DNA from: Gammaproteobacteria bacterium
GTDB lineage: Bacteria; Pseudomonadota; Gammaproteobacteria; QZLD01
Assembly: GCA_033852135.1 (NCBI GenBank)
Contig: JAWSVB010000016.1
Span: 100,938 to 164,937 of the forward strand
Length of the DNA stretch: 64,000 bases
Direction: 5' to 3'
Position 1 is the first letter of the stretch; the number at the start of each line of letters is the position of its first letter. The translations under genes and the position numbers were made by a program. The notes below the pieces were generated by a model. That model was not told the DNA's origin, ran no database searches, and saw nothing but the letters and a program-made list of their open reading frames with translations. Of the stretch, positions 1 through 64,000 are shown one piece after another.

Positions 1-74
1 TATTCAAGGTAATAGATATTAGCCCGCTTTGAATGCAGTATTGTTTTCAGGTCTGATGGTGATAGATCTTTCAT
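1..74 (-). CDS. cas1: Type I-F CRISPR-associated Cas1, N-terminal 24 codons (gene runs off the left edge)
   Basis: Manual translation from ATG at 74 gives MKDLSPSDLKTILHSKRANIYYLE, matching the characteristic I-F Cas1 N-terminus (SPSxLKTILHSKRANxYYL). AGGA RBS just upstream. Not in the ORF track. Confidence 0.88.
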   Translation of the reverse strand, partial: MKDLSPSDLKTILHSKRANIYYLE

Positions 75-91
75 TTTATTCCTGATTATTT

Positions 92-123
92 TGTTGGGCT
101 TCGCAAGCTCAGCACCAACCTAC
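92..123 (-). repeat. GTAG-type REP hairpin
   Basis: Minus strand GTAGGTTGGTGCTGAGCTTGCGAAGCCCAACA: GTAG tetranucleotide followed by an imperfect palindrome. Confidence 0.65.
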
Positions 124-156
124 TTTTTCTGGATACCGGCCTTCGCCGGTATGACG
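124..156 (-). repeat. CGTC-type REP hairpin, identical to 16063-16095
   Basis: TTTTTCTGGATACCGGCCTTCGCCGGTATGACG is an exact 33-bp match to the copy after ppsA; stem ATACCGGC/GCCGGTAT. Confidence 0.85.
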
Positions 157-164
157 TTTTCTTT

Positions 165-194
165 CTGGATTGCCTGATCAAATCTGGTAATGAT
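165..194 (-). repeat. Degenerate third REP-like unit
   Basis: CTGGATTGCCTGATCAAATCTGGTAATGAT has the same TGGAT...ATGA frame as the neighbouring REP and an imperfect stem. Confidence 0.5.
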
Positions 195-211
195 ATTTTT
201 ACCTTTAACCT

Positions 212-245
212 ATTTTACAAACCGGTTGTGTCAAAACCTGTCATA
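212..245 (-). promoter_or_regulatory. Candidate WYL operator and promoter for cas1
   Basis: Minus strand TATGACAGGTTTTGACAC-AACCGGTTTG-TAAAAT: TGACA-N5-TGACA pseudo-palindrome, then 10 nt, then a -10-like hexamer. Confidence 0.5.
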
Positions 246-246
246 G

Positions 247-1212
247 CTAATAATTTTTTAACGCCTTTCTTAATCTGTTTGTTACTTCTTCCTTTAGTGT
301 TTGTGGTTCCAGTACTTTTACATCTGCTCCGTATTTAAGTATGTCCATAACCAGCTCCATATCTTTTGAATATGGAAGTTGCAAGATATAGCTACCATCT
401 TTTTGCAGCTCCCCTTTTTGTTCCGGGTGCCACTGTTCGTCTATCACCCATCTTGCTCTTTCAGGTGTGAATTGCAGTTTTGCAATATTTTTTGCATCTC
501 CGGTGAATATGCCATATGAGCTGAGAACGTGTTTATCAAGCTGGTTTAAGCTAATTTTTTCAGCTTTGCTTTTTTGGATAGTTGCTTGCTGAATTTGGTC
601 TATGGAAAAGATTCTGAATTGTTCGCGTAAGTGGCATTTTGCCTCTAAGTACCAGTTGCTACGGTAATATGTCATTCTTTGCGGGGATACGGTTCTTGTA
701 TTTGTTTTGTTGCTACCTCTAGACAGGTATATGATATCTAGCTTCTTGCTCTGTACTAATGCGCTGGATACGTTTTTGAATATTTTTTCATCTACTCTTC
801 TACTGCCAATCTTTTCTATACGAAATTTATGATCTGCATCTTGTGGAGCAATTTTAGATAACTGTAAGATTGAGTCTATTTTTTTGTTAAGTGGTGATAT
901 TTGGTTTTCAAACAACCCTTTTTCTATGCTTTTAAGTTGTTGTTTAATTGTTAGTAGTGCGGATATCTCGGAAACGTTAAACCATATTCCAGGAAGCTCA
1001 AAACTGGTTTGCTGTTTTTTATTATAATAATAACCACCATTTTCTCTATCCGTTTCTATCGGGGCATCAAAGTAAAGCCGCAGTTCATCAACAACTCTTC
1101 TAACAGTTCTTTCAGAGCACTCGAGCTCCTGCTTCAACTTAGATGTTGATACTGAATAATTAGACAACTTTAGTATTTGGTGTAATGTATATATCCTTGA
1201 GAACTTATCCAT
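247..1212 (-). CDS. WYL-domain transcriptional regulator (HTH-WYL-WCX, YafY/PafC-like)
   Basis: wHTH (LECSERTVRRVVDELR), RTVSPQRM..NWYLEA..RIFSID WYL motif, WCX (ILKYGADVKVLEP). Start placed at ATG 1212 after a GGGGG RBS rather than 1251. Confidence 0.93.
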   Translation of the reverse strand: MDKFSRIYTLHQILKLSNYSVSTSKLKQELECSERTVRRVVDELRLYFDAPIETDRENGGYYYNKKQQTSFELPGIWFNVSEISALLTIKQQLKSIEKGLFENQISPLNKKIDSILQLSKIAPQDADHKFRIEKIGSRRVDEKIFKNVSSALVQSKKLDIIYLSRGSNKTNTRTVSPQRMTYYRSNWYLEAKCHLREQFRIFSIDQIQQATIQKSKAEKISLNQLDKHVLSSYGIFTGDAKNIAKLQFTPERARWVIDEQWHPEQKGELQKDGSYILQLPYSKDMELVMDILKYGADVKVLEPQTLKEEVTNRLRKALKNY

Positions 1213-1486
1213 GCTTTCACCCCCATAACAACCATTTGCTGATGATACCATATGGTTTTTACGCTGTAACTAAACCCCAAAATATTATTAGTATCCCTGA
1301 GTTTCCCTTTTATTAATGGGTGAATTACATATGGATTAAGGCAAGAAAAAATAGGTTATTTCACACATAAATGTAACTTCCAGGCTTTGTATTAATTATA
1401 TAATGAGTTAGTTCGACCGCTGTTATCTTTGCCCAAATTATTCTACTTAAAGTTAGTGGGCAGCAACATAAGGATAAAAAGTACTG

Positions 1487-2458
1487 CTACCAGGTACAGT
1501 CTGGATGATGGCTCTTAAGAAACTCTTTATAAGCAGGGACAGGGTATCCCATATGTGTGGCGCTGTATGGCAGCTTAATTGAAGATCCTGATCGATTAGA
1601 CATTTTATCTATCTTGGATATTTTTTTAATCGACTTTTCCACAGCAGCACGCGTTTTATATCCGAATACCCCATCGATTTTTCCTTTCAGGTATCCGTGC
1701 TTTTTTAAACAGGTCTGAATTGGAACTAAATATGTGTAAGAGTCACTGGCAATATTTGAGAACAGTTTATCTCGACTTACCCCGCTTATCCATTTTTTAT
1801 TGGCATATTTCTTAACAGCTAATTCTCCTCTTGCAGCCCAATTCCCCATAGCTCCACCGTATTTATGGAAAATGACCTGGTACCCCATAACCTCCAGTCT
1901 TTCTAAAGGTTCTCCCCAGATTTTCCGCTCCTCCCGGTCTATTTTCATCTGTGCTTCACGCGCAATTACCTCAGCTTTCTGTTTACGCCTCTCTTCGGTT
2001 TGCACAGCAGCTCTTTCCTGATTGACTTCATTAAATGGCCTTTGATGAACACCAAATAACATAAGTAACAGTCCAATAATCAATGGCCCAACTGTTATCA
2101 GGAATGTCCATGGTTTTCCTATATAGTGTGCGATAACATTAAAAACACTGGTGATAAAACAAAAAAACATAATCCAGTAAACCACTATTAAGCCTAAACA
2201 CAATTCTCCATTAACTGCAGAATAAATGTAATCTGTTGGGACCATTAATGGCACGCCGATGGCATAATTATAAATATTCAGAATTAATCTGAATGGCAGG
2301 ATATATAGATCCTGCTGTTCATGCATATCTCGTAAGGCATATGGAAAAGCAGCTACTACCAATATAATCCAAAGAAAGGTAAAGCCCTCACCGAGCTGTT
2401 TGGCAGGAACAGAAACTCCATTTACTGTAACGTTTATATTGTCTAATTTATTACTCAC
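1487..2458 (-). CDS. Hypothetical membrane protein with a C-terminal peptidoglycan-binding-like motif
   Basis: About 4 hydrophobic segments, a charged coiled segment, and IQTCLKKHGYLKGKIDGVFGYKTRAAV resembling PG_binding_1. Confidence 0.6.
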   Translation of the reverse strand: MSNKLDNINVTVNGVSVPAKQLGEGFTFLWIILVVAAFPYALRDMHEQQDLYILPFRLILNIYNYAIGVPLMVPTDYIYSAVNGELCLGLIVVYWIMFFCFITSVFNVIAHYIGKPWTFLITVGPLIIGLLLMLFGVHQRPFNEVNQERAAVQTEERRKQKAEVIAREAQMKIDREERKIWGEPLERLEVMGYQVIFHKYGGAMGNWAARGELAVKKYANKKWISGVSRDKLFSNIASDSYTYLVPIQTCLKKHGYLKGKIDGVFGYKTRAAVEKSIKKISKIDKMSNRSGSSIKLPYSATHMGYPVPAYKEFLKSHHPDCTW

Positions 2459-2599
2459 AAGTCATATCCTTTTAACAGTGTAGAAGCGGCTTACCATAGC
2501 AACCTAACAATGTTACCACTGTATTCTTCTAGAACAAAAAAATCTCAACCACATATTACCTATGTGCATATACCAAACCATTAGCTAAAGGAGTTTATT

Positions 2600-3070
2600 A
2601 TGCACAGTAATGATAAATACGAGATTGATCGTTCTCCTGAATCATTAAAGATTCTTGAGCAAGCCGCATCGATAATTGAGGCGAAGTTTAAAAGGGGGGA
2701 GCAGTTTTCTTCTGCTGAAGATTCTAAGAAGTTTTTAACCTATAAACTTGCCGGTTATGAGCGGGAGGTTTTTGCTGCTCTTCTGCTTGATAATCAAAAT
2801 CGTCTGATTGAGTATAAGGTGTTGTTCTACGGCACTATCAATAGCACCACAGTTCATCCTAGAGAGATTGTTAAGGTTATTCTTAATGTGAATGCAGCTG
2901 CCGTTATCTTTGCCCATAATCATCCTTCTGGTGAATCAAAGCCGTCATCTGATGATATTGCTTTGACAAAAACCTTATCGCAAATCTTAAAACAGATCGA
3001 TGTACCTGTTGTTGATCATATAGTTATTGGTAAGGAGGCTTACTCTTTTGCTGAGAATGGATTACTTTAA
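2600..3070 (+). CDS. radC: RadC-like JAB-domain protein (short, mobile-element type)
   Basis: EREVF, HPREIVK, AHNHPSG..PS..D, DHIVIG motifs. Confidence 0.93.
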   Translation: MHSNDKYEIDRSPESLKILEQAASIIEAKFKRGEQFSSAEDSKKFLTYKLAGYEREVFAALLLDNQNRLIEYKVLFYGTINSTTVHPREIVKVILNVNAAAVIFAHNHPSGESKPSSDDIALTKTLSQILKQIDVPVVDHIVIGKEAYSFAENGLL

Positions 3071-3084
3071 AACTTCAGAGTACG

Positions 3085-3118
3085 GCATAAAAGGGCATTT
3101 GCCCTTTTATGCTTTTTA
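3085..3118. terminator. Probably bidirectional intrinsic terminator between radC and alpA
   Basis: 13-bp inverted repeat GCATAAAAGGGCA/TGCCCTTTTATGC followed by a T-run. Confidence 0.75.
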
Positions 3119-3304
3119 TTGTGTTTCATCCCTGCTTTCTATTTTAGATGATATCCAGTCATCAATTTCATTATCAATCCAGGCCACTGCTCTTCCCCCC
3201 AAAGACACAGGTTTTGGGAATTTATCCTCTGCTATGTATCTGTAGATAGTTGCCTTTGATAGACCCGTAATTTCGAGTATCTCTTTAATTCGTACGAACT
3301 TCAT
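3116..3304 (-). CDS. alpA: AlpA-family regulator / recombination directionality factor
   Basis: TGLSKATIYRYI..FPKPVSLGGRAVAW..EIDDW; GGAGG RBS. Confidence 0.92.
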   Translation of the reverse strand: MKFVRIKEILEITGLSKATIYRYIAEDKFPKPVSLGGRAVAWIDNEIDDWISSKIESRDETQ

Positions 3305-3420
3305 GTTTAATCCTCCGTATCAGTTCGATATATAGAGAAGACATGTAAAGAAATACTTACCGGTGACATGATTCAAAATTTATTAAGCCATATATTACTA
3401 ATAAAAAAAGCAATAAAAGA

Positions 3421-4092
3421 CTAATTTATACTGCAACCAAAAGAGTTACTTCGATCCCCGTAGTTTTTTGTATGAGCCTTTGCCAAGTAACTTACCCTCT
3501 TAATGGCTTCCATAAGCTGCTGGTCAAACTCATGACTATTCTTATCAACGCGATGAACAGATTTATTTTTGGATATATAAACCAGAGGATATGCTTTGCG
3601 CAGCTCTACACCAAGAGCACTTGCCCATGCCTCCACGAGCATAGCAGTAAGACCATTCCCCCCTTTCCATTCGGGGCTTATGTAGTTATATACATCCGTA
3701 TTCAGGAAAAGCGCTACATGATAATGATCAAGTTCGCTAGTTTTTCTTTCCTTAGCCCAAACATATCGAACTCCTGTACTTCGCACAGTTTTGCAGAAAG
3801 CAAATTTACGATGATAGTGAGCATTTATCTTCGCCTTTATTGAATTAATAAACCTAGAAATAAGGCTTTTGTTGCTGGAATAATAGCGGTCATCTACAAG
3901 AAATATTTTTGAAAGGGATAGATCAAAACGGAATACTGCCGTTCTAGGGTGTTCAGCTATAGCCTTCCCAAAAACTTCATTTATTCGTTCCATATATTCA
4001 GCAATTAATATTCGCTTATCGACATACTTCCCATAAAATACTTTACCCTCAAATTTTGTAAGGTTTTTATTGGATTTAATTTGTTTTGGCAT
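3421..4092 (-). CDS. YagK/YfjJ (inovirus Gp2-like) protein, putative HUH replication initiator
   Basis: HPRTAVFRFDL, YVWAKE..DHYHVAL (HUH), RVSYLAK (YxxK), terminal FGCS. Confidence 0.82.
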   Translation of the reverse strand: MPKQIKSNKNLTKFEGKVFYGKYVDKRILIAEYMERINEVFGKAIAEHPRTAVFRFDLSLSKIFLVDDRYYSSNKSLISRFINSIKAKINAHYHRKFAFCKTVRSTGVRYVWAKERKTSELDHYHVALFLNTDVYNYISPEWKGGNGLTAMLVEAWASALGVELRKAYPLVYISKNKSVHRVDKNSHEFDQQLMEAIKRVSYLAKAHTKNYGDRSNSFGCSIN

Positions 4093-4759
4093 TTTAGCCT
4101 CCTATAAAGTTTTAATTCCATATAAGAGGTTGTGTATGTACTTTTTTATTGTTTAATTTTTTTACCTTTAATATTTATATATTAAACATACCGCCAGTTA
4201 TTTAGTCTGAAAGGACAACTTTTTATAGGTATTCGCTGGGATTTATTGCCTTAATAGAAGAAAAATTACTCTGCTAATAAATCCAAAGATCAGAATTCTA
4301 TTTGCGGAAAATGGATAACCTAACACATTAAACAAACTAAGAGGCTGGAGGCCAAAACGAAATACGGTTGCCTTTGGATATTACACTCATGCTTTTAGAA
4401 TAAAATGGTGAGCCTTTCTAAACATTATTAATTAACACACCACCAACATAAAATACCTATCTTTAAGATTAGGCAAGATCCTTATTTGATTTAATAAATT
4501 TTAGAGTAGTATTAACATATAATTAATATAAACAAGAAAAGTAGCAAGTTATTTTTTATATTTCTCTTATTTATCAATATAATCTGGCTTAGTTAGAGCA
4601 GTCATAGTTATGGTTTTATTACGCTAATATAATTGTTTTATGATGCAATTCTCATATATTTTGTATGCTTTTGTTATAGTTTTGTTATAGCGCAACGTTG
4701 AATACTATTTATCTTATTACATCCATTATTATTTAAACAACAGAGCCGTAATACTAAAC

Positions 4760-5908
4760 ATGATCAAAGAATCATCAAATTTTTTTGGAAAATTGAGCGA
4801 GAGGGAAAGTTATTGGTTATGCATTGCCATCTATAATCCAATAACTCTAGCTCCGTTACTAAAATCGACGACACATAGAACAAATTTGATATTAATAGAC
4901 CAAGCAATAAGAAATCACCTTAAACAACATCCTAATGATGAAAATTATTTACCTGAACTATATTTATACTGGGATAATATGATCCTTGATGAACATGAAT
5001 TTGACTGGATAGATCCAACAAATGAAAGGCTATGCTATTGGGCTTGGCTATATATAAATAAATTCAATGTAATGACACAACTTAGTACAGCAGCTATACA
5101 ACCTCAAGATGTGAGACACACAAACTATCCATCACAAGAAAATAAAAGTATGCGCGAAGATGAATACTGGAGTTTACTAAATGAGCGAGTTAATAATAGA
5201 TGGGGACGTAAAGAAGAGCAGCCAGATTATTCTCAAGACACCGACGCCAATACTGACGATTCAATGTCAAATAACACGAGCACTTCTATACCTGCTCAAG
5301 ACAACTTAAAACCACTTGTTCCAATACTTACAAACGCTAAAGAAAAGCGTACCCAAACAATTACATCAATTGATCGCATACTTCTACCAATACTTAGCTA
5401 TGAAGACAAGCTAAGATACATTACAACAATGAAATCGGATTTGGCATACTGCATATCAAAAGTGAATCACAGTTGGCTAAATAAAGAAAATGAGAACCAG
5501 GTAGATTGGGCCTGGGACTACTTCTTCGACAAAATCATAAGTACAAATGATTTAGATGCTAATATATGCCAAAAACCAATTACTCAAAGAGACAAATTTA
5601 ACACTATTATCGCATGCATAGACTTATGCTATACATCAGAACAAAAAGGCCTACCAATCAAACTCGGCAATAACGAGTCTATTGAAAAAGTGCTTGAAAG
5701 GGCAAAAGGGGCATGGAGGGGAAAAATCAAACGTGACGCCAAAGATACCGAGCTTGCAAAAGAATTACCCATAACCAAACAAAGCCAGAAACAACTTATT
5801 GAGATTCAAACAACAATGGATCAACCAATCAAAAAGGTATTGATGGATTTGATTAAGGATGAATACGATAAGTTACCAGATCAGACCAAGAAAACAAAAG
5901 ATAACTAG
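4760..5908 (+). CDS. Hypothetical island protein with a duplicated Trp-rich motif
   Basis: 382-aa ORF converging on the integrase with a 4-bp overlap; FDWIDPTNERLCYWAWLYI and HSWLNKENENQVDWAWDYF. Confidence 0.75.
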   Translation: MIKESSNFFGKLSERESYWLCIAIYNPITLAPLLKSTTHRTNLILIDQAIRNHLKQHPNDENYLPELYLYWDNMILDEHEFDWIDPTNERLCYWAWLYINKFNVMTQLSTAAIQPQDVRHTNYPSQENKSMREDEYWSLLNERVNNRWGRKEEQPDYSQDTDANTDDSMSNNTSTSIPAQDNLKPLVPILTNAKEKRTQTITSIDRILLPILSYEDKLRYITTMKSDLAYCISKVNHSWLNKENENQVDWAWDYFFDKIISTNDLDANICQKPITQRDKFNTIIACIDLCYTSEQKGLPIKLGNNESIEKVLERAKGAWRGKIKRDAKDTELAKELPITKQSQKQLIEIQTTMDQPIKKVLMDLIKDEYDKLPDQTKKTKDN

Positions 5909-7095
5909 CGAGAAATCCGCTCAGACCACCACTCCATCATTTCCCTACGCCTCTCAACATACTGAGCGCGGTTATAGGCAGATCTAACCTGATTCTTATC
6001 CACATGCGCCAAAGCAGCCTCGATAATATCGGGATCAAAGCCTTGCTCGTTAAGAGTGGTGCTAGCTAAAGCTCTCATGCCATGAGCTGTAAGCCTACCC
6101 TTAAATCCCATTCTTTTAAGAGCAACATTGGCGGTCGAATTGTTAGCACAACGCCTAGGATCTATATCAGATGGAAACAAGAATTCAAACTTACCGGATA
6201 TCTCACGCAGCTTTTCTAGAATAGCTATTGCCTGATCTGTTAACGGTATTACATGCTCTCTTCTTTTTTTCATACGCTCCGGGGGGATGATCCATATTTT
6301 TTGTTCCAGGTCTATTTCATCCCACCTGGCACCAGCTGCCTCGCCAGGACGGGTCATTGTGTGTAATTGCCACAGAAGCATGTATCTGGTCACCTTGCGA
6401 ATATTTGCATCATAAATAGCATCTATAAGCATAGGAAGCTCTTCAGGCTTAAGTGTCGGGTAGTTTTTGGTCTTTGGGGTGTGAAATGCAGCTCGAATAC
6501 CAACTAAAGGATTACTCTTAATAATGCCTACGTTAGTAGCATAGGTCATAACCTCATTTAATCTCTGACAAATACGCTTAATCATTTCCAGTTTGCCGGT
6601 TTTGCTTAATAGCTGGAGCGTCTCTATAACCTCTGGCGCATTTACATCATGTATTGACTGATTACCAAGCTTAGGAAAGATATGATTCTCAAGTGAACCG
6701 ATAATATCCTGTGCATAGCCGTCGGTTATCTTGGCTTTTTTAAGTTCAAACCACTGTCTTGTTACCAGTTCTAATGTCTGGGATTTTTTCCTTAGCTGCT
6801 CTTTTTGAATATTTTTTAAATGCTGCTTTGGATCAATACCGTTTGCCAGGAGAGACCTATATTCTTTGGCGATCTTTCTGGCATCTTCCAATGTTAATGG
6901 CGGAAAAGTACCTAGTGAGATATTAGCCCTTTTCTTCTCTGGAGTTGGTCGATAGTAATTAAACAGCCAACTTTTAGCCCCATTGGGCCTTACCCTTAAC
7001 ATCAGGCCATCACCATCGGCAAGATTATATTCTTTATCCTTTGGTTTAGCATATTTTACTTGTGTAAATGATAGTGAAACTGTCTTTCTAGCCAT
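5905..7095 (-). CDS. P4-like tyrosine integrase
   Basis: Arm-binding N-terminus (DGDGLMLRV), catalytic R (TRPGE), HGMR, LAH, AYNR; adjacent to the tRNA 3' end. Confidence 0.96.
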   Translation of the reverse strand: MARKTVSLSFTQVKYAKPKDKEYNLADGDGLMLRVRPNGAKSWLFNYYRPTPEKKRANISLGTFPPLTLEDARKIAKEYRSLLANGIDPKQHLKNIQKEQLRKKSQTLELVTRQWFELKKAKITDGYAQDIIGSLENHIFPKLGNQSIHDVNAPEVIETLQLLSKTGKLEMIKRICQRLNEVMTYATNVGIIKSNPLVGIRAAFHTPKTKNYPTLKPEELPMLIDAIYDANIRKVTRYMLLWQLHTMTRPGEAAGARWDEIDLEQKIWIIPPERMKKRREHVIPLTDQAIAILEKLREISGKFEFLFPSDIDPRRCANNSTANVALKRMGFKGRLTAHGMRALASTTLNEQGFDPDIIEAALAHVDKNQVRSAYNRAQYVERRREMMEWWSERISR

Positions 7096-7098
7096 TTT

Positions 7099-7152
7099 AG
7101 TAACATCGCTTTTTATTTTGTCATCTAGTGTTACTTAAAATGTTACTAAAAC
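7099..7152. promoter_or_regulatory. Putative integrase arm-type sites
   Basis: TGTTACT twice in direct repeat (about 7130 and 7141) and inverted AGTAACA at about 7099, between the int start and the tRNA. Confidence 0.45.
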
Positions 7153-7260
7153 TGTGAGATTTTGCAATACCGCCTGAGACTCAACGAGACCACAAACACT
7201 GATATTCTATTGTTTTTACAGGAGTTTTAAGGGTTTATGACACTTTGTGAGATTTAGACA

Positions 7261-7348
7261 TGGCGGACAGGGAGGGATTCGAACCCTCGGTACGTTACCG
7301 TACACACACTTTCCAGGCGTGCTCTTTCGGCCACTCAGACACCTGTCC
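7261..7348 (-). tRNA. tRNA-Ser (anticodon GGA)
   Basis: GGACAGG/CCTGTCC acceptor stem, CT-GGA-AA anticodon loop, long variable arm, GGTTCGAATCC, encoded CCA; 88 nt. Confidence 0.97.
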
Positions 7349-7359
7349 ACAAGGGTGCA

Positions 7360-7388
7360 AGATTAAACCAGTTTGGTATTTGGTGCAA
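7360..7388 (-). promoter_or_regulatory. Sigma70 promoter of tRNA-Ser
   Basis: TTGCAC-N17-TAATCT immediately upstream of the tRNA. Confidence 0.6.
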
Positions 7389-7609
7389 TAGATATTAAAG
7401 GTTGATTGCTTATTTTTTCCGTGACTATTTAGATGAACGGTAACTTGAAAATAATTAGATACCGTTTGTCCTGTTTTTATTACCGAATGCTCATTAATGT
7501 AGATGTCAGGCCTATTGGTCCATTGCGGATAAATTTTAAATTGAATATGCTTATTTCAAATGGAGCACATTTTAAAAAAAAGGAAAAGTATGCTGATGTA
7601 GGAGAGAAA

Positions 7610-8305
7610 ATGGTTCTTCAATATGATTGTTCGTCAGATGATGTTATTTCATTGATCGAAAATGCAAATAAAGATGAGAGAATTTGTTTGCTACGCTCAT
7701 TAGGGATTGAAGAGGACATCACAAAGGATTTTAGTGAGGCCATATTCAGCATACTAAGCAAGGAAGCCAGCTATTCGATAGGGAGGTTGGTGAGAAAAGG
7801 AAAAGGAATTCCTTACTGGCTGGTTGTACATAAAACAGCTAAGTTTTTGAAAACCAATTCCTGTGAACGCGATGAAGGTTGGGTTCAGCGCAATTACCAA
7901 ATACTTGAACGCAATATATTTGATATGGTTTTTCGCACCTTTCTATACTCTATTCCAGAAGAAAACCGTGATAAATTAGAGGATAGTCTCTCAATAGTGG
8001 GCAATACCCTATTACGCTCTACCGATAAGAATGACTCAAAAGTGGCTGCTGTATCATCTCTTGGTTTAGGCAGTACATCGTTACTCGCTATCTTAGGAAG
8101 TTCTATTGGGGCAACTATCGCTCCTCTTTGGCTTTTAGCTTTAAGTGCGCTTACAGTTAAAAGGTATGAAGCCTCTAAATACAAAAAAATCATCCCATTT
8201 ATATCTGTCATTGCATCAATTCGCCACCGGGTTGAAACAAATGGCATATCTGATAGCGACTATCATCTAGAACAAGAACAAATCCAAGTTAGATCTGGGT
8301 TTTGA
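7610..8305 (+). CDS. Hypothetical protein, possibly YaaW/DUF3944-like
   Basis: GGAG RBS before ATG 7610 (track start is 7433). RKGKGIPY..V..A.FLK, a Gly/Leu-rich hydrophobic stretch and YKKIIP..IA.IR resemble YaaW-type proteins. Confidence 0.5.
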   Translation: MVLQYDCSSDDVISLIENANKDERICLLRSLGIEEDITKDFSEAIFSILSKEASYSIGRLVRKGKGIPYWLVVHKTAKFLKTNSCERDEGWVQRNYQILERNIFDMVFRTFLYSIPEENRDKLEDSLSIVGNTLLRSTDKNDSKVAAVSSLGLGSTSLLAILGSSIGATIAPLWLLALSALTVKRYEASKYKKIIPFISVIASIRHRVETNGISDSDYHLEQEQIQVRSGF

Positions 8306-8326
8306 TTAACAGATATTGAGAATAAT

Positions 8327-9034
8327 ATGCAGTTCGCAAAAAAATTACACATTCCTAAGTTAAACAATGACTCTATCCGAGAGGAATTACGCGGGGTACT
8401 TCTTGAAAAATCATCTGTACTAATGCAGAACAATAAAAATTTAGCTGATGGATTGCTTGGATGCATCGGCGTAATGGTCGGAGCAGATGGAGAGCTGTGC
8501 AATATAATTGCCCGTCAAATTAGAAGAAACTTCCATAAATCATGGGCACAACTTTCTGCAGAAGAGTGGATGATGTTTGATGAATTACAGCCATCATCAT
8601 CTAAATATCTACGCGATATTATTAAGGTAAATTTAAAGCATAAATTTGCTAAGTTTTTTGTAGTTCAGGATAACTTTTATTCGCCTATTAAGAACAATTT
8701 TCTATGTCACGTAATAGATACTCTATGTGGCGCTGTAGGTAGTATAGAGACCAGATTTGGTGGTGATACTCCTTTGATTGAAACCATAAGTTGTATTAAA
8801 AATGGTGATATTCGTGAAGCGGTAAACCAGTTATTACTTGCGTACGATCTATATGGAGAGGTTTTAGAAACAGAGTGTTGCAAAGAGCAGCTTATTGATG
8901 AAATTGATTATCAAATCAAGGCAACAGATGAACTGCAGCAGCACGAATCAGTTTTCGCACAGGGAGCCTCAGTGCGATATAGGAAGACCTTGAAGGATCT
9001 TAGGTCAAGACTTGAAGTCTTGCAGGGAAATTAA
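8327..9034 (+). CDS. Hypothetical protein
   Basis: 235-aa ORF 21 bp after the previous gene; no motif recognised. Confidence 0.6.
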   Translation: MQFAKKLHIPKLNNDSIREELRGVLLEKSSVLMQNNKNLADGLLGCIGVMVGADGELCNIIARQIRRNFHKSWAQLSAEEWMMFDELQPSSSKYLRDIIKVNLKHKFAKFFVVQDNFYSPIKNNFLCHVIDTLCGAVGSIETRFGGDTPLIETISCIKNGDIREAVNQLLLAYDLYGEVLETECCKEQLIDEIDYQIKATDELQQHESVFAQGASVRYRKTLKDLRSRLEVLQGN

Positions 9035-9083
9035 CCCGACTTAGTTTCGCATAATATGTGAAATTCCAATCGGGGCTACATAA

Positions 9084-9125
9084 AACGGCCTGCCCTATCT
9101 CAAATTGAGGTTAGTGCAGGCCGTT
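9084..9125. terminator. Hairpin between convergent genes
   Basis: AACGGCCTGC...GCAGGCCGTT inverted repeat. Confidence 0.65.
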
Positions 9126-9151
9126 AATTATTTATAATAAAAAAATTACTT

Positions 9152-9799
9152 TTAAAACGTAAAATCAACTAGCCCATTGGTGAAGATATAGATTCCAAAT
9201 ACAATCAATATCGCACCACTTATACTGCTAACGACGACTGGATGCTTATTTATCACTTGAACCTTTTGCCGGAAGAACTGGGTTGAATACCCTGCTACCA
9301 AAATCGGAATTGAAAAACCAAGCGCATATATAGCCAGCAAAACTATCCCATAGTATAAGCTCCCCTCTGCTGCTACTTTTGCAAATACACTGGATAGTGT
9401 TGGTCCAACGCATGGAATCCAAATCAACCCTAAGGACAGCCCGAGAAAAAAACCAGAAAAGTATCCAGAGTTTTTAGTTTGTATATTGGATAAAAACCCC
9501 AGCTTTTTAAATGGGTTTACCCCAATAATCATTAGTAGGCCAAATACTGTAATTACAACACCTGAGGCTTGTTCTAAAAAAACAGTATTCCCCATCAAAA
9601 GATGGAAAAAAGCACTGCTAATCACACCCATGATGATAAAACTGATAGATAAACCGGCAACTATTAGGAGTGGACGGTGTTTACTATCTTCACCTGTTCC
9701 TGTCGCTATTATTGGCAGAACTGGCAGCACACATGGGGAGGCAACGCTTACCGTTCCGGCACCAAATGCAAACAGAAGATCGACTATTTGAACACCCAT
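9152..9799 (-). CDS. ccdA: CcdA/DsbD-family thiol-disulfide transporter
   Basis: SPCVLP and WIPCVGP motifs, about 6 TM segments. Confidence 0.9.
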   Translation of the reverse strand: MGVQIVDLLFAFGAGTVSVASPCVLPVLPIIATGTGEDSKHRPLLIVAGLSISFIIMGVISSAFFHLLMGNTVFLEQASGVVITVFGLLMIIGVNPFKKLGFLSNIQTKNSGYFSGFFLGLSLGLIWIPCVGPTLSSVFAKVAAEGSLYYGIVLLAIYALGFSIPILVAGYSTQFFRQKVQVINKHPVVVSSISGAILIVFGIYIFTNGLVDFTF

Positions 9800-9814
9800 T
9801 TTACTTAATACCCC

Positions 9815-10267
9815 TTACAAGGATTTAAGAGCAGTTAGGATCTCATCTTTGCTTCTTATACCTGGAGGGAATGATTTTGATATATCCCCATTTGCATCAA
9901 GAAGTATTAAAGATGGCAGTCTGCGCACACCATAGCGATTAAAGGTAAATCTACTCATGGCATCAGTGGTAGCTATATAGTTAACATCTGCCATACCTGA
10001 AATTGCAGGCATACTCTGTTTGATAATTTTATCTTGCTGCTGGCATGGGTACCCGTTTGGATTTAAGAAAAATAGCAGTGTACCTTTGTTTTGTTTAACT
10101 TCACTACTTGCTGCCTGCACAACTTTTTCATTTTCTTTTTTCAGCTGTATCTCTTTAGTTGCATCTGTTTTAGCTGCTTTTGCTGTTGAATTTACACCAT
10201 CTTGGGCAAATAGAGTCGTTGCTGTTGAGGCCATAAATAGTATGGCTATAATTTTTAAAGCTTTCAT
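9815..10267 (-). CDS. Exported thioredoxin-fold protein with a single Cys
   Basis: Signal peptide; LLFFLNPNGYPCQ (GxxC); YGVRRLPSLILLD cis-Pro loop. Confidence 0.7.
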   Translation of the reverse strand: MKALKIIAILFMASTATTLFAQDGVNSTAKAAKTDATKEIQLKKENEKVVQAASSEVKQNKGTLLFFLNPNGYPCQQQDKIIKQSMPAISGMADVNYIATTDAMSRFTFNRYGVRRLPSLILLDANGDISKSFPPGIRSKDEILTALKSL

Positions 10268-10425
10268 TAGTTTCCTTTTTTAGTTTTATCGAGATATTTT
10301 TATACAGATTACTTTGTGTAACAATATCACTTATTGCTTTTGATTTCTATAGTAGTTTGGTGGGTTAGTAGTTAAAGCCTCGATTATGAAAATATAAACC
10401 GTCAACTAAATACGTATACTTGGGG

Positions 10426-11262
10426 TTATAGATCTATTTCCATACCTGCAAAGCCTGGAGTTACTAGCGACCCAAGTTCTCTTTTTAGTCTGTTTACTAC
10501 ATCAATCCCGGTACAGTGGCATGGTATTATTTTTTTAACGTTATGTTTTCTGAATGACTCTATGGTGTGCTTTACCCTTTGATCTGAAGCAGCATTAAGA
10601 TGCAGTCCACCAATAACCATATGGATATTTTCATCAAAAAGTTGGCTGACATAATCAAGGGTGTTGATTATGCCGGAATGACAACAACCAGTTATTACAA
10701 CCATGCCTAAGCTTGTTTTAATACAAACAGATTGGTCATCAAGAATTAAGTCTTCTGCTGATTTGTTTGCATCAAGATAGAAAGGCCCACCAGTATCTTC
10801 AAACCGATTTACCCGAGGAATCTCACCTGTTGTATAGACATTAGCTGTTATCTCTAAGGGTTCTTTGGCTAGAAAAACCTGCTCTTTTGGTAGCTGCTCA
10901 AGTGCATCCTTTTGCTCACCATTTATAGATATATCCTTTGGCTCTTTTCCAGCATGGATACTATAGCGCTGTTTAGCAAAATCAGGATGAGCATAAACCG
11001 ATAGATAATCCGCACCATCTACAATATCTTTTACTGCTCCAGTATGGTCGTAATGGCCATGACTTAATACCAGTTTAGTTATCTGGTTTAGTGAGAGTCC
11101 AAGGCGAGATAAATTATCCAAAAATGCCTCACCTTGTCCACTGTCAAAGATAATGGTTTCATTACCTGTTGCAATTGATATAGCTAATCCATGCTCTGAT
11201 CTAAAACCATCTGCAGCTTCATTATCAACAACAATAGTTATCTTTAAACTATCTGTACCCAT
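10426..11262 (-). CDS. MBL-fold metallo-hydrolase (COG1237-like)
   Basis: EHGL, SHGHYDHTG, GCCHSG, GGLHL, PCHCTG. Confidence 0.9.
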   Translation of the reverse strand: MGTDSLKITIVVDNEAADGFRSEHGLAISIATGNETIIFDSGQGEAFLDNLSRLGLSLNQITKLVLSHGHYDHTGAVKDIVDGADYLSVYAHPDFAKQRYSIHAGKEPKDISINGEQKDALEQLPKEQVFLAKEPLEITANVYTTGEIPRVNRFEDTGGPFYLDANKSAEDLILDDQSVCIKTSLGMVVITGCCHSGIINTLDYVSQLFDENIHMVIGGLHLNAASDQRVKHTIESFRKHNVKKIIPCHCTGIDVVNRLKRELGSLVTPGFAGMEIDL

Positions 11263-11315
11263 TAATTATTAACCAATATCCTCAATAATATTAAGCAGCA
11301 AACTTGTAAGCCATA

Positions 11316-11654
11316 CTAATGGTCACAAGCATTGGCGCCAGATGTTAACGTTTCATCCATCAAAGATTTAACCAAATTTTCTGGTGTGTTAATTGGTGCA
11401 CCAACGATAACGTTGATATTTTTAGCCGAGAATAACTCCTGTGCTCTTTGCCCCATTCCACCTGCTATTATCGTATTAACATCTCTCTCTGCCAACCAGC
11501 GAGGAAGAAGCCCTGGTTCATGCGGTGGGGCATCTACCATCTGCTCGTTTATTATGAGTTTGTTATCTGTATCTACTTCAATTAATGCAAACTGCTTACA
11601 GTGTCCAAAGTGGATGCTCAACTGCCCTTCATGTACTGGTATTGCAACTTTCAT
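11316..11654 (-). CDS. NifB/NifX (ORP-like) protein
   Basis: HFGHC, IIAGGMGQRA, C-terminal NACDH. Confidence 0.88.
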   Translation of the reverse strand: MKVAIPVHEGQLSIHFGHCKQFALIEVDTDNKLIINEQMVDAPPHEPGLLPRWLAERDVNTIIAGGMGQRAQELFSAKNINVIVGAPINTPENLVKSLMDETLTSGANACDH

Positions 11655-11682
11655 GTTTATCTCCTATTTAAAAATCACGTAA

Positions 11683-12567
11683 TTAATTTATCCAGGTTGA
11701 AATATGGAACCAAATATCCTCAATCTCTTTACCGGCTTTACATTTTTTATATTCAATTATGCTTTTTCCTGCTATTTGCGCTTGAGTCATCTCATCTGTC
11801 GAGGAGATTTTGCCTACATATTTGGCATCTGATGCAAAGCATATTTTCTTTATTGTTGTGGTGTTATCTCGGTTTATATCGAAGCGATTAACTACAACAA
11901 AAGTCATGATTTTAAAGTGGTTTGTTAGTTCTAAAATTCTCTTTAAGTCATGTATCCCCGATACTGTTGGCTCAGTAATTACAACCACACAATCAGAGCC
12001 AGTAATAGAGGCTATTACTGGGCAGCCAATTCCCGGTGGTCCATCGACAAGGATAAGGTCAGCATTTATTTGTTGCGCTGCTTTCTTGGCCTCCGATCTA
12101 ACCAAAGTTACTAACCGGCCCGAGTTTTCGGCTGCTATTCCGAGCTTGGCATGTATCATTGGTCCATGCCTTGTTTTTGATGAATACCATTCTCCGCAGT
12201 TTCTGGGGTTAAATTTAACAGCATTGTTTGGGCACAGATATACACATACACCGCACCCTTCACATAATGCTGGGTCGATTGCTAATCCATCGTCAGTTGT
12301 TTTTATCGCATTGAATTTACAATGCTGTATGCACCTCTTATGCGAAACTAGGTTACAGCCATTACACTCGTAAGGAATTATCTTAGCTAAATTGCCACTT
12401 ATAAATGGGGTTGTGAGCTGTACTTCCGGCTGAGTAAGGATATGAAGATCTGATGCATCGACATCACAATCTGCAAGTACTGCATTGTTTGCAAGAGCTG
12501 CAAAAGATGCGGTTAAGCTGGTTTTACCAGTACCACCTTTGCCGCTTAATACTACGATCTCTTTCAT
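11683..12567 (-). CDS. MinD-like P-loop ATPase with a ferredoxin insert (COG1149, Orp3/4-like)
   Basis: SGKGGTGKT, DCDV, CxxC Fe-S motifs, DGPPGIGCP, TEPT. Confidence 0.9.
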   Translation of the reverse strand: MKEIVVLSGKGGTGKTSLTASFAALANNAVLADCDVDASDLHILTQPEVQLTTPFISGNLAKIIPYECNGCNLVSHKRCIQHCKFNAIKTTDDGLAIDPALCEGCGVCVYLCPNNAVKFNPRNCGEWYSSKTRHGPMIHAKLGIAAENSGRLVTLVRSEAKKAAQQINADLILVDGPPGIGCPVIASITGSDCVVVITEPTVSGIHDLKRILELTNHFKIMTFVVVNRFDINRDNTTTIKKICFASDAKYVGKISSTDEMTQAQIAGKSIIEYKKCKAGKEIEDIWFHISTWIN

Positions 12568-13424
12568 AGGTTATAACCATTCTGTGTACATATTTGCTGT
12601 AACACACCTTTTAGCCCAGTTTCGATCTCGGGAATTTGTGGCAAAATATTTTTACCGGTTGAGTACTCTTTGGCTATTTTTGCCACTTGGTTAATTTTGA
12701 ATAAAACTTCGATTCCCTCTTGTTCACAATACTCTACAACGCCGCTATCTCCGCTATCTGCTTTGTTTATTAGCACACCAAAAGGCAGTTCAACCGCTTT
12801 TAACGTAGCGATTGCAATTTTAAGATCGTGCAGGCCAAATGGTGTTGGTTCAGTTACTAAAATCACATAGTCTGCACCGTCTATTGCGGTAATCATTGGA
12901 CACGATGTTCCAGGAGGACAATCGATAATGTTTAGCTTAAAGGTATCAATCTTATTTTTAACCGCTCGAATTAATGGGGGAGCCATCGTTTGACCAACAT
13001 CCAGCTCCCCAGAAACTGTTAGTATTATTTTATAGCTATTGGATAAAACCACCCCGGTTTCTATCAACCCAATTTTTTCCTTTTTATATGATATTGCATC
13101 GTTAGGACATACAATCTGGCAGCCACCGCAGCTATGACACATCTCGTCCATAACCATAAGGTTTCCAGCCAAGTTGAGAATTGCATTAAATTGACAAAAC
13201 TCTTCACATTTACCGCAGTTATTACACTTTGTTAAATCAATTTGTGGCATATCTCTGGAGATAACACTATCCCCAACTTTTTCTGGATTAAGAAAAAGTG
13301 AGCCATTTGGTTCCTCTACGTCGCAATCAAGGTAAGTGGTATTACCTTCTGCTATTAAAGCAAGCGCTGTAGCGATAGTTGTTTTGCCTGTACCACCTTT
13401 TCCTGATGCTATTGCAATGTTCAA
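12564..13424 (-). CDS. MinD-like P-loop ATPase with a 2x[4Fe-4S] insert (COG1149, Orp3/4-like)
   Basis: SGKGGTGKT, DCDVEEPN, CNNCGKCEEFC, CHSCGGCQIVCP, DCPPGTSCP. Confidence 0.9.
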   Translation of the reverse strand: MNIAIASGKGGTGKTTIATALALIAEGNTTYLDCDVEEPNGSLFLNPEKVGDSVISRDMPQIDLTKCNNCGKCEEFCQFNAILNLAGNLMVMDEMCHSCGGCQIVCPNDAISYKKEKIGLIETGVVLSNSYKIILTVSGELDVGQTMAPPLIRAVKNKIDTFKLNIIDCPPGTSCPMITAIDGADYVILVTEPTPFGLHDLKIAIATLKAVELPFGVLINKADSGDSGVVEYCEQEGIEVLFKINQVAKIAKEYSTGKNILPQIPEIETGLKGVLQQICTQNGYNL

Positions 13425-13463
13425 TTTAAACTCCTGGCTAAATTTGTTCTGCGCTAATTGTTA

Positions 13464-13802
13464 CTACTCTTGCATCAGCTGTAGTTTTCCGGACTTATAT
13501 GCAGAGATAACATCTTTAACCGCTATCTCTTCGCTGTGTAAAACTTTAATCTTAGAGTCATTAAGAACCTTAAAAGCCTTTGGGCCGCAATGCCCAGATA
13601 TCAATACTTGTGCCCCGTTGTCTATTACGGTTTTAGCAGCCTGGATTCCTGCGCCCTGTGCAAGGTTCAAATTGATACTATTATCCACAGCGTGAAAAGC
13701 TTCTTGCTGCAGATCGTAAATGATAAATTTTTGCGCACGACCAAACCTTGGATCTAACTGTGAATCAAGATTTTCACCACATGAAGTTATTGCTATTAGC
13801 AT
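13464..13802 (-). CDS. NifB/NifX-family protein, Orange-protein-like
   Basis: DPRFGRA, QGAGIQAA, SGHCGPKAF; start at ATG 13802 with GGAG RBS. Confidence 0.88.
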   Translation of the reverse strand: MLIAITSCGENLDSQLDPRFGRAQKFIIYDLQQEAFHAVDNSINLNLAQGAGIQAAKTVIDNGAQVLISGHCGPKAFKVLNDSKIKVLHSEEIAVKDVISAYKSGKLQLMQE

Positions 13803-14233
13803 TTTGTTCTCCAATTTTTTATGCATCTATTTGTTTGATTGCCATCTTGTTGCTTGCTAGCTGATTTCTTAATACCTAAGCGATTACGCTTACGACAAAG
13901 CTTTGCTGGCATGAAAAAGCTTTCATCATCTTCTAATGAACCATTTAACCAAGCACAACTAACCTTACTTACATCGCCACAGATCGATGGCACTACGCGG
14001 ATGTTAAGCTCAGTTGCTAATATCAATGCTTGATTTGATATGGCTCCACAAATGATATGGGTAATTGCAAATTGCCTAATAATCCCAAACTTGGTATCGA
14101 GCGCATCTGCTGCAATATCTATCGACTCTGTCTTTGTATGACCGCCACTATACAACTCATATACACATGCAGTTTTTGCTACGTCGAAAACAGGTGAAAC
14201 TCTTGAGTTACATACTGGTATTAACATTTTCAT
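13796..14233 (-). CDS. NifB/NifX-family protein
   Basis: RVSPVFDVA, IICGAIS, basic tail. Confidence 0.8.
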   Translation of the reverse strand: MKMLIPVCNSRVSPVFDVAKTACVYELYSGGHTKTESIDIAADALDTKFGIIRQFAITHIICGAISNQALILATELNIRVVPSICGDVSKVSCAWLNGSLEDDESFFMPAKLCRKRNRLGIKKSASKQQDGNQTNRCIKNWRTKC

Positions 14234-14256
14234 AATCTATTCCTTACCAAATAGAT

Positions 14257-14272
14257 AACAACATCCATGCCA
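14257..14272 (-). promoter_or_regulatory. Sigma54 -24/-12 promoter of the orp-like operon
   Basis: TGGCATGGATGTTGTT versus consensus TGGCAC-N5-TTGCW, 24 bp upstream of the first gene. Confidence 0.65.
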
Positions 14273-14369
14273 CGTTTTTATGCAGCAGAAAAATCACTAT
14301 ATATATCTGATTATTGAGAATATTTTATATTTATAATTAACAAGCAAGATATTAGCTGGCGGTCATTGA

Positions 14370-14418
14370 TTGCATAACTGCAACCATTAATTGCAATCAT
14401 TTGATGCAATGCTGCAAT
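14370..14418. promoter_or_regulatory. Putative upstream activator sites
   Basis: Two TGCA-N4-TGCA palindromes (TTGCATAACTGCAA, ATGCAATGCTGCAAT) about 100-145 bp upstream of the -24 box, across an AT-rich spacer. Confidence 0.6.
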
Positions 14419-14492
14419 GGATAGTTGATTGAAAAAATTTTATGGGAATGGGAAAAGTAGAAGCGTGAAAGCATAAGGTAAATAGAAATAAA

Positions 14493-15857
14493 CTAAGGGG
14501 CAATACCGTATTTAATCATCTTTCTATAAAGGGTTGTTTTATGTATCCCCAGGCTTTTAGCTGTTTTTATACGGCTATAGTTATTAGCTTGTAGAGCTTG
14601 AACAATCACTGCTCTTTCATTTAATTCGACAGTGGATTTAATACTGGAGTTTTGCGCAACGTCATCGTTTGATTTTTGCTTATCTACAGATGCAAGCAAA
14701 GCAGCAGGAAGCTGAGCTTTAGTCAATTCATGCGTAGTAGACAGCACGATTGCGCGCTCGATTATGTTTTCCAGCTCTCTGATATTTCCCTGCCAGTCAT
14801 AATCGAGCAAAATTGAATACACTTCAGGAGATATGGTTTTGATTTTCTTATTTTGAAGTCGATTATATTTTTTTAGAAAGTGGTCGATAAGGTACGGAAT
14901 ATCCTCTTTTCTATCGCGTAACGGCGGCACTTCAAGGGAGATTACGTTAATTCTATAAAACAGATCTTGCCTGAATTGCCCATTAGCAACCATAGCACCA
15001 AGATCTCGGTGAGTTGCAGCAATAATCCGTGCCTTTGATTTTTCTGTCTTCGTTGAGCCCAGCGGTTCATAGGTCCCCTCTTGTAAAACCCTTAATAGTC
15101 TTACCTGCATAGCAGGGCTAATCTCACCTATCTCATCTAGAAACAAAGTCCCTTTACCAGCCAGTGAGAACCTACCTGACTTATTGCTATAAGCACCTGT
15201 AAAAGCACCTTTTTTATACCCAAAAAGTTCAGATTCAAGTAAGGTATCTGGCAAAGCTCCACAGTTGATTGCCATAAAAGGCTCAGATGAATTAAGGCTA
15301 TTTTCATGGATAGATCTAGCTAATAGCTCTTTTCCTGTACCGGTTTCGCCTGTAATTAAAACCGTACTTGGGCTTACTGAAACCGCCTTTGCAGTATCAA
15401 TTAAACCAGACATTATTGGGCTATGAGTTATAAAACGACCAAAGCTGTAGGAGTCTTTTAGCTCTGACTTTAAGCTTTCAACCTCGCTAAGATCCCTAAA
15501 GGTCTCTGCCCCGCCGATTATATCACCATCACTATTGCGCAAAACTGCGGTTGAAAGACTGATTGGCACTTTATTGCCCGCTGAATTAATTATGTATCCT
15601 GTTTTATCAATAATTGGCTTTTTTGATTTGAAGGTTTTTTGTAAGGCGCAGGATGATTCACACATGTCCGAGCAGAAGACTTCAGAACAAAGCCTGCCGA
15701 TTGCATGATCTTTAGGTATCCCAGTGATGGCAACGGCTGCACGATTAAAAGAGGTAATTCTCCACTCTTCATCAACTGTAAAAACACCCTCAGAGATACT
15801 CTCCAGAATCGCTCCGGTAAATGTATCCAGATCATGTGCTAAATCGAAATTTTTCAA
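14493..15857 (-). CDS. PAS-domain sigma54-dependent activator (OrpR-like)
   Basis: PAS with CSEVFCSDMCESSC, GETGTGKE, GAFTGA, Fis-type HTH. Confidence 0.92.
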   Translation of the reverse strand: MKNFDLAHDLDTFTGAILESISEGVFTVDEEWRITSFNRAAVAITGIPKDHAIGRLCSEVFCSDMCESSCALQKTFKSKKPIIDKTGYIINSAGNKVPISLSTAVLRNSDGDIIGGAETFRDLSEVESLKSELKDSYSFGRFITHSPIMSGLIDTAKAVSVSPSTVLITGETGTGKELLARSIHENSLNSSEPFMAINCGALPDTLLESELFGYKKGAFTGAYSNKSGRFSLAGKGTLFLDEIGEISPAMQVRLLRVLQEGTYEPLGSTKTEKSKARIIAATHRDLGAMVANGQFRQDLFYRINVISLEVPPLRDRKEDIPYLIDHFLKKYNRLQNKKIKTISPEVYSILLDYDWQGNIRELENIIERAIVLSTTHELTKAQLPAALLASVDKQKSNDDVAQNSSIKSTVELNERAVIVQALQANNYSRIKTAKSLGIHKTTLYRKMIKYGIAP

Positions 15858-15962
15858 GACAATGCCTTAAATTGAAATAATATCACATATCATTTAATGA
15901 TAATTAGCCTGCATTTACAAGCTTCAACTATTATATTCATGTCGCTACATAATCCAGGCATT

Positions 15963-15989
15963 AAAAAAGGCGGTTCGAAAACCGCCTTT
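15963..15989 (-). terminator. Intrinsic terminator after ppsA
   Basis: AAAGGCGGTT/AACCGCCTTT stem with a T-tract on the minus strand. Confidence 0.8.
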
Positions 15990-16011
15990 AAGCTTACTGA
16001 CAAAGCTACTT

Positions 16012-16095
16012 CGTCATTCCGTACAGCGCGTAGCGCGTGATACGGAATCCATAGGGTATTGATTTTTCTGGATACCGGCCTTCGCCGGTATGACG
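16012..16095. repeat. Inverted REP doublet (REPIN/BIME-like)
   Basis: CGTCATTCCGTA...TACGGAATCCA facing TGGATACCGGC..GCCGGTATGACG. Confidence 0.8.
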
Positions 16096-16114
16096 ATGTT
16101 TTGCTTTTTTATTC

Positions 16115-16168
16115 AGCTTCTTGATTTGCCTAAGCTTCTTGATTTGCCTAAGCTTCTTGATTCGCCAA
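16115..16168. repeat. 3 x 18-bp tandem repeat spanning the ppsA stop
   Basis: AGCTTCTTGATTTGCCTA twice plus AGCTTCTTGATTCGCCAA. Confidence 0.9.
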
Positions 16169-18529
16169 GTACAACCATGTCTCAACAACAGTATCAGGAT
16201 TTAGAGATACACTTTCGATCCCCTCTTCCATTAACCATTTAGCAAGATCTGGATGATCTGAAGGTCCTTGACCACAGATACCAACATACTTGCCAGCTTT
16301 ACGACATGCTTGGATAGCCATGTGAAGTAGCTTTTTAACAGCTGGGTTTCTTTCATCAAATAGATGAGCAATTAGACCTGAATCACGATCTAGACCTAGT
16401 GTCAGCTGAGTCAAATCGTTTGAGCCAATGGAGAAACCATCAAAGTACTCTAGGAACTCGTCAGCTAAGATAGCGTTTGATGGTATTTCACACATCATCA
16501 TAACTTTAAGGCCATCTTTGCCACGCTCTAAACCGTTCTCTTTAAGCAGTTCGATAACTTGCTGAGCTTCTTCAAGAGTTCTAACGAATGGAGCCATAAT
16601 CCAAACATTCTTAAGGCCCATCTCTTCACGTGCTTTACGTACTGCTTTACACTCAAGCTCAAAACAAGCACGGAAGCTGTCTGAGATATAACGTGAAGCA
16701 CCACGGAAACCAAGCATTGGGTTATCTTCTTCCGGCTCGTATGTATCACCACCAATTAGGTTTGCATATTCGTTTGACTTAAAGTCAGACATACGCACGA
16801 TAATTGGCTTTGGTGAAAACGCAGCTGCTAGAGTTGATATACCTTCAGTTAGCTTTTCAACATAGAAAGAAACTGGGTCAGCGTATCCAGCTATTTGCTG
16901 GTCGATAATCGCTTTTGTTTCAGCAGGTTGAGTATCATAGTTAAGAAGGGCTCTTGGGTGAACACCAATCATCTTAGCGATGATAAACTCTAGTCTTGCA
17001 AGACCAACACCTTCATTTGGAAGTCTTTGGAAATCAAATGCTCTTTCTGGATTACCAACATTCATCATAACTTTGAATGGGATTTCAGGCATTGACTCAA
17101 GGCTGATTTGATTTAGTTCAAACTCAATTAAGCCGTTATAGATATAACCTGTATCACCTTCAGCACAGGATACTGTTACGTCGATTCCATCTTCAATCTT
17201 AGTAGTAGCATCACCACAACCAACAACAGCAGGAATACCAAGCTCACGCGCAATAATAGCTGCATGGCATGTTCTTCCACCACGGTTAGTAACGATAGCA
17301 GATGCTTTTTTCATAACTGGCTCCCAATCTGGGTCAGTCATGTCTGTTACTAGAACGTCACCAGCTTGAACCTTAGACATCTCAGAGATATCACTTACGA
17401 TTCTTACTTTACCAGCACCGATTCTTTGACCAATACTTCTACCAGTAACTATCGCTTCGCCACCACTCTGCTTAAGGATGTAACGCTCGATAACCTGGCC
17501 TGTTCTGCTTTGAACAGTCTCTGGACGCGCTTGTAGAATATATAGTTTGCCGTCATTACCATCTTTACCCCACTCAATATCCATTGGGCGGCCGTAATGC
17601 TTCTCGATAATAACTGCTTGCTTAGCTAGCTCAGTAACTTCTGCATCTGTAAGTGAGAACACGTTGCTCTCAGCAGGATCTACATCAACGGTATCAACTG
17701 ACTTACCGTGCTCTTTTGAAGCGCTGTAAACCATCTTGATAGCCTTGCTACCGATGTTTCTTTGTAGAATTGCATGGTTACCAGCTGCTAAAGTTGGCTT
17801 ATGTACATAAAACTCATCTGGGTTTACTGAACCCTGTACAACTGTTTCACCAAGTCCGTATGAAGATGTAATGAATACAACTTGGTCGAAACCAGACTCA
17901 GTATCGATGGTGAACATAACACCAGCAGCGCCGATATCACTACGTACCATTCTTTGTACGCCAGCTGATAGAGCAACTTGGCTGTGTTCGAAGCCTTGGT
18001 GTACACGATATGAGATAGCTCTATCGTTATATAGGGATGCAAATACATGTTTCATCGCGACAAATACATTGTCGATGCCACGTATATTAAGGAATGTTTC
18101 TTGCTGGCCAGCAAATGATGCGTCAGGAAGGTCTTCTGCTGTTGCTGAAGATCTAACTGCAACTGCTAAATCGCCACCTGCATCTTTTTCCATCTTTTCA
18201 AATGCAGATCTGATATCCGCTTCGAAGTCTGGGGTAAAAGGTGTGTCGATAACTAGTTGTCTGATTTCTGCGCCAGCTTCAGCAAGTGCTGTAACATCGT
18301 CAGTATCGAGATTTTCCAGTCTTTGGTTTATCTTTTCACGTAAACCACTTTGATCCAAAAATTTCCAAAAGGCATCAGCTGTTGTAGCAAAGCCTCCAGG
18401 GACTTGAACCCCTGCCTTGGATAGATGGCTAATCATCTCACCAAGTGACGCGTTCTTTCCTCCAACGCGTTCAACATCATCCATCCCTAAATTTTCAAAC
18501 CAAATTACATTGTCTAGCATAACTTGCAT
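16148..18529 (-). CDS. ppsA: Phosphoenolpyruvate synthase
   Basis: [29 protein letters not shown] (phospho-His), [13 protein letters not shown]. Confidence 0.98.
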
Positions 18530-18874
18530 CCTCGTAACATTAATCGGAGCTCAAGAAAAGGAATGCGAATAATACACTAAATCATTTTTTAATGCTCGTT
18601 TCATAGCCAATATTGATACAAAATGTAATGTCAGCCCATACACAAGGCCATTCTAGTAGAATTTATTTATCTCAAAATACACTAGATTTCAGATGGTTAT
18701 ATGAGGGTGGTTTTGTATTGATAAATTCAACTGGTGTGCATAACATACATAATACCAGACTATTTTAGTGCGATATAAACTCCACTATTTGATACCTTGT
18801 AAGTGAGAAAAATGATTAATGAACAGTTTTGTGTTAAAAATAAACTGCTTTTTATATAGATAATGGATTGGTAA

Positions 18875-19705
18875 ATGACAAAATGTAAACGCACAGTTTT
18901 TTATGTTTCAGATGGAACCGGCATCACTGCTGAGACTTTAGGGCAAACGCTTCTTACTCAGTTTCCTGATTATGAATTTGAACAGGTTAATCTGCCATTT
19001 GTTAACACTACAGAAAAAGCAATTAATACGGTCCGAACTATTAATGAAAATGCCAAAAGTAACTGTGGCAAGCCATTTGTCTTTTGTACAATCATCTCTG
19101 ACCAATTAAGAGAGATATTAAAAGAGAGCGACTCTTTATATTTCGATTTTTTTGAGACTTTTGTAACCCCAATGGAACAAGAACTTGGTGCTAAATCAGC
19201 ACATACAGTTGGTAGATCCCATGGTATGTCTGATTCCAAAGTATATCTGGATAGAATGAATGCGGTAAATTATGCTGTAGATAACGATGATGGCATCACG
19301 ACCAGACATTATGGTAATGCGGATGTGATTATTATCGGAGTTTCTAGATCTGGCAAAACCCCAGTTAGTCTTTATTTAGCTCTGCAGTATGGAATAAGAG
19401 CTGCCAATTACCCTCTAACCGATGAAGACCTTGATAATACTATCCTCCCATCTTCGCTGGAGCCGTATCGCGACAAGATCTTTGGGCTAGTGATTGACCC
19501 AATCCGTTTACAAAAAATCAGGTTTGAGCGTAGACCTAATAGCCGCTATTCATCAATGCCACAGTGCAATTATGAAGTCGCAGCTATAAAGAAAATACTA
19601 AAGCGTGAGCGTGTCAATTTTGTAGATTCTACCGCTATGTCTATTGAAGAGATATCTGCAACAATTATTCAAAATGCTGACTTAAAAAAATCCATCAGAA
19701 AATAA
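18875..19705 (+). CDS. ppsR: PEP synthase regulatory kinase/pyrophosphorylase
   Basis: SDGTGITAE, GVSRSGKTP, ANYPL; divergent from ppsA. Confidence 0.96.
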   Translation: MTKCKRTVFYVSDGTGITAETLGQTLLTQFPDYEFEQVNLPFVNTTEKAINTVRTINENAKSNCGKPFVFCTIISDQLREILKESDSLYFDFFETFVTPMEQELGAKSAHTVGRSHGMSDSKVYLDRMNAVNYAVDNDDGITTRHYGNADVIIIGVSRSGKTPVSLYLALQYGIRAANYPLTDEDLDNTILPSSLEPYRDKIFGLVIDPIRLQKIRFERRPNSRYSSMPQCNYEVAAIKKILKRERVNFVDSTAMSIEEISATIIQNADLKKSIRK

Positions 19706-19717
19706 TGTAATCATTTG

Positions 19718-19751
19718 AATTGCTGCAATATTTACCCCTATTGCAGCAATT
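19718..19751 (+). terminator. Hairpin after ppsR
   Basis: AATTGCTGCAATA/TATTGCAGCAATT. Confidence 0.6.
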
Positions 19752-19890
19752 TACATCCATTTTAAAGCCAAATCATGCGCTAATTCATACTTTAGAACAT
19801 CAGTCAGTGCCGAAATAGAATGTTCAAGCTATATTTATATTGATTGCTACAACAATAAAAACTAACGCAAACAAGATAATTATTAGCCAT

Positions 19891-22800
19891 ATGAACAAGA
19901 AACAGAGTGAAGATAGTGGAAATATTAGAGTAACTCCAACGACCATAACTGGTTCTGTTGAGAAAACGCTTGAGTCTCACCCTTCCCTACACAGTTTGTA
20001 TCATAATGACCCAGAGTTTTTTGGAAACATTACAGATGTAAACTCTATCAATGAACTTCTTGATTTGACCCTTAAAGAGTGCAAAAAAAAATGGGGTTTT
20101 GAATATCTTGGCGCCCAACTGGTAGATAAAAAATCCAATACTATTAAATTTGCCTCCGTGCTGTGTACTCAAGTGATAACTAAAGATGTTAGAAGCTTAA
20201 TAACACGTGAAATTTGGATGGATTCAAAAGAATCTGTTTCTAGCTATGCAGCGCTTAAAAAGACCTGGATTTATAATGATATCGAGAAGTTACTAGAATC
20301 TACTGATATCACATTAATGGATAAAGGGCCTCTTACTGCTCTTGGAGTTAAAGAGACTTTAATAATACCGATTTTAATTAAAGGGGAAGCAATCGCACTG
20401 TTTAACCTAGGTTCTATGTCAAAAAAACAAGGTTATGACACAGAAACTTTGGAGCATATAGTCTGCTTTCTAAACTCTTTATCAACTTATATAAGAATTT
20501 TTAAGCATCAACACGCTATTGAAGAGCATACCAATGAACAAGAAGAAACCCTCAGCCTAGTCAGCAAAATAAGCAGCACTATAAACTTTAATGAGATCAT
20601 TGAGCTTCTTCAAACCTCAATAAAATCAATCACTGACTATGATGGTTTAATAATCAACCTTTATGACCAGGATACTCAAAAACTTAAAATACAGGGAATA
20701 GATCTACCACAAAAATTCAAACCGGTTGAAAAGCCACTATTACACTTCGCTACATCAATCAATGAACCAGAAGCAATTGTAGAGAGCTTTGAAAATAACC
20801 GTATTATTGAAGTTGACACTAAAAGCCTTAGCTCACAATCTATCCCTCTGAAAAATCAATTTATCGGCTGGGAGATAAAGTCACTTAAGATCATCCCATT
20901 AAGCATCTCGGATTTAGCTCCATTAGGAACAATTTCTGTATTTAGCTGTGATGAGAACAAACATATCACTGCGCCTATGATTGAAAAAGTGCGCAAAAAA
21001 ATAATCCAGTTTTATAACCCTCTTAAAAATGCATATAAATACATCAACCTGAAAAAGAGTGAAGCAGCCTTTAGATGCGCACAGAGTGAACGCAGTAAGC
21101 TAATTAAATTTATTAACCTGGTTAACAGCCTTAATTCAGCTGAAAAAATCTATAAAATAATTTCTCAAGAGATTCTTAAGCTTTACGATTTTGAAACTGC
21201 TCATATCATGATGGAGGAAAACTCAAAACTTGTTGCCAAGGCATCAGAATCTAAATTCGATAGATACAACTCTATTTGCACTGAATGGACCATGATAATG
21301 CGTGATGTTGACTATGATGTCAGCAAAGCCACTGGAGCTTACCCATTAACATTTGTGGGGAAAAAAGCGTTCTATTTCGGTGATCTAAGTGAAATTATTG
21401 ATATTAAAATGAGTGACAATGATGAAAAAATCATCGGTTCAATCTCAAAAATACACCCCATTAAATCAATAATAAACTTTCCGATAATTAATAATGGTAC
21501 GGCTATCGGCGTTATAAGCTTAATGAGCTTAAGTACTAACGTAAAACTATCCTCAGAAGATATATCCTTTCTTGAACTCATTGGTGAGTTTTTTGGTTCT
21601 GCAATTACCAATGCTGGTCTGTATACAACAATAGCGAATCATAAAAGTGAAACTGAAAAAACACTATTTGAATTAGAATCAACGCAAAAGAAACTTATAG
21701 ATACAGAAAGAAAACGTGCAGAAGCTCTTCTTATTGCTAAAGAAACAGCTGAAGCAACCGCAAAGTCTAAAAGCCAGTTCCTTGCCAATATGAGCCACGA
21801 GATAAGAACCCCTATGAATGCAATTATAGGGTTAACAAATCTTGCTATAAGAAATGAACTACCAATAAAAGTAAAAAATTATCTACATAAAATAGATACA
21901 TCCTCAAAGACACTGCTGCATCTAATCGATGATATTTTAGATTTTTCCAAGATTGAATCAGGCAAATTCACTATTGAAAAAACCAGTTTCTCCTTACGAG
22001 GTGTACTAGATAATATCTCAGATATTTTCACACCAAAACTTGCAGAAAACCCCGACCTAGACATCATTATTACCGCTGACGATAACATTTGTGACAGTTT
22101 ATGTGGCGACCCTAACCGCATAGGCCAAGTTATTATAAACATAGTGAATAACGCTATTAAATTTACCAACTCTGGTGAGATAACCATAAATATCAGCCAG
22201 AGAGGTAGGTCTCAAGAACCATATAAACTCGAGTTCTCAATATCAGATACTGGCATAGGGATTAAAGATGATGTAATTGGATCTCTCTTTGACTCCTTCA
22301 CCCAAGCAGATGGCTCAATTTCAAGAAAATATGGGGGAACAGGACTCGGGCTTACTATATGTAAAAGTTTAGTTGAACTTATGGGCGGTAGGATATGGGT
22401 AGAGAGTGAAATAGGCAAAGGGAGTACGTTCTACTTTACAGTTAAGCTAGAAAAATCTGAATCAAGAAGCAGCATTGATGTTCATATCCCAGATAACATC
22501 CGCAATAAAAAAATACTCATTGTTGATGATAACCGCAGCCTCAGAACAGAAATGTGTAACGCATTAAGATCATATGGGCTTTCTGCTGATGCCGTCTCTT
22601 CTGGAAGTGAGGCTATCAATAGATTAAATGCCGCATATAACAGCCAGCAACCATATGACCTTGCAATAATTGATATCAATATGCCTGTTATGGATGGTGT
22701 ACAAACTGCGCAAAACATCTATATCGATGATAAATTCAATAACTTGCCAATTATCTCTTTAGGAACACTGGGGCAAGAAGAGATTGTAAATAACATTAAT

Positions 22801-23742
22801 AATATAGCCGCCATAATTTACAAGCCAATAAAGCCTGTTGAACTTATTGAGTCGGTATTAACTGTTCTAGATGCTGAGATTGCTACCATTAACAAACTCG
22901 ATTCATCAATAAATACAGAAGATGATGTAGAACAAATAGCTAAAGAAAAGCTAAGAGGCAATAAAGTTCTGGTAATTGACGATAACAACCTGAATTTACA
23001 AGTTGCAAGTGAGCTTATGCAAGTTATCGGTATTCATGTAGAAACATCTTCAAGTGCAGCCGAAGGGATAGAAAAAATCCGTAAAAATGCATACAACCTG
23101 ATTTTCATGGATATTCAGATGCCAGAGCTAAATGGGTATGATGCAACTGAAACAATTCGTAAAGATCCGAACATTCAAGACAATATCATTATTGCAATGA
23201 CAGCAAATGCAATGGATGGGGATAAAAGCGCCTGTCTAAGGGCTGGCATGGATGACTATATTCCAAAACCAATAAACACAACATCGCTATACCAATCGCT
23301 TTTAAAATGGCTGGATAAAGACCCTGGTAAACAAAATGGAGCTCAAGAGCTTTCCTCTCCGCTGGAAAAAATTAAAGTTCGAGCCAATGCAATCAAACAA
23401 GATAATCAAATAGACTTTAACCTAGCAATACAAAAGCTTGGTAACAACAAGACTCTATTTGTTAAGTTAGTGCATGACTTCTGTACTAACTTTGTTGGTC
23501 ATCCGCAGCAGATTTCTGATGCAGTAGCAGAGAATAACATTGAAGTTGCACACCGGCTTGCGCATACCGTAAAAGGTGTGGCGGGTACATTTGGGGCTAA
23601 CTTCCTGTATGACTCAGCACTACTTTTAGAAACCATGCTAAAACGGGGAGAAACAGATAATCTAGATCTTACTATATCTATGTTTAAAAAAGATTTTGAA
23701 AATTGTCATGCCCAACTAAACGCCTTCCTTAAAAACATTTAA
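19891..23742 (+). CDS. Cytoplasmic hybrid histidine kinase (3 GAF-like, HisKA, HATPase, 2 REC, Hpt)
   Basis: ANMSHEIRTPMN, GGTGLGL, DINMP, DIQMP, AHTVKG; no TM segment; ATG 19891 preferred over TTG 19840. Confidence 0.93.
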   Translation: MNKKQSEDSGNIRVTPTTITGSVEKTLESHPSLHSLYHNDPEFFGNITDVNSINELLDLTLKECKKKWGFEYLGAQLVDKKSNTIKFASVLCTQVITKDVRSLITREIWMDSKESVSSYAALKKTWIYNDIEKLLESTDITLMDKGPLTALGVKETLIIPILIKGEAIALFNLGSMSKKQGYDTETLEHIVCFLNSLSTYIRIFKHQHAIEEHTNEQEETLSLVSKISSTINFNEIIELLQTSIKSITDYDGLIINLYDQDTQKLKIQGIDLPQKFKPVEKPLLHFATSINEPEAIVESFENNRIIEVDTKSLSSQSIPLKNQFIGWEIKSLKIIPLSISDLAPLGTISVFSCDENKHITAPMIEKVRKKIIQFYNPLKNAYKYINLKKSEAAFRCAQSERSKLIKFINLVNSLNSAEKIYKIISQEILKLYDFETAHIMMEENSKLVAKASESKFDRYNSICTEWTMIMRDVDYDVSKATGAYPLTFVGKKAFYFGDLSEIIDIKMSDNDEKIIGSISKIHPIKSIINFPIINNGTAIGVISLMSLSTNVKLSSEDISFLELIGEFFGSAITNAGLYTTIANHKSETEKTLFELESTQKKLIDTERKRAEALLIAKETAEATAKSKSQFLANMSHEIRTPMNAIIGLTNLAIRNELPIKVKNYLHKIDTSSKTLLHLIDDILDFSKIESGKFTIEKTSFSLRGVLDNISDIFTPKLAENPDLDIIITADDNICDSLCGDPNRIGQVIINIVNNAIKFTNSGEITINISQRGRSQEPYKLEFSISDTGIGIKDDVIGSLFDSFTQADGSISRKYGGTGLGLTICKSLVELMGGRIWVESEIGKGSTFYFTVKLEKSESRSSIDVHIPDNIRNKKILIVDDNRSLRTEMCNALRSYGLSADAVSSGSEAINRLNAAYNSQQPYDLAIIDINMPVMDGVQTAQNIYIDDKFNNLPIISLGTLGQEEIVNNINNIAAIIYKPIKPVELIESVLTVLDAEIATINKLDSSINTEDDVEQIAKEKLRGNKVLVIDDNNLNLQVASELMQVIGIHVETSSSAAEGIEKIRKNAYNLIFMDIQMPELNGYDATETIRKDPNIQDNIIIAMTANAMDGDKSACLRAGMDDYIPKPINTTSLYQSLLKWLDKDPGKQNGAQELSSPLEKIKVRANAIKQDNQIDFNLAIQKLGNNKTLFVKLVHDFCTNFVGHPQQISDAVAENNIEVAHRLAHTVKGVAGTFGANFLYDSALLLETMLKRGETDNLDLTISMFKKDFENCHAQLNAFLKNI

Positions 23743-23899
23743 CAGTTGAAGCTTAACAATTAAGCTCTGTTGCCACATTTCTGCCACATTTCATACTCAC
23801 TTTTACACTATATGCGCCCTAAACTGCCCTGCGGTTCATCTATAATTATTTTAACTAACTTAATTTATGAACTTGAAATGGACCTATAGGAAAATAATC

Positions 23900-26800
23900 A
23901 TGCGAAAGTTTTTGGCTTTAATAGTGCTTTCAGCGTTAACAACAGTATTGTTACCACAAACATCATATGCGACTGGCGACGATTTTAACCTGATAAAAGC
24001 ATCAGAAAAAATTGTAAATAACATGCCGGTGCTTTATCTGGAGTTTAATCAGAAACTAAATACCAGCATTAATAACAATAATTTCTTTCAAGTTACTGCC
24101 ATAGAAAAAGACAGAACTTACAATTTAGGTGGAGGATGGGTTATAGATGACAATGAAAAAAACATCTATTTCTCCAATATTCTGCCGAATAAAACTTACG
24201 ATATAACTATAAGAAAGCTTACAAGCCGCAGCAAAGAACAGATAGAAAATCAGATAAAAGTTACGGTTAAAACCAAGCACCTTGAACCCCAATTTGGGTT
24301 TGCAGCACAAGGATCGATACTACCGAAAAATACCAATGGTGGTCTGCCAATAATGACTATCAATGTGGACGAAGTTGATATTGAGTTCTTACATGTACTG
24401 CCACATAAATTAAATGCATTCCTTCAGCGTTACTACCTAACCAAAATCAGCCATAACTACGAGATGAGAAATCTACATAACTATGCCGCTCCTGTACATC
24501 AAGGCAGGTTCGTTATTAACGACAAAACCAAGAATAAGCGCATAACCTCAAATATCGACCTGCAACCGATTAAAACTCTTAAAAAACCAGGTATGTACAT
24601 AGCTGTAATGACACGTCCTGGGCTCTACGAATATAGTTATAAAACAGCCTACTTTTTTATAAGTGACATAGGGTTACACGCACGTAAATACAAAAATCAT
24701 ATAGATTTATATACCGCATCGCTGCAAGATGGAAAACCGATTAAAGATGTAGATCTTAAGCTGTATAACTATAACAATTTAGTTACAAGTGAAGGTAAAA
24801 CAGATGCTAAAGGCTATGCCTCTTTAAAATTATCTGTTCGTGACAATACCGACTCTTTAATCATCGCCCAAAAAGATGATGAGGTTTCATTCATTAAAAT
24901 AAACACATCTGCCTTGGATCTTTCTGAATTCCCAATAAGTGGGGTTAATCAAAACCACCTAAATGGATTTATCTTCAGTAACCGCAACCTATTCAGACCT
25001 GGTGAAACCCTCCCCTTATCGCTTCTTTTGCGCGATTTCGACGGTAAACCAGTTGCCGAAAGACCAATATACCTAACAATCAGCGATCCTTCAGGTAGCA
25101 AATATAAACAATACACTTTGAGAAGTAGTAACAGTGGTTATTATGAAAAAGACATCTGGATTCCAGAGAATGCAAAAACAGGAAAATGGACAGCAATTGC
25201 TCACACCAGCTCCAACTTAAGTGCATCAATTGGCAAATTCAAATTTAATGTTGAAGAGTTCTTACCGGAAAGAATCAAACTTGAACTAACATCTACGGAA
25301 AAGGTATACCAAGCAAATGAATCAATCGATATTGAACTACAAGCCGACTACCTTTATGGAGCCCCTGCTGCATTAAATAAAGCATCTGCCGTATCTATCA
25401 TTAAACCTAATATACACCCCAGCAAAAAATATAAAAAATTCTTCTTTGGCAACCATATACAAAGCAGTCAACCTGTTCGCAATAATGTTTTTGATGGCAA
25501 ACTCGATAAAGATGGAAAAACAAAAATAATACTTAAAACCCCAGCAAAAGTTGAAGCACCAATGCGAGCAACACTAATCGCTAGTGTATTTGAATCGGGC
25601 GGGCGGGCGATAAACCGATCTATCGATAGACAAGTTTGGCCTGCAGATACTGTAATAGGGATAAAACCAACTTTTGATGGCTCTTATGCACCAGTTAATC
25701 AAGATATAGTGTTTGAATTAATCAACATCGACTCCAACGATAATTTAAAGGGTGCAGACGACCTTGAAGTTAAATTAATCTTTGAGCAACGCGACCACCA
25801 CTGGTACTACGATAATGATAATGGTTGGGAGGCAAAATATACCCAACTAGACCATGAAAGATTTAAAACCACAGTAAACCTTAAACAGAATAAAGTTGGC
25901 AAAGTATCCATCCCGGCGCAAAGGTGGGGCCGCTATAGAGTCGAAGTAAGAACCAAAGATAAAAAAATCCTTACCAGCTACCGTTTTCGCATGGGGTGGT
26001 TCTCTGACGACAACAACAGCAACCGTCCCAACAAAGTTCAACTAAGCCTTGATAAAGAGAAATACCAAGCGGGTGAGATTGCAAAGCTTAAGATAAAGCC
26101 TCCCCATGCTGGCAATGCGCTAATAATGGTGGAATCAAATAAAAAGCTATTCAGTAAGCGCATATATGTTCCAGCAACTGGGATTGAAACAGATATTAAA
26201 ATAGAGCCTGAATGGGATAGTCAAAACATCTATATAAGTGCGGTTATTTTCCGTGAAGCCAGTAAAAAAGAGATGATTACTCCGCAGCGAGCGATGGGGA
26301 TAATCCATCTACCGCTTGAGCGTAAACAGCGCAAACTTGCTGTGCAGATTGAACCGATAGATAAAGCATTACCCAACCAAGAGCTTCAATTAAAGATTAA
26401 AATTGATGGGGTTAAAAATAAAAAGGTGTGGGTAAAATTCGCCGCAGTAGACGTTGGGATTTTAAATATAACCAACTATAAAACTCCAGATCCTTTTTCC
26501 CATTTCTTTGCTAAAAGGCGCTATAACGTTGATAGCTATGACCTCTACAACAAAATTATTGAAAACCAAAAAGGAAGGCTAACCAAACAGCAATTTGGCG
26601 GTGATGCAGATATGAGCGGCAAGAGAAAAAACCGCCTGCCAAAAGCCAAGGTAAAGCTTATTTCACTATCTAAACAGTTGTTGCAAACAGATGAATCAGG
26701 TAACGCCATGATTAAGTTTAAGGCACCAGATTTTAACGGCAAACTTAAACTAACCGCGATCGCATTCACCGATGATAGCTTTGGGTCTGGTGAGAGTGAG

Positions 26801-28705
26801 ACTATCGTTGCCTCCCCTATTGTCGCTGAAATATCCACGCCGAAGTTCCTCTCCGATAATGATGCAGCGATGATTGCTTTAGATATTCAAAATCTAAGCG
26901 GTTCAGAACAAGAGATAGAGTTTGAACTAATCACCGAGGCACCGCTAAAAGTGAGCAACTACAGCAGCCTTGAAAGTATCGCCGATAAATCTAAGAAAAG
27001 TTATTTCTTTGAGATAAGCGCAGGCGCATCCTACGGTATCGGCAAAATTAAACTCAAACTATCCACAGCCAATAAATTTCAGCTTGAACGGGAATGGGAG
27101 CTAGCAATCCGCCCAGCTTACCCAAGCGAGATGCGTACATTTATGACTAAAATAGCTGGCGATGCCAAATTCACCCTGAAGCAAGAATGGGTAAAAGGAC
27201 TGAATCCAGAAAGCACGATTATCGATATTGTCGCCTCCAACACCCCACCATTTAATTTAAACAATATCGCTAAAGGTCTATTTGGTTACCCTTATGGCTG
27301 CCTTGAGCAAACAACCAGTAAGGCATTTGCCAACCTGTTTATCGATGATAAAACTGCCAAGCTTCTTAACCGTAAGCCAATATCAACTGCAGAGAGAATA
27401 GACAAACATGAGAGAGCAATTTCAAGATTGTCTGGTATGCAGCTTGCCAACGGTGCATTTGGCCTGTGGAGTAGTAACAGTCCTGAACAACCATGGCTGA
27501 GCTCATATGTTGCCGACTATCTTTTAACAGCTAAAGATAAAGGGTTTGAAGTTCCTGAGCTGATGCTTAATAAACTACTAGCGCAATTAAAGAACAGAAT
27601 TAATGGGCGCTCACTTTCTATAGTAAGACGACTATACAGCCAAGATAATAACCATCTTGCTTTTGCATCAGATTCCTATGCTGCCTACGTGTTATCCAAG
27701 GTAAACATGGTTCAACTAAGCACCTTGCGCAATATGTATGAATATAAAAAATCACATGCGAAGTCTGGCCTGCCACTGGTTCATCTTGGTGTTGCTCTGA
27801 TTAATTTAGGGGATAAACGCAAAGGGATGGAAGCGATAAAAGATGGGATAAAAACTAAGCGCGGAAAGAGATATCTTGGTGACTATGGTACTAGCTTACG
27901 CGACTCAGCATTGATGCTCTCCCTGATTGAAAATCATGCTATTAAACTAGAAAACAACCTTATTCATACCATATGGCAAGAATCCGAAGCCAAGCGTTAT
28001 CTAAGCACGCAAGAGCGGGTATCAATCCTTAAGGCTGGATTCTCAACAATCAACGAAAGCAGTCCATTCACCGTGGGTGTCATTCAAGAGATGATTGAAG
28101 AGAGAGTTGATGCAAAAAAATTCTTCAGCATGGAGTTCACCCATGATGATGTAATTACCGGGACTGATTTACAGTTTATAAGTGATAAAGATATGTTTGT
28201 ATATGCTGCAGTGTCAGGGTATCCCACCAAGCCACCAAAACCTAAAATGGATAACTTTGAAGTCACCAGAAACCTATATTCAATGGATGGAAAACCATTA
28301 GATAAAAGGGTATTTGCAAGCGGTGAGATGGTAATTGCTCACCTGCAAATCAAAACTAATGAATATTATGATAACGCTATGGTAATCGACCTTATCCCTG
28401 CTGGATTAGAGATTGAAAACCTAAACCTATCTCAAGGCGATAGCCTAAATAACATACAGTTAAGCGGCATAAATCCCGCTGCTGCTATGCAAAGTTACAA
28501 TATAAAACACATTGAATTCAGAGATGATAGATATGTTGCAGCATTAGCTTTATCTCCCAACAGAGTCACTCACCTATTTTATATACTGCGCGCAGTTTCC
28601 CCAGGAGTATACATTGTGCCACCAACCTACATTGAGGATATGTACAGACCACAACACAATGGAGTTGGATTAACGCAAAAGCCAATTACGGTACAAAATA
28701 AATAA
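23900..28705 (+). CDS. yfhM: Bacterial alpha-2-macroglobulin
   Basis: YPYGCLEQ thioester motif, FRPGE, VEEFLPER, AAVDVG, DMYRP; coupled to pbpC. Start at ATG 23900 after AGGA. Confidence 0.95.
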   Translation: MRKFLALIVLSALTTVLLPQTSYATGDDFNLIKASEKIVNNMPVLYLEFNQKLNTSINNNNFFQVTAIEKDRTYNLGGGWVIDDNEKNIYFSNILPNKTYDITIRKLTSRSKEQIENQIKVTVKTKHLEPQFGFAAQGSILPKNTNGGLPIMTINVDEVDIEFLHVLPHKLNAFLQRYYLTKISHNYEMRNLHNYAAPVHQGRFVINDKTKNKRITSNIDLQPIKTLKKPGMYIAVMTRPGLYEYSYKTAYFFISDIGLHARKYKNHIDLYTASLQDGKPIKDVDLKLYNYNNLVTSEGKTDAKGYASLKLSVRDNTDSLIIAQKDDEVSFIKINTSALDLSEFPISGVNQNHLNGFIFSNRNLFRPGETLPLSLLLRDFDGKPVAERPIYLTISDPSGSKYKQYTLRSSNSGYYEKDIWIPENAKTGKWTAIAHTSSNLSASIGKFKFNVEEFLPERIKLELTSTEKVYQANESIDIELQADYLYGAPAALNKASAVSIIKPNIHPSKKYKKFFFGNHIQSSQPVRNNVFDGKLDKDGKTKIILKTPAKVEAPMRATLIASVFESGGRAINRSIDRQVWPADTVIGIKPTFDGSYAPVNQDIVFELINIDSNDNLKGADDLEVKLIFEQRDHHWYYDNDNGWEAKYTQLDHERFKTTVNLKQNKVGKVSIPAQRWGRYRVEVRTKDKKILTSYRFRMGWFSDDNNSNRPNKVQLSLDKEKYQAGEIAKLKIKPPHAGNALIMVESNKKLFSKRIYVPATGIETDIKIEPEWDSQNIYISAVIFREASKKEMITPQRAMGIIHLPLERKQRKLAVQIEPIDKALPNQELQLKIKIDGVKNKKVWVKFAAVDVGILNITNYKTPDPFSHFFAKRRYNVDSYDLYNKIIENQKGRLTKQQFGGDADMSGKRKNRLPKAKVKLISLSKQLLQTDESGNAMIKFKAPDFNGKLKLTAIAFTDDSFGSGESETIVASPIVAEISTPKFLSDNDAAMIALDIQNLSGSEQEIEFELITEAPLKVSNYSSLESIADKSKKSYFFEISAGASYGIGKIKLKLSTANKFQLEREWELAIRPAYPSEMRTFMTKIAGDAKFTLKQEWVKGLNPESTIIDIVASNTPPFNLNNIAKGLFGYPYGCLEQTTSKAFANLFIDDKTAKLLNRKPISTAERIDKHERAISRLSGMQLANGAFGLWSSNSPEQPWLSSYVADYLLTAKDKGFEVPELMLNKLLAQLKNRINGRSLSIVRRLYSQDNNHLAFASDSYAAYVLSKVNMVQLSTLRNMYEYKKSHAKSGLPLVHLGVALINLGDKRKGMEAIKDGIKTKRGKRYLGDYGTSLRDSALMLSLIENHAIKLENNLIHTIWQESEAKRYLSTQERVSILKAGFSTINESSPFTVGVIQEMIEERVDAKKFFSMEFTHDDVITGTDLQFISDKDMFVYAAVSGYPTKPPKPKMDNFEVTRNLYSMDGKPLDKRVFASGEMVIAHLQIKTNEYYDNAMVIDLIPAGLEIENLNLSQGDSLNNIQLSGINPAAAMQSYNIKHIEFRDDRYVAALALSPNRVTHLFYILRAVSPGVYIVPPTYIEDMYRPQHNGVGLTQKPITVQNK

Positions 28706-31041
28706 TGAGGGTTAAGAGACTAATTATAAAAATTGCCCTAGGAATATGTGGGCTATTCATCTGCTTTTTAATTGCAGACTACATAGCCCCTCTTCCGCAA
28801 TCACAGCATAAGTTCAGTACCGTGGTTTTAGCTGAAGACAACACACCGCTTAGAGCATTTCCTGATAAAAATGGGGTGTGGCGCTACCCAATTACCGCTG
28901 CTGACGTATCCCCCAAATATATACAGGCGCTAATGGGTTATGAGGACAGATGGTTCTACTACCACCCTGGGGTAAATCCATTAGCACTTTGCCGCGCTTT
29001 TGGACAGATGATTAGATATGGAAAACCTGTATCTGGCGGCTCCACCATAACCATGCAAGTTGCACGACTAATCGACCCCCATAGCAAAAATCTGCAGGGC
29101 AAACTTAAACAGATGTTCCGCGCGATACAATTAGAGTGGCATATGAGCAAAGCAGAGATTCTGGATATGTATCTCAACATAGCTCCATTTGGTGGTCCAA
29201 TTGAAGGGGTGCAAGCAGCAAGCTTCACCTATCTTGGTAAGCCAGCAAAACAACTAACTTATGCAGAGGCGGCACTGTTAGCGGTATTACCCCAATCCCC
29301 TACCCGCTTTCGCCCAGACCGTCATCCAGAGCTGGCAAAAAAAGCACGAGATAAAGTACTTAAGCGCCTAGATAAATTCAACATCTGGCCCAAGATTGAG
29401 ATAAATGATGCGTATGCCGAAGATATCCCCATGCAGAACAACTCGCGCCCGAAAAAAGCAGCGCTATTGGCGCATAGGCTGTTAAACAAGCAAAAGAGTT
29501 ACGCAGATAAAATTAAAACCACCATCGATTTTAATATGCAGACAGCCATCGAGGAACAGTTAAAAACATATATATCGCAACTACCAACAAAGACATCTGC
29601 AGCAGTTTTAGTTGTTGAGAATAAAACCATGCAGGCCCGTGCCTATGTGGGGTCTGCCGATTACAGCGATAGCTCCCGTTTTGGCTATGTGGATATGATT
29701 ACCAGTTTGCGTTCACCAGGTTCAACTCTAAAGCCATTCCTTTATGGCCTGGCAATGGATGAAGGGCTGATACATTCATCTAGCTTATTGCAGGATGTCC
29801 CTCTTAGCTTTGATGGTTACAAACCACAAAACTTCCTCGGAGGTTATAACGGCGCCGTTACCGTCAGCTCAGCTTTGCAAAAATCCCTTAATATCCCAGC
29901 GGTACAAGTTCTTAAACATTACGGTGAGAATAGATTCATCGACAATCTAAGAAACTCTGGATTAAAACTTAAAATACCAGGCAATGGAAAGCCCAATCTA
30001 GCCGTGATTCTCGGAGGGGTCGCTACCAACCTAGAGTCTCTTGTTGGAACATATGCTGCATTAAATAACGGCGGTTTAGCAGCCAAAGTTATCTTCCAAA
30101 AGAACCAAGCAACAAAATCTCGCCGAATCTTAAGCCCAGAATCAGCTTGGATTATAAAAAAGATATTAGAAGAAAATGAACGCCCAGGAATCAATGACTC
30201 TGTACTCTTCCGCACCAATTCAAGAAAAGTAGCCTGGAAAACCGGGACCAGCTATGGGCATCGTGACTCATGGGCCATAGGGGTAACCAATCAATACACA
30301 ATTGGTGTATGGGTTGGCAGACCAGACAGCACCCCGCAACCAGGTCAATACGGAGCAGTTACCGCCGCCCCACTACTGTTTAATATCGTAGATGGTCACA
30401 ACCTTTCACAGTATTGGGCCGACGACAATGCAACGCCCGAAGGTGTTAGCAAAACAACCACCTGCTGGCCTCTGGGAACAGAAAAAAATGGATCTCAAGA
30501 CCAAAACTGCCATATTCAACACCCAGCATGGGTTATCGATGGAATTACACCAACAACCTTGCGTGAGAACAAAGATAAAATCAGCGCTAATACAGTGTCG
30601 ATACTAATCGATAACAAAAATGGAAAACGGGTAAACCTAGCTTGCAGTAAGAATGACACAACCCCTACTAAATTTGCCATCTGGCCAACACGAGTTCTAC
30701 CCTGGCTTGCCCCAGAAATTAGAACAAAAGCAACCCCGCCAAAACCAGCACCAGACTGCCTTGAACTGCAACCACTGTTTGATAGTAAGATAAAAATCAG
30801 CGGGATTAGCGATAATACCATTATCAAACGGATACCAAATTCGAAAGAGAACCCAACCATCTCCCTCAGTGTTAGCGGCGCAGAATCAGATGTATATTGG
30901 CTTAAAGACCAACAGCTAATCCGCAAATTATCACCTAATCAGAACCTACTTTATAAATTCAGCACCGAAGGTGAACATAACTTTTTTGCGATTGATGAAG
31001 CGGGAAATATGGATAAAGTGAGTGTGGTTTATAAGATGTAG
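28705..31041 (+). CDS. pbpC: Penicillin-binding protein 1C
   Basis: EDRWF, GGSTITMQ, STLK, SLN, KTG motifs; follows A2M. Confidence 0.96.
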   Translation: MRVKRLIIKIALGICGLFICFLIADYIAPLPQSQHKFSTVVLAEDNTPLRAFPDKNGVWRYPITAADVSPKYIQALMGYEDRWFYYHPGVNPLALCRAFGQMIRYGKPVSGGSTITMQVARLIDPHSKNLQGKLKQMFRAIQLEWHMSKAEILDMYLNIAPFGGPIEGVQAASFTYLGKPAKQLTYAEAALLAVLPQSPTRFRPDRHPELAKKARDKVLKRLDKFNIWPKIEINDAYAEDIPMQNNSRPKKAALLAHRLLNKQKSYADKIKTTIDFNMQTAIEEQLKTYISQLPTKTSAAVLVVENKTMQARAYVGSADYSDSSRFGYVDMITSLRSPGSTLKPFLYGLAMDEGLIHSSSLLQDVPLSFDGYKPQNFLGGYNGAVTVSSALQKSLNIPAVQVLKHYGENRFIDNLRNSGLKLKIPGNGKPNLAVILGGVATNLESLVGTYAALNNGGLAAKVIFQKNQATKSRRILSPESAWIIKKILEENERPGINDSVLFRTNSRKVAWKTGTSYGHRDSWAIGVTNQYTIGVWVGRPDSTPQPGQYGAVTAAPLLFNIVDGHNLSQYWADDNATPEGVSKTTTCWPLGTEKNGSQDQNCHIQHPAWVIDGITPTTLRENKDKISANTVSILIDNKNGKRVNLACSKNDTTPTKFAIWPTRVLPWLAPEIRTKATPPKPAPDCLELQPLFDSKIKISGISDNTIIKRIPNSKENPTISLSVSGAESDVYWLKDQQLIRKLSPNQNLLYKFSTEGEHNFFAIDEAGNMDKVSVVYKM

Positions 31042-31110
31042 TGCGAAAAAATATGGATAGTTACTGCATATTACTTATAAAAATCGTAGGCCTGTAGTTA
31101 ACCATTGATT

Positions 31111-31443
31111 TCAGTAAATCTCTATACACCATATATCATTATCAGCACCTGCCTGCTCGATGACCTCCTGGTACTCAATCAGCTTAGCCTGAATTTCTAG
31201 TCTTGGTTTATTGCCACAACGTAACCAAATAACCAATGGTGGTCCACCATTCAACAAACTCAACTCATGAAAATCTGCATCCTGAGTTACAACTGCAAAC
31301 TCATTAATCTTGGCATAATCCCATATTTCATAATCGCTCGACTCACCCATACCAAGCAGCCCAACCTGGGCACTTTCAGGATATAATTCTGCTAAAGACG
31401 CCAACAATCTATACGAAAGATTTTGATCTAAAAGCAGCTTCAT
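31111..31443 (-). CDS. DUF5615 PIN-like toxin
   Basis: MKLLLDQNLS, SDYEIW, VTQDADF; ATGA overlap with the DUF433 gene. Confidence 0.88.
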   Translation of the reverse strand: MKLLLDQNLSYRLLASLAELYPESAQVGLLGMGESSDYEIWDYAKINEFAVVTQDADFHELSLLNGGPPLVIWLRCGNKPRLEIQAKLIEYQEVIEQAGADNDIWCIEIY

Positions 31444-31664
31444 GCAGCAACACAAACCATGTGGTGCTCACGCTCAGCAGCATAACCCAAACATGCATTT
31501 ATATGCTCAACTGAAAGCTCAGGAAAATCCTCCAAAATCTCTTGCTGGCTCATTCCATTTGCTAACCAGCCAAGAACGTCATAAACGGTGATTCTCATCC
31601 CTTTCAGACAGGGTTTACCACTACGTTTACCTGGTGTTATTTCAACATAGTCTTGATAGCGCAT
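31440..31664 (-). CDS. DUF433 antitoxin
   Basis: PGKRSGKPCLKGMRITVYDVL..GMS.QEILEDFPEL. Confidence 0.92.
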   Translation of the reverse strand: MRYQDYVEITPGKRSGKPCLKGMRITVYDVLGWLANGMSQQEILEDFPELSVEHINACLGYAAEREHHMVCVAA

Positions 31665-31784
31665 ATATATTCTCTAATTATTAATTAATACTCTATTTTT
31701 AATTCTACTGCTTTTTTTTGATTTTACCACCGGTAGATTAGCACCATGTGTTTCAATCAATATCTGAATTAATCAGATTAAAAA

Positions 31785-32033
31785 TCAATTCACTGATATA
31801 TAAAGCTCCTTGCTAACTCCAACCCCTTTAAACCAACACCGCTTAGTTTTTGAAGCGAGTTCACTGAGCTTATCCACAGCTCCTGCCAGATGATAATATT
31901 TAGAACCAAAGTATTTTACTGACCTAAGCCAGTTCATCTTCTGTACCCCAAGCTACTGCAGAATTGGTCTTATCTCCTAGGTAATATGACCGCGTTTATC
32001 CTCTCTTATTGCCCTGCCCGTCCAATCTGCTAG
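31785..32033 (-). pseudogene. C-terminal remnant of a REP-associated (IS200/Y1-like) transposase
   Basis: Manual translation LADWTGRAIREDKRGHIT*EIRPILQ*LGVQKMNWL...WFKGVG with two TAG stops. DWTGRxIRxDKRGxI is typical of long RAYT-like transposases. Confidence 0.72.
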
Positions 32034-32084
32034 TTAAAGACTAACTAATCGAACTAACATGGGGCAGACCGCGTTTATTTCCTT

Positions 32085-32239
32085 GATGTGTACTGGCTTA
32101 AAGACCAACAGCTAATACGCAAATTATCACCAAATCAGAACCTACTGTATAAATTCAGCACCGAAGGGGAACATAACTTTTTTGCGATTGATGAAGCCGG
32201 AAATATGGATAAAATAAGTGTGGTTTATAAGATGTAGTG
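32085..32239 (+). repeat. 155-bp second copy of the pbpC 3' end (30889-31043)
   Basis: Ungapped manual alignment with 9 mismatches; includes the stop codon. Confidence 0.95.
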
Positions 32240-32381
32240 TTAATCAAAAAGCGTAATTTTTATATCTTAATAGGTTTTATATTCGCGAATGTAAAATCTA
32301 ATTCTGAGGGGTTTTGCCACTTTTTTCCAATTCAAAAAAATATAATATGCATATTTTTCAGGAAATTAGAACAATCAATTA

Positions 32382-32403
32382 ATTGTCTCGACGTCGAGAC
32401 AAT
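32382..32403. promoter_or_regulatory. Perfect 22-bp palindrome
   Basis: ATTGTCTCGACGTCGAGACAAT. Confidence 0.55.
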
Positions 32404-32432
32404 GTTTGAGAAAAGACCTTGAAAAAACAAAA

Positions 32433-32453
32433 GGTGGGCAGTGCCCACCCTAC
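32433..32453 (-). repeat. GTAG-type REP
   Basis: GTAG-GGTGGGCA-C-TGCCCACC; its TAG is the stop codon of the Sel1 gene. Confidence 0.75.
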
Positions 32454-33130
32454 TTGGCTTTACTCTGCCCCCATTGATTTTTTGATTCCGTCAATTTCAA
32501 GTGGTTTTCTTCGGCGGACTTACGTGGTTTTTTGGGTATATTGATTCTTGTTTTATATTTAGTTCTATTATCATCACGATCTATTAGGTAATAAATTATC
32601 ATCAATGCAATTTTATAATAGCCTTTCAAAAGACATCCAATATTTATAAATGAATTATTTAAATTTTTCCTCCTATAACCTAGTATTTTGAGAGATCCGA
32701 ACACATTGCCAAAGGAAGAAGCTCTAGAAAAATAATATTTAGATTTTTCAATATCCTTAGTAACGTCTACACCTTTTTGATATAAGATCCCTAATCCATA
32801 AGAACAAAGTCCATCACCACACAAGTCTCCCTGTTCAAGGATCGAAATCGCATTCTGTACATCTCCCTGCTTATAGCAACATATCGCCAGTTGATATATC
32901 GCATTACTATTATCAAGAGCAGCTTTTTCAAACCAATACTGCGCCTTGGTATAACTTTGAGAAACACCCGTTCCTGATTGATACATTTCAGCAATTGCTA
33001 CCTGACAATTCCAGTAACCAACCTCAGCAAGCTTAAAATATAATTCAAAGGCAGAATTATATTCTTTTTTTAAATAAAACTTCCTTGCTGCTTTGCACTT
33101 TTGTTTATCATTATAATAATTTCTATTCAC
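32450..33130 (-). CDS. Sel1-repeat protein
   Basis: IAEMYQSGTGVSQSYTKAQYWFEKAA and LGILYQKGVDVTKDIEKSKYYFSRA. Confidence 0.85.
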   Translation of the reverse strand: MNRNYYNDKQKCKAARKFYLKKEYNSAFELYFKLAEVGYWNCQVAIAEMYQSGTGVSQSYTKAQYWFEKAALDNSNAIYQLAICCYKQGDVQNAISILEQGDLCGDGLCSYGLGILYQKGVDVTKDIEKSKYYFSRASSFGNVFGSLKILGYRRKNLNNSFINIGCLLKGYYKIALMIIYYLIDRDDNRTKYKTRINIPKKPRKSAEENHLKLTESKNQWGQSKAK

Positions 33131-33420
33131 TATTCACCGCTATTTATTCAATATTCTTACAGTTTAACTTCTCGCTAGGCCTACGACTATAACTCCAATC
33201 ATTTCAGAGACTATGCATATAAGAAAAGCCTTTAAAAACTAAAATCCACAGTAGAAAAATTTGGAAACATTAAGTTGCTAAAAAGAACACATACTAACCT
33301 TACAGGCTGACGGTGAGCACAGCGCCCCCAACATGATACAAACTGACTTCTAAGCAAAAGCTTGGATTCATTCTTCGCTAGCAGCCTAGTCATCTCCACA
33401 CCACAAATACCCAAATAACA

Positions 33421-33450
33421 AAAAAGCCAAAGGGGTTAACCTTCGGCTTT
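33421..33450 (-). terminator. Intrinsic terminator
   Basis: AAAGCC-AAGG/CCTT-GGCTTT stem with a T-tract on the minus strand. Confidence 0.65.
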
Positions 33451-33473
33451 GGATATTAAACTACATAAAGCTT

Positions 33474-34610
33474 CTATTCAGCAATAGCAGCCCACGCAGC
33501 AATAGCTCCGTTATAGCTACTATAGAAACCAAAAGTGCTATAGATCTTTGCTGACCACCCCTTTTGTATCGTATGAGTTGGCTTAGAACATGGGATATTT
33601 GCATTAATTACAGGGTCTGAGATATTTCTAAAACTACCAAATGATGTTTTATATTTATCACACACCATTGCTACAGCAGCATCATCCATATCCATAGCTA
33701 CATACTCTTTATAATTACCATCGGTAGTTGCTATTTCATAACCATTAGTTGTTAGTACAGGATCGTGATTCCAAAATTCAGCTTTAGGGTCAGCTAGTTT
33801 CTCTGGATTTATATCGTCATTCCCCAGATCTTTCCAAGTTAATTTTGTACCCTCTTCATCATTTAACTCATCGATAAGGATATTCATCATCTCGTCAGTT
33901 GCTGGAACTACTCGCATAAGTGGGGTTATTAAAGATTGAATACCATCTTTAGGTTGCCAGTGATTACTGAAAGTAGAGTTAGCAAACTTCTTATCTTTAA
34001 ATTTACCAGTCAGCTCAAATTTACCTGCATTTGTGACTGAAACATCGCCAAGCTTACTGTTAACTTTAGCTCCGCCTGCTGTGCCAATGGTAAAAAATAC
34101 GCTAGGGCTGGATTCTTTAATTATCTTTTCAACAAAAGCAGTAACCGGCATATCTATACCGTCGGTACTTATATGCATCTCAGATTTAACCAGCAGCACT
34201 TTCTTACCATTGACTTCAACTAAAAAGATACTTCCCCAGGCATCCTCTGCAACAGATGGAGCATAAGATGGGATGTCATACTCTTTCTTTGCCTCTGCAT
34301 AGCCTTTGCTGCATTTGTACCATTTGTTTTTCCACTCATTTTTATGTGACCCCCTGTAGTAAGGCATCTCTTTATCACTATTACAGAAGACAAAATCAAG
34401 AGCATTCCACTCTGCCTCTGTCCAGGTAATAACTACATGATCTACTTTAGCTGGTAGTGTGCTAGTTAAGCTGTCCCAGCCATCTAACGGAATAGCCTTA
34501 GGTGCCGAAGCTCCAACCTTTTTCCAATCAATAGGCTCTAATGGTGGCATTTTTAGTGATGGGTGGCCTACAGTCTCAAGCCCATGGCGATGATAAGTGT
34601 TATTTTCCAT
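33474..34610 (-). CDS. Nucleoside phosphorylase/MTA-SAH nucleosidase fold protein
   Basis: IGTAGG..LGDV, AMDMDDAAVAMVC, FRNISDP. Confidence 0.78.
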   Translation of the reverse strand: MENNTYHRHGLETVGHPSLKMPPLEPIDWKKVGASAPKAIPLDGWDSLTSTLPAKVDHVVITWTEAEWNALDFVFCNSDKEMPYYRGSHKNEWKNKWYKCSKGYAEAKKEYDIPSYAPSVAEDAWGSIFLVEVNGKKVLLVKSEMHISTDGIDMPVTAFVEKIIKESSPSVFFTIGTAGGAKVNSKLGDVSVTNAGKFELTGKFKDKKFANSTFSNHWQPKDGIQSLITPLMRVVPATDEMMNILIDELNDEEGTKLTWKDLGNDDINPEKLADPKAEFWNHDPVLTTNGYEIATTDGNYKEYVAMDMDDAAVAMVCDKYKTSFGSFRNISDPVINANIPCSKPTHTIQKGWSAKIYSTFGFYSSYNGAIAAWAAIAE

Positions 34611-34660
34611 AATTATTCCTTAATTTAATATGTTATATACAGATTTGCATCATGCAATTT

Positions 34661-35914
34661 CTAGCGGTGACAACTTTTATCTACCAGAGGAACAACGTTC
34701 TCTAAGACATAATCAATTAGAGATTTATCCTCAGTGGTGGTGATGATTTTTGCTGCTTTTTCAGCCAGTGGAGCGATATCTTTAAGCGCTGTTTTCGCTT
34801 TAACAATCGAATTTAAATCATCGATAAGATGTTGCTGTTCATTATCGGTGCCTTTTTTATAACCACTTACCAAATAATTTTGAATCATGGTATCTGCACC
34901 TTTAACTTTTATCCCCTCTTTAATCTTATGCAGCAATGAAGGTAGTGAATTACCAGCAAACCACTGTGCAATTTCAACCTTGTCATCGGTATAGCACGGG
35001 CTACAAAACATGAAGTGTCCTGCATCAAGTATCATCTGTTTAAATGATTTGAACTCTCTTGGAACAGGAGAGCCGTATTCAATAATCGATGAAGATGGTT
35101 TAACCAACATATCGTTTACACCCACTACATTCAGAAAGTGTATATCTTCTGCCCCATCGATATGGAACTGGTGATTCATAGATTCAGGTGTTACACCATG
35201 ACTAAGAAGATCTAAAAATGCTCTAAACGGTACCCAGCGGTCATCGTTAGTAAAACCAACAATCTTCATGAATGAGTTATTCTTATTCTGTTTGAAAAAC
35301 TGCTGCCACGACCAAGCTGTCATTGCTGAGGAACCAGCCATCAAGAGGAGGATATCCAAAAAGAATAGTGATATACCGGAGCTTTTAAACGGTTCCATCT
35401 CTTTAAATGGAGCCATCATCTGATAGTATCCAGCAAAAACTTTTTGCATCCCTAGCTCACGAGCACCCATTATTGGAACGCCATAATACGATAAACGATG
35501 GATCTTCTTCGCTACCTCAGCGCCTTGTTTTGCGAATAAACCAGAGAATAGTAATCCCCCGATGCAAACTGCAAACACATTAAGTTTATCGACTTTGTAC
35601 TCTTTTAATAATCGATCTATGATCTCTACTTCAATGACATTAAGAAGATCATCTTCACTCCAACCTGAAAGGGTAAACAGTTCTGATGTACCCCAATCAA
35701 TCAAATAAACGTCAAAACCCTGTTTAACGAAGTGGTCGATAAAATTGTTATCGACAAACCAGTTACCATAACCACGACTCATCAAAGAGTAGCTGTATAC
35801 AATTGGTCTTTTTTGTTTTACTTCTGCACCCTTATCGGCAGGAAACTTCCATACAGTATAGTGTGGTGAGTCAATATATTTATCCACACCATTCATATAA
35901 ATCGGATCTAGCAT
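34661..35914 (-). CDS. PhaC (class III PHA synthase)-like alpha/beta hydrolase
   Basis: GFDVYLIDWG, AVCIGG (Cys lipase box), GVNDMLV (Asp), AGH (His). Confidence 0.7.
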   Translation of the reverse strand: MLDPIYMNGVDKYIDSPHYTVWKFPADKGAEVKQKRPIVYSYSLMSRGYGNWFVDNNFIDHFVKQGFDVYLIDWGTSELFTLSGWSEDDLLNVIEVEIIDRLLKEYKVDKLNVFAVCIGGLLFSGLFAKQGAEVAKKIHRLSYYGVPIMGARELGMQKVFAGYYQMMAPFKEMEPFKSSGISLFFLDILLLMAGSSAMTAWSWQQFFKQNKNNSFMKIVGFTNDDRWVPFRAFLDLLSHGVTPESMNHQFHIDGAEDIHFLNVVGVNDMLVKPSSSIIEYGSPVPREFKSFKQMILDAGHFMFCSPCYTDDKVEIAQWFAGNSLPSLLHKIKEGIKVKGADTMIQNYLVSGYKKGTDNEQQHLIDDLNSIVKAKTALKDIAPLAEKAAKIITTTEDKSLIDYVLENVVPLVDKSCHR

Positions 35915-36258
35915 TTAAACCTCCGTTAACTATTAATGAATCCATACAAATTGATTTATAGTGAATTGCACCATCAAAACAAACAATATTATTAGTAATG
36001 AATAATGCAACTATTTGATAGTGTATACGCGAGATTAATATTAGGTAAAGCATAAAATTTGAGCTTAATGCTTGGTAATAAACGGTTAAATTAACATTGT
36101 GCATAGACACCACTGAAAAACATAATAAAATCATAGGCGAATAAAATACAACTCAATAACCATGGTATATAATTTTGATTTTCAATTTTTAAATATGTGA
36201 ACTGGGTAGGTTTTATGTGAATAATATTCTGAATTAAATGAAGTAAAAATGATGCACA

Positions 36259-36290
36259 GCTAATCAGAAAATTATATTTCTCTGATTAGC
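36259..36290 (-). terminator. Hairpin after the GNAT gene
   Basis: GCTAATCAGA/TCTGATTAGC. Confidence 0.55.
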
Positions 36291-36321
36291 CAAGAATTAC
36301 TATTCTAAATAATAGAAAAGG

Positions 36322-36921
36322 CTATTTAGTAGGGGTTAGATAAAAAACCTGTGCATCTTGTGGGTCACTTTCAGTATATCTAAAGCATTCACTATCAAGC
36401 TTTTTAAAGCCCATTAACTGTAATTGCTCATGCGGGAAAACCCAGTCAGAGCAGGCAAAAAATATCGAGGTATTATTCTGATTCAAATAACTTAAGAAAT
36501 TGGAAAAGAAGAAAGGAACCACTTCAGTAGCGGCATAATCTGGGTTAATAACTAAACGTGACATCTCGCAGACTTTTGTAGTCTCAGCTAGCCCGGCAAG
36601 GCACCCGCCTAACTTGTCTGAGTTATAATAGCGCTGCATCTCATACTGTTGATTACTATCTTTATCAGTTAATCTAACTGCTGCAACAATTTCATCATTA
36701 TCAAGCATGACAACCCACTGTTCATAGCTTTCATAATCATCAGTAAGGATCTTAGCACAACCGTCTTGTTGATTAACTTTTAGACCTGAAGGATTATCAT
36801 CAGCTATAATCCACCCCATATCCTCAACATAAACTTTATGAAGGATGGTTTTTATAGATTGGATAGTGTTTTTATCTGATTGAGAAACTACTTTAAATGC
36901 ATAATTTGAGTTTTGATTCAT
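36322..36921 (-). CDS. GNAT-fold acyltransferase (LuxI/FeeM-like)
   Basis: KVYVEDMGW, TDDYE, AAVRL, CEMSRL. Confidence 0.72.
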   Translation of the reverse strand: MNQNSNYAFKVVSQSDKNTIQSIKTILHKVYVEDMGWIIADDNPSGLKVNQQDGCAKILTDDYESYEQWVVMLDNDEIVAAVRLTDKDSNQQYEMQRYYNSDKLGGCLAGLAETTKVCEMSRLVINPDYAATEVVPFFFSNFLSYLNQNNTSIFFACSDWVFPHEQLQLMGFKKLDSECFRYTESDPQDAQVFYLTPTK

Positions 36922-36953
36922 TTTTTATTAAGCGAAACTAAGTTATAATACCG

Positions 36954-36979
36954 TTTGCCAGCATATTCATGCTGGCAAA
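36954..36979 (-). terminator. Hairpin between the kinase and GNAT genes
   Basis: TTTGCCAGCAT/ATGCTGGCAAA. Confidence 0.55.
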
Positions 36980-36982
36980 ATT

Positions 36983-39796
36983 TTAACCAAGGTTAATCCC
37001 TTCCGTGCCTTCTGCAGCTAGGAGCCAACGGTCAAGCGTATCTTGAAGCTGCTCTAACCTTACAGGTTTTGAAAGGTGGTCGTTCATACCCGCTTTAAGA
37101 CATTTTTCTTTGTAGCCTGTAGCAGCATGTGCTGTTAATGCGATGATAGGAACTGGAGGTAGGCCGTTTACCTCTTCGCGCTCACGAATAAGCTGCGTTG
37201 CTTGATAACCGCTCATTACTGGCATTTCACAGTCCATTATAATGGCGTCATATCTTACTTTAGATGAGGCTGTAACAGCTTCCTGACCATTCGTAGATAC
37301 GTCAGCATGGTAGCCAAGCTTGAGCAATAACCCTAAAGCAACTTTCTGGTTAATTACATTATCTTCAACTAGAAGTATGCGTCTAGCCCTATAGTCTTTT
37401 TCTTGTAGCGTATGTCTGGTTACAAGTACTGGGTCTTCGACATCTTCAGCTAGACCCATAACAGTAGCTATACAATCATATATCTGAGCTTGAGTTATTG
37501 GCTTGGTGAAATATCCATTAAAGCCAGACTCACGAGCCAGCTTGCCGTCACCACGTACACTAACTGATGTAAGAAGAACAAGCTTCATATTGGCTAAAAC
37601 AGGATCGTCACGGATGATTTTTGCTAGTTCTATACCGTCCATGCCAGGCATATTTCTATCAATAACGGCTAAGTCATATGGGGTACCTTGAACCACAGCA
37701 TGTCTAAGTTCTTTTAGACCATCTTCACCACCCGACTCAGTGGTACATAGAATACCTTTGGTCTCTAATACTCTTTCAAGAATCTCTAGACTGGTAGGGT
37801 TATCATCTACGCACATAACACGTAGACCTTTTATATCTTCAAGAGGTTTAAACTTAGGCAGGTGCTCTTCCACACATTTAGAGTGGATAGTAAACCAGAA
37901 GGTACAGCCCTTGCCATCCTCAGATTTAAGCCCAATCTCACCATCAAACATATCAACAAGGCGACGACAAACATTAAGACCAAGTCCCATTCCATTTGAA
38001 GATGCTTGAATATTAGTATGGTCGACAACAGATTTCGCAAATCCTTCTGATATTACTTGTCGGCGCTCTTCAGGCATTCCAAGTCCAGTATCAGAGATCT
38101 GAATTTCAAGAATATTTCCTTGCGAGTCTTCGCCAACATGGTCGGCTCTGACTATTATCTCACCTTTATCTGTGTATTTAACTGCATTACTAAGCAAGTT
38201 GTTTAATATCTGTCTAAACCTAGTTGGATCGCCACAGATTATAGATGGTACAGATGGGGAGATTAAACATGAGATAGTTACAGGTTTATCGATAACAACT
38301 CTTTCATAAACTCTGCATAACTCTTCAATGACGCGGCGCATATCAAAATTGATATATTCAAAATCAAGCTTGCCCGATTCAATTCTAGAGAAATCAAGAA
38401 CATCATTCATAACAGCAAGCAAAGCATTACCAGAACTTATCGCTGTATCTAATAATTGTGTTTGCTTGTCATTTAAAGTTTCTTGTTTCAGAAGAGTCAA
38501 CATTCCAAGCACGCCATTCATAGGCGTTCTTATCTCGTCACTTGTGTTAGCTAAGAATTCTGTTTTAGCTCTACTTGCAGCACGAATATCTTCAAGAGCA
38601 TGGTCGAGAAGCACATTCTTTGCTTCAAGTTCACTGGTATATTCTGCAAGTTGCTGTTCCATTTGTGCACGTTTAGTAACATCACGAAACATTCCGATAT
38701 ACTTAACCTTGTTTCCATGCATCAAACGACTGATACCAAGCTCAAGGGAGAACTTTTGTCTATCTACGGTAAACCCTTCAATTGGGATAACTGGATGGGC
38801 ATTGCCACCAAGTTGGGTATCTTCAATAGAGTGAAAATCACCACTGTCGATTCTAGATTTAATTCCTGGGATGAATGTCTCGATATTTTCCCCGACACCC
38901 TGCCCTTTTTCACATCCGAGCATTCGTTGGGCTGAAGGGTTTAAAGTTTCAACTACACCAGTATGGTCTGAGAGAAATATCCCATCTACAGCACGATCGA
39001 ATATAGACTGCATCCTTTCAGCTGTTCCACTTTGCAAAACCTCACGCTTTTGCACCGAATCACGCATCATACGAAAACTTGTAATTAGCGATCCTATCTC
39101 ATCATTTCTACCACGAGGCAAACGAACATTGTAATCACCAGATGCTGATGCCCAGATTGCGCGTGCAATCCTTGATATAGGGCGAATTATCTGCGTTTCA
39201 AATAATATGGTTACTATGGCGATAGCGCCTAAAATATTCCAGATGAGCAACACTTCCCAATTACGGTGCTGCGGCATACTGTCATAGCCCATGTCATATT
39301 CAAGCTCGATAAACCCTATCAGATTTTTATTGCTGAGAATTTCATGTTTATACTTTTTTGTAACTGTTAACTTGTCATTAATTACATTTCGCACGGTCTT
39401 GGATAAAGCTATTTGTGATGCCTTGTCATTTTGATTAGAGCTTTGTTTTTTAACCGGGGCTGAATCTTCTTGTTGGTCGCCAAAGGCTCCTGAGTGTCGC
39501 CACTCATTCTTTTCACTAAATAGTAATTTATCGTCTTTATCAGATACTGATATAGATATCCAATCCTCTCGCATTGCGAAAGCCATACCAAGCCGTTGGG
39601 TAATCTTGGCAATATTTTTTTCTTGGATTGGATTTATGAGAACTGCTGAAAGGACATCAACACGTTCAATAATTCTTTCTTGCTTAAGTTTGTCATCACT
39701 CTCTGTAGAAGCAGGAATCCAGTACTGGTCAAGATAGACAAGCTCTACAATCCCAATAAACAGAAGTAGCAAAATCAACTTGGTACGAATGCGCAA
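36983..39796 (-). CDS. Membrane hybrid sensor (HAMP, PAS, HisKA-like lacking His, HATPase, 2 REC)
   Basis: 2 TM segments, HAMP (DEIGSL), H-box reads FLANTSDEIRTPMNG, DRNMP, DCEMP. Confidence 0.9.
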   Translation of the reverse strand: MRIRTKLILLLLFIGIVELVYLDQYWIPASTESDDKLKQERIIERVDVLSAVLINPIQEKNIAKITQRLGMAFAMREDWISISVSDKDDKLLFSEKNEWRHSGAFGDQQEDSAPVKKQSSNQNDKASQIALSKTVRNVINDKLTVTKKYKHEILSNKNLIGFIELEYDMGYDSMPQHRNWEVLLIWNILGAIAIVTILFETQIIRPISRIARAIWASASGDYNVRLPRGRNDEIGSLITSFRMMRDSVQKREVLQSGTAERMQSIFDRAVDGIFLSDHTGVVETLNPSAQRMLGCEKGQGVGENIETFIPGIKSRIDSGDFHSIEDTQLGGNAHPVIPIEGFTVDRQKFSLELGISRLMHGNKVKYIGMFRDVTKRAQMEQQLAEYTSELEAKNVLLDHALEDIRAASRAKTEFLANTSDEIRTPMNGVLGMLTLLKQETLNDKQTQLLDTAISSGNALLAVMNDVLDFSRIESGKLDFEYINFDMRRVIEELCRVYERVVIDKPVTISCLISPSVPSIICGDPTRFRQILNNLLSNAVKYTDKGEIIVRADHVGEDSQGNILEIQISDTGLGMPEERRQVISEGFAKSVVDHTNIQASSNGMGLGLNVCRRLVDMFDGEIGLKSEDGKGCTFWFTIHSKCVEEHLPKFKPLEDIKGLRVMCVDDNPTSLEILERVLETKGILCTTESGGEDGLKELRHAVVQGTPYDLAVIDRNMPGMDGIELAKIIRDDPVLANMKLVLLTSVSVRGDGKLARESGFNGYFTKPITQAQIYDCIATVMGLAEDVEDPVLVTRHTLQEKDYRARRILLVEDNVINQKVALGLLLKLGYHADVSTNGQEAVTASSKVRYDAIIMDCEMPVMSGYQATQLIREREEVNGLPPVPIIALTAHAATGYKEKCLKAGMNDHLSKPVRLEQLQDTLDRWLLAAEGTEGINLG

Positions 39797-40083
39797 CGAC
39801 TTAAACTCCTAATACTCCATCTTACTAAAATAACCAGTAAATCTATGGAAAATCAATCATGACAAGCTTTAAGTATAGGCTATATAAACAACTTTTCATG
39901 CATATCTCATGGATAAGAAAAATTTATAAGGTTCATACGGCCTGTAAAAAATAATTAACAGACCTTATACCCTTAACTAACAAGTTTCAACTCTATAGTT
40001 TGCATTATCAATCATCTTTACATCTATGATTTGCAGCTAAAAAACTCTTAATTAAAATTTAAGAAAAAAATCATAGAGTAAGG

Positions 40084-43000
40084 TTATTCTTCCTCTTCTT
40101 CTTCATTAAACCAATTCAATAAAAGCTCATCCACAGTCGAAATTTTTCGAGCTGGTAGTGCATGATTGAGTACGGTTTTAACAGCCCCATGAACAGTTTT
40201 TGATAAATTATTATCCAAAATTGACTGATGAATACTTGGAGCTTGATCCCATGGAGCTAAATATACATCTGGAAAATCAACCCACCCTGCGTCAATCATT
40301 CTATTTAAAGCATTTAGCTCATTAACATTACAAAGATTTGTGCCAACTATGGTTGCTGAAGGCATTATTATTTTACGCTGCTGAATTGATACTTGGGGTG
40401 CATAAAAGCTATAGCGCTTACCACCCATATCTCCCAGATAGACTACTCGCCCTGAAAGGGGTTTTACCAGCATTGATGAGATTGCCAAGGTATCTTTATG
40501 CGCTCTTTCAATGACTATATCTACTTTATGCTTAGTTTTACCGAAGTATGAGCTTATTTTTTTAGCAATTGGCGCATATGTATTTGCTGTAAACTTACGA
40601 ATTCCATCCCTAAATTTATTCGCATTTATCATCGGGTCTGGAAGAACAGGCATACCATTAAACCATTCAAACTTTGAATTTTCCTGTTCCAATTTCTCTA
40701 GTGAGAATATCCCAACTATCGACTTCCCAAACCCCATCGAATCGACATATAAGCATTGCTCTGCTGTCTCAGCAACTACAACAACATGAGCACCTGATTC
40801 CCTTAATATTTCAATGGTTTCCAGCCCAATTACATCTTGTACAGCTTTTCCATCACCATAAAAAACTAGTACTGAATCACCAGGAACAACATCTGCTCTA
40901 CTAAGCATCTCATATGCGCTAACTCGCCCTGGCTTACCAATAAAAGTCATATTGTAGCCAGTTGTAGCATTATGAAATGCAATAGTTCCACCAGGTATCA
41001 AAGATTGGAAACTCCGTGGAAACACCTCTTCTCCAGCATGAGATATGACGTAATCCATTAAGTTTCCGTCATTTTTATCTCTAACTTTTTCTAAAAATGA
41101 CTCTCCCCAATGCAGCCATCTACGCCACTCAGAAGGATCTTCCGGTACTCTGGCAAAACAATCCTGAGTAGTTAAGTCATCCCTGCTGATGATAGGTATT
41201 CCATTTTTTTCAGCCACTGCAATTCTTTTCTTGTTGGGAACCATTCCAGTAACTTTCATGCGGTGCGCACAAGCAAGTTTTACTGCCCAACTACCAGATG
41301 CTGAGGCAGCCCCTTCAATAAGAATCCGCTTTCTTGGCTTAGCTTTCAAAGCTGTGAATAATGTACGATAAACCGTACCAGCAGGCAGAAGATAACTACC
41401 AACTAACTCAAATGGAACGCCTTTAGGAGGCTTGATACATTGCGGTCCATCAACTGTAATAAATTGCTGATGTGAGCCATCTGGCGAATCCATCCCCTGA
41501 CTATGGAACCCCTCTCCCATAGGCTCTGTAACGGCCTCTGGTGAGAGAAAGTTAATAACACCAGGGTATATAGAAACCACATCTCCTATCTTTAACCTAT
41601 CTGTAAGAAGCAGCTCTTCACCTAGCCCAACTACAAGCCCAACACCACCAGATCCGGTAATATGGACATCTTGGTCATGCATATTAAATACAGATTCAGG
41701 GAAACCTGAAAGCGCACTTATATCATCACGATTAATCTCTGAACCAAGTACATACAAAAGTGCCTGGTGTGGACGTGGTTTTGGAACAGAAACTATAATC
41801 TGCTTTTCAGCTCGAATTGGCTCACCATGCAATGCTTCACCAGTTTCAAGGTCTTTAACTACTGCGTAAGCGAATTGCCATTTTGGCAGAGGCGTTTTTC
41901 CTGGATAGAAAGGAGAGCCTATCTTTAATAGTTTTCCTTCAGCAATTAATTCATCGTTTTGCTTTTCTGAAAAAACCGGGCGATATACTGTAGGCAATGG
42001 TGGAGATTTCTTAGTAAAGAACAGCTCCAACCCTTTCATACCGCCATGTTCGCCATCTATAACTGCTGCAGAAAATGCTTCCGCTTCAGCAGCTAAACCA
42101 ACTTCAAACCCTTGCTGAAACCCCATCTGTACCAGTTTAACTATCGCATTTGCAACTTTTCCACGACCAACACTCACAGCCTGACGCAAACATCGCTGAA
42201 TCTCACTATGCTCTAAAATTACAGACCATGGCACTGGAACAGGATGAGCCCACGAAGCAACATCATCAGCTCTCTTTTTCATGGCTTTAAACACAGTATC
42301 GTCTGAACCCTGAATAGCAGATATTGCAAGAGAATGAGCACAAGTTAAAGCATCAGCTGCTCCACCAGTTAATTTATCGATTAGACCTAAATCAAAGGCC
42401 TTTTCAGCATCAATCTGACGACCAGATAACAGCAGGAATAATGATTCATTAAGCGCCCTTTCAAGTGAAGGTGTATTCGATACCATTACCCTTGGAACGC
42501 GCTGAGTTCCCCCAAACCCTGGTGGAATGAACAAATTGATTTCAGGCTGGGAAAATAAAGCCCCTCGATCTGCAACACGATAGTGGCAAGCCATAGCTAA
42601 CTCACAACCACCACCTAAAGCCAAACCACTTATCGCAGCAATTACAGGCTTCTTCATCTGTTCAATCTGAGAAAATAACGCATGTCCTTTTGCAGCAAAA
42701 GCTCGCGCAGTTTCTCTATTTTTAATCTGAGTATAGATCTGTCTAATATCTGCCCCGGCAACAAAACACTTTTGGTTTTTGCTACCGATAACGATGCATT
42801 TTACATTAGCATCCTGCTCTAACTCACCGATAAGTTTGATTAAATCATCAAGAACTTCATTTGATAATGCATTTACAGGGGGCGCATCAACAATCAGAGT
42901 CACAAGATAAACTTGTTTTCCAAAACTATTAATAACTGAATAGTATTCAGCCCTTACTGAACGTTCTTTTCTTACAAGCAAATTTGAGAATGACTTGTTT

Positions 43001-45579
43001 AATTGGCTGCGCCATTTACTTACCTTGTGCTGCAGCTCATCAATAGACTCTAGGTTTATAACACCAGATTTATCACCATCTGTAATATCATAAATATTAT
43101 CGACAATTAATCGGCGTACATACTTTCCATTTTGAGTTTCAGGAAACTCAGAAACCACTATATATGTCTCAGGAATAGCAAGGGAACCCATTTCAGATTC
43201 AATAAAATTATTAACTCTATCTACATCGATCTTAGCAAGCTTATAGCCAGGTCTTATCTTAATAAACGCAAGTGGAACATTACCGTTATTTGCATCCGGG
43301 GCTGCTATAACGATACAGTCATCAATGGGAGAATCAGAATTAATAAATTTATCTCTACGGATAGCTTTTTCAATATTTGATGCAGTAAAAATGTTCCCGC
43401 TAACATTTATCGAATCATCATAATAATCATGAAAGCTATAGCTATATTCATCATTAATACAAGCAAAATCACCTAGCAGAATTGCATCATCATGATTACC
43501 ATCGTCATCACAATATTTTAAACAATACTGATTTTTATAAGCTGGTAGGTTACCTACCCAATCATCATTAGCAACATTGTCTCCATCACCCCATAGAGTA
43601 AGCATCATGGTAGGCAATGGCTTATTAATAACTAATTCACCCCACTCATTGTTTTCAGCTATGCGATAACGGAACCTATTGTCCTTATCTTTTTTAATTG
43701 CTGGAATTCTAATCTGGGTTGAAATCCAAGGCAAAATATAGGCTGTACCATCAGATTTAAGACGATAATCAGAGTTGCCATAAAAATGGCTCCAAGCAAT
43801 GCTCCCAGTCTCAGTACTGATATAGGAATTAATGAAATTAGGAGTTAAAAGCTCCATCGCAAAACGATGGATTTTATTATTAATCGGCTCTGCTGAAAAA
43901 GATGCAACTCGTAAAGTTGAAAGGTCATAACTTTCGATTAAACGTTGCTTCTCTGTATCCAGCATAAATTCTTGGATTAAAGATGCTTTTGTAATAAGAA
44001 TAGTAACTTGGCGCCTATAAATTACAGAAGCAAATCTGCCGGCATCAGGGAATGTATGGGATCCTTCAACTAAAACACCTGTAATTCTATTAACCAGCGA
44101 AGCCGAAATAAGATATGACTGGCCAATAATTCCACCAGGATCAGCTGTAACATAAATAACATCACGACCAGGGATAGCATCAAAGCAAATTTTAACGCTG
44201 TTATGCACCCCAAGTGCAATACTACTATGAGTATGAACAATTGGTTTTGGCCTTCCGGTTAAGCCAGCAGTATAGGCAATCAACATAGGAAATGAAGCCG
44301 GTACAGGCTGACAAGGGCAAACATCCCAAAGAGCAGCTACCAACTCAGGGCCTGCCATTTTTTCAAGCTCTTTATATTGTTCTAACCCTAACTTATTACA
44401 AATGGTATTCGTTGCATGCTCTATGACAGAAGTAGCAGCATGATCTCTACCTTCAGACTTATTCCACGACAACTCATCATTACATACATTATCAATAACA
44501 ATTACGTTTTCAGTTACCCGCGGAATATCACGAATTTGATTGAGTAAGTTAGTACGAAAATCTATTGATTTGATAGCATCTAGCATCCCCTGCTCTATCA
44601 ACACATCTCCAACATCCTGTAGCACTATAGCAGGAGCAATTGTTAGCTGGTCGCGCAAAGAATCTATGACTCGCATAGTAATTTCACGAGCTAAAACAGG
44701 GTCACAATATTCTGTAGCTAGTTTATCTACAATTTCTATCACTTTCTTTGTAGATACGTATTTACTAAGAGCAGGGTCAACAACTTCATCCTTGAAGCCA
44801 ATGATTTTGCCATCTTTTCTGGCGCCATTTGCAGTTATTAGAAGCTTTGCTCCTACTTCCTCCAACCTATCAGCCACAGTTTTTTCAGATAAACCAGAAT
44901 ATATCGATGTATAAATCACTCCAAGGCGCTTTGCCCCCTGTATCCATACAACCTGATCGATGATATTTGGAAGGAACAGCGCAATTCTATCCCCTTCCTT
45001 GAGGCCCAACTCTTTTAATGCACAAGCTGCAATCACTGATTGGGTAAATAGTTCTTTTCGTGTGATGCTACCTTCATGCAAAGGCTTTCCTAATCCACCA
45101 TAGGCACTAGCATCCCACTCTTCACCTTCAAAGATGAATGCTGCTTCATTACCTTGCCCACCGAGAACATGCCTATCAACTTCATTAAAAGCAGCATTGG
45201 TTAATCCACCTTTAAACCATTTATAGCAAGGCTTTACACTATCATCTAAAACTTTTTTCCAAGGTGTCCATTGTTCTAAAGAGATTGGACCAACATCAAC
45301 ACAGCGCCACCCTTGCCAACGACCAGAGGTACTTTGTAAAAGCCAGGATTTTCTTTCTTCGCTGTACCAATGAATTGATTTTGCAGCTTGATCTGCAAAA
45401 AAAGACTCAGGATCATTAGCGCACTTAGAGCGCATCTCTTCACATTGCTGCATATTTTTTAAGGGATTATCACGCATATCAACTGGTAACTGAGGCACCA
45501 GATCTCCATCAGAAGAACTAATAGGGTTAATTTTGAATTCACCTGTGGCGATAGGATCTACTACTTCCTGCTCCTGCAT
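40084..45579 (-). CDS. pcs: Trifunctional propionyl-CoA synthase homologue (acyl-CoA ligase + enoyl-CoA hydratase + enoyl-CoA reductase), divergent
   Basis: 1831 aa: ACS-like N-part (TNAAFNEVDRH), crotonase (AGADI, GGGCE, QPEINL..PGFGGTQR), MDR reductase (HITGSGG, DGSHQQF, SHAGE..FPRSFQ). Confidence 0.85.
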   Translation of the reverse strand: MQEQEVVDPIATGEFKINPISSSDGDLVPQLPVDMRDNPLKNMQQCEEMRSKCANDPESFFADQAAKSIHWYSEERKSWLLQSTSGRWQGWRCVDVGPISLEQWTPWKKVLDDSVKPCYKWFKGGLTNAAFNEVDRHVLGGQGNEAAFIFEGEEWDASAYGGLGKPLHEGSITRKELFTQSVIAACALKELGLKEGDRIALFLPNIIDQVVWIQGAKRLGVIYTSIYSGLSEKTVADRLEEVGAKLLITANGARKDGKIIGFKDEVVDPALSKYVSTKKVIEIVDKLATEYCDPVLAREITMRVIDSLRDQLTIAPAIVLQDVGDVLIEQGMLDAIKSIDFRTNLLNQIRDIPRVTENVIVIDNVCNDELSWNKSEGRDHAATSVIEHATNTICNKLGLEQYKELEKMAGPELVAALWDVCPCQPVPASFPMLIAYTAGLTGRPKPIVHTHSSIALGVHNSVKICFDAIPGRDVIYVTADPGGIIGQSYLISASLVNRITGVLVEGSHTFPDAGRFASVIYRRQVTILITKASLIQEFMLDTEKQRLIESYDLSTLRVASFSAEPINNKIHRFAMELLTPNFINSYISTETGSIAWSHFYGNSDYRLKSDGTAYILPWISTQIRIPAIKKDKDNRFRYRIAENNEWGELVINKPLPTMMLTLWGDGDNVANDDWVGNLPAYKNQYCLKYCDDDGNHDDAILLGDFACINDEYSYSFHDYYDDSINVSGNIFTASNIEKAIRRDKFINSDSPIDDCIVIAAPDANNGNVPLAFIKIRPGYKLAKIDVDRVNNFIESEMGSLAIPETYIVVSEFPETQNGKYVRRLIVDNIYDITDGDKSGVINLESIDELQHKVSKWRSQLNKSFSNLLVRKERSVRAEYYSVINSFGKQVYLVTLIVDAPPVNALSNEVLDDLIKLIGELEQDANVKCIVIGSKNQKCFVAGADIRQIYTQIKNRETARAFAAKGHALFSQIEQMKKPVIAAISGLALGGGCELAMACHYRVADRGALFSQPEINLFIPPGFGGTQRVPRVMVSNTPSLERALNESLFLLLSGRQIDAEKAFDLGLIDKLTGGAADALTCAHSLAISAIQGSDDTVFKAMKKRADDVASWAHPVPVPWSVILEHSEIQRCLRQAVSVGRGKVANAIVKLVQMGFQQGFEVGLAAEAEAFSAAVIDGEHGGMKGLELFFTKKSPPLPTVYRPVFSEKQNDELIAEGKLLKIGSPFYPGKTPLPKWQFAYAVVKDLETGEALHGEPIRAEKQIIVSVPKPRPHQALLYVLGSEINRDDISALSGFPESVFNMHDQDVHITGSGGVGLVVGLGEELLLTDRLKIGDVVSIYPGVINFLSPEAVTEPMGEGFHSQGMDSPDGSHQQFITVDGPQCIKPPKGVPFELVGSYLLPAGTVYRTLFTALKAKPRKRILIEGAASASGSWAVKLACAHRMKVTGMVPNKKRIAVAEKNGIPIISRDDLTTQDCFARVPEDPSEWRRWLHWGESFLEKVRDKNDGNLMDYVISHAGEEVFPRSFQSLIPGGTIAFHNATTGYNMTFIGKPGRVSAYEMLSRADVVPGDSVLVFYGDGKAVQDVIGLETIEILRESGAHVVVVAETAEQCLYVDSMGFGKSIVGIFSLEKLEQENSKFEWFNGMPVLPDPMINANKFRDGIRKFTANTYAPIAKKISSYFGKTKHKVDIVIERAHKDTLAISSMLVKPLSGRVVYLGDMGGKRYSFYAPQVSIQQRKIIMPSATIVGTNLCNVNELNALNRMIDAGWVDFPDVYLAPWDQAPSIHQSILDNNLSKTVHGAVKTVLNHALPARKISTVDELLLNWFNEEEEEE

Positions 45580-46148
45580 TACTGCTCCTTGTTACGAAAT
45601 AGAAACTATGCCAATCTATTTCGATCCATCTATAAAAAATAACCCTTAATGACAACACGTGTATTTTTGAAATAAGGAAAAGAGATGATACCCCGTATCC
45701 ATTAGGGTTTTCCAGCTTAAAAAAGTATTTTCTTAAAAAATTATAAAAGACTCTAACGTATTAGCAATCCGTTATTAAATTAATGAAATTTAATCTAAAT
45801 AGTTAGCTTATGTGAAAAAAATGGATAAGAGCTGCAGAAATGAATTTTATCAATTTGTTTAAATAAAACAGCCTATCCAATCTAATGAAGATTGAATTAA
45901 TTATAAATATTGTTTTTAATCAATGAAATAGCAACAAATTAATTAGTGAATAATTCACCAACAAAGATTTAAAGTATAGCTCCGTAATTTCAAACAAAAT
46001 GATAACCAATTCAAGAAAGTAAATTAAATTAAATATTTTTTATATTTCTGATTTATAAGCGTTTACAAACCTTTTTTTTGTATATTCTTATAGTTAAATA
46101 AGCATAAATTAAAGCTGGAATAAAAAAGTAAAAAGCTGGGAGTTAGCA

Positions 46149-46364
46149 ATGGGTACTTTAATAGATGAGACTGATGAAATAGATATCGAAGCAGAATGGG
46201 CAGACCAAGTTGTCAAATGCCCTCTCACTGGCCGTAAAAAAAGAGTTGTCGAAACAAAACGTGGAAATAGAAAACGTGTTGAAGAGCTCGAAGAGTTGCG
46301 CCAACTTAGAGAGCTAATAGATGACTACGATAGTAGTTACGATTCCAATTTAGGGTACAACTAG
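46149..46364 (+). CDS. Small acidic hypothetical protein
   Basis: GGGAG RBS; RKRVEEL.ELRQLRELIDD; downstream hairpin. Confidence 0.7.
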   Translation: MGTLIDETDEIDIEAEWADQVVKCPLTGRKKRVVETKRGNRKRVEELEELRQLRELIDDYDSSYDSNLGYN

Positions 46365-46441
46365 CACTATTACTCACGGCTATTGAAGTATACTCCTCCT
46401 CTACTTTAAATTGAGGAGGAATAGTTCCTATATCCGTTTAA

Positions 46442-46897
46442 TTAATATTTGCAGTCACTCAAATCAAGATGAATTGATTGATTTTTTCTTACTTCAATTT
46501 TGAGTCTCTCAACTATTTTAGAGATAGCTTCATCACTATAGCTACTTCCAGCAGACACACCCCAAACAGGCCCAGGCCAACCGGCATCATCTTCCTGCCT
46601 ACCAATCACATGAACATGAAGCTGCTTAACAATGTTCCCTAAAGCTCCCACATTCAATTTATCAAACTTACCAACCTCCTGCATAAGAACAGACATAGCA
46701 TTGATCTCATCCATCAAATAATACCTATCTGCTGTCGATAACTGGAAAATTTCAGTAGTATTTGCCCGCAATGGAACCAAGATAAACCACAACCAAGCGT
46801 CTTTATTTATTAAGCGCAATTGGCATAGATCAAATTGACCAATAAATATTGAATCTTGCTCAAGCCTTTCATCCAGTTTAAAAGCATTTTCGTTCAT
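46442..46897 (-). CDS. HIT-family protein
   Basis: FKLDERL, KLNVGALGNIVKQLHVHVIGR..D.GWPGPVW. Confidence 0.92.
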   Translation of the reverse strand: MNENAFKLDERLEQDSIFIGQFDLCQLRLINKDAWLWFILVPLRANTTEIFQLSTADRYYLMDEINAMSVLMQEVGKFDKLNVGALGNIVKQLHVHVIGRQEDDAGWPGPVWGVSAGSSYSDEAISKIVERLKIEVRKNQSIHLDLSDCKY

Positions 46898-46983
46898 TAG
46901 GTTTCTCCAGATATAAATTTAAAAACATTCGGATAAAAAAACGTTATCATGGTGCAAACTTTCTAAGGTAATACTCAGCAATC

Positions 46984-47988
46984 ATGAATGAACAAGTAAT
47001 TGAAGCTCGCGATTATAGCAACCTCACCCCTGATACAGTTCTAAATGCTATTGCAGCAATAGACTATGAAGTGGATGCATCCATTATCCCACTTAACAGC
47101 TATGAAAACCGAGTTTATCAGATTGGAATTCATGAATCAGCCCCAATCATCACTAAATTCTATCGCCCAGGCCGCTGGACTAACGAAGCGATCCTGGAAG
47201 AGCACAGCTTTGCTATGGAATTAGCGCGGTTAGAGATACCTGTTGTCGCCCCGTTAATTAACAAAGATGGCTCAACCCTGCATCAACATGAAGGTTATAG
47301 ATTTTCTGTATTTCCTAAACAAAGTGGACGCTCACCAGAAACAGACAACATGGATCATTTATATAGAATCGGGAGGTTTATAGGGAGAATCCATGCTGTT
47401 GGCGCCACAAATAAATTTAATCACCGTCCCCGAATAAGCATTCAATCTCATGGCCATGATGCATATAAATTCTTAATCGATAATAACTTCATTCCAGCTG
47501 AACTTTTTGAATCCTATTGCTCAACAGTTGAGATTGTAATCCAAAAAGTTGAAAGCATATTTAATCAATATAATTATGAAGGTACAACTCAGCTGAGGAT
47601 CCATGGTGATTGCCACATAGGAAATATTTTATGGAGCGATAACGGCCCTAATTTTGTTGATCTTGATGACTGCGTAACAGGCATTGCTGCCCAAGATATC
47701 TGGATGATGCTATCAGGTGAAAGATCAGAAATGACATCACAATTAGCTGAAATTCTTGATGGATATAGTGAATTTTATGACTTCAATGCAAGAGAGTTGG
47801 TTTTTATAGAGTCATTAAGGTCTTTAAGAATATTGCACTATAGCGCGTGGCTAGCCAAAAGATGGACAGACCCTGCATTTCCACACAATTTCCCATGGTT
47901 CAACTCAGTAAAATATTGGCAAGATCAAATACTGATTTTACGTGAGCAGATTGCCTTACTAGATGAAGAGCCTCTTTTCTGGAGATAA
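46984..47988 (+). CDS. srkA: Stress response kinase A (RdoA/YihE)
   Basis: LNSYENRVY, KFYRPGRW, RIHGDCH.GN, DLDD, RWTDPAFP. Confidence 0.96.
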   Translation: MNEQVIEARDYSNLTPDTVLNAIAAIDYEVDASIIPLNSYENRVYQIGIHESAPIITKFYRPGRWTNEAILEEHSFAMELARLEIPVVAPLINKDGSTLHQHEGYRFSVFPKQSGRSPETDNMDHLYRIGRFIGRIHAVGATNKFNHRPRISIQSHGHDAYKFLIDNNFIPAELFESYCSTVEIVIQKVESIFNQYNYEGTTQLRIHGDCHIGNILWSDNGPNFVDLDDCVTGIAAQDIWMMLSGERSEMTSQLAEILDGYSEFYDFNARELVFIESLRSLRILHYSAWLAKRWTDPAFPHNFPWFNSVKYWQDQILILREQIALLDEEPLFWR

Positions 47989-48127
47989 CGCTTGACTCTT
48001 AATACTAAATAGCTAAACAATATCAATCAGCACTTAGATATCAGCTCATAAAACCTATAGCTTATTACATATAGATATATCTAAGAAAACATGGAAAAGG
48101 TGAGCAGTTCTTAATGGAGTATAAATT

Positions 48128-48928
48128 ATGCTAAGAGTAGTATTTAATCAAAAAGGCGGCGTTGGTAAATCAACAATCACATGTAACCTAGCAGCAATTA
48201 GCGCTGCAAAAGGTTTAAAGACACTTGTTGTCGATCTAGACCCACAAGGTAACTCATCTCAATACCTTCTTGGCGATGCAGCAGATAACCTTGAAAAAAC
48301 AGCTGCAAACTTCTTTGAACAGATGCTAAGTTTTCAAATTTTCAAACATGAAACCGTAGATTTTATTCATGAGTCACCTTTTGAAAACCTGTATGTGCTT
48401 CCATCTTCGCAAGAGCTTGAATCACTACAAGGAAAGCTCGAAGCCAGGTACAAAATGTATAAACTTAGAGAAGCCTTAGATAAACTTGGTGACTTTGATG
48501 AAATATATATCGATACTCCGCCAGCACTAAACTTCTATTCAAGATCGGCTCTTATCGCTGCAAATTCATGCCTTATCCCGTTTGATTGCGACAACTTCTC
48601 TCGTAGAGCTCTGTATAGTGTTATGGATCATATCCAAGAGATTCAAATGGATCATAACCAAGAGCTAATCGTTGAAGGGATAATAGTAAATCAATTCCAA
48701 GCAAGAGCTAACTTGCCACAGAAGTTAGTAGCTGAATTAATTGAAGAAGAGCTCCCTATCCTAGACACCAAGATCAGATCTTCAGTAAAAATCAGAGAAT
48801 CACATGAGTGCTCAACCCCAATGATCTTTTTTGCACCTAAACACAAAATAACCAAAGAGTTTCTAATGCTGCATGATTCATTGCAAGAAACTGACATTTC
48901 CACGCAAACTGGCCGCAAAAGAGCATAA
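48128..48928 (+). CDS. Orphan ParA/Soj-family ATPase
   Basis: NQKGGVGKST, DLDPQGN, DTPP; no adjacent parB. Confidence 0.92.
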   Translation: MLRVVFNQKGGVGKSTITCNLAAISAAKGLKTLVVDLDPQGNSSQYLLGDAADNLEKTAANFFEQMLSFQIFKHETVDFIHESPFENLYVLPSSQELESLQGKLEARYKMYKLREALDKLGDFDEIYIDTPPALNFYSRSALIAANSCLIPFDCDNFSRRALYSVMDHIQEIQMDHNQELIVEGIIVNQFQARANLPQKLVAELIEEELPILDTKIRSSVKIRESHECSTPMIFFAPKHKITKEFLMLHDSLQETDISTQTGRKRA

Positions 48929-48943
48929 AATTTTTTAAAATTG

Positions 48944-48979
48944 CCTATCTTTTATCGGCTACGATAAAAGATAGGTTTT
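48944..48979 (+). terminator. Intrinsic terminator
   Basis: 14-bp perfect stem CCTATCTTTTATCG/CGATAAAAGATAGG followed by TTTT. Confidence 0.75.
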
Positions 48980-49178
48980 AGATGTTTCTCCCATTTTACC
49001 CACAGGCTAGCCCCCTTAATTTACAGACCTTCGTAGTTATTTCCGGTTAAATTTGAAGCTTAAATACCCCATAACAATGAACTCATTCTCATATTTGCCT
49101 TTCAATACAAAAAAAATGGCTCTAAACACTGAAAAAACTTGGTTTTTGGCCGATACTTAGGGTAATAAAAATCACACC

Positions 49179-51227
49179 ATGGAGTGTTACTGTTTGAAAG
49201 GTTATAAGCGTTACTTATCTCTAATATCAATTAGCATTATTTTGCTTGTATCAAATACTGCATATGCTATCGAACCAATTGATTCAGTAAGAATATTAAT
49301 TGATATCTCAGGGAGCATGAAACAAAACGACCCAAATAACCTTAGAGCTCCTGCAATGAGGATGCTAGTCAACCTCCTCCCCCCTGGAAGTGAAGCTGGT
49401 GTATGGACCTTTGCCAAATGGAGCAATGAATTTGTAAGGCACGAAAAAGTAACTCAAGAGTGGCAAGAAAGCGCCACAAGAAAATCAAAAGAGATCAGAT
49501 CCCCAGGGCAATTCACCGATATAGCGCAAGTACTAGAACATTCAAGTAGAGATTGGAAACAACCCAGTGACTTAGAACGTAGAAGTGTAATTCTCCTTAC
49601 AGATGGAGTTGTTGATGTCTCCAAAGACCCGCTTAAAAATATTGAGTCCAGAAAAAAAGTCCAAAATGAAATAATCCCTTACTTCCGCGACTCTAAAATC
49701 AAAATTCACACAATAGCGCTTTCAGAAAATGCTGATAAAGAGCTGTTAGAAAACCTTGCCGTGCAAACAGATGGTGCACATATAATGGTCAAAACGGCCG
49801 ACCAACTGCAAAAAGCATTTTTAAAGCTTTTTGAAAAATCAGTAAAAAGGGAAACTCTACCGCTCCAAGGTAATAAATTTAGCGTTGATAAAAGTGTAAA
49901 CGAGCTAACAATTCTGGTTTTCAATAAGCCTGAATCTCCAAACTCACAACTAAAAGACCCAAGCGGCAAAATCTTTAATCAAAAAGACAAACCAAACCAT
50001 ATCAAATGGCATAACGACTCAGGTTATGACCTGGTAACCATATCAACACCTCAAACAGGTGAATGGCAAATAATCGCTGATATTGACCCCGATAACAGGG
50101 TTATGATTGTTAGTGACTTAAAACTTAAAAGTTCTCAAGTTCCCAACAACATCATCAATGGTGAATCGTTCGTATATGAAACCTGGCTCGAAGAGGAAGG
50201 AGAAATTATAACCAAGCCAGACTTCCATAAATTTGTAAATATTCAGATTGACCAAACTTCATCTTCAGGCAAAGAATCATCATTAAAAGTAAAAGATCAT
50301 GGGTTAGCCGGTGATAAAAAAGCGAAGGATGGTATCTATAGCTATAAGTTTGCAAAATCACTAAGGGAAGTTGGTGAACATGAGATTGTTACTCAGGTCA
50401 ACGGACAAACATTTCAGCGTGAATTCAGACACACAATCACTGTCCACGATGACCCGCTAGAGATCGATACCACAGAGACTATCGAAGAAGGCAAGGGAAA
50501 AGTAAGCATTGATGTTATGCTAACAAAAGATTGGATTGACCAAGATAGTGTCGAAATAGCTGCTGAAATAACCTATCCAGATGGGTTGTCAGATATGATT
50601 GAACCAACTCTAGATTTCGATGTGTGGAAAATTGACGTTGATAACATCGAGCTGGACAAAAAGTACTCCATCCGTATTCAAATGATTGCTGAAACAACTA
50701 CAGGGCGACCAGTTAACTTAAATGCGCCAATCGTAGATGTATTCATGAAATCGCCAGAAGTAGTAAAACCAGTTATTGAAGAGCCAATAGTTGAAGAGCC
50801 AGTAGAGGAACCTGAAGGGGTAAGCTTTATGCTTATCCTGGTCGTATTCATGTGTTTTAATCTACTAATTTTCACCGTAGTTGGGGTTATCGTTTTCTTA
50901 GGTAAAAGAGAAAAAGATATACCAATGCTAGAAGACGATGATGAAATAACTGATGATGACGACGAGCCAGAACCTGAGCCAGAACCTGAGCCAGAACCTG
51001 AGCCAGAACCTGAGCCAGAACCTGAGCCAGAACCTGAGCCAGAACCTGAGCCTGAGCCTGCTGCTGAATCAACAGAAGAGCAACTAGAAGCTGAGATTGA
51101 AGAGACAGCAGCAGCTAATATCACAGAAAAAGCTGAAACAGACGAAGTTAGCACTGGAGATGATGATCTAGATGCTGAATTTGCAGCCCTAATTAAAGAA
51201 CAAGAAGAGAAAGAAAATAATGGTTAA
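49179..51227 (+). CDS. Exported VWA-domain protein with a C-terminal TM and acidic tail (TIGR03503-like)
   Basis: Signal peptide, MIDAS DISGS, LLTDG, single TM, (EP)16 tail. Confidence 0.85.
50964..51059 (+). repeat. Coding VNTR (GAGCCAGAACCT)x7 plus (GAGCCT)x2
   Basis: Perfect 12-bp units encoding EP repeats. Confidence 0.95.
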
Positions 51228-51268
51228 CTACATTTCAACTAAGCTACTTAAAGATATAAGGTCTTAAG

Positions 51269-52285
51269 ATGGAAGCAGAATTTACAAATACTGATATCTT
51301 GATGTTTCTGGCAGCAGCGGAATTTCTTGTAATAATCGTTATTGCACTTGCAGCGTTTTTATTTGTGGTATCAAAACGCAAAAAGAGTGATACCAACGCA
51401 ACCAGTAATTTAGTTAATAAAATTAAATCACAAAAACTTGAACGAAAATCTGAGCTATCTGGCGTACTTGCAGAAACCTACAATATTGAAGGCGATAAAC
51501 TTAAAAAAGAAACAGAAAAACTAGTTAAGCTTGAAAATCAATTCTATCAACGTTTCATTAAAACTTACCTAACCCGTGATGCTAATGCTGTTGAGATGAT
51601 AGATGAGGACTTAAAAGAGTTACTTGCCAACTACAATCAACTTGTTCCAAAACAAGAATCCAGAGATGAGAGGGCTGAAGAGGCTCTGGCAGTTATCGAC
51701 AATTTAAGTGATGACTCAGGAGAGCATGATGAGCAAATCAAGCGTCTAAAAGATACTATCAATAACCTCTCTGATGACCTCAAGCAATATAAAAATACAG
51801 TTAACCGACTATTTTATGAATACTCTGCGATGTTTGGTGTTGATGTGGATCCTAGAAACCAGCTGTCAGCTACAGAGATTTTATCGCGTCTTGAAACCGG
51901 AAGACTTGGTGATGAAGAGCCATCCCTTGCAGATATCAAAGATGATGATTTAGAAAGTGAAGCGCCAGTCTATTTTGATGATAGCATTGAAGTTACTGCT
52001 GAATCAGAAGAAGCAGACCAACAGCCTGCTGAACCTGAAGAACCAGCTAAGGTTGAACCAAAACCTGCAGAGCCCGCTCCGGAACAAGCACCCCAAGCTG
52101 CCCCTAAACAAGAAGCTAAGCCAGACCAAGAAGCTACACCAAATAATACAAGTTCACAGCCTAATACTCCGCCAGCACAGCCTCTTCCAGATGAACTCAT
52201 AGCAGAGCTCCTAGGAGATGATGATGAAGGCGCAGCATTTGAAAAAGATTTTGCCAACCTAGTCGAAAAAGAAAACCAAAAATAA
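51269..52285 (+). CDS. Hypothetical protein with N-terminal TM, coiled coil and acidic/Pro-rich tail
   Basis: 338-aa ORF following the VWA gene. Confidence 0.75.
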   Translation: MEAEFTNTDILMFLAAAEFLVIIVIALAAFLFVVSKRKKSDTNATSNLVNKIKSQKLERKSELSGVLAETYNIEGDKLKKETEKLVKLENQFYQRFIKTYLTRDANAVEMIDEDLKELLANYNQLVPKQESRDERAEEALAVIDNLSDDSGEHDEQIKRLKDTINNLSDDLKQYKNTVNRLFYEYSAMFGVDVDPRNQLSATEILSRLETGRLGDEEPSLADIKDDDLESEAPVYFDDSIEVTAESEEADQQPAEPEEPAKVEPKPAEPAPEQAPQAAPKQEAKPDQEATPNNTSSQPNTPPAQPLPDELIAELLGDDDEGAAFEKDFANLVEKENQK

Positions 52286-52318
52286 TCTTTTAGGCGAAAG
52301 CTTCTTAGATCTAGAGAA

Positions 52319-53161
52319 TTAACTTCTCTTTTTTCTTTTAGGTCCGCCGCGATCTGATGCTCTTCTTGGTGGCTTGCGTATAACAGCAGGCTTTTTACGT
52401 TCCTCTTCTTGAACTTGCTCAATATTAACTCTATTCATTAGAGCTTCTACTTCAGTATCAGAGAGAAACTTACTCTTACCAGGAAGGTGAGATTTAAGCA
52501 GTTTAATATCATGAAATCTCACACGAGCTAAGCGTGATACTCTAACATCTAATGCTTCCCACATTCTTCTAACTTCGCGATTTCGCCCTTCCTGTAAAAC
52601 AACGTGATACCACTTATTTGCACCTGCCCCACCACTACGCTTAACATCAGAAAACTTAGCAATGCCATCTTCAAGCATTACACCTTTCTTCAACTGTTCA
52701 ATCATCTGGTCAGATACTTCACCAAGAATTCTCACTGCATATTCACGTTCAATCTCACTTGATGGATGCATTAGACGATTAGCTAGCTCCCCATTGTTGG
52801 TAAATAGCAAAACACCACTAGTGTTAATATCTAATCTACCGACTGATATCCAACGAGCACCATTAAGTTTTGGTAAACTCTGAAAAACTGTAGCTCTACC
52901 TTCAGGATCACTGCGAGAACAAATCTCCCCTTCAGGCTTATGATATATAATCACTTTAGTTTTAACGCCTGATAATGATCTTCTATCGAGTACCTTACCA
53001 TCAATTTCAACCTTCTCTGTGCCAAGCATAGTATCGCCAAGATGCGCTACTTCACCATCAATCTTAACACGACCATCTTTCAGCCATTGCTCAATCTCAC
53101 GACGCGATCCAAAACCAGAGTTAGCTAGTTTTTTTTGTATTCTTTCTCTTGTATCTGACAC
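52319..53161 (-). CDS. rluB: 23S rRNA pseudouridine synthase B
   Basis: S4 domain, VGRLDINTSG, LMHPS, EGRNREVRR. Confidence 0.95.
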   Translation of the reverse strand: MSDTRERIQKKLANSGFGSRREIEQWLKDGRVKIDGEVAHLGDTMLGTEKVEIDGKVLDRRSLSGVKTKVIIYHKPEGEICSRSDPEGRATVFQSLPKLNGARWISVGRLDINTSGVLLFTNNGELANRLMHPSSEIEREYAVRILGEVSDQMIEQLKKGVMLEDGIAKFSDVKRSGGAGANKWYHVVLQEGRNREVRRMWEALDVRVSRLARVRFHDIKLLKSHLPGKSKFLSDTEVEALMNRVNIEQVQEEERKKPAVIRKPPRRASDRGGPKRKKRS

Positions 53162-53869
53162 TTAATTTTGATCCTTAATGGTTGTGTTTTGAACAACCTG
53201 AAGTTGTTCATGGTTTTCTTGTTCGTCATCTTTAGCTGGCTCGTCTGAGTCACCGCTGGGAAACTGTAAATCTAGTTCTGCATTAATTTCAGTTATATCC
53301 CTTAATTCCATCAAACTAGGAAGATCATCAAGACTCTTCAGGTTAAAGTAGTTTAAAAAATCTTTGGTTGTGCCATATAGAGACGGATGACCAGGAACAT
53401 CCCTTCTGCCAACAACTCTTATCCAGTTGCGCTCCATTAAAGTCTTCATTATCGCAGAGTTAATACTTACACCCCTAATATCTTCAATCTCACCACGAGT
53501 AATCGGTTGGCGATACGCAATAATAGATAGCGTTTCTAAAAACGCGCGAGAATACTTAGCAGGCTTCTCTTCCCATAGTTTGGATACCCATGACTGCATC
53601 TCATGCTTTACCTGTATGCGGTAGCCACTGCTAACTTCAACTATTTCGAACCCCCTGTCCTGGTAATCACTTGCTAATTCAGCAATTGCTTGTTTTAATT
53701 CTACTTTAGCTGGGATCTGCTCACCTTCAAACACTAATTGCAGCTTATCTAGTGATAAAGGGGTATTTGAAGATAATATAACTGCTTCGATAATTTTCTT
53801 TAATGAAGGTTTAACAGCACCATCACTAAGTGTGTTGTCGATACTAGAATTAGACTTAATAACTTCCAT
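53162..53869 (-). CDS. scpB: SMC-Scp complex subunit ScpB
   Basis: LETLSIIAYRQPITRGEIEDIRGV; start at ATG 53869. Confidence 0.95.
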   Translation of the reverse strand: MEVIKSNSSIDNTLSDGAVKPSLKKIIEAVILSSNTPLSLDKLQLVFEGEQIPAKVELKQAIAELASDYQDRGFEIVEVSSGYRIQVKHEMQSWVSKLWEEKPAKYSRAFLETLSIIAYRQPITRGEIEDIRGVSINSAIMKTLMERNWIRVVGRRDVPGHPSLYGTTKDFLNYFNLKSLDDLPSLMELRDITEINAELDLQFPSGDSDEPAKDDEQENHEQLQVVQNTTIKDQN

Positions 53870-53879
53870 ATTTATACCG

Positions 53880-54719
53880 CTACTCACCTTTGGCTTTAAC
53901 ATAGATAGGGGCAAACTGCTCCTGTTGCACAATATCAATCAAAGATCCCTTAACTAACTCTAAAATAGCAAGAAAAGATACAACTACTCCCAACTTTCCC
54001 TCATCCAGAGTAAATAAAGATATGAACTCTACAAACTTATCATCTTCAATTTTAGCTAAAACTTGTGTCATCCTCTCCCTAACAGACAGAGTTTCACGCT
54101 GTATCTGGTGATTAGTAAATAGATCTGCACGAGCAACAACTTCCATCATAGCCGATAGCAGCTCCTTAATATCAACATCTGGAAGCAACTTCTCAGCTTT
54201 AAAGTGCTCTGTATCAAGATTAATAGGAACAATATCCCTATCAACACGAGGTAGTTGATCTAAATCTTCAGCAGCTCCTTTATATCTTTCATACTCCTGC
54301 AAGCGCCTTATCAATTCAGCCCTTGGATCCTCTTCATCTTCGATCTCAGCAGGTCTTGGCAGAAGCATTCTTGACTTAATTTCAGCAAGCATTGCTGCCA
54401 TAACTAAATATTCACCAGCCAATTCAAGACGCATATCATCCATAAGATCAATATATTGCATATATTGACCAGTAATTGGTGCAATAGGAATATCAATGAT
54501 ATCTAGATTTTGGCGTTTTATAAGGTAGAGCAATAGATCAAGAGGCCCTTCAAAGGCCTCTAAAAATACTTCAAGAGCATCAGGTGGGATATAAAGATCA
54601 CTTGGAAGCTGAGTTACCGCCTCGCCACGAACAACAGCAAACGGCATCTCTTCCTGTATCAGCGCCTGCTGTGATGGTGAGTTTAGTAAATCTTCTGTTA
54701 CTCCAGCAGTTTCAGTCAT
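53880..54719 (-). CDS. scpA: Segregation and condensation protein A
   Basis: FEGPLDLLLYLI, EIKSRMLLP, FLAILEL. Confidence 0.96.
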   Translation of the reverse strand: MTETAGVTEDLLNSPSQQALIQEEMPFAVVRGEAVTQLPSDLYIPPDALEVFLEAFEGPLDLLLYLIKRQNLDIIDIPIAPITGQYMQYIDLMDDMRLELAGEYLVMAAMLAEIKSRMLLPRPAEIEDEEDPRAELIRRLQEYERYKGAAEDLDQLPRVDRDIVPINLDTEHFKAEKLLPDVDIKELLSAMMEVVARADLFTNHQIQRETLSVRERMTQVLAKIEDDKFVEFISLFTLDEGKLGVVVSFLAILELVKGSLIDIVQQEQFAPIYVKAKGE

Positions 54720-54768
54720 GTAATCTCTACTGTCTGTTATACCAAGTGTTTTTCGTCTAAAAGACTGC

Positions 54769-55986
54769 TTATCTGTATGATAAACCCATTACACTTCTAA
54801 CTTCTTCAAGCGTTTCTTTAGCAATAGTTCTAGCGGATTCACACCCTTCTGCAACAATATTCTTAACTATATCAGGTGTTTCCATATATTCTTGTGCGCG
54901 CTCTCTAATTGGTTTTAGCTCAGCATTAATAGCTTCAATAACCGGCATTTTACAATCAATACAACCAATACCAGCAGATCTACAGCCAGTTTGCACCCAC
55001 TCTTTAGTACTTTCATCCGAATAAACTTCGTGTAGTTGCCAAACAGGGCACTTACTAGGGTCACCAGGATCAGTACGACGCACACGGTTTGTATCTGTTG
55101 GCATAGTCCTAATCTTTTTCTCAACAGATTCAGGCTCTTCGCGTAGGGCTATAGTATTTTCGTACGATTTAGACATCTTTTGCCCATCAATACCAGGCAT
55201 CTTTGATGTTGGAGTCAAAAGAGATTGAGGCTCAGGTAGAATTACACGTCCACCACCTTCAAGATAACCATATAATCTCTCTTGATCTGCAATAGTTATA
55301 TTCTGCTGATCTTTTAATAACTCACGTGCAACCTCAAGAGCCTCGTGGTCACCCTGTTCCTGAAACTTCTTGCGCAAGTTATTGTAACTTTTTGCATTTT
55401 TCTTACCCATTTTTTTAATTGCAGCTTCAGCTTTCTCTTCAAAGCCAGGTTCGCGGCCATAAAGAAAATTAAACCTGCGCGCTACTTCACGAGTAAGTTC
55501 AACATGTGCAACCTGATCTTCACCAACAGGAACCTGCCCCGCTTTATAGATTAAAATATCTGCACTTTGCAATAATGGATAACCAAGAAAACCATAGGTA
55601 TCTAAATCTTTTTCTCTTAGTTTTTCTTGCATATCTTTATATGATGGCACCCTTTCTAACCAACCCAGCGGTGTCATCATCGATAATAAAAGATGTAGTT
55701 CTGCATGCTCAGGTACACGAGATTGAAAGAATATTGTTGCTTCATTCGGGTTAATTCCAGCAGCTAACCAGTCGATAACAACATCCCAAGAACTTTTTGA
55801 GATTATAGATGGGTCTTCATAATGGGTAGTTAAAGCATGCCAATCAGCAACAAAGAAAAAACACTTAAACTCATGTTGTAAGTTAAGCCAATTCTTAAGC
55901 ACTCCATGGTAGTGCCCAAGGTGTAACTGACCTGTAGGCCTCATTCCAGAAAGTACAGTGCTATTTTCTGCTGCTATTTTATTCAA
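54769..55986 (-). CDS. trpS: Tryptophan--tRNA ligase
   Basis: SGMRPTG.LHLGH, GEDQ, KMSKS. Confidence 0.97.
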   Translation of the reverse strand: MNKIAAENSTVLSGMRPTGQLHLGHYHGVLKNWLNLQHEFKCFFFVADWHALTTHYEDPSIISKSSWDVVIDWLAAGINPNEATIFFQSRVPEHAELHLLLSMMTPLGWLERVPSYKDMQEKLREKDLDTYGFLGYPLLQSADILIYKAGQVPVGEDQVAHVELTREVARRFNFLYGREPGFEEKAEAAIKKMGKKNAKSYNNLRKKFQEQGDHEALEVARELLKDQQNITIADQERLYGYLEGGGRVILPEPQSLLTPTSKMPGIDGQKMSKSYENTIALREEPESVEKKIRTMPTDTNRVRRTDPGDPSKCPVWQLHEVYSDESTKEWVQTGCRSAGIGCIDCKMPVIEAINAELKPIRERAQEYMETPDIVKNIVAEGCESARTIAKETLEEVRSVMGLSYR

Positions 55987-55990
55987 TTTT

Positions 55991-56677
55991 CTACCTATTT
56001 ATCATTTTAAAATTAAACTTAGTCTGAAGCATCGCAACGGAAAAACCGCAGATAACCCCAAGTACTAATCCTACTGTGTGCGCCGTATTTGCTATATTTC
56101 CTATTAACCCAATATAGCAAAGAACAAACCATGCAACGGCCATAATAATTACTTGTTTTTCCAAAAACAATCCAAAGCCTGGATTAAATTTTTGCTGCAT
56201 CCATATATAACCAAATAAACCATAAATAACGCCAGACATCCCCCCAAATTTTGGGCCAGAAACAATGTATTGCGCGATATTGGAGCTAACCCCAAGCATA
56301 ATCATTATAAGTATATAAAACCAAGCCTTATGCCTAAACTCAACAACTGCCCCAAGATAATACATGGCCATCATATTAAAAATTATATGCAGAAGATTAA
56401 AGTGGAGGAAAACAGGAGTGATTAACCTATGTATTTCACCATTCCAAATTTCACTTAACCCAGATTTATATAAAGAAGCTGTTATGCGTAACCCAAAATA
56501 AGAAAACTCAAACAAGTAAGGTATGTTTACACCCGCAGAGAACTTTAAAACTATAGGGATAGATACCAATATAGAGGCCAGTATACATATACTGGTCAAA
56601 GGAAATCTTTTTACAAAAAAAAGCAGCCTTTGTTTAAATGCTAAAAGAACAGGGGTTTGATTAGACATAATTATCAA
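55991..56677 (-). CDS. Rhomboid intramembrane serine protease (GlpG-like)
   Basis: HRLITPVFLH..HIIFN, GMSG, ANTAH. Confidence 0.92.
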   Translation of the reverse strand: MIIMSNQTPVLLAFKQRLLFFVKRFPLTSICILASILVSIPIVLKFSAGVNIPYLFEFSYFGLRITASLYKSGLSEIWNGEIHRLITPVFLHFNLLHIIFNMMAMYYLGAVVEFRHKAWFYILIMIMLGVSSNIAQYIVSGPKFGGMSGVIYGLFGYIWMQQKFNPGFGLFLEKQVIIMAVAWFVLCYIGLIGNIANTAHTVGLVLGVICGFSVAMLQTKFNFKMINR

Positions 56678-57281
56678 AATCGCCCTTACCCTGGCGAATT
56701 AAACTTGGTTCGTTATCTGTGCAATCGATTACAGTTGTAACCTCATAACCGCAACTTCCACCATCGATGAATAGGTCTACATGCTTAGAAAAGTCATCAT
56801 AGATATCATCAGGATCATTATGAGGCAACTCATTATCAGGAAGAATCAAGCTAGTAGTCATCAAAGGTTCACCAACTTGCTGCAATAGATCAATCGCAAT
56901 CTGATTATCAGGAATACGAAAACCAATAGTCTTTCGAGTAGAATGCATTAATCGACGTGGAACTTTATTTTTAGCTTTCAAAACGAAAGTAAAGCAACCA
57001 GGTGTAAGTACTTTAAGCATTCTATAAATAGAGTTTTCAACCTTAGCGTAATCAGATATCTCCGCAAGATCTTTACACATCAAGGTAAAAAGATGCTTAT
57101 CATTTATCTGACGAATACGGCAAATTCTTTCAAGTGCTTTTTTATCACCAAGATGGCATGCCAGTGCATAACAAGAATCTGTAGGGTAGATTATAACTCC
57201 ACCGCCATGAATTATATCAGCAGCTTGGCGCAACAAGCGCGCTTGGGGATTTTCTGGATGTACAATAAACCTTTGGGTCAT
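56661..57281 (-). CDS. yciO: YciO / Sua5-TsaC-family protein
   Basis: HPENPQ, YPTDSCY, RKTIGFRIP, RQGKG. Confidence 0.93.
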   Translation of the reverse strand: MTQRFIVHPENPQARLLRQAADIIHGGGVIIYPTDSCYALACHLGDKKALERICRIRQINDKHLFTLMCKDLAEISDYAKVENSIYRMLKVLTPGCFTFVLKAKNKVPRRLMHSTRKTIGFRIPDNQIAIDLLQQVGEPLMTTSLILPDNELPHNDPDDIYDDFSKHVDLFIDGGSCGYEVTTVIDCTDNEPSLIRQGKGDFDNYV

Positions 57282-57550
57282 AAGTTATATCTACTTAATA
57301 TAGTGACGAAAATTACTAACAAAATTTTCTTGCGATTATAACACCTACAGCTTAATTTTCCTCAACAAAGCCCCATTATTTACATAATAATAGTGAACTA
57401 AAGGGCCTATTAGAGTTCAATAATAAGTATAAATCGTATTTTTTAATACTACCCCTTATGTTAGACTCAATCAGATAAATACAAGTAAATATCAGTCAAG
57501 TTGTTTGAAGAATAGTAATTAAGCAAATTAATAATGCAGGCATACAAGTA

Positions 57551-58147
57551 ATGAACAAGTTTTTATTTGATTTTTTCCCTCTATTTATATTCGGTATCGT
57601 TTATTATTTTACTAAAGATGAGCATGGTCTCACTTACGCCATTGCCGCAATAATGGGTGCAACTATTTTCCAAACTGGATATCACTTTTTAAAACACAAA
57701 AAAATTGAGAAAGTACACATTATAAATCTAGTACTTATTGTCGGCCTAGGCGGGGTTTCGTTATTATTTAATGATGATGGAAACACTGTTTTCAAATGGA
57801 AACCGACAGTATTATATTGGGTATTCTCAATCGTCCTTTTAGGCAGTCGCTATATAGGCGATAAAACCATTCCTGAAAGAGTTCTAGGAGCAGTAATAGA
57901 TGCCCCACAAGCGGTATGGACAAAAGCAAATTTTTCTTGGGTACTATTTTTTACTGCATTTGGATTTTTAAACCTATTCGTCGCTTACAGCTTTGAAAAT
58001 GATACATGGGTATTATTTAAACTAATTGGCGGCACAGTATTGCTTCTACTATTTATGCTTATGCAGTTATTCTTTCTACGCAACTATATTAAGCCAGATA
58101 CACAGGTAGAACAAATAGCTGAAGAAAATAGCAAAGGTTCAGAATAA
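57551..58147 (+). CDS. yciB: Inner membrane protein YciB
   Basis: LFDFFPL, KWKPT, WVLFKL. Confidence 0.92.
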   Translation: MNKFLFDFFPLFIFGIVYYFTKDEHGLTYAIAAIMGATIFQTGYHFLKHKKIEKVHIINLVLIVGLGGVSLLFNDDGNTVFKWKPTVLYWVFSIVLLGSRYIGDKTIPERVLGAVIDAPQAVWTKANFSWVLFFTAFGFLNLFVAYSFENDTWVLFKLIGGTVLLLLFMLMQLFFLRNYIKPDTQVEQIAEENSKGSE

Positions 58148-58219
58148 TCAGTTACCTTTCACGATATTAAGAAAAATATTTACCATTAACACTAAACACA
58201 AGGATAAAGGAGATATTTC

Positions 58220-58519
58220 GTGTTATATGCAATAATCAGCTCCGATGTTGCTAACAGCTTACCTCTTAGAAAAACTGCAAGAACAGCTCACCTTGAAAGA
58301 CTAGAGTTACTTCGAGATGAAGGCCGCCTTTTTGTTGCTGGTCCTCATCCAGCTGTTGACTGTGAAGACCCCGGTGAACAAGGCTTCACAGGAAGTTTAG
58401 TAATTGCAGAATTTTCAAGCTTAAATGCTGCCAAAGAATGGGCTGATAAAGACCCGTATATAGATGCTGGCGTATATAAAGAAGTTATCGTAAAGCCATT
58501 TAAAAAAGTTATGCCATAA
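58220..58519 (+). CDS. yciI: YciI-family protein
   Basis: [23 protein letters not shown]. Confidence 0.95.
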
Positions 58520-58549
58520 TTAATTAAATTTTAAGTAAAGGACTAAAGA

Positions 58550-59485
58550 ATGAAACACATATCCAAAATTGCTGCTATCTCATTAATCGCTCTATTGCCT
58601 CTTAGTGGGTGTAATAGTAACGAAGAAGGTAAAAAAGAGACTAAGCCTGTAGCTGCAAAAACATCTGAAGCAAAAACACCTGAAACAAAAGCTACAGAAG
58701 TTAAAGCTGCTGAAACTAAACCTATGGAAGAGAAAGCTAAGCCAGCAGCAAGCGTTGAACCAACTTCAGTTGCTGTTGTAAATGGCGTAAAAATTAGCAA
58801 GCTTATGTTTGATAAGCATGCAGAATATAGAACTGGCGGTAAAAAAGTTCAGCTTTCTCCAGACCAGCGTAAAGGTATCCTAGATGAGCTAGTAAGCCTT
58901 GAACTACTAAAGCAAGATGCAATTCAAAAAGAGATTGATAAGCAAGATGATGTTATTGCACTTATTGAAAATCACAAGCGTGGTGCGATCGCCCAAGCAG
59001 GAGTACTTAAACTTAAGCAATCAAATGTAATCTCTGATGAAGATCTACAGAAAAAATATGATGAATACGCAAAAACCAACTCAAATGAATACAATGCAAG
59101 CCACATTCTATTAAAAACTGAAGAAGAAGCTAAAAATGTAATCAAAGAGATCGATGCAGGCGGTACTTTTGCAGAGCTTGCTAAAAAACACTCAGTAGGA
59201 CCAACTGGTAAAAACGGTGGTAACCTTGGATGGTTCGGACCTAAACAAATGGTTAAAGAGTTTAGTGATGCGGTTAAGACATTAACTGTAGGAGCTTATA
59301 CAAAAGAGCCTGTAATGACTAAATTTGGCTGGCACATAATACTTCTTCAAGAAACAAGACCAGCAACTATGGTTCCTTTCGAGCAGATGAAAAAGCAATT
59401 GAGACTTGAAGAGGAAGGAAAAATGATTCAAGACTACCTTGCTAGCCTAAAAGCAAAAAGCAAAGTTGAGATCCTACTTAAGTAG
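58550..59485 (+). CDS. PpiC-type peptidyl-prolyl isomerase lipoprotein
   Basis: Lipobox LSGC, ASHIL, GGNLGWF, FGWHII. Confidence 0.93.
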   Translation: MKHISKIAAISLIALLPLSGCNSNEEGKKETKPVAAKTSEAKTPETKATEVKAAETKPMEEKAKPAASVEPTSVAVVNGVKISKLMFDKHAEYRTGGKKVQLSPDQRKGILDELVSLELLKQDAIQKEIDKQDDVIALIENHKRGAIAQAGVLKLKQSNVISDEDLQKKYDEYAKTNSNEYNASHILLKTEEEAKNVIKEIDAGGTFAELAKKHSVGPTGKNGGNLGWFGPKQMVKEFSDAVKTLTVGAYTKEPVMTKFGWHIILLQETRPATMVPFEQMKKQLRLEEEGKMIQDYLASLKAKSKVEILLK

Positions 59486-59505
59486 AAATCAATTCTAGTT
59501 TTGGT

Positions 59506-59535
59506 GCTCTGGTCATATAAACATATGATCAGAGC
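59506..59535 (+). terminator. Hairpin after the PPIase gene
   Basis: GCTCTGGTCATAT/ATATGATCAGAGC. Confidence 0.55.
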
Positions 59536-59642
59536 TTGTCAATAAAGCTCCAAAATTCATATATTTTCATCTATCACTAGGTTATAGAATTTTGCGACTA
59601 TACATCTTATAATCAAGTCAGTGAGCAACACTGATTGAAGAT

Positions 59643-62084
59643 TTGACGCTAATGGACACAAATAAGCATTTTCGCGAAATAACTAATAACATTCCTGCTG
59701 CTATAGCATATTTGGATAGCAGTTTTAATGTAGTTAATTTCAACAACACTTACTCTCTTTGGTTTGACCTAGATCAATTAGACTATACCCCCAAGCATTT
59801 AAAAGAGATTATTGGCGAAAAAGAATTTGAACAAATAGCATCATATTTAAATAGTGCCATTCAAGGGCAACATCAGAGCTATCAAAGAATTACGATAGCC
59901 AAACATGGCAAGCAACGCCAACTTAATATCGAACTCAATCCACACTATGACGATAATAATCAAGTAATTGGCGTATATGGTATCGCGATGGATGTTTCTG
60001 AGAAGATCTCATCCGATAAAAAAGTAGAAAACCTTTATGCCCAAAATAAAGAGCTATTTAATATATCCAAAAAAGCTCTTGCGGGTATTAACTACCTTGA
60101 ACTAGCCCTAATATCAGTTAACACCATATCTGAATCAATAAATGCAGACTTATGTGAAATTTTTCACTTCAGTGATGACACTCAAGAAATCTTCATTGAT
60201 GCATGTAACGGTTGGGAAAGACAATTTTCATCCGAAAAATTAAATAGATCTGACTTAATCACATCTGCCGGTTTTGACCATGACTTTATCGATGCATCAG
60301 AATCGCATGGAACATCAACATTTACCCTGCAAGGTGTATTAAGTGGATACAGCTGCCCCATCTATATCAAAAATAAAAAATATGGTGTGCTAGGTGTTCA
60401 TTTCAAATCAGATAAGCTTTTTACAGACCAGGAAAAAAACTTCGTACAAACAATTGCCAACCAGCTAGCGTCAGTACTTGAAAGAGAAGCAACCGAATCT
60501 GCATATAGAGATGCAAAAGAGCAGGCAGAAAACGCTAGCAGCGCCAAAACTTCATACCTGGCAAACATGAGCCATGAGATCCGCACCCCCATGAATGGAG
60601 TGATTGGGATGCTTGAACTCCTAAAAGACTCAGGAATGAATGCAAGCCAAGCTGAGTATGTTGAAGTTGCACATCGCTCTGCTGAAAATTTGATGCGTAT
60701 TATTAATAATGTTTTAGATCTTTCTAAGATCGAAGCTGGAAAATTAGAGCTAGAATCAGAAAAATTCAACTTATTTAAAACCATAAGAAACACTACTGAT
60801 TTGTTTATGGGCAGGGCTAAGCAAAAAAATATCACGCTCAATTGCCAGCTATCTGACAATATGCCAATTAACGTAATTGGTGACTCTACAAGAATAGAAC
60901 AGGTAATAACTAACCTACTCAGTAACGCATTAAAGTTTACTGAATTTGGTGAGATAACGGTTTCAGCAAGCTGCAAATGCATTGAAAACATGACAGCTTC
61001 ACTATATTTTGAAGTAAAAGATTCTGGAATAGGTATTTCTGACGAAGGTAAGAAAAAAGTTTTCGAATCCTTTGCTCAAGAAGAAAAATCAACAACAAGA
61101 AAATTTGGCGGAACCGGGCTTGGCCTCTCAATTGTTAAACAACTTGTAGAGCTAATGGGTGGATCCATCAATATAAAAGATAATGATCCACAAGGAGCTT
61201 GTTTTTATTTCACCCTAGAAATCCAAATAGAACCAAGACAGCCTATCCCCGAGCAAAATAAAGAGGAAACTGTTCGCCGACAAAATATCCTAGTTGTTGG
61301 TGAGGATCTATTCCTCGGGCCTGCAATTGGGTGGATAAAGAACTGGGGGGCAGATATTGAAGTTGCCTCATCTGGTCTGGAAGCAATCTCTATAATCATG
61401 GAGAAACAGAAATCACCAAACCCGATATCAGTAATTGTTTGTAATCATGAATTACCCGGAATGGCATCTGACCAATTTTTTAATCTTTTAGATAAAAACC
61501 CAGATCACTCCTCTATTCGCAGAATTGATATTATTAATGAACCTCAAATTCACAAAACTGACCAATCAGCTAATAACGTAATATCAATAGAATTAAATGA
61601 AGAATCAATTTTTAATGCATTGGCTAATACTCCCGTTGCAGCTCCGCAACCTGTGGTTCAACATCATGGACACCTAGATCAACAAAGCCATGCCAATAGA
61701 ATATTAATAGCTGAAGACAATCCAGTTAATCAAAAAGTAACATCAGATACTCTGAAGAAACTAGGTTATGACGTTATTGTTGCTAACAATGGTCGTGAAG
61801 CCTTTGAAGAGTTCAAAAACAGTCACTTCGATGCAATACTAATGGATTGCCAGATGCCTATCATGGATGGATATGAAGCAACAGAGGCAATCCGTGATTA
61901 TGAATCCCCTTTGGGCAAGCATACACCTATTATTGCTGCTACAGCTCATGCAATGCGCGGTGACAGAGAAAAATGCATTGAGGCAGGAATGGATGACTAT
62001 CTTTCCAAGCCTATTCGAATGATGGCATTAAAAGAGAAAATTGAAGAGTGGTTATCTGGAGAAGATAAATCTCAGCTGCTTTGA
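59643..62084 (+). CDS. Cytoplasmic hybrid histidine kinase (PAS, GAF, HisKA, HATPase, degenerate REC, REC)
   Basis: ANMSHEIRTPMNG, GGTGLGL, DCQMP; the first REC has N in place of the phospho-Asp (VCNHELP). Confidence 0.92.
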   Translation: MTLMDTNKHFREITNNIPAAIAYLDSSFNVVNFNNTYSLWFDLDQLDYTPKHLKEIIGEKEFEQIASYLNSAIQGQHQSYQRITIAKHGKQRQLNIELNPHYDDNNQVIGVYGIAMDVSEKISSDKKVENLYAQNKELFNISKKALAGINYLELALISVNTISESINADLCEIFHFSDDTQEIFIDACNGWERQFSSEKLNRSDLITSAGFDHDFIDASESHGTSTFTLQGVLSGYSCPIYIKNKKYGVLGVHFKSDKLFTDQEKNFVQTIANQLASVLEREATESAYRDAKEQAENASSAKTSYLANMSHEIRTPMNGVIGMLELLKDSGMNASQAEYVEVAHRSAENLMRIINNVLDLSKIEAGKLELESEKFNLFKTIRNTTDLFMGRAKQKNITLNCQLSDNMPINVIGDSTRIEQVITNLLSNALKFTEFGEITVSASCKCIENMTASLYFEVKDSGIGISDEGKKKVFESFAQEEKSTTRKFGGTGLGLSIVKQLVELMGGSINIKDNDPQGACFYFTLEIQIEPRQPIPEQNKEETVRRQNILVVGEDLFLGPAIGWIKNWGADIEVASSGLEAISIIMEKQKSPNPISVIVCNHELPGMASDQFFNLLDKNPDHSSIRRIDIINEPQIHKTDQSANNVISIELNEESIFNALANTPVAAPQPVVQHHGHLDQQSHANRILIAEDNPVNQKVTSDTLKKLGYDVIVANNGREAFEEFKNSHFDAILMDCQMPIMDGYEATEAIRDYESPLGKHTPIIAATAHAMRGDREKCIEAGMDDYLSKPIRMMALKEKIEEWLSGEDKSQLL

Positions 62085-62161
62085 CATATTTTCCTAAGAC
62101 AAATCCTCAAGACAAAGCCCCAAGCAAAACAGCACATTTTTAAAGCAAAATCATAATTACT

Positions 62162-64000
62162 TTAATAAGCCCATTTATCCAGCAAGTAATCTAAGGATTT
62201 TTTACGAATAGGTTTTGGTAAGTGATCATCCATACCCGCTGCTGCACAACGTTCCTTATCCTCTTTTAGCACACTAGCAGTTAAAGCGACAATTGGTGTG
62301 TGCTTAATTTTTCCAGCACCTTCCATCTCTCTGATTACCTTTGTTGCAGTGTATCCATCCATGATAGGCATCTGACAATCCATCAGAATTAAGTTGTATT
62401 CGTTGATTGCTATTTTATCAACAGCTTCTTTACCATTTACTGCAATATCAACATCACAAAGAGCTAAATCCAGCAAACCAATAGCAACTTGCTGATTAAT
62501 AATATTATCTTCCACTAGCAAAACTTTTTTACGCTCAGAAACGTTAGCCTCAAAAGTTTTAAATGAGTCTGGTCGTTCTTGATATTTATCAACTAAGTCT
62601 TTATTAATACCAGTTAATAACTGATGTGGATAAATTGGAGCGATAAGGAATAGATCTGCTCCGGCAGCCATCATTTGCGCCTTAGCATCAGCAGAGCTGT
62701 CAGTCCCAATATAAATTATATTTATTTTATCAATTGAATGCCTGTGCTTAATACCAGAACAAAGCTCCAAACACTTCTCAAAACTATCTGGGTTATCAAG
62801 TATAACTAAATCAAAGTGTCTGCTCTCTTTCTGAGCCAATAATAATTCATTTATAACTAAACTAGTATTACGCAATACAGTAAGATTTGCCCCCCATGGA
62901 ACAACCATCTGTTCCAAACCAGCAACTGTTTTTTCTTCATTTTCAACCAGAAGAATTCTTGATTCTCGCAAGTCAGGAGTGGAAACCTCTTTCACCAATT
63001 GTGATTCAGAACTTTCTAAATACAGGGTAAACCAGAATATACTTCCTGAACCTGGATTAGATTTAACACCTATCTCACCATTAAACATCTCAACAATTTG
63101 GCGGCAAATAGCCAATCCAAGACCTGTTCCACCAAAATTCCTGGTTGTTGATTCATCAGCTTGGGAGAATGAATCAAAAATAGTGTTTTGAACCTGTTGA
63201 GATATACCTATACCAGTATCTGAAATACTAAAAAGTAATTTATTAGTGTTATTTATACGGCTTTCAAGTTCAACTTTAACCCCTACTTCACCCGATGAAG
63301 TAAACTTTAAAGCATTACTAAGCAAGTTATTAATCACCTGCCAAATTCGAGTTGGGTCACCAATAAGGTTCGCTGGAATATCCTCCCCTATCTGGGAAGT
63401 TAGCAGTACGCCCTTCTCGGTAGCATCTTTATAGTGAAGCTGGAGAATATCATCAATAAGATGAAATAGATCAAAGTCGATATTTTCTAACGACAGCTTA
63501 CCAGCCTCAATTTTTGAGAAGTCCAAAATATTATTAATAAGGGAAAGAAGCGCCTCACCAGAAGAGCTTGCAACCTTTAGATATTCATCTTGTTCAAAGC
63601 TTGTATTAGTTTCTTTAAGCAAAGTAATCATACCGAGTATGCCATTAAGCGGTGTTCTAAGCTCATGCGACATATTTGCTACGAATAGACTTTTTGCTTT
63701 TGCTGCATTCTCAGCCACATCTTTAGAAAGCTGTAATTCATCTACAAGCTTACGGAGATACTCACTTTTACGGTTAAGCTCATCTTTTTGAATCTCCTTT
63801 TGCATACTACCAGCAGTGGAATCAATAAACAGACGGATCTCTTCAATTTCTTGGTGGCTAAGATTCAAACTTCTTGATTGGGAAAAAAGATGGATAACAC
63901 CAATTGTTTCATTCTGCTGCAAAACAGGAACGATTAAATTATCAATAACACCTAAATATTCAATGACTTCACGGTCAACATCAGGGATATTATCAAAACT
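62162..64000 (-). CDS. Hybrid histidine kinase (GAF, HisKA, HATPase, 2 REC), 5' end outside the window
   Basis: [18 protein letters not shown]; frame stays open from 63922 to 64000 ([27 protein letters not shown]). Confidence 0.92.

What the first reader, a model, noticed from the sequence alone, without database searches (positions are those of the whole stretch)
1..1212. WYL regulator directly upstream of an unannotated type I-F cas1
Seen: the first 24 codons of a protein with the I-F Cas1 N-terminus start at 74 on the minus strand, 172 bp downstream of and co-oriented with an HTH-WYL-WCX gene. Known: WYL proteins sense nucleic acids (PafBC, DriD) and control defence operons (BrxR, CapW). 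Inference: this is a ligand-inducible I-F CRISPR-Cas operon under a dedicated WYL regulator.
Basis: partly seen in the sequence, partly recalled or inferred. Interest (0 to 1): 0.78.

Follow-up and report, generated by a model that had tools for sequence, protein, structure and literature searches.

The report
WYL regulator gene preceding I-F CRISPR-Cas
A DNA-sensing regulator gene sits directly in front of a complete type I-F CRISPR-Cas immune system and probably switches it on through a conserved binding site in the cas1 promoter, an arrangement that is common and already described in outline.

Summary
The 24 codons at window 74-3 (minus strand) open a 321-aa Cas1f. It is followed on the contig by cas2-3, csy1-3, cas6f and an 85-repeat array. 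The gene at 247-1212 encodes an HTH-WYL-WCX protein.

The synteny is common. 16 of 42 I-F cas1 loci examined in the class carry this WYL family directly upstream and co-oriented. Homologues also precede I-C, I-E and I-G cas3 genes.

New here: 3 nt after the WYL stop lies an inverted repeat, TGACA-N5-TGACA, then 11 nt, then a -10-like TAAAAT. This composite element recurs in 13 of 27 family loci against 26 of 2750 control windows. Its half-site co-varies with the recognition helix. It matches the published DdaA motif core (GWCA-N5-TGWC).

The geometry (site over the -35 position, fixed distance to -10) resembles DriD and PafBC. DriD is the top structural match, and 4 of 5 DriD ssDNA-contact residues are conserved.

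Best reading: a locally encoded, ssDNA-responsive activator of the cas1 promoter; a repressor reading is not excluded.

WYL-CRISPR linkage, WYL genes near I-F cas1, and WYL (DdaA) control of an I-F system are already published. This is a new member of a known kind.

The parts
3..74 (-). First 24 codons of cas1f. The gene continues left of the window to 321 aa (C27:100046-101011).
   Evidence: TIGR03637 482.7 bits, cut-off 150. AGGAA Shine-Dalgarno 5 nt before the ATG.
88..160 (-). Two REP-like palindromic dispersed repeats inserted in the predicted cas1 leader (about 124-160 and 88-123).
   Evidence: blastn-short of the 172-nt gap against the genome gave 45 further matches of 15-70 nt on many contigs. 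They fold as two hairpins; leader MFE -35.3 kcal/mol, z -3.47. No U-tract follows them on the minus strand.
212..217 (-). -10-like hexamer TAAAAT of the predicted cas1 promoter. The predicted transcription start is near window 205.
   Evidence: An nAnnnT hexamer at this fixed 11-12 nt distance from the inverted repeat recurs in 13 of 27 family loci.
229..243 (.). Predicted WYL operator: imperfect inverted repeat TGACA-GGTTT-TGACA (4 of 5 pairs), starting 3 nt after the WYL stop codon and covering about -38 to -24 of the predicted promoter.
   Evidence: The core equals the published DdaA motif GWCA-N5-TGWC (PMC12392091). It is the only such composite site in the genome that lies upstream of a gene.
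247..1212 (-). HTH-WYL-WCX transcription factor gene, 321 aa (YafY/WYL family; matches a CRISPR-associated 'WYL' profile).
   Evidence: Pfam. PADLOC WYL profile PDLC01457, E 2e-41. AF2 model with pLDDT 77. Foldseek top hit DriD 8tp8, E 3.4e-16.
1242..1270 (-). Predicted sigma-70 promoter of the WYL gene (GTTACA-17 nt-TATCAT with a TG extension). No operator-like repeat nearby.
   Evidence: a consensus match only; the number of such sites in the region does not exceed shuffles. No inverted repeat within 300 nt upstream of the WYL start.

Best explanation
The gene at window 247-1212 encodes a homodimer-type HTH-3HB-WYL-WCX transcription factor. It is part of the I-F CRISPR-Cas module and acts locally on it. 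It is probably expressed from its own promoter, without autoregulation through this operator. Its wHTH domains bind the inverted repeat TGACA-N5-TGACA (window 243-229) that starts 3 nt after its own stop codon. That repeat covers the -35 position of a cas1 promoter that has a -10 hexamer (217-212) but no properly spaced -35. By analogy with its closest structural relatives (DriD, PafBC) and with DdaA, which recognises the same half-site core, single-stranded DNA produced by DNA damage or phage attack binds the WYL domain and frees the DNA-binding domains. The dimer then recruits RNA polymerase and switches on cas1-cas2/3-csy1-csy2-csy3-cas6f. Shown here: the gene content, the synteny, and the conserved element with its co-variation with the recognition helix. 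Inferred: binding to that element, the direction of control (activation), and the ligand.
For: (1) Complete I-F operon and 85-repeat array downstream.
(2) The WYL gene travels with the cas genes, not with the flanks. The congener G001 has WYL (74% identity) -> cas1 (88%) -> cas2-3 -> csy1, but its flank genes map to G000 contig C22 (about 92% identity). G000's tRNA-Ser flank maps to a different G001 contig.
(3) 16 of 42 I-F cas1 loci carry the family gene directly upstream and co-oriented.
(4) Homologues at 36-46% identity sit directly upstream of I-C cas3 (4 loci; L024 checked by NCBIfam, the other three assigned by blastp clustering with it), I-E cas3 (1) and I-G cas3 (1), out of 14 non-congeneric loci fetched.
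(5) The composite element (inverted repeat + 11-12 nt + nAnnnT) occurs in the 175 nt around the WYL stop in 13 of 27 loci, against 26 of 2750 control windows of the same loci. The repeat starts 2-41 nt after the stop in 15 of the 16 loci listed.
(6) Among I-F loci without an adjacent WYL gene, 1 of 16 has such a repeat within 400 nt upstream of cas1.
(7) Recognition-helix residue 35 co-varies with the half-site: Ala with GCTCA (6 of 6 loci), Arg/Lys/Ser with G[AT]CA (8 of 8 loci).
(8) The DdaA motif CGWCA-N5-TGWCG is experimentally bound, and DdaA activates the A. baumannii I-F cas genes after DNA damage (PMC12392091, sections read).
(9) DriD binds a palindrome overlapping the -35 position at a fixed distance from -10, in promoters lacking a -35 (PMC13004042, passages). 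PafBC reads a GTC at -23 to -28 (PMC8635444, passages). Here the promoter-proximal G[AT]C falls at about -27 to -25.
(10) Foldseek ranks DriD (E 3.4e-16) and PafBC (6e-15) above CapW (5e-11) and BrxR (1.2e-10).
(11) The DriD ssDNA contacts Y168, R178, Y192 and R204 align with Y162, R173, Y188 and R200, all invariant in a 20-sequence family alignment.
(12) The repeat is absent upstream of the WYL gene itself, and only one convincing case was found among 24 loci. This is unlike auto-repressing BrxR/CapW.
Against: - No transcript, transcription start site or binding data exist for this organism, and no RNA run was listed.
- The motif definition was derived from the same loci on which it was then counted, and related loci are not independent. 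The p-value is therefore inflated, and the helix/half-site co-variation could partly reflect two clades.
- 14 of 27 loci fail the filter (some show weaker versions by eye). The own site is an imperfect palindrome that failed the first, stricter filter.
- In the window the right half-site makes a perfect TTGACA with a TAGGTT 16 nt downstream. That alternative sigma-70 reading would make a bound dimer a repressor.
- DriD R176 is Asn171 here.
- No intrinsic terminator separates the WYL gene from cas1, so read-through transcription could supply cas expression independent of the site.
Confidence: 0.55

Rival explanations
1. Same operator, opposite sign. The WYL dimer sits on the repeat over the -35 region and represses cas1 transcription, as BrxR, CapW and Sll7009 do for their systems. 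ssDNA or another infection cue releases it.
For: Defence-linked WYL proteins characterised so far are mostly repressors that bind inverted repeats in the promoter of the linked system (passages of bioRxiv 10.1101/2025.11.13.688357; PMC9122601). Sll7009 represses a I-D locus (cited in PMC4012209). In the window the right half-site forms TTGACA with TAGGTT 16 nt downstream, so a bound dimer would occlude a usable -35. CapW also binds ssDNA (PDB 9c5g title).
Against: The consistently conserved hexamer lies 11-12 nt from the repeat, not 16-18 nt. A hexamer at sigma-70 spacing is poor in most other loci (sequences). The fold and profile are closer to the activators DriD and PafBC than to BrxR or CapW. 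There is no operator upstream of the regulator's own gene, unlike BrxR/CapW. DdaA, with the same half-site core, is an activator of I-F cas genes.
Confidence: 0.25
2. The WYL gene is simply the first gene of the cas transcript. Regulation, if any, happens at the promoter upstream of the WYL gene, and the repeat after the stop codon is a weak hairpin or attenuator rather than a protein site.
For: The genes are co-oriented, gaps in other loci are as short as 41-105 nt, and no intrinsic terminator lies on the coding strand between them. A sigma-70-like promoter precedes the WYL gene.
Against: The stem is only 5-6 bp with no U-tract. The half-site sequence, not just the pairing, is conserved across families in two classes that track the recognition helix. 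A -10-like hexamer is held at a fixed distance. The repeat matches an experimentally bound WYL motif.
Confidence: 0.1
3. The WYL protein regulates something else (for example the adjacent tRNA-Ser island genes, or a DNA-damage regulon in trans), and its position next to cas1 is incidental.
For: 6 of 14 non-congeneric family loci fetched have non-CRISPR neighbours such as rmuC or pepN. DdaA in Moraxellaceae is a global regulator. An integrase/AlpA island lies on the other side of the gene.
Against: In G001 the WYL-cas pair is conserved while both flanks differ. A genome-wide scan found 5 composite sites, about the number expected by chance by my own estimate, and only the cas1 one precedes a gene. 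The family gene is present at 16 of 42 I-F loci.
Confidence: 0.07

Closest known systems
[quoted passage not shown]
   Same: HTH-WYL-WCX architecture. Palindromic site with the same core and spacing (GWCA-N5-TGWC). Controls a type I-F CRISPR-Cas operon. Not autoregulated in Acinetobacter. The paper states that, before its transfer into Moraxellaceae, DdaA was a putative regulator of genes near its own locus.
   Different: DdaA is a global regulator encoded away from cas and has replaced the SOS system. Its motif has outer C/G and is reported about 50 bp upstream of the start site. Here the regulator is encoded next to cas1, the genome has one site, and that site centres near -31 of the predicted promoter. 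Sequence relatedness to DdaA could not be tested because no DdaA sequence was available to the tools.
DriD of Caulobacter crescentus (PDB 8tp8, 9pfq; PMC9186387, PMC13004042)
   Same: Top structural match (E 3.4e-16). Homodimer-type wHTH-3HB-WYL-WCX. Palindromic site overlapping the -35 position at a fixed distance from -10, in promoters without a -35 hexamer. 4 of 5 ssDNA-contact residues conserved.
   Different: About 20% sequence identity. The DriD site is ATACGAC-N7-GTCGTAT (N7 rather than N5 spacing). DriD controls DNA-damage genes, not CRISPR-Cas.
PafBC of mycobacteria (PMC8635444)
   Same: Best PDB sequence match over WYL-WCX (profile E 4.3e-26). Hybrid promoter with a -10 and a GTC-containing element at -23 to -28, and no -35.
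   Different: PafBC is a heterodimer or fusion of two WYL proteins, and only one HTH reads DNA. Here there is a single gene and a two-fold symmetric site.
BrxR / CapW defence-associated WYL repressors (PMC9122601; PDB 7qfz, 7t8k, 7tb5)
   Same: WYL regulators encoded at the head of defence loci. BrxR-family genes co-localise with CRISPR-Cas in 21 of 210 associated systems. They bind inverted repeats.
   Different: Weaker fold and profile similarity (Foldseek E 1e-10 to 5e-11). Their operators lie upstream of their own gene and they autorepress. No such site exists upstream of this gene.
WYL/HTH genes near cas1 of Shewanella and Vibrio I-F1 systems (PMC12887000) and the CRISPR-associated WYL profiles (Makarova 2014, PMC4012209; PADLOC PDLC01457)
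   Same: The same synteny was noted descriptively. This protein matches the PADLOC CRISPR-associated WYL profile over its whole length (E 2e-41).
   Different: The passages and sections of those works that I read describe no operator, promoter geometry or direction of control.

Membership tests
[quoted passage not shown] | Cas1f and the fused Cas2-3f | tested here: met
   TIGR03637 482.7 bits (cut-off 150); TIGR02562 1094.8 bits (cut-off 566).
[quoted passage not shown] | Csy1, Csy2, Csy3 and Cas6f effector genes | tested here: met
   TIGR02564, TIGR02565, TIGR02566 and TIGR02563, all above cut-off.
[quoted passage not shown] | Adjacent CRISPR array with 28-nt repeats and 32-nt spacers | tested here: met
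   85 repeat copies with a 60-nt period downstream of cas6f.
Class A WYL transcription factors (wHTH-WYL-WCX) | N-terminal HTH, central WYL and C-terminal WCX domains | tested here: met
   Pfam HTH_11, WYL and WCX above cut-offs. The AF2 model also shows three helices at residues 80-129 where DriD has its 3HB domain.
Class A WYL transcription factors (wHTH-WYL-WCX) | Conserved basic and aromatic ligand (ssDNA) pocket in the WYL domain | tested here: met
   Y162, R173, Y188 and R200 align with DriD Y168, R178, Y192 and R204 and are invariant in the family. DriD R176 corresponds to N171. Ligand binding itself was not tested.
DdaA family | Recognises the palindrome CGWCA-N5-TGWCG | tested here: inconclusive
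   A site with the core GWCA-N5-TGWC lies in the cas1 promoter, but the outer bases differ (T/A) and binding was not tested.
DdaA family | Membership of the monophyletic DdaA cluster by sequence | not testable with these tools
   No DdaA sequence was available. The supplementary figures (S3, S4B) of PMC12392091 could not be opened.
DdaA family | [quoted passage not shown] | tested here: not met
   The site centres about 31 nt upstream of the predicted start. The start is predicted, not measured.
DriD-type activation | Palindromic site overlapping the -35 position, fixed distance to -10, no -35 hexamer | tested here: met
   An 11-12 nt spacer to nAnnnT in 13 of 27 loci. The sigma-70 scan finds no canonical promoter in the gap. 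Computational only.
BrxR/CapW family | Operator in the promoter upstream of the regulator's own gene (autorepression) | tested here: not met
   No repeat within 300 nt upstream of this gene. 5 of 24 loci pass the loose repeat filter, and only 1 of them is convincing.
PafBC | Two WYL paralogues forming a heterodimer or fusion | tested here: not met
   A single 321-aa gene. It is the only family match in the genome.

The most novel reading that the evidence does not exclude
The WYL gene, its operator and a -35-less promoter form a portable cassette placed in front of type I CRISPR-Cas operons of at least four subtypes (I-F, I-C, I-G, probably I-E). The cassette makes their transcription depend on a DriD-like, ssDNA-triggered activator. 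On this reading, a large share of gammaproteobacterial I-F systems (16 of 42 sampled) are off by default and are switched on by a DNA-damage or infection signal sensed by a regulator encoded in cis.
Probability: 0.4. Interest if true: 0.6.

Novelty: new member of a known kind. Interest (0 to 1): 0.38.

Why it matters
How CRISPR-Cas expression is tied to infection is still poorly understood for most systems. This locus, and the many like it, offers a compact and testable unit: one regulator gene, one 15-bp site, one promoter. It could show whether type I systems are induced by ssDNA through an activator that replaces -35 recognition. It also links the trans-acting DdaA regulon of Acinetobacter to a probably older, cis-encoded form. 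For annotation, the practical points are that cas1 here is real and complete, and that the WYL gene belongs to the cas module rather than to the neighbouring integrase island.

Tried and rejected
- **Terminator reading of the repeat.** Rejected. The stem is 5-6 bp with no U-tract, and the sequence, not only the pairing, is conserved.
- **Larger regulon in G000.** The genome scan for GWCA-N5-TGWC-N12-13-TAnnnT gave 5 hits, roughly what I estimated for chance. Four of them lie inside ORFs or have no downstream gene.
- **Autoregulation.** No repeat lies upstream of the WYL gene.
- **Strict palindrome filter.** It missed the window's own site. The relaxed filter was then used, so the definition is post hoc.
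- **The search for related loci in genome contigs.** It returned a single locus (the congener), so the genome search was used instead.
- **Expression data.** No RNA holder was listed by the look-up of sequencing runs.
- **Island boundaries.** A 16-nt repeat of the tRNA-Ser 3' end lies 63 kb to the left. My estimate of chance is about 0.002. The flanks map to different contigs of G001, so an empty site could not be shown and the question is left open.
- The alignment used wrong coordinates for three reversed loci and is disregarded. One search replaces it.
- **Supplements.** The supplementary files of PMC12392091 (Fig. S4B, the gene neighbourhoods of DdaA homologues) may already show part of what is reported here. 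I could not see them.
- **G043 (unpublished).** It appears only in the tally and as a WYL-only hit.
- **Rows dropped from counts.** G251 (limited access) was left out of the 43 I-F genomes. L088 has only 130 nt upstream of cas1 and counts as a miss. L028 and L035 are contigs too short to show neighbours. L062 and L075 were left out of the helix comparison because their N-termini run off the fetched stretch.
Full report
**What is there**

The window is G000:C27:100938-164937. On the minus strand an ATG at window 74 opens a frame that runs off the left edge. On the contig it continues to 321 aa and is a type I-F Cas1 (TIGR03637, 482.7 bits, cut-off 150). Downstream, on the same strand, lie:
- Cas2-3f, 1117 aa
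- Csy1, 512 aa
- Csy2, 374 aa
- Csy3, 340 aa
- Cas6f, 209 aa

All are above their NCBIfam cut-offs. An array of 85 repeats with a 60-nt period follows.

Upstream of cas1, after a 172-nt gap, the gene at 247-1212 encodes a 321-aa protein with HTH_11, WYL and WCX domains.

**Which neighbour does the WYL gene belong to?**

To its right lie a membrane protein with a peptidoglycan-binding motif, RadC, AlpA, a YfjJ-like protein, an unknown ORF, a P4-type integrase and tRNA-Ser(GGA). Together these look like an integrative island.

A congeneric genome (G001, titled as a Gammaproteobacteria MAG) has the same order: WYL (74% identity), cas1 (88%), cas2-3 (47%), csy1 (31%). There, the genes upstream of WYL are about 92% identical to genes on a different G000 contig, C22. 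G000's tRNA-Ser flank maps to yet another G001 contig. The WYL gene therefore travels with the cas genes, not with the island.

**How common is the synteny?**

Among 401 genomes of the class, 43 have an I-F cas1. I examined 42 of these loci; G251 was skipped because access is limited. A profile built from this WYL family finds a full-length member (E <= 1e-81) directly upstream of and co-oriented with cas1 in 14 of 30 loci and 2 of 12. That is 16 of 42, including G000 and G001. The gaps between the WYL stop and the cas1 start in the first 14 loci range from 41 to 730 nt.

In the other direction, 17 of 61 related genomes have a strong full-length homologue. I fetched 14 non-congeneric neighbourhoods; G043 was left out as unpublished. 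The gene directly downstream and co-oriented is:
- I-C cas3 in 4 loci. L024 was confirmed by NCBIfam; L025, L027 and L030 were assigned by blastp clustering with it.
- I-E cas3 in 1 locus.
- I-G cas3 in 1 locus.
- Non-CRISPR genes (rmuC, pepN and others) in 6 loci.
- Two contigs were too short to tell.

The family is large: 3107 clusters at E <= 1e-20, named YafY family or WYL domain protein where named at all. The window's protein also matches PADLOC's CRISPR-associated WYL profile end to end (E 2e-41) and the first 316 positions of a Cas3c profile (E 1e-18).

**A conserved element between the two genes**

Three nucleotides after the WYL stop codon, reading the minus strand, the sequence is:
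- TGACAGGTTTTGACA (window 243-229)
- caaccggtttg (the 11-nt spacer)
- TAAAAT (window 217-212)

The same layout recurs in distant loci. It consists of an inverted repeat nGWCA-N5-TGWCn or GCTCA-N5-TGAGC, an 11-12 nt spacer, and an nAnnnT hexamer.

With a fixed filter it occurs in the 175 nt around the WYL stop in 13 of 27 family loci, against 26 of 2750 control windows from the same loci. The repeat begins 2-41 nt after the stop in 15 of the 16 loci tabulated; four of those 16 sites were picked by eye. The filter was designed after seeing the data, and the loci are related, so the nominal p-value of about 9e-20 overstates the case. The excess is large all the same.

Three further observations bear on the element:
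- Among I-F loci without an adjacent WYL gene, 1 of 16 has such a repeat upstream of cas1.
- Upstream of the WYL genes themselves the repeat is essentially absent. None is present in the window, and only one convincing case appears among 24 loci.
- In G000 a genome-wide scan finds five composite sites, about what I estimated for chance. Only the cas1 one precedes a gene.

**Co-variation**

In the alignment of the regulators, residue 35 of the recognition helix is Ala in all 6 loci with GCTCA half-sites. It is Arg, Lys or Ser in all 8 loci with G[AT]CA half-sites, including the window. This supports the repeat being the cognate operator. The two classes may also be two clades.

**Comparison with characterised WYL regulators**

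- **DdaA of Acinetobacter.** It binds CGWCA-N5-TGWCG, acts as an activator, and is needed for full transcription and interference by the native I-F system, more so after UV (PMC12392091; sections 28-32 and passages read). The core and spacing of that motif equal the site found here. The authors also say that, before its transfer into Moraxellaceae, DdaA was a putative regulator of genes near its own locus. The figure showing this is supplementary and I could not open it.
- **DriD.** It binds a palindrome that overlaps the -35 position at a fixed distance from -10, in promoters lacking a -35 hexamer, and it recruits RNA polymerase (PMC13004042, passages).
- **PafBC.** It reads a GTC at -23 to -28 of promoters that have a -10 and no -35 (PMC8635444, passages).

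If TAAAAT is the -10, the promoter-proximal G[AT]C here falls at about -27 to -25 and the repeat spans about -38 to -24. The sigma-70 scan finds no canonical promoter in the gap.

**Structure and ligand pocket**

An AlphaFold2 model (pLDDT 77) matches DriD best (E 3.4e-16), then PafBC (6e-15), then CapW (5e-11) and BrxR (1.2e-10). A family profile ranks PDB sequences the same way.

The DriD ssDNA-contact residues are Y168, R176, R178, Y192 and R204 (PMC9186387). They align with Y162, N171, R173, Y188 and R200. Four of the five are kept, and those four are invariant in the family alignment.

**Most likely mechanism**

The regulator is made from its own promoter; a GTTACA-17-TATCAT match lies at 1270-1242 (consensus match only). 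ssDNA generated by damage or infection binds the WYL domain. The dimer binds the repeat over the -35 position. RNA polymerase is recruited to the -10, and the cas operon is transcribed.

I put this at about 0.55. The same site used for repression is the main rival, at 0.25. In the window the right half-site happens to form TTGACA with a TAGGTT 16 nt downstream, which would suit occlusion. Most defence-linked WYL proteins studied so far are repressors. Read-through from the WYL promoter is possible as well, since no intrinsic terminator lies on the coding strand.

**The long leader**

In G001 the hexamer is 32 nt from the cas1 ATG; in the window it is 137 nt. The extra sequence is two REP-like palindromic repeats, which have 45 further partial or full matches across the genome and fold into two stable hairpins. 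Their effect on cas1 expression is unknown.

**Novelty**

The following are already in print:
- WYL-CRISPR linkage (PMC4012209, passages).
- BrxR-family co-localisation with CRISPR-Cas, 21 of 210 systems (PMC9122601, passages).
- WYL or HTH genes near cas1 of Shewanella and Vibrio I-F1 loci (PMC12887000, section 5 and passages).
- WYL control of an I-F system by DdaA.

My searches found no paper in the held library that describes the operator-promoter cassette next to cas1 or tests a cis-encoded WYL regulator of a I-F system. The library is not complete, and supplements were closed. I therefore file this as a new member of a known kind, with a modestly new mechanistic hypothesis.

**Limits**

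- Everything about binding, direction of control and ligand is inferred.
- The organism is an uncultured MAG. The only sequencing runs that hold the stretch are plastisphere metagenomes from one study, so tests need a heterologous host or a cultured carrier of the cassette.

Noticed in passing
window 1487-7348: An integrative-island-like block sits next to tRNA-Ser(GGA) at 7261-7348 (minus). It holds a P4-type integrase (5905-7095), an unknown 382-aa ORF, a YagK/YfjJ-like protein, AlpA, RadC and a membrane protein with a PG_binding_1 motif. In G001 the sequence next to the same tRNA is unrelated (no tblastx hit), so this is a variable integration site.
   Followed up: partly
G000:C27:45209-45224 and window 7260-7275: A 16-nt direct repeat of the tRNA-Ser 3' end (ATGGCGGACAGGGAGG) lies 63 kb to the left. 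The pair brackets the integrase block, the WYL gene, the whole I-F locus, about 35 kb more, and a tRNA-Sec gene. My estimate of chance is about 0.002. It may mark a large or composite island carrying the CRISPR-Cas system. An empty site could not be shown.
   Followed up: partly
window 88-160: Two REP-like palindromic repeat units are inserted in the cas1 leader. Related copies (15-70 nt matches) occur 45 more times on many contigs of the genome.
   Followed up: partly
L003 / L038 (G001) versus G000 cas genes: Between the two congeners Cas1 is 88% and the WYL protein 74% identical, but Cas2-3 is only 47% and Csy1 31%, while flanking core genes are about 92%. The effector genes are far more diverged than the adaptation and regulator genes. 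A similar pattern was reported for Shewanella/Vibrio I-F loci in PMC12887000.
   Followed up: no
L001:6199-11267 (left of the window): The 85-repeat array has two repeat variants (…GCCGCCTGTGCGGCGG… and …GCCGCCTATGCGGCGG…) and a degenerate terminal repeat at the end far from cas6f.
   Followed up: no
window 247-1212 (protein): The whole protein aligns to the first 316 positions of PADLOC's 1009-position Cas3c profile (E 1e-18). Some I-C Cas3 proteins therefore seem to carry this HTH-WYL-WCX module as an N-terminal fusion, as Makarova et al. 2014 mention for WYL-Cas3 fusions.
   Followed up: no
L064, L062, L071, L075 (I-F loci of other genomes): In several loci the gap between the WYL cassette and cas1 is 286-730 nt and seems to hold small ORFs, so the predicted promoter would first drive an extra small gene. 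These ORFs were not examined.
   Followed up: no
L026, L028: In two genomes the same regulator-operator cassette precedes an rmuC-like gene instead of cas genes. RmuC domains have been tied to phage defence (title of PMC10270631 seen in the listing).
   Followed up: no

What the first reader, a model, noticed from the sequence alone, without database searches (positions are those of the whole stretch)
212..245. PafBC-style promoter geometry in front of cas1
Seen: TATGACA-GGTTT-TGACAC followed by exactly 10 nt and TAAAAT, starting right after the WYL stop; the spacing from TTGACA to the -10 is far too short for a normal sigma70 promoter. Known: mycobacterial PafBC activates promoters of the form TGTCGG-N10-TANNNT by sigma adaptation. 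Inference: this WYL protein is an activator that switches on CRISPR-Cas by the same mechanism in a Gammaproteobacterium.
Basis: partly seen in the sequence, partly recalled or inferred. Interest (0 to 1): 0.75.

Follow-up and report, generated by a model that had tools for sequence, protein, structure and literature searches.

The report
WYL-activated promoter before CRISPR cas1
A regulator gene next to a CRISPR immune system is followed by its own binding site, placed at a fixed distance from a promoter that lacks the usual upstream signal, so it probably switches the CRISPR genes on; this is a new example of a known kind of switch.

Summary
On the minus strand, 3 nt after the stop of an HTH-WYL-WCX gene, lies TGACA-GGTTT-TGACA (window 243-229), then 11 nt, then TAAAAT (217-212). 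No -35 sits at usable spacing. Type I-F cas1 starts at 74. The composite motif occurs once in the 3.15 Mb genome.

The geometry is conserved. Among homologues of the regulator, 33 of 42 distinct boxes carry an nAnnnT hexamer 11 or 12 nt downstream. Among 17 loci with the regulator directly upstream of I-F cas1, 10 meet strict criteria, against 0.43 expected from shuffles. Box type varies together with the recognition helix.

The GWC-to-(-10) distance of 12 nt equals that of PafBC's -26 element. However, there are two half-sites (a perfect palindrome in the sister genome), one regulator gene, a predicted homodimer, and DriD as the best structural match. The likely mechanism is therefore DriD-like recruitment of RNA polymerase by a probably ssDNA-sensing activator, not PafBC's sigma adaptation proper.

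Activation, the start site and the ligand are inferred, not shown.

A WYL activator of type I-F CRISPR-Cas (DdaA, acting in trans in Acinetobacter) was published in 2025. I rate this a new member of a known kind, of moderate interest.

The parts
247..1212 (-). Regulator gene, HTH_11 + three-helix linker + WYL + WCX (321 aa from ATG 1212-1210; stop 249-247). The ORF list gives 247-1251, but homologues start at the second Met (MDKFSRIY).
   Evidence: WYL 7e-19, WCX 2.5e-17, HTH_11 2.8e-9; PADLOC CRISPR-associated WYL 2.3e-41; alignment of 15 homologues; AF2 pLDDT 82; best PDB fold DriD 8tp8, E 4.5e-18, TM 0.6
1242..1270 (-). Candidate ordinary sigma-70 promoter of the regulator gene (GTTACA, 17 nt, TATCAT with TG before it). 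It lies inside the longer ORF, which also argues for the start at 1212.
   Evidence: consensus match only; 5 sites found in 1-1600 against 5.7 expected, so weak by itself
229..243 (-). 15-bp box TGACA-GGTTT-TGACA: two half-sites of form xGWCA / TGWCx, the predicted binding site of the regulator dimer. It would span about -38 to -24.
   Evidence: unique composite; TGTGTCA-GAAAA-TGACACA in the sister genome; box type goes with recognition helix; DriD Arg37/Arg41 read G2 and C4 of the same 15-bp frame
218..228 (-). 11-nt spacer between box and -10 hexamer (CAACCGGTTTG).
   Evidence: spacing of 11 or 12 nt recurs across the family
212..217 (-). -10 hexamer TAAAAT. No -35: the position 17 nt upstream reads CAGGTT.
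   Evidence: family matrix (consensus T/G-A-T-A-A-T; -35 position reads CA-S-N-T-T)
204..206 (-). Predicted transcription start (about 7 nt after the -10). Inferred, not observed.
   Evidence: Inference from promoter geometry; no RNA run holds the stretch
125..160 (-). REP-like palindromic element 1 (stem ATACCGGC/GCCGGTAT) inside the predicted 131-nt leader. About 33 other copies in the genome; absent from the sister genome's intergenic region.
   Evidence: Terminator-like only when read on the + strand; on the cas1 strand no T-run follows
90..124 (-). REP-like element 2 (second hairpin), about 6 other copies.
1..74 (-). First 24 codons of type I-F cas1. The rest of the locus (cas2-3, csy1-4, CRISPR array) lies outside the window.

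Best explanation
The 321-aa HTH-WYL-WCX protein is a locus-encoded, homodimeric transcription activator of the type I-F cas operon. Its two winged HTH domains bind the 15-bp box TGACA-N5-TGACA, which sits where a -35 element would be (about -38 to -24). From there the dimer helps sigma-70 RNA polymerase use the TAAAAT -10 hexamer 11 nt downstream, starting transcription near window 205. The resulting cas1 mRNA has a leader of about 131 nt holding two REP-like hairpins.

By analogy with DriD, PafBC, SiwR and DdaA, the WYL domain probably senses single-stranded DNA made during DNA damage or phage attack. The mode of action is DriD-like, with both HTHs on DNA and fixed box-to-(-10) geometry. The proximal half-site lies in exactly the register of PafBC's -26 element.

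Shown here: the sequence anatomy, its uniqueness in the genome, the conservation of the geometry across the family, and the relatedness to known activators. Inferred: binding, activation rather than repression, the start site and the ligand. With no terminator between the regulator's stop and the box, some read-through from the regulator's own promoter is also likely.
For: 1. Anatomy and uniqueness. No sigma-70-type site in 1-246 on the minus strand.

2. Sister genome G001 (regulator 74% identical, Cas1 88%): TGTGTCA-GAAAA-TGACACA, then 11 nt after TGACA, then TAGGAT. The best local alignment of the two intergenic regions puts the two modules at non-homologous positions. The window's spacer and -10 align with G001 sequence that lies upstream of G001's box, and the G001 box position in the window is degenerate and followed by REP insertions. 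The architecture was therefore kept or re-made, not merely inherited.

3. Family level.
- In 101 loci, 37 strict boxes were found in 35 loci.
- Of 28 boxes downstream of the regulator's stop, nAnnnT starts at offset 11 in 13 and at offset 12 in 8. All other offsets from 0 to 29 have 0-6, and the opposite direction shows no peak.
- Of 8 boxes upstream of the regulator gene, 7 show the same offsets.
- With 125 loci, 33 of 42 distinct boxes have offset 11 (21 boxes) or 12 (12 boxes).
- In the matrix aligned on the -10, the -35 position reads CA-S-N-T-T, not TTGACA.

4. I-F-linked loci: 10 of 17 meet the strict criteria. Shuffles give a mean of 0.43 and a maximum of 3 in 1000; the reverse-strand control gives 3.

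5. Box and protein vary together. Boxes with G at position 2 go with Arg at helix position x2 or x4 in 8 of 10 cases; boxes with C go with Arg in 0 of 27. In DriD the equivalent Arg37 and Arg41 read G2 and the G paired with C4 of the same 15-bp frame (PMC10853764). The window protein reads S-E-R-T-V-R-R, with Arg at both equivalents.

6. Kinship with activators. The family profile matches PafBC at 1e-31, PafC at 6.5e-22, DriD over the full length at 4e-17 and PafB at 1e-13. BrxR (4e-12) and CapW (4e-11) match over the WYL domain only. Foldseek gives DriD E 4.5e-18 with TM 0.6, PafBC 3.5e-15, and CapW/BrxR about 1e-10 with TM 0.33-0.41.

7. Seven of ten DriD ssDNA-contact residues have identical or aromatic equivalents: Y168, R178, R189, Y192, R204, W206 to F, and Y240 to F. 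This is my mapping.

8. Homodimer model: score 0.63, best of 3 controls 0.00. That mark was reached by 20 of 30 solved homomers and 1 of 23 solved single chains. The runs agree in at least 70% of contacts and pLDDT is at least 73. Solved DriD, BrxR and CapW dimers exist, so the pass may reflect likeness only.

9. Precedent: DdaA, box CGWCA-N5-TGWCG, activates the native I-F system of A. baumannii (PMC12392091, Results and Discussion read).
Against: - No experiment or RNA data bear on this locus. No RNA run is listed (see Tried and rejected).
- By the strict criteria, 87 of 125 family loci show no box within about 220 nt of the gene (some flanks are cut by contig ends). Seven of the 17 I-F-linked loci fail them; two of these (G238, G385) show nothing recognisable even by eye.
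- The window's distal half-site is a direct, not inverted, copy. It fits only because the centre of each half-site is W.
- The covariation cannot be tested once phylogeny is allowed for. There are only 2 independent pairs on supported branches and 4 on all branches.
- WYL regulators characterised next to defence systems (BrxR, CapW) are repressors (stated in PMC12392091 Discussion). A box over the -35 region could also occlude polymerase.
- The DdaA authors place their box about 50 bp upstream of start sites and doubt sigma adaptation. That differs from the predicted centre near -31 here.
- DriD's exact box-to-(-10) distance could not be read because the figure is not held. From the oligonucleotides printed in PMC13004042 it is either 9 or 11 nt.
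- The loci are related, so the counts overstate independence.
Confidence: 0.6

Rival explanations
1. Repressor. The WYL protein binds the box and occludes the cas1 promoter, as BrxR, CapW and (recalled) Synechocystis sll7009 do for their defence systems. A nucleic-acid signal releases it.
For: The box overlaps the core promoter. The characterised defence-linked WYL regulators BrxR and CapW are repressors (PMC12392091 Discussion; PMC13004042 Introduction). PADLOC files the protein under CRISPR-associated WYL signalling proteins.
Against: There is no -35 at 16-18 nt in the window, in G001 or in the family matrix, so there is little for a repressor to switch off. A spacing fixed to 11-12 nt across boxes of different sequence is typical of contact with polymerase. 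Unlike auto-repressed BrxR or CapW operons, no box lies upstream of the regulator's own gene here or in G001. Sequence and fold are closer to DriD and PafBC than to BrxR and CapW.
Confidence: 0.15
2. True PafBC-type sigma adaptation. Only the proximal half-site (TGACAC, about -28 to -23) is read by one HTH. The second HTH inserts against sigma region 4 rather than binding DNA.
For: The register is identical to tGTCgg(N10)tA(N3)T. The best sequence matches in the PDB are PafBC and PafC. In some I-F-linked loci the proximal half-site is better kept than the distal one (G176, G225). SiwR, a homodimer, also depends on a -26 region (PMC10693628, passages).
Against: There is one regulator gene at the locus; the genome's only other WYL gene is about 24 kb away. 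The distal half-site is present, and the box is a perfect palindrome in G001 and in many family loci. DriD is the best structural match. In DriD complexes both HTHs bind DNA and sigma-4 docks on the opposite face.
Confidence: 0.1
3. The site is not a working promoter. cas1 is transcribed by read-through from the regulator's own promoter, and the motif is a chance or decayed feature.
For: No terminator lies between the regulator's stop and cas1 on the minus strand. The simple motif is not enriched genome-wide. 6 of 100 shuffles give a TGNCA-N5-TGACAC match.
Against: The box-plus-spacing-plus-(-10) module is conserved in 10 of 17 I-F-linked loci against 0.43 expected and in 33 of 42 family boxes. 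In G001 it sits at a non-homologous position.
Confidence: 0.05

Closest known systems
DriD of Caulobacter crescentus (homodimeric WYL activator; PMC13004042, PMC10853764)
   Same: HTH, three-helix bundle, WYL and WCX architecture; best fold match. 15-bp two-half-site box with G2 and C4 as key bases and a T/A-rich centre. The box overlaps the position of a missing -35 at one fixed distance from the -10. Arg at both base-reading positions of the recognition helix, and 7 of 10 ssDNA contacts kept.
   Different: About 20% identity. Box TGWCA-N5-TGWCA rather than CGAC-N7-GTCG. One local target (the cas operon) rather than a DNA-damage regulon. Gammaproteobacterial sigma-70. DriD's exact spacing (9 or 11 nt) could not be verified from the text held.
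PafBC of mycobacteria (sigma adaptation; PMC8635444)
   Same: -35-less promoter; GWC triplet 12 nt before the TAnnnT hexamer, the same register as tGTCgg(N10)tA(N3)T. Best sequence match in the PDB.
   Different: PafBC is a heterodimer of two paralogues, binds a single non-palindromic element, does not bind promoter DNA without polymerase, and controls about 150 genes.
DdaA of Moraxellaceae (PMC12392091)
   Same: Gammaproteobacterial WYL activator. The box CGWCA-N5-TGWCG has the same inner GWCA/TGWC frame. It activates type I-F CRISPR-Cas and responds to DNA damage. The authors note that, before DdaA became global, homologues seemed to regulate genes next to their own gene.
   Different: DdaA acts in trans as a global regulator that replaced LexA. 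It has Ala at the first ssDNA-binding Arg, where this family has an invariant Arg. The authors place its box about 50 bp upstream of start sites. No DdaA sequence was available here for a direct comparison.
SiwR of Mycobacterium smegmatis (PMC10693628)
   Same: Homodimeric WYL activator dedicated to the adjacent operon, with an imperfect palindrome between -35 and -10, an essential -26 region, and ssDNA sensing.
   Different: Actinobacterial; divergent gene arrangement; 19-bp palindrome; its targets are DinB-like genes.
BrxR and CapW (WYL repressors of BREX and CBASS)
   Same: Defence-linked HTH-WYL-WCX dimers.
   Different: They are repressors. Only the WYL domain matches the family profile, and the fold match is weaker (TM 0.33-0.41). 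They are described as acting on their own operon's promoter (recalled), whereas no box lies upstream of the regulator gene here.

Membership tests
PafBC-type sigma-adaptation promoter and regulator | Upstream element in the register tGTCgg(N10)tA(N3)T (-23 to -28), with no -35 | tested here: met
   TGACAC-N10-TAAAAT at 233-212; no -35
PafBC-type sigma-adaptation promoter and regulator | Heterodimer of two paralogous WYL proteins (PafB and PafC, adjacent or fused) | tested here: not met
   One WYL gene at the locus. The genome's only other WYL gene is about 24 kb away and not paired with it. A homodimer is predicted.
PafBC-type sigma-adaptation promoter and regulator | Single, non-palindromic DNA element read by one HTH only | tested here: not met
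   A second half-site lies 5 nt upstream. The box is a perfect 7-5-7 palindrome in G001 and palindromic in many family loci.
PafBC-type sigma-adaptation promoter and regulator | Second HTH contacts sigma region 4 | not testable with these tools
   Needs a structure or crosslinking of the polymerase complex
DriD-type homodimeric WYL activator | wHTH, three-helix bundle, WYL and WCX architecture; dimer through WCX | tested here: met
   Pfam; AF2 model with helices 80-129 between HTH and WYL; DriD is the top fold hit. Homodimer model 0.63 against control 0.00, interface at 289-321, possibly from likeness to solved dimers.
DriD-type homodimeric WYL activator | 15-bp box with two half-sites, G2 and C4 read by two Arg of the recognition helix | tested here: met
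   Box TGACA-N5-TGACA; helix S-E-R-T-V-R-R with Arg at the Arg37 and Arg41 equivalents. Binding itself was not tested.
DriD-type homodimeric WYL activator | Box over the position of a missing -35, at one fixed distance from the -10 | tested here: met
   Offset 11 or 12 in 33 of 42 boxes; 21 of 28 downstream boxes; 10 of 17 I-F-linked loci
DriD-type homodimeric WYL activator | ssDNA bound by the WYL domain switches on DNA binding and activation | tested here: inconclusive
   7 of 10 DriD contact residues conserved; R207, S172 and R288 equivalents are not.
DdaA (Moraxellaceae) | Box CGWCA-N5-TGWCG | tested here: inconclusive
   The inner GWCA/TGWC and N5 match; the outer C and G are T and A.
DdaA (Moraxellaceae) | First of the two ssDNA-binding Arg (beta4) replaced by Ala | tested here: not met
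   The equivalent Arg (R173 in A3 numbering) is invariant in 15 of 15 aligned homologues (the mapping is mine).
DdaA (Moraxellaceae) | Global regulon including recA and other repair genes | tested here: not met
   The exact composite is unique. A scan allowing 1 mismatch gave 47 hits, 3 of them exact. Of the other two exact hits, one lies antisense inside an ORF; the second lies in a stretch where my ORF scan, which cannot list ORFs running off the excerpt, showed none, and I did not resolve it. The 44 one-mismatch hits were not inspected one by one.
BrxR/CapW-type repressors | Operator at the promoter of the regulator's own operon (auto-repression) | tested here: not met
   No box in the 260 nt upstream of the regulator gene in the window or G001. 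In 8 other family loci a box does lie upstream, but with the activator-type offset in 7 of 8.

The most novel reading that the evidence does not exclude
The inducer is the single-stranded DNA that the system itself makes. Cas2-3 unwinding and degradation of a target (or RecBCD processing of phage DNA) releases ssDNA. That ssDNA loads the locus-encoded WYL dimer, which then boosts cas1, cas2-3 and csy transcription. This would be a self-amplifying loop coupling interference to primed adaptation. The same box-plus-11/12-nt rule would mark a widespread class of cis-encoded ssDNA-triggered activators. They stand in front of type I cas operons (cas1-first and cas3-first), HIRAN genes and rmuC, across about a fifth of sampled Gammaproteobacteria.
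Probability: 0.15. Interest if true: 0.75.

Novelty: new member of a known kind. Interest (0 to 1): 0.45.

Why it matters
How CRISPR-Cas expression is tied to infection is known for only a few systems.

In this sample a WYL regulator gene stood directly upstream of type I-F cas1 in 16 of the 36 loci examined, out of 41 genomes with such a Cas1 among 400 sampled. The regulator family itself is present in 89 of 400 genomes of the class.

A simple, checkable promoter rule emerges: a 15-bp box, then 11-12 nt, then a -10 hexamer, with no -35. It would allow targets of these regulators to be predicted from sequence. It would also extend the DriD/PafBC type of -35-less activation to sigma-70 of Gammaproteobacteria. 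Finally, it links adaptive immunity to a DNA-damage or ssDNA signal through a dedicated local switch, rather than a global one like DdaA.

Tried and rejected
- Close-relative scan of metagenome contigs with the two-sequence alignment: none found. The wider alignment gave 80 loci, all 39-47% identical. No intermediate orthologues exist for fine footprinting; genome contigs gave only G001.
- RNA evidence: no RNA holder is listed. The three runs holding the stretch are DNA runs of one plastisphere metagenome study.
- Earlier findings of this scan: nothing near this place.
- Rfam on window 1-1600: no match at E up to 1.
- Terminator reading of the box: rejected. In the window the half-sites are direct copies, and no T-run follows in either genome. 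The only terminator-like site (133-152) is the REP hairpin read on the + strand.
- A second, ordinary promoter closer to cas1: none by the scan or by eye.
- A regulon search in the own genome found nothing convincing beyond cas1.
- A tree-based test of helix/box covariation has too few independent pairs.
- MAFFT's global alignment of the two intergenic regions hid the shared module. Local alignment showed why.
- I first miscounted the Arg positions in the helix table. This was corrected.
- Direct comparison with a DdaA sequence was not possible, because none is held under a name here. Supplementary tables of the DdaA and DriD papers (motif positions, start sites) could not be seen and may bear on the -50 versus -31 question.
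- Literature: four searches found no paper describing a cis-encoded WYL activator promoter in front of cas1 or cas3. Subscription journals are not covered.

Full report
**What is there**

The window is G000:C27:100938-164937 of a 3.15 Mb, 39% G+C genome. On the minus strand an ORF at 247-1251 encodes an HTH_11, WYL and WCX protein. Homologues begin at its second Met, so the gene is 1212-247, 321 aa. A consensus-type sigma-70 site (GTTACA, 17 nt, TATCAT) lies at 1270-1242.

Three nucleotides after the stop (249-247) comes TGACA (243-239), GGTTT, TGACA (233-229), then 11 nt (228-218), then TAAAAT (217-212). cas1 starts at 74. Outside the window it is followed by cas2-3, csy1-4 and a CRISPR array with 28-nt type I-F repeats. 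I estimate about 80 units from span over period.

**Chance**

- TGACAC-N10-TANNNT occurs 3 times in the window against 0.44 expected. The two other copies lie inside ORFs without an upstream half-site. There are only 12 copies genome-wide.
- The two-box part occurs once against 0.06 expected; 6 of 100 shuffles have one.
- The composite is unique in the genome.

Alone, the site is suggestive only.

**Leader**

Between the predicted start (about 205) and the ATG lie two REP-like palindromic elements. One spans about 160-125 with some 33 other copies. The other spans about 124-90 with some 6 other copies. They fold as hairpins. On the cas1 strand no T-run follows them. The terminator-like call at 133-152 is for the + strand. 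Rfam finds nothing.

**Orthologues**

Only one close relative exists in the collections searched: G001, a MAG labelled Gammaproteobacteria bacterium (regulator 74% identical, Cas1 88%). Its intergenic region is 105 nt, lacks the REP elements, and holds TGTGTCA-GAAAA-TGACACA. After TGACA come 11 nt and then TAGGAT.

Local alignment shows that the shared backbone of the two intergenic regions places the window's spacer and -10 against G001 sequence upstream of G001's box. G001's box aligns with a degenerate stretch in the window (about 181-167) that is followed by the REP insertions. The module therefore sits at different places on a common backbone. This argues for selection on the architecture rather than simple inheritance. 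That last step is my inference.

**The wider family**

Homologues of 30-47% identity are common: 21 of 61 relatives at E up to 1e-20 and 89 of 400 genomes of the class at E up to 1e-60.

Many carry a palindromic box next to the gene, mostly GGCTCA-N5-TGAGCC and sometimes GGTCA-N5-TGACx.

Offsets between box and hexamer:
- In 101 loci, 37 strict boxes were found in 35 loci.
- For 28 boxes downstream of the stop, an nAnnnT hexamer starts 11 nt (13 boxes) or 12 nt (8 boxes) after the box. No other offset from 0 to 29 exceeds 6, and the opposite direction shows no peak.
- Of 8 boxes upstream of the gene, 7 show the same offsets, pointing into the regulator gene.
- With 125 loci, plus three relaxed boxes that I added by hand from I-F-linked loci, 33 of 42 distinct boxes have offset 11 (21) or 12 (12).
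- The aligned hexamer consensus is T/G-A-T-A-A-T. The -35 position reads CA-S-N-T-T.

Against this, 87 of 125 loci had no strict box within about 220 nt, and the loci are related.

The first ORF after the box (26 scanned, some probably spurious) is Cas3_HD in 6, HIRAN in 5, Cas1 in 3, RmuC in 1 and AbiEii in 1.

**I-F-linked loci**

41 of 400 genomes have an I-F-type Cas1 at E up to 1e-60. I examined 36 of them; the five with Cas1 below 50% identity were left out. Of the 36, 16 have a WYL homologue directly upstream on the same strand.

For 17 such loci (15 genomes, one metagenome contig, and one locus seen both in a genome and a metagenome), 10 meet the strict test. Shuffles give a mean of 0.43 and a maximum of 3 in 1000; the reverse-strand control gives 3.

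Examples:
- TGTCA-GGATC-TGACA, 11 nt, TAAAAT (G327)
- CGACA-GGTTT-TGTCA, 11 nt, TAGGAT (G354)
- CCACA-TTATA-TGAGG, 11 nt, TAAAAT (L071)

By eye, five of the seven failures are partial and two (G238, G385) show nothing.

**Box and protein vary together**

Boxes with G at position 2 go with Arg at helix position x2 or x4 in 8 of 10 cases. Boxes with C do so in 0 of 27. The tree needs at least 4 changes of box type but offers only 2 to 4 independent pairs, so no test is possible.

In the DriD-DNA structure, Arg37 reads G2 and Arg41 reads the G paired with C4 of the same 15-bp frame (PMC10853764, passages). By the profile alignment the window protein has Arg at both equivalents.

**Which kind of WYL regulator**

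| Known protein | Family profile, | Foldseek on AF2 model (pLDDT 82), |
|---|---|---|
| PafBC | 1e-31 | 3.5e-15 |
| PafC | 6.5e-22 | not noted |
| DriD | 4e-17, full length | 4.5e-18, TM 0.6 (top hit) |
| PafB | 1e-13 | not noted |
| BrxR | 4e-12, WYL domain only | about 1e-10, TM 0.33-0.41 |
| CapW | 4e-11, WYL domain only | about 1e-10, TM 0.33-0.41 |

Seven of ten DriD ssDNA contacts are kept (my mapping). The homodimer model scores 0.63 against a best control of 0.00. That mark was reached by 20 of 30 solved homomers and 1 of 23 single chains. The runs agree in at least 70% of contacts and pLDDT is at least 73. Like dimers are solved, so this shows likeness only. The genome has one other WYL gene, about 24 kb away.

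**Comparison with the literature**

- PafBC: consensus tGTCgg(N10)tA(N3)T, element at -23 to -28, one HTH on DNA and the other on sigma-4 (PMC8635444, passages).
- DriD: a homodimer. [quoted passage not shown] From the printed oligonucleotides its spacing is 9 or 11 nt; the figure is not held.
- SiwR: a homodimeric local activator with an essential -26 region (PMC10693628, passages).
- DdaA: box CGWCA-N5-TGWCG. It activates DNA-repair genes, restriction-modification and the native I-F system of A. baumannii. The authors place the box about 50 bp from start sites (PMC12392091, Results and Discussion read).
- A 2026 paper notes WYL or HTH genes near cas1 of I-F systems without analysing them (PMC12887000, passages).

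**Verdict**

The activator reading is the best supported, at about 0.6. The mechanism is more likely DriD-like than PafBC's sigma adaptation. Binding, activation, start site and ligand are untested.

One row of alignment A3 and of the counts (L014) comes from a genome flagged unpublished (G043). No claim depends on it alone.

Noticed in passing
window 90-160: Two REP-like palindromic elements (about 33 and 6 other copies in the genome) sit inside the predicted cas1 leader and are absent from the sister genome. Their effect on cas mRNA (stability, processing, pausing) is unknown.
   Followed up: partly
L137:1186-2151 (-) = G000:C27 about 77.0-78.0 kb, outside the window: A second HTH-WYL-type regulator gene (321 aa), the only other WYL hit in the genome. 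It lies beside a 237-aa ORF and a 165-aa ORF, neither of which I scanned against family libraries. No defence system was identified next to it.
   Followed up: no
L088:3544-3936 and L164 (G282); also L033, L050, L051, L080: Small HIRAN-domain genes with a signal-peptide-like N-terminus are the first gene after the box in 5 of 26 loci. In L088/G282 the HIRAN gene sits between the regulator and I-F cas1.
   Followed up: partly
L144 (G321:C89), 56 nt upstream of cas1: A GCTCA-CCTCG-TGAGC box, 11 nt, then TAGTAT stands in front of I-F cas1 with no WYL gene in the 1.5 kb upstream. The genome's homologue is on another contig, which suggests regulation in trans as for DdaA.
   Followed up: partly
L115 (G171), between the regulator and cas1: A short stretch matching the C-terminus of Cas1 (45% identity) lies between the box and the full cas1 about 570 nt away. 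It looks like a remnant of a rearranged cas1.
   Followed up: no
P0001 against PADLOC model PDLC01766 (Cas3c): The whole regulator aligns to the first 316 of 1009 positions of a Cas3 model (E 7e-19). Cas3 proteins fused to this kind of WYL regulator therefore appear to exist.
   Followed up: no
window 19595-19616 and 54049-54070 (-): Two further TGACAC-N10-TANNNT matches, both inside ORFs and without an upstream half-site. Taken as chance.
   Followed up: yes
L009:3258-8147 (G000:C27, outside the window): A long type I-F CRISPR array of roughly 80 repeat-spacer units (my estimate from span and 60-nt period).
   Followed up: no
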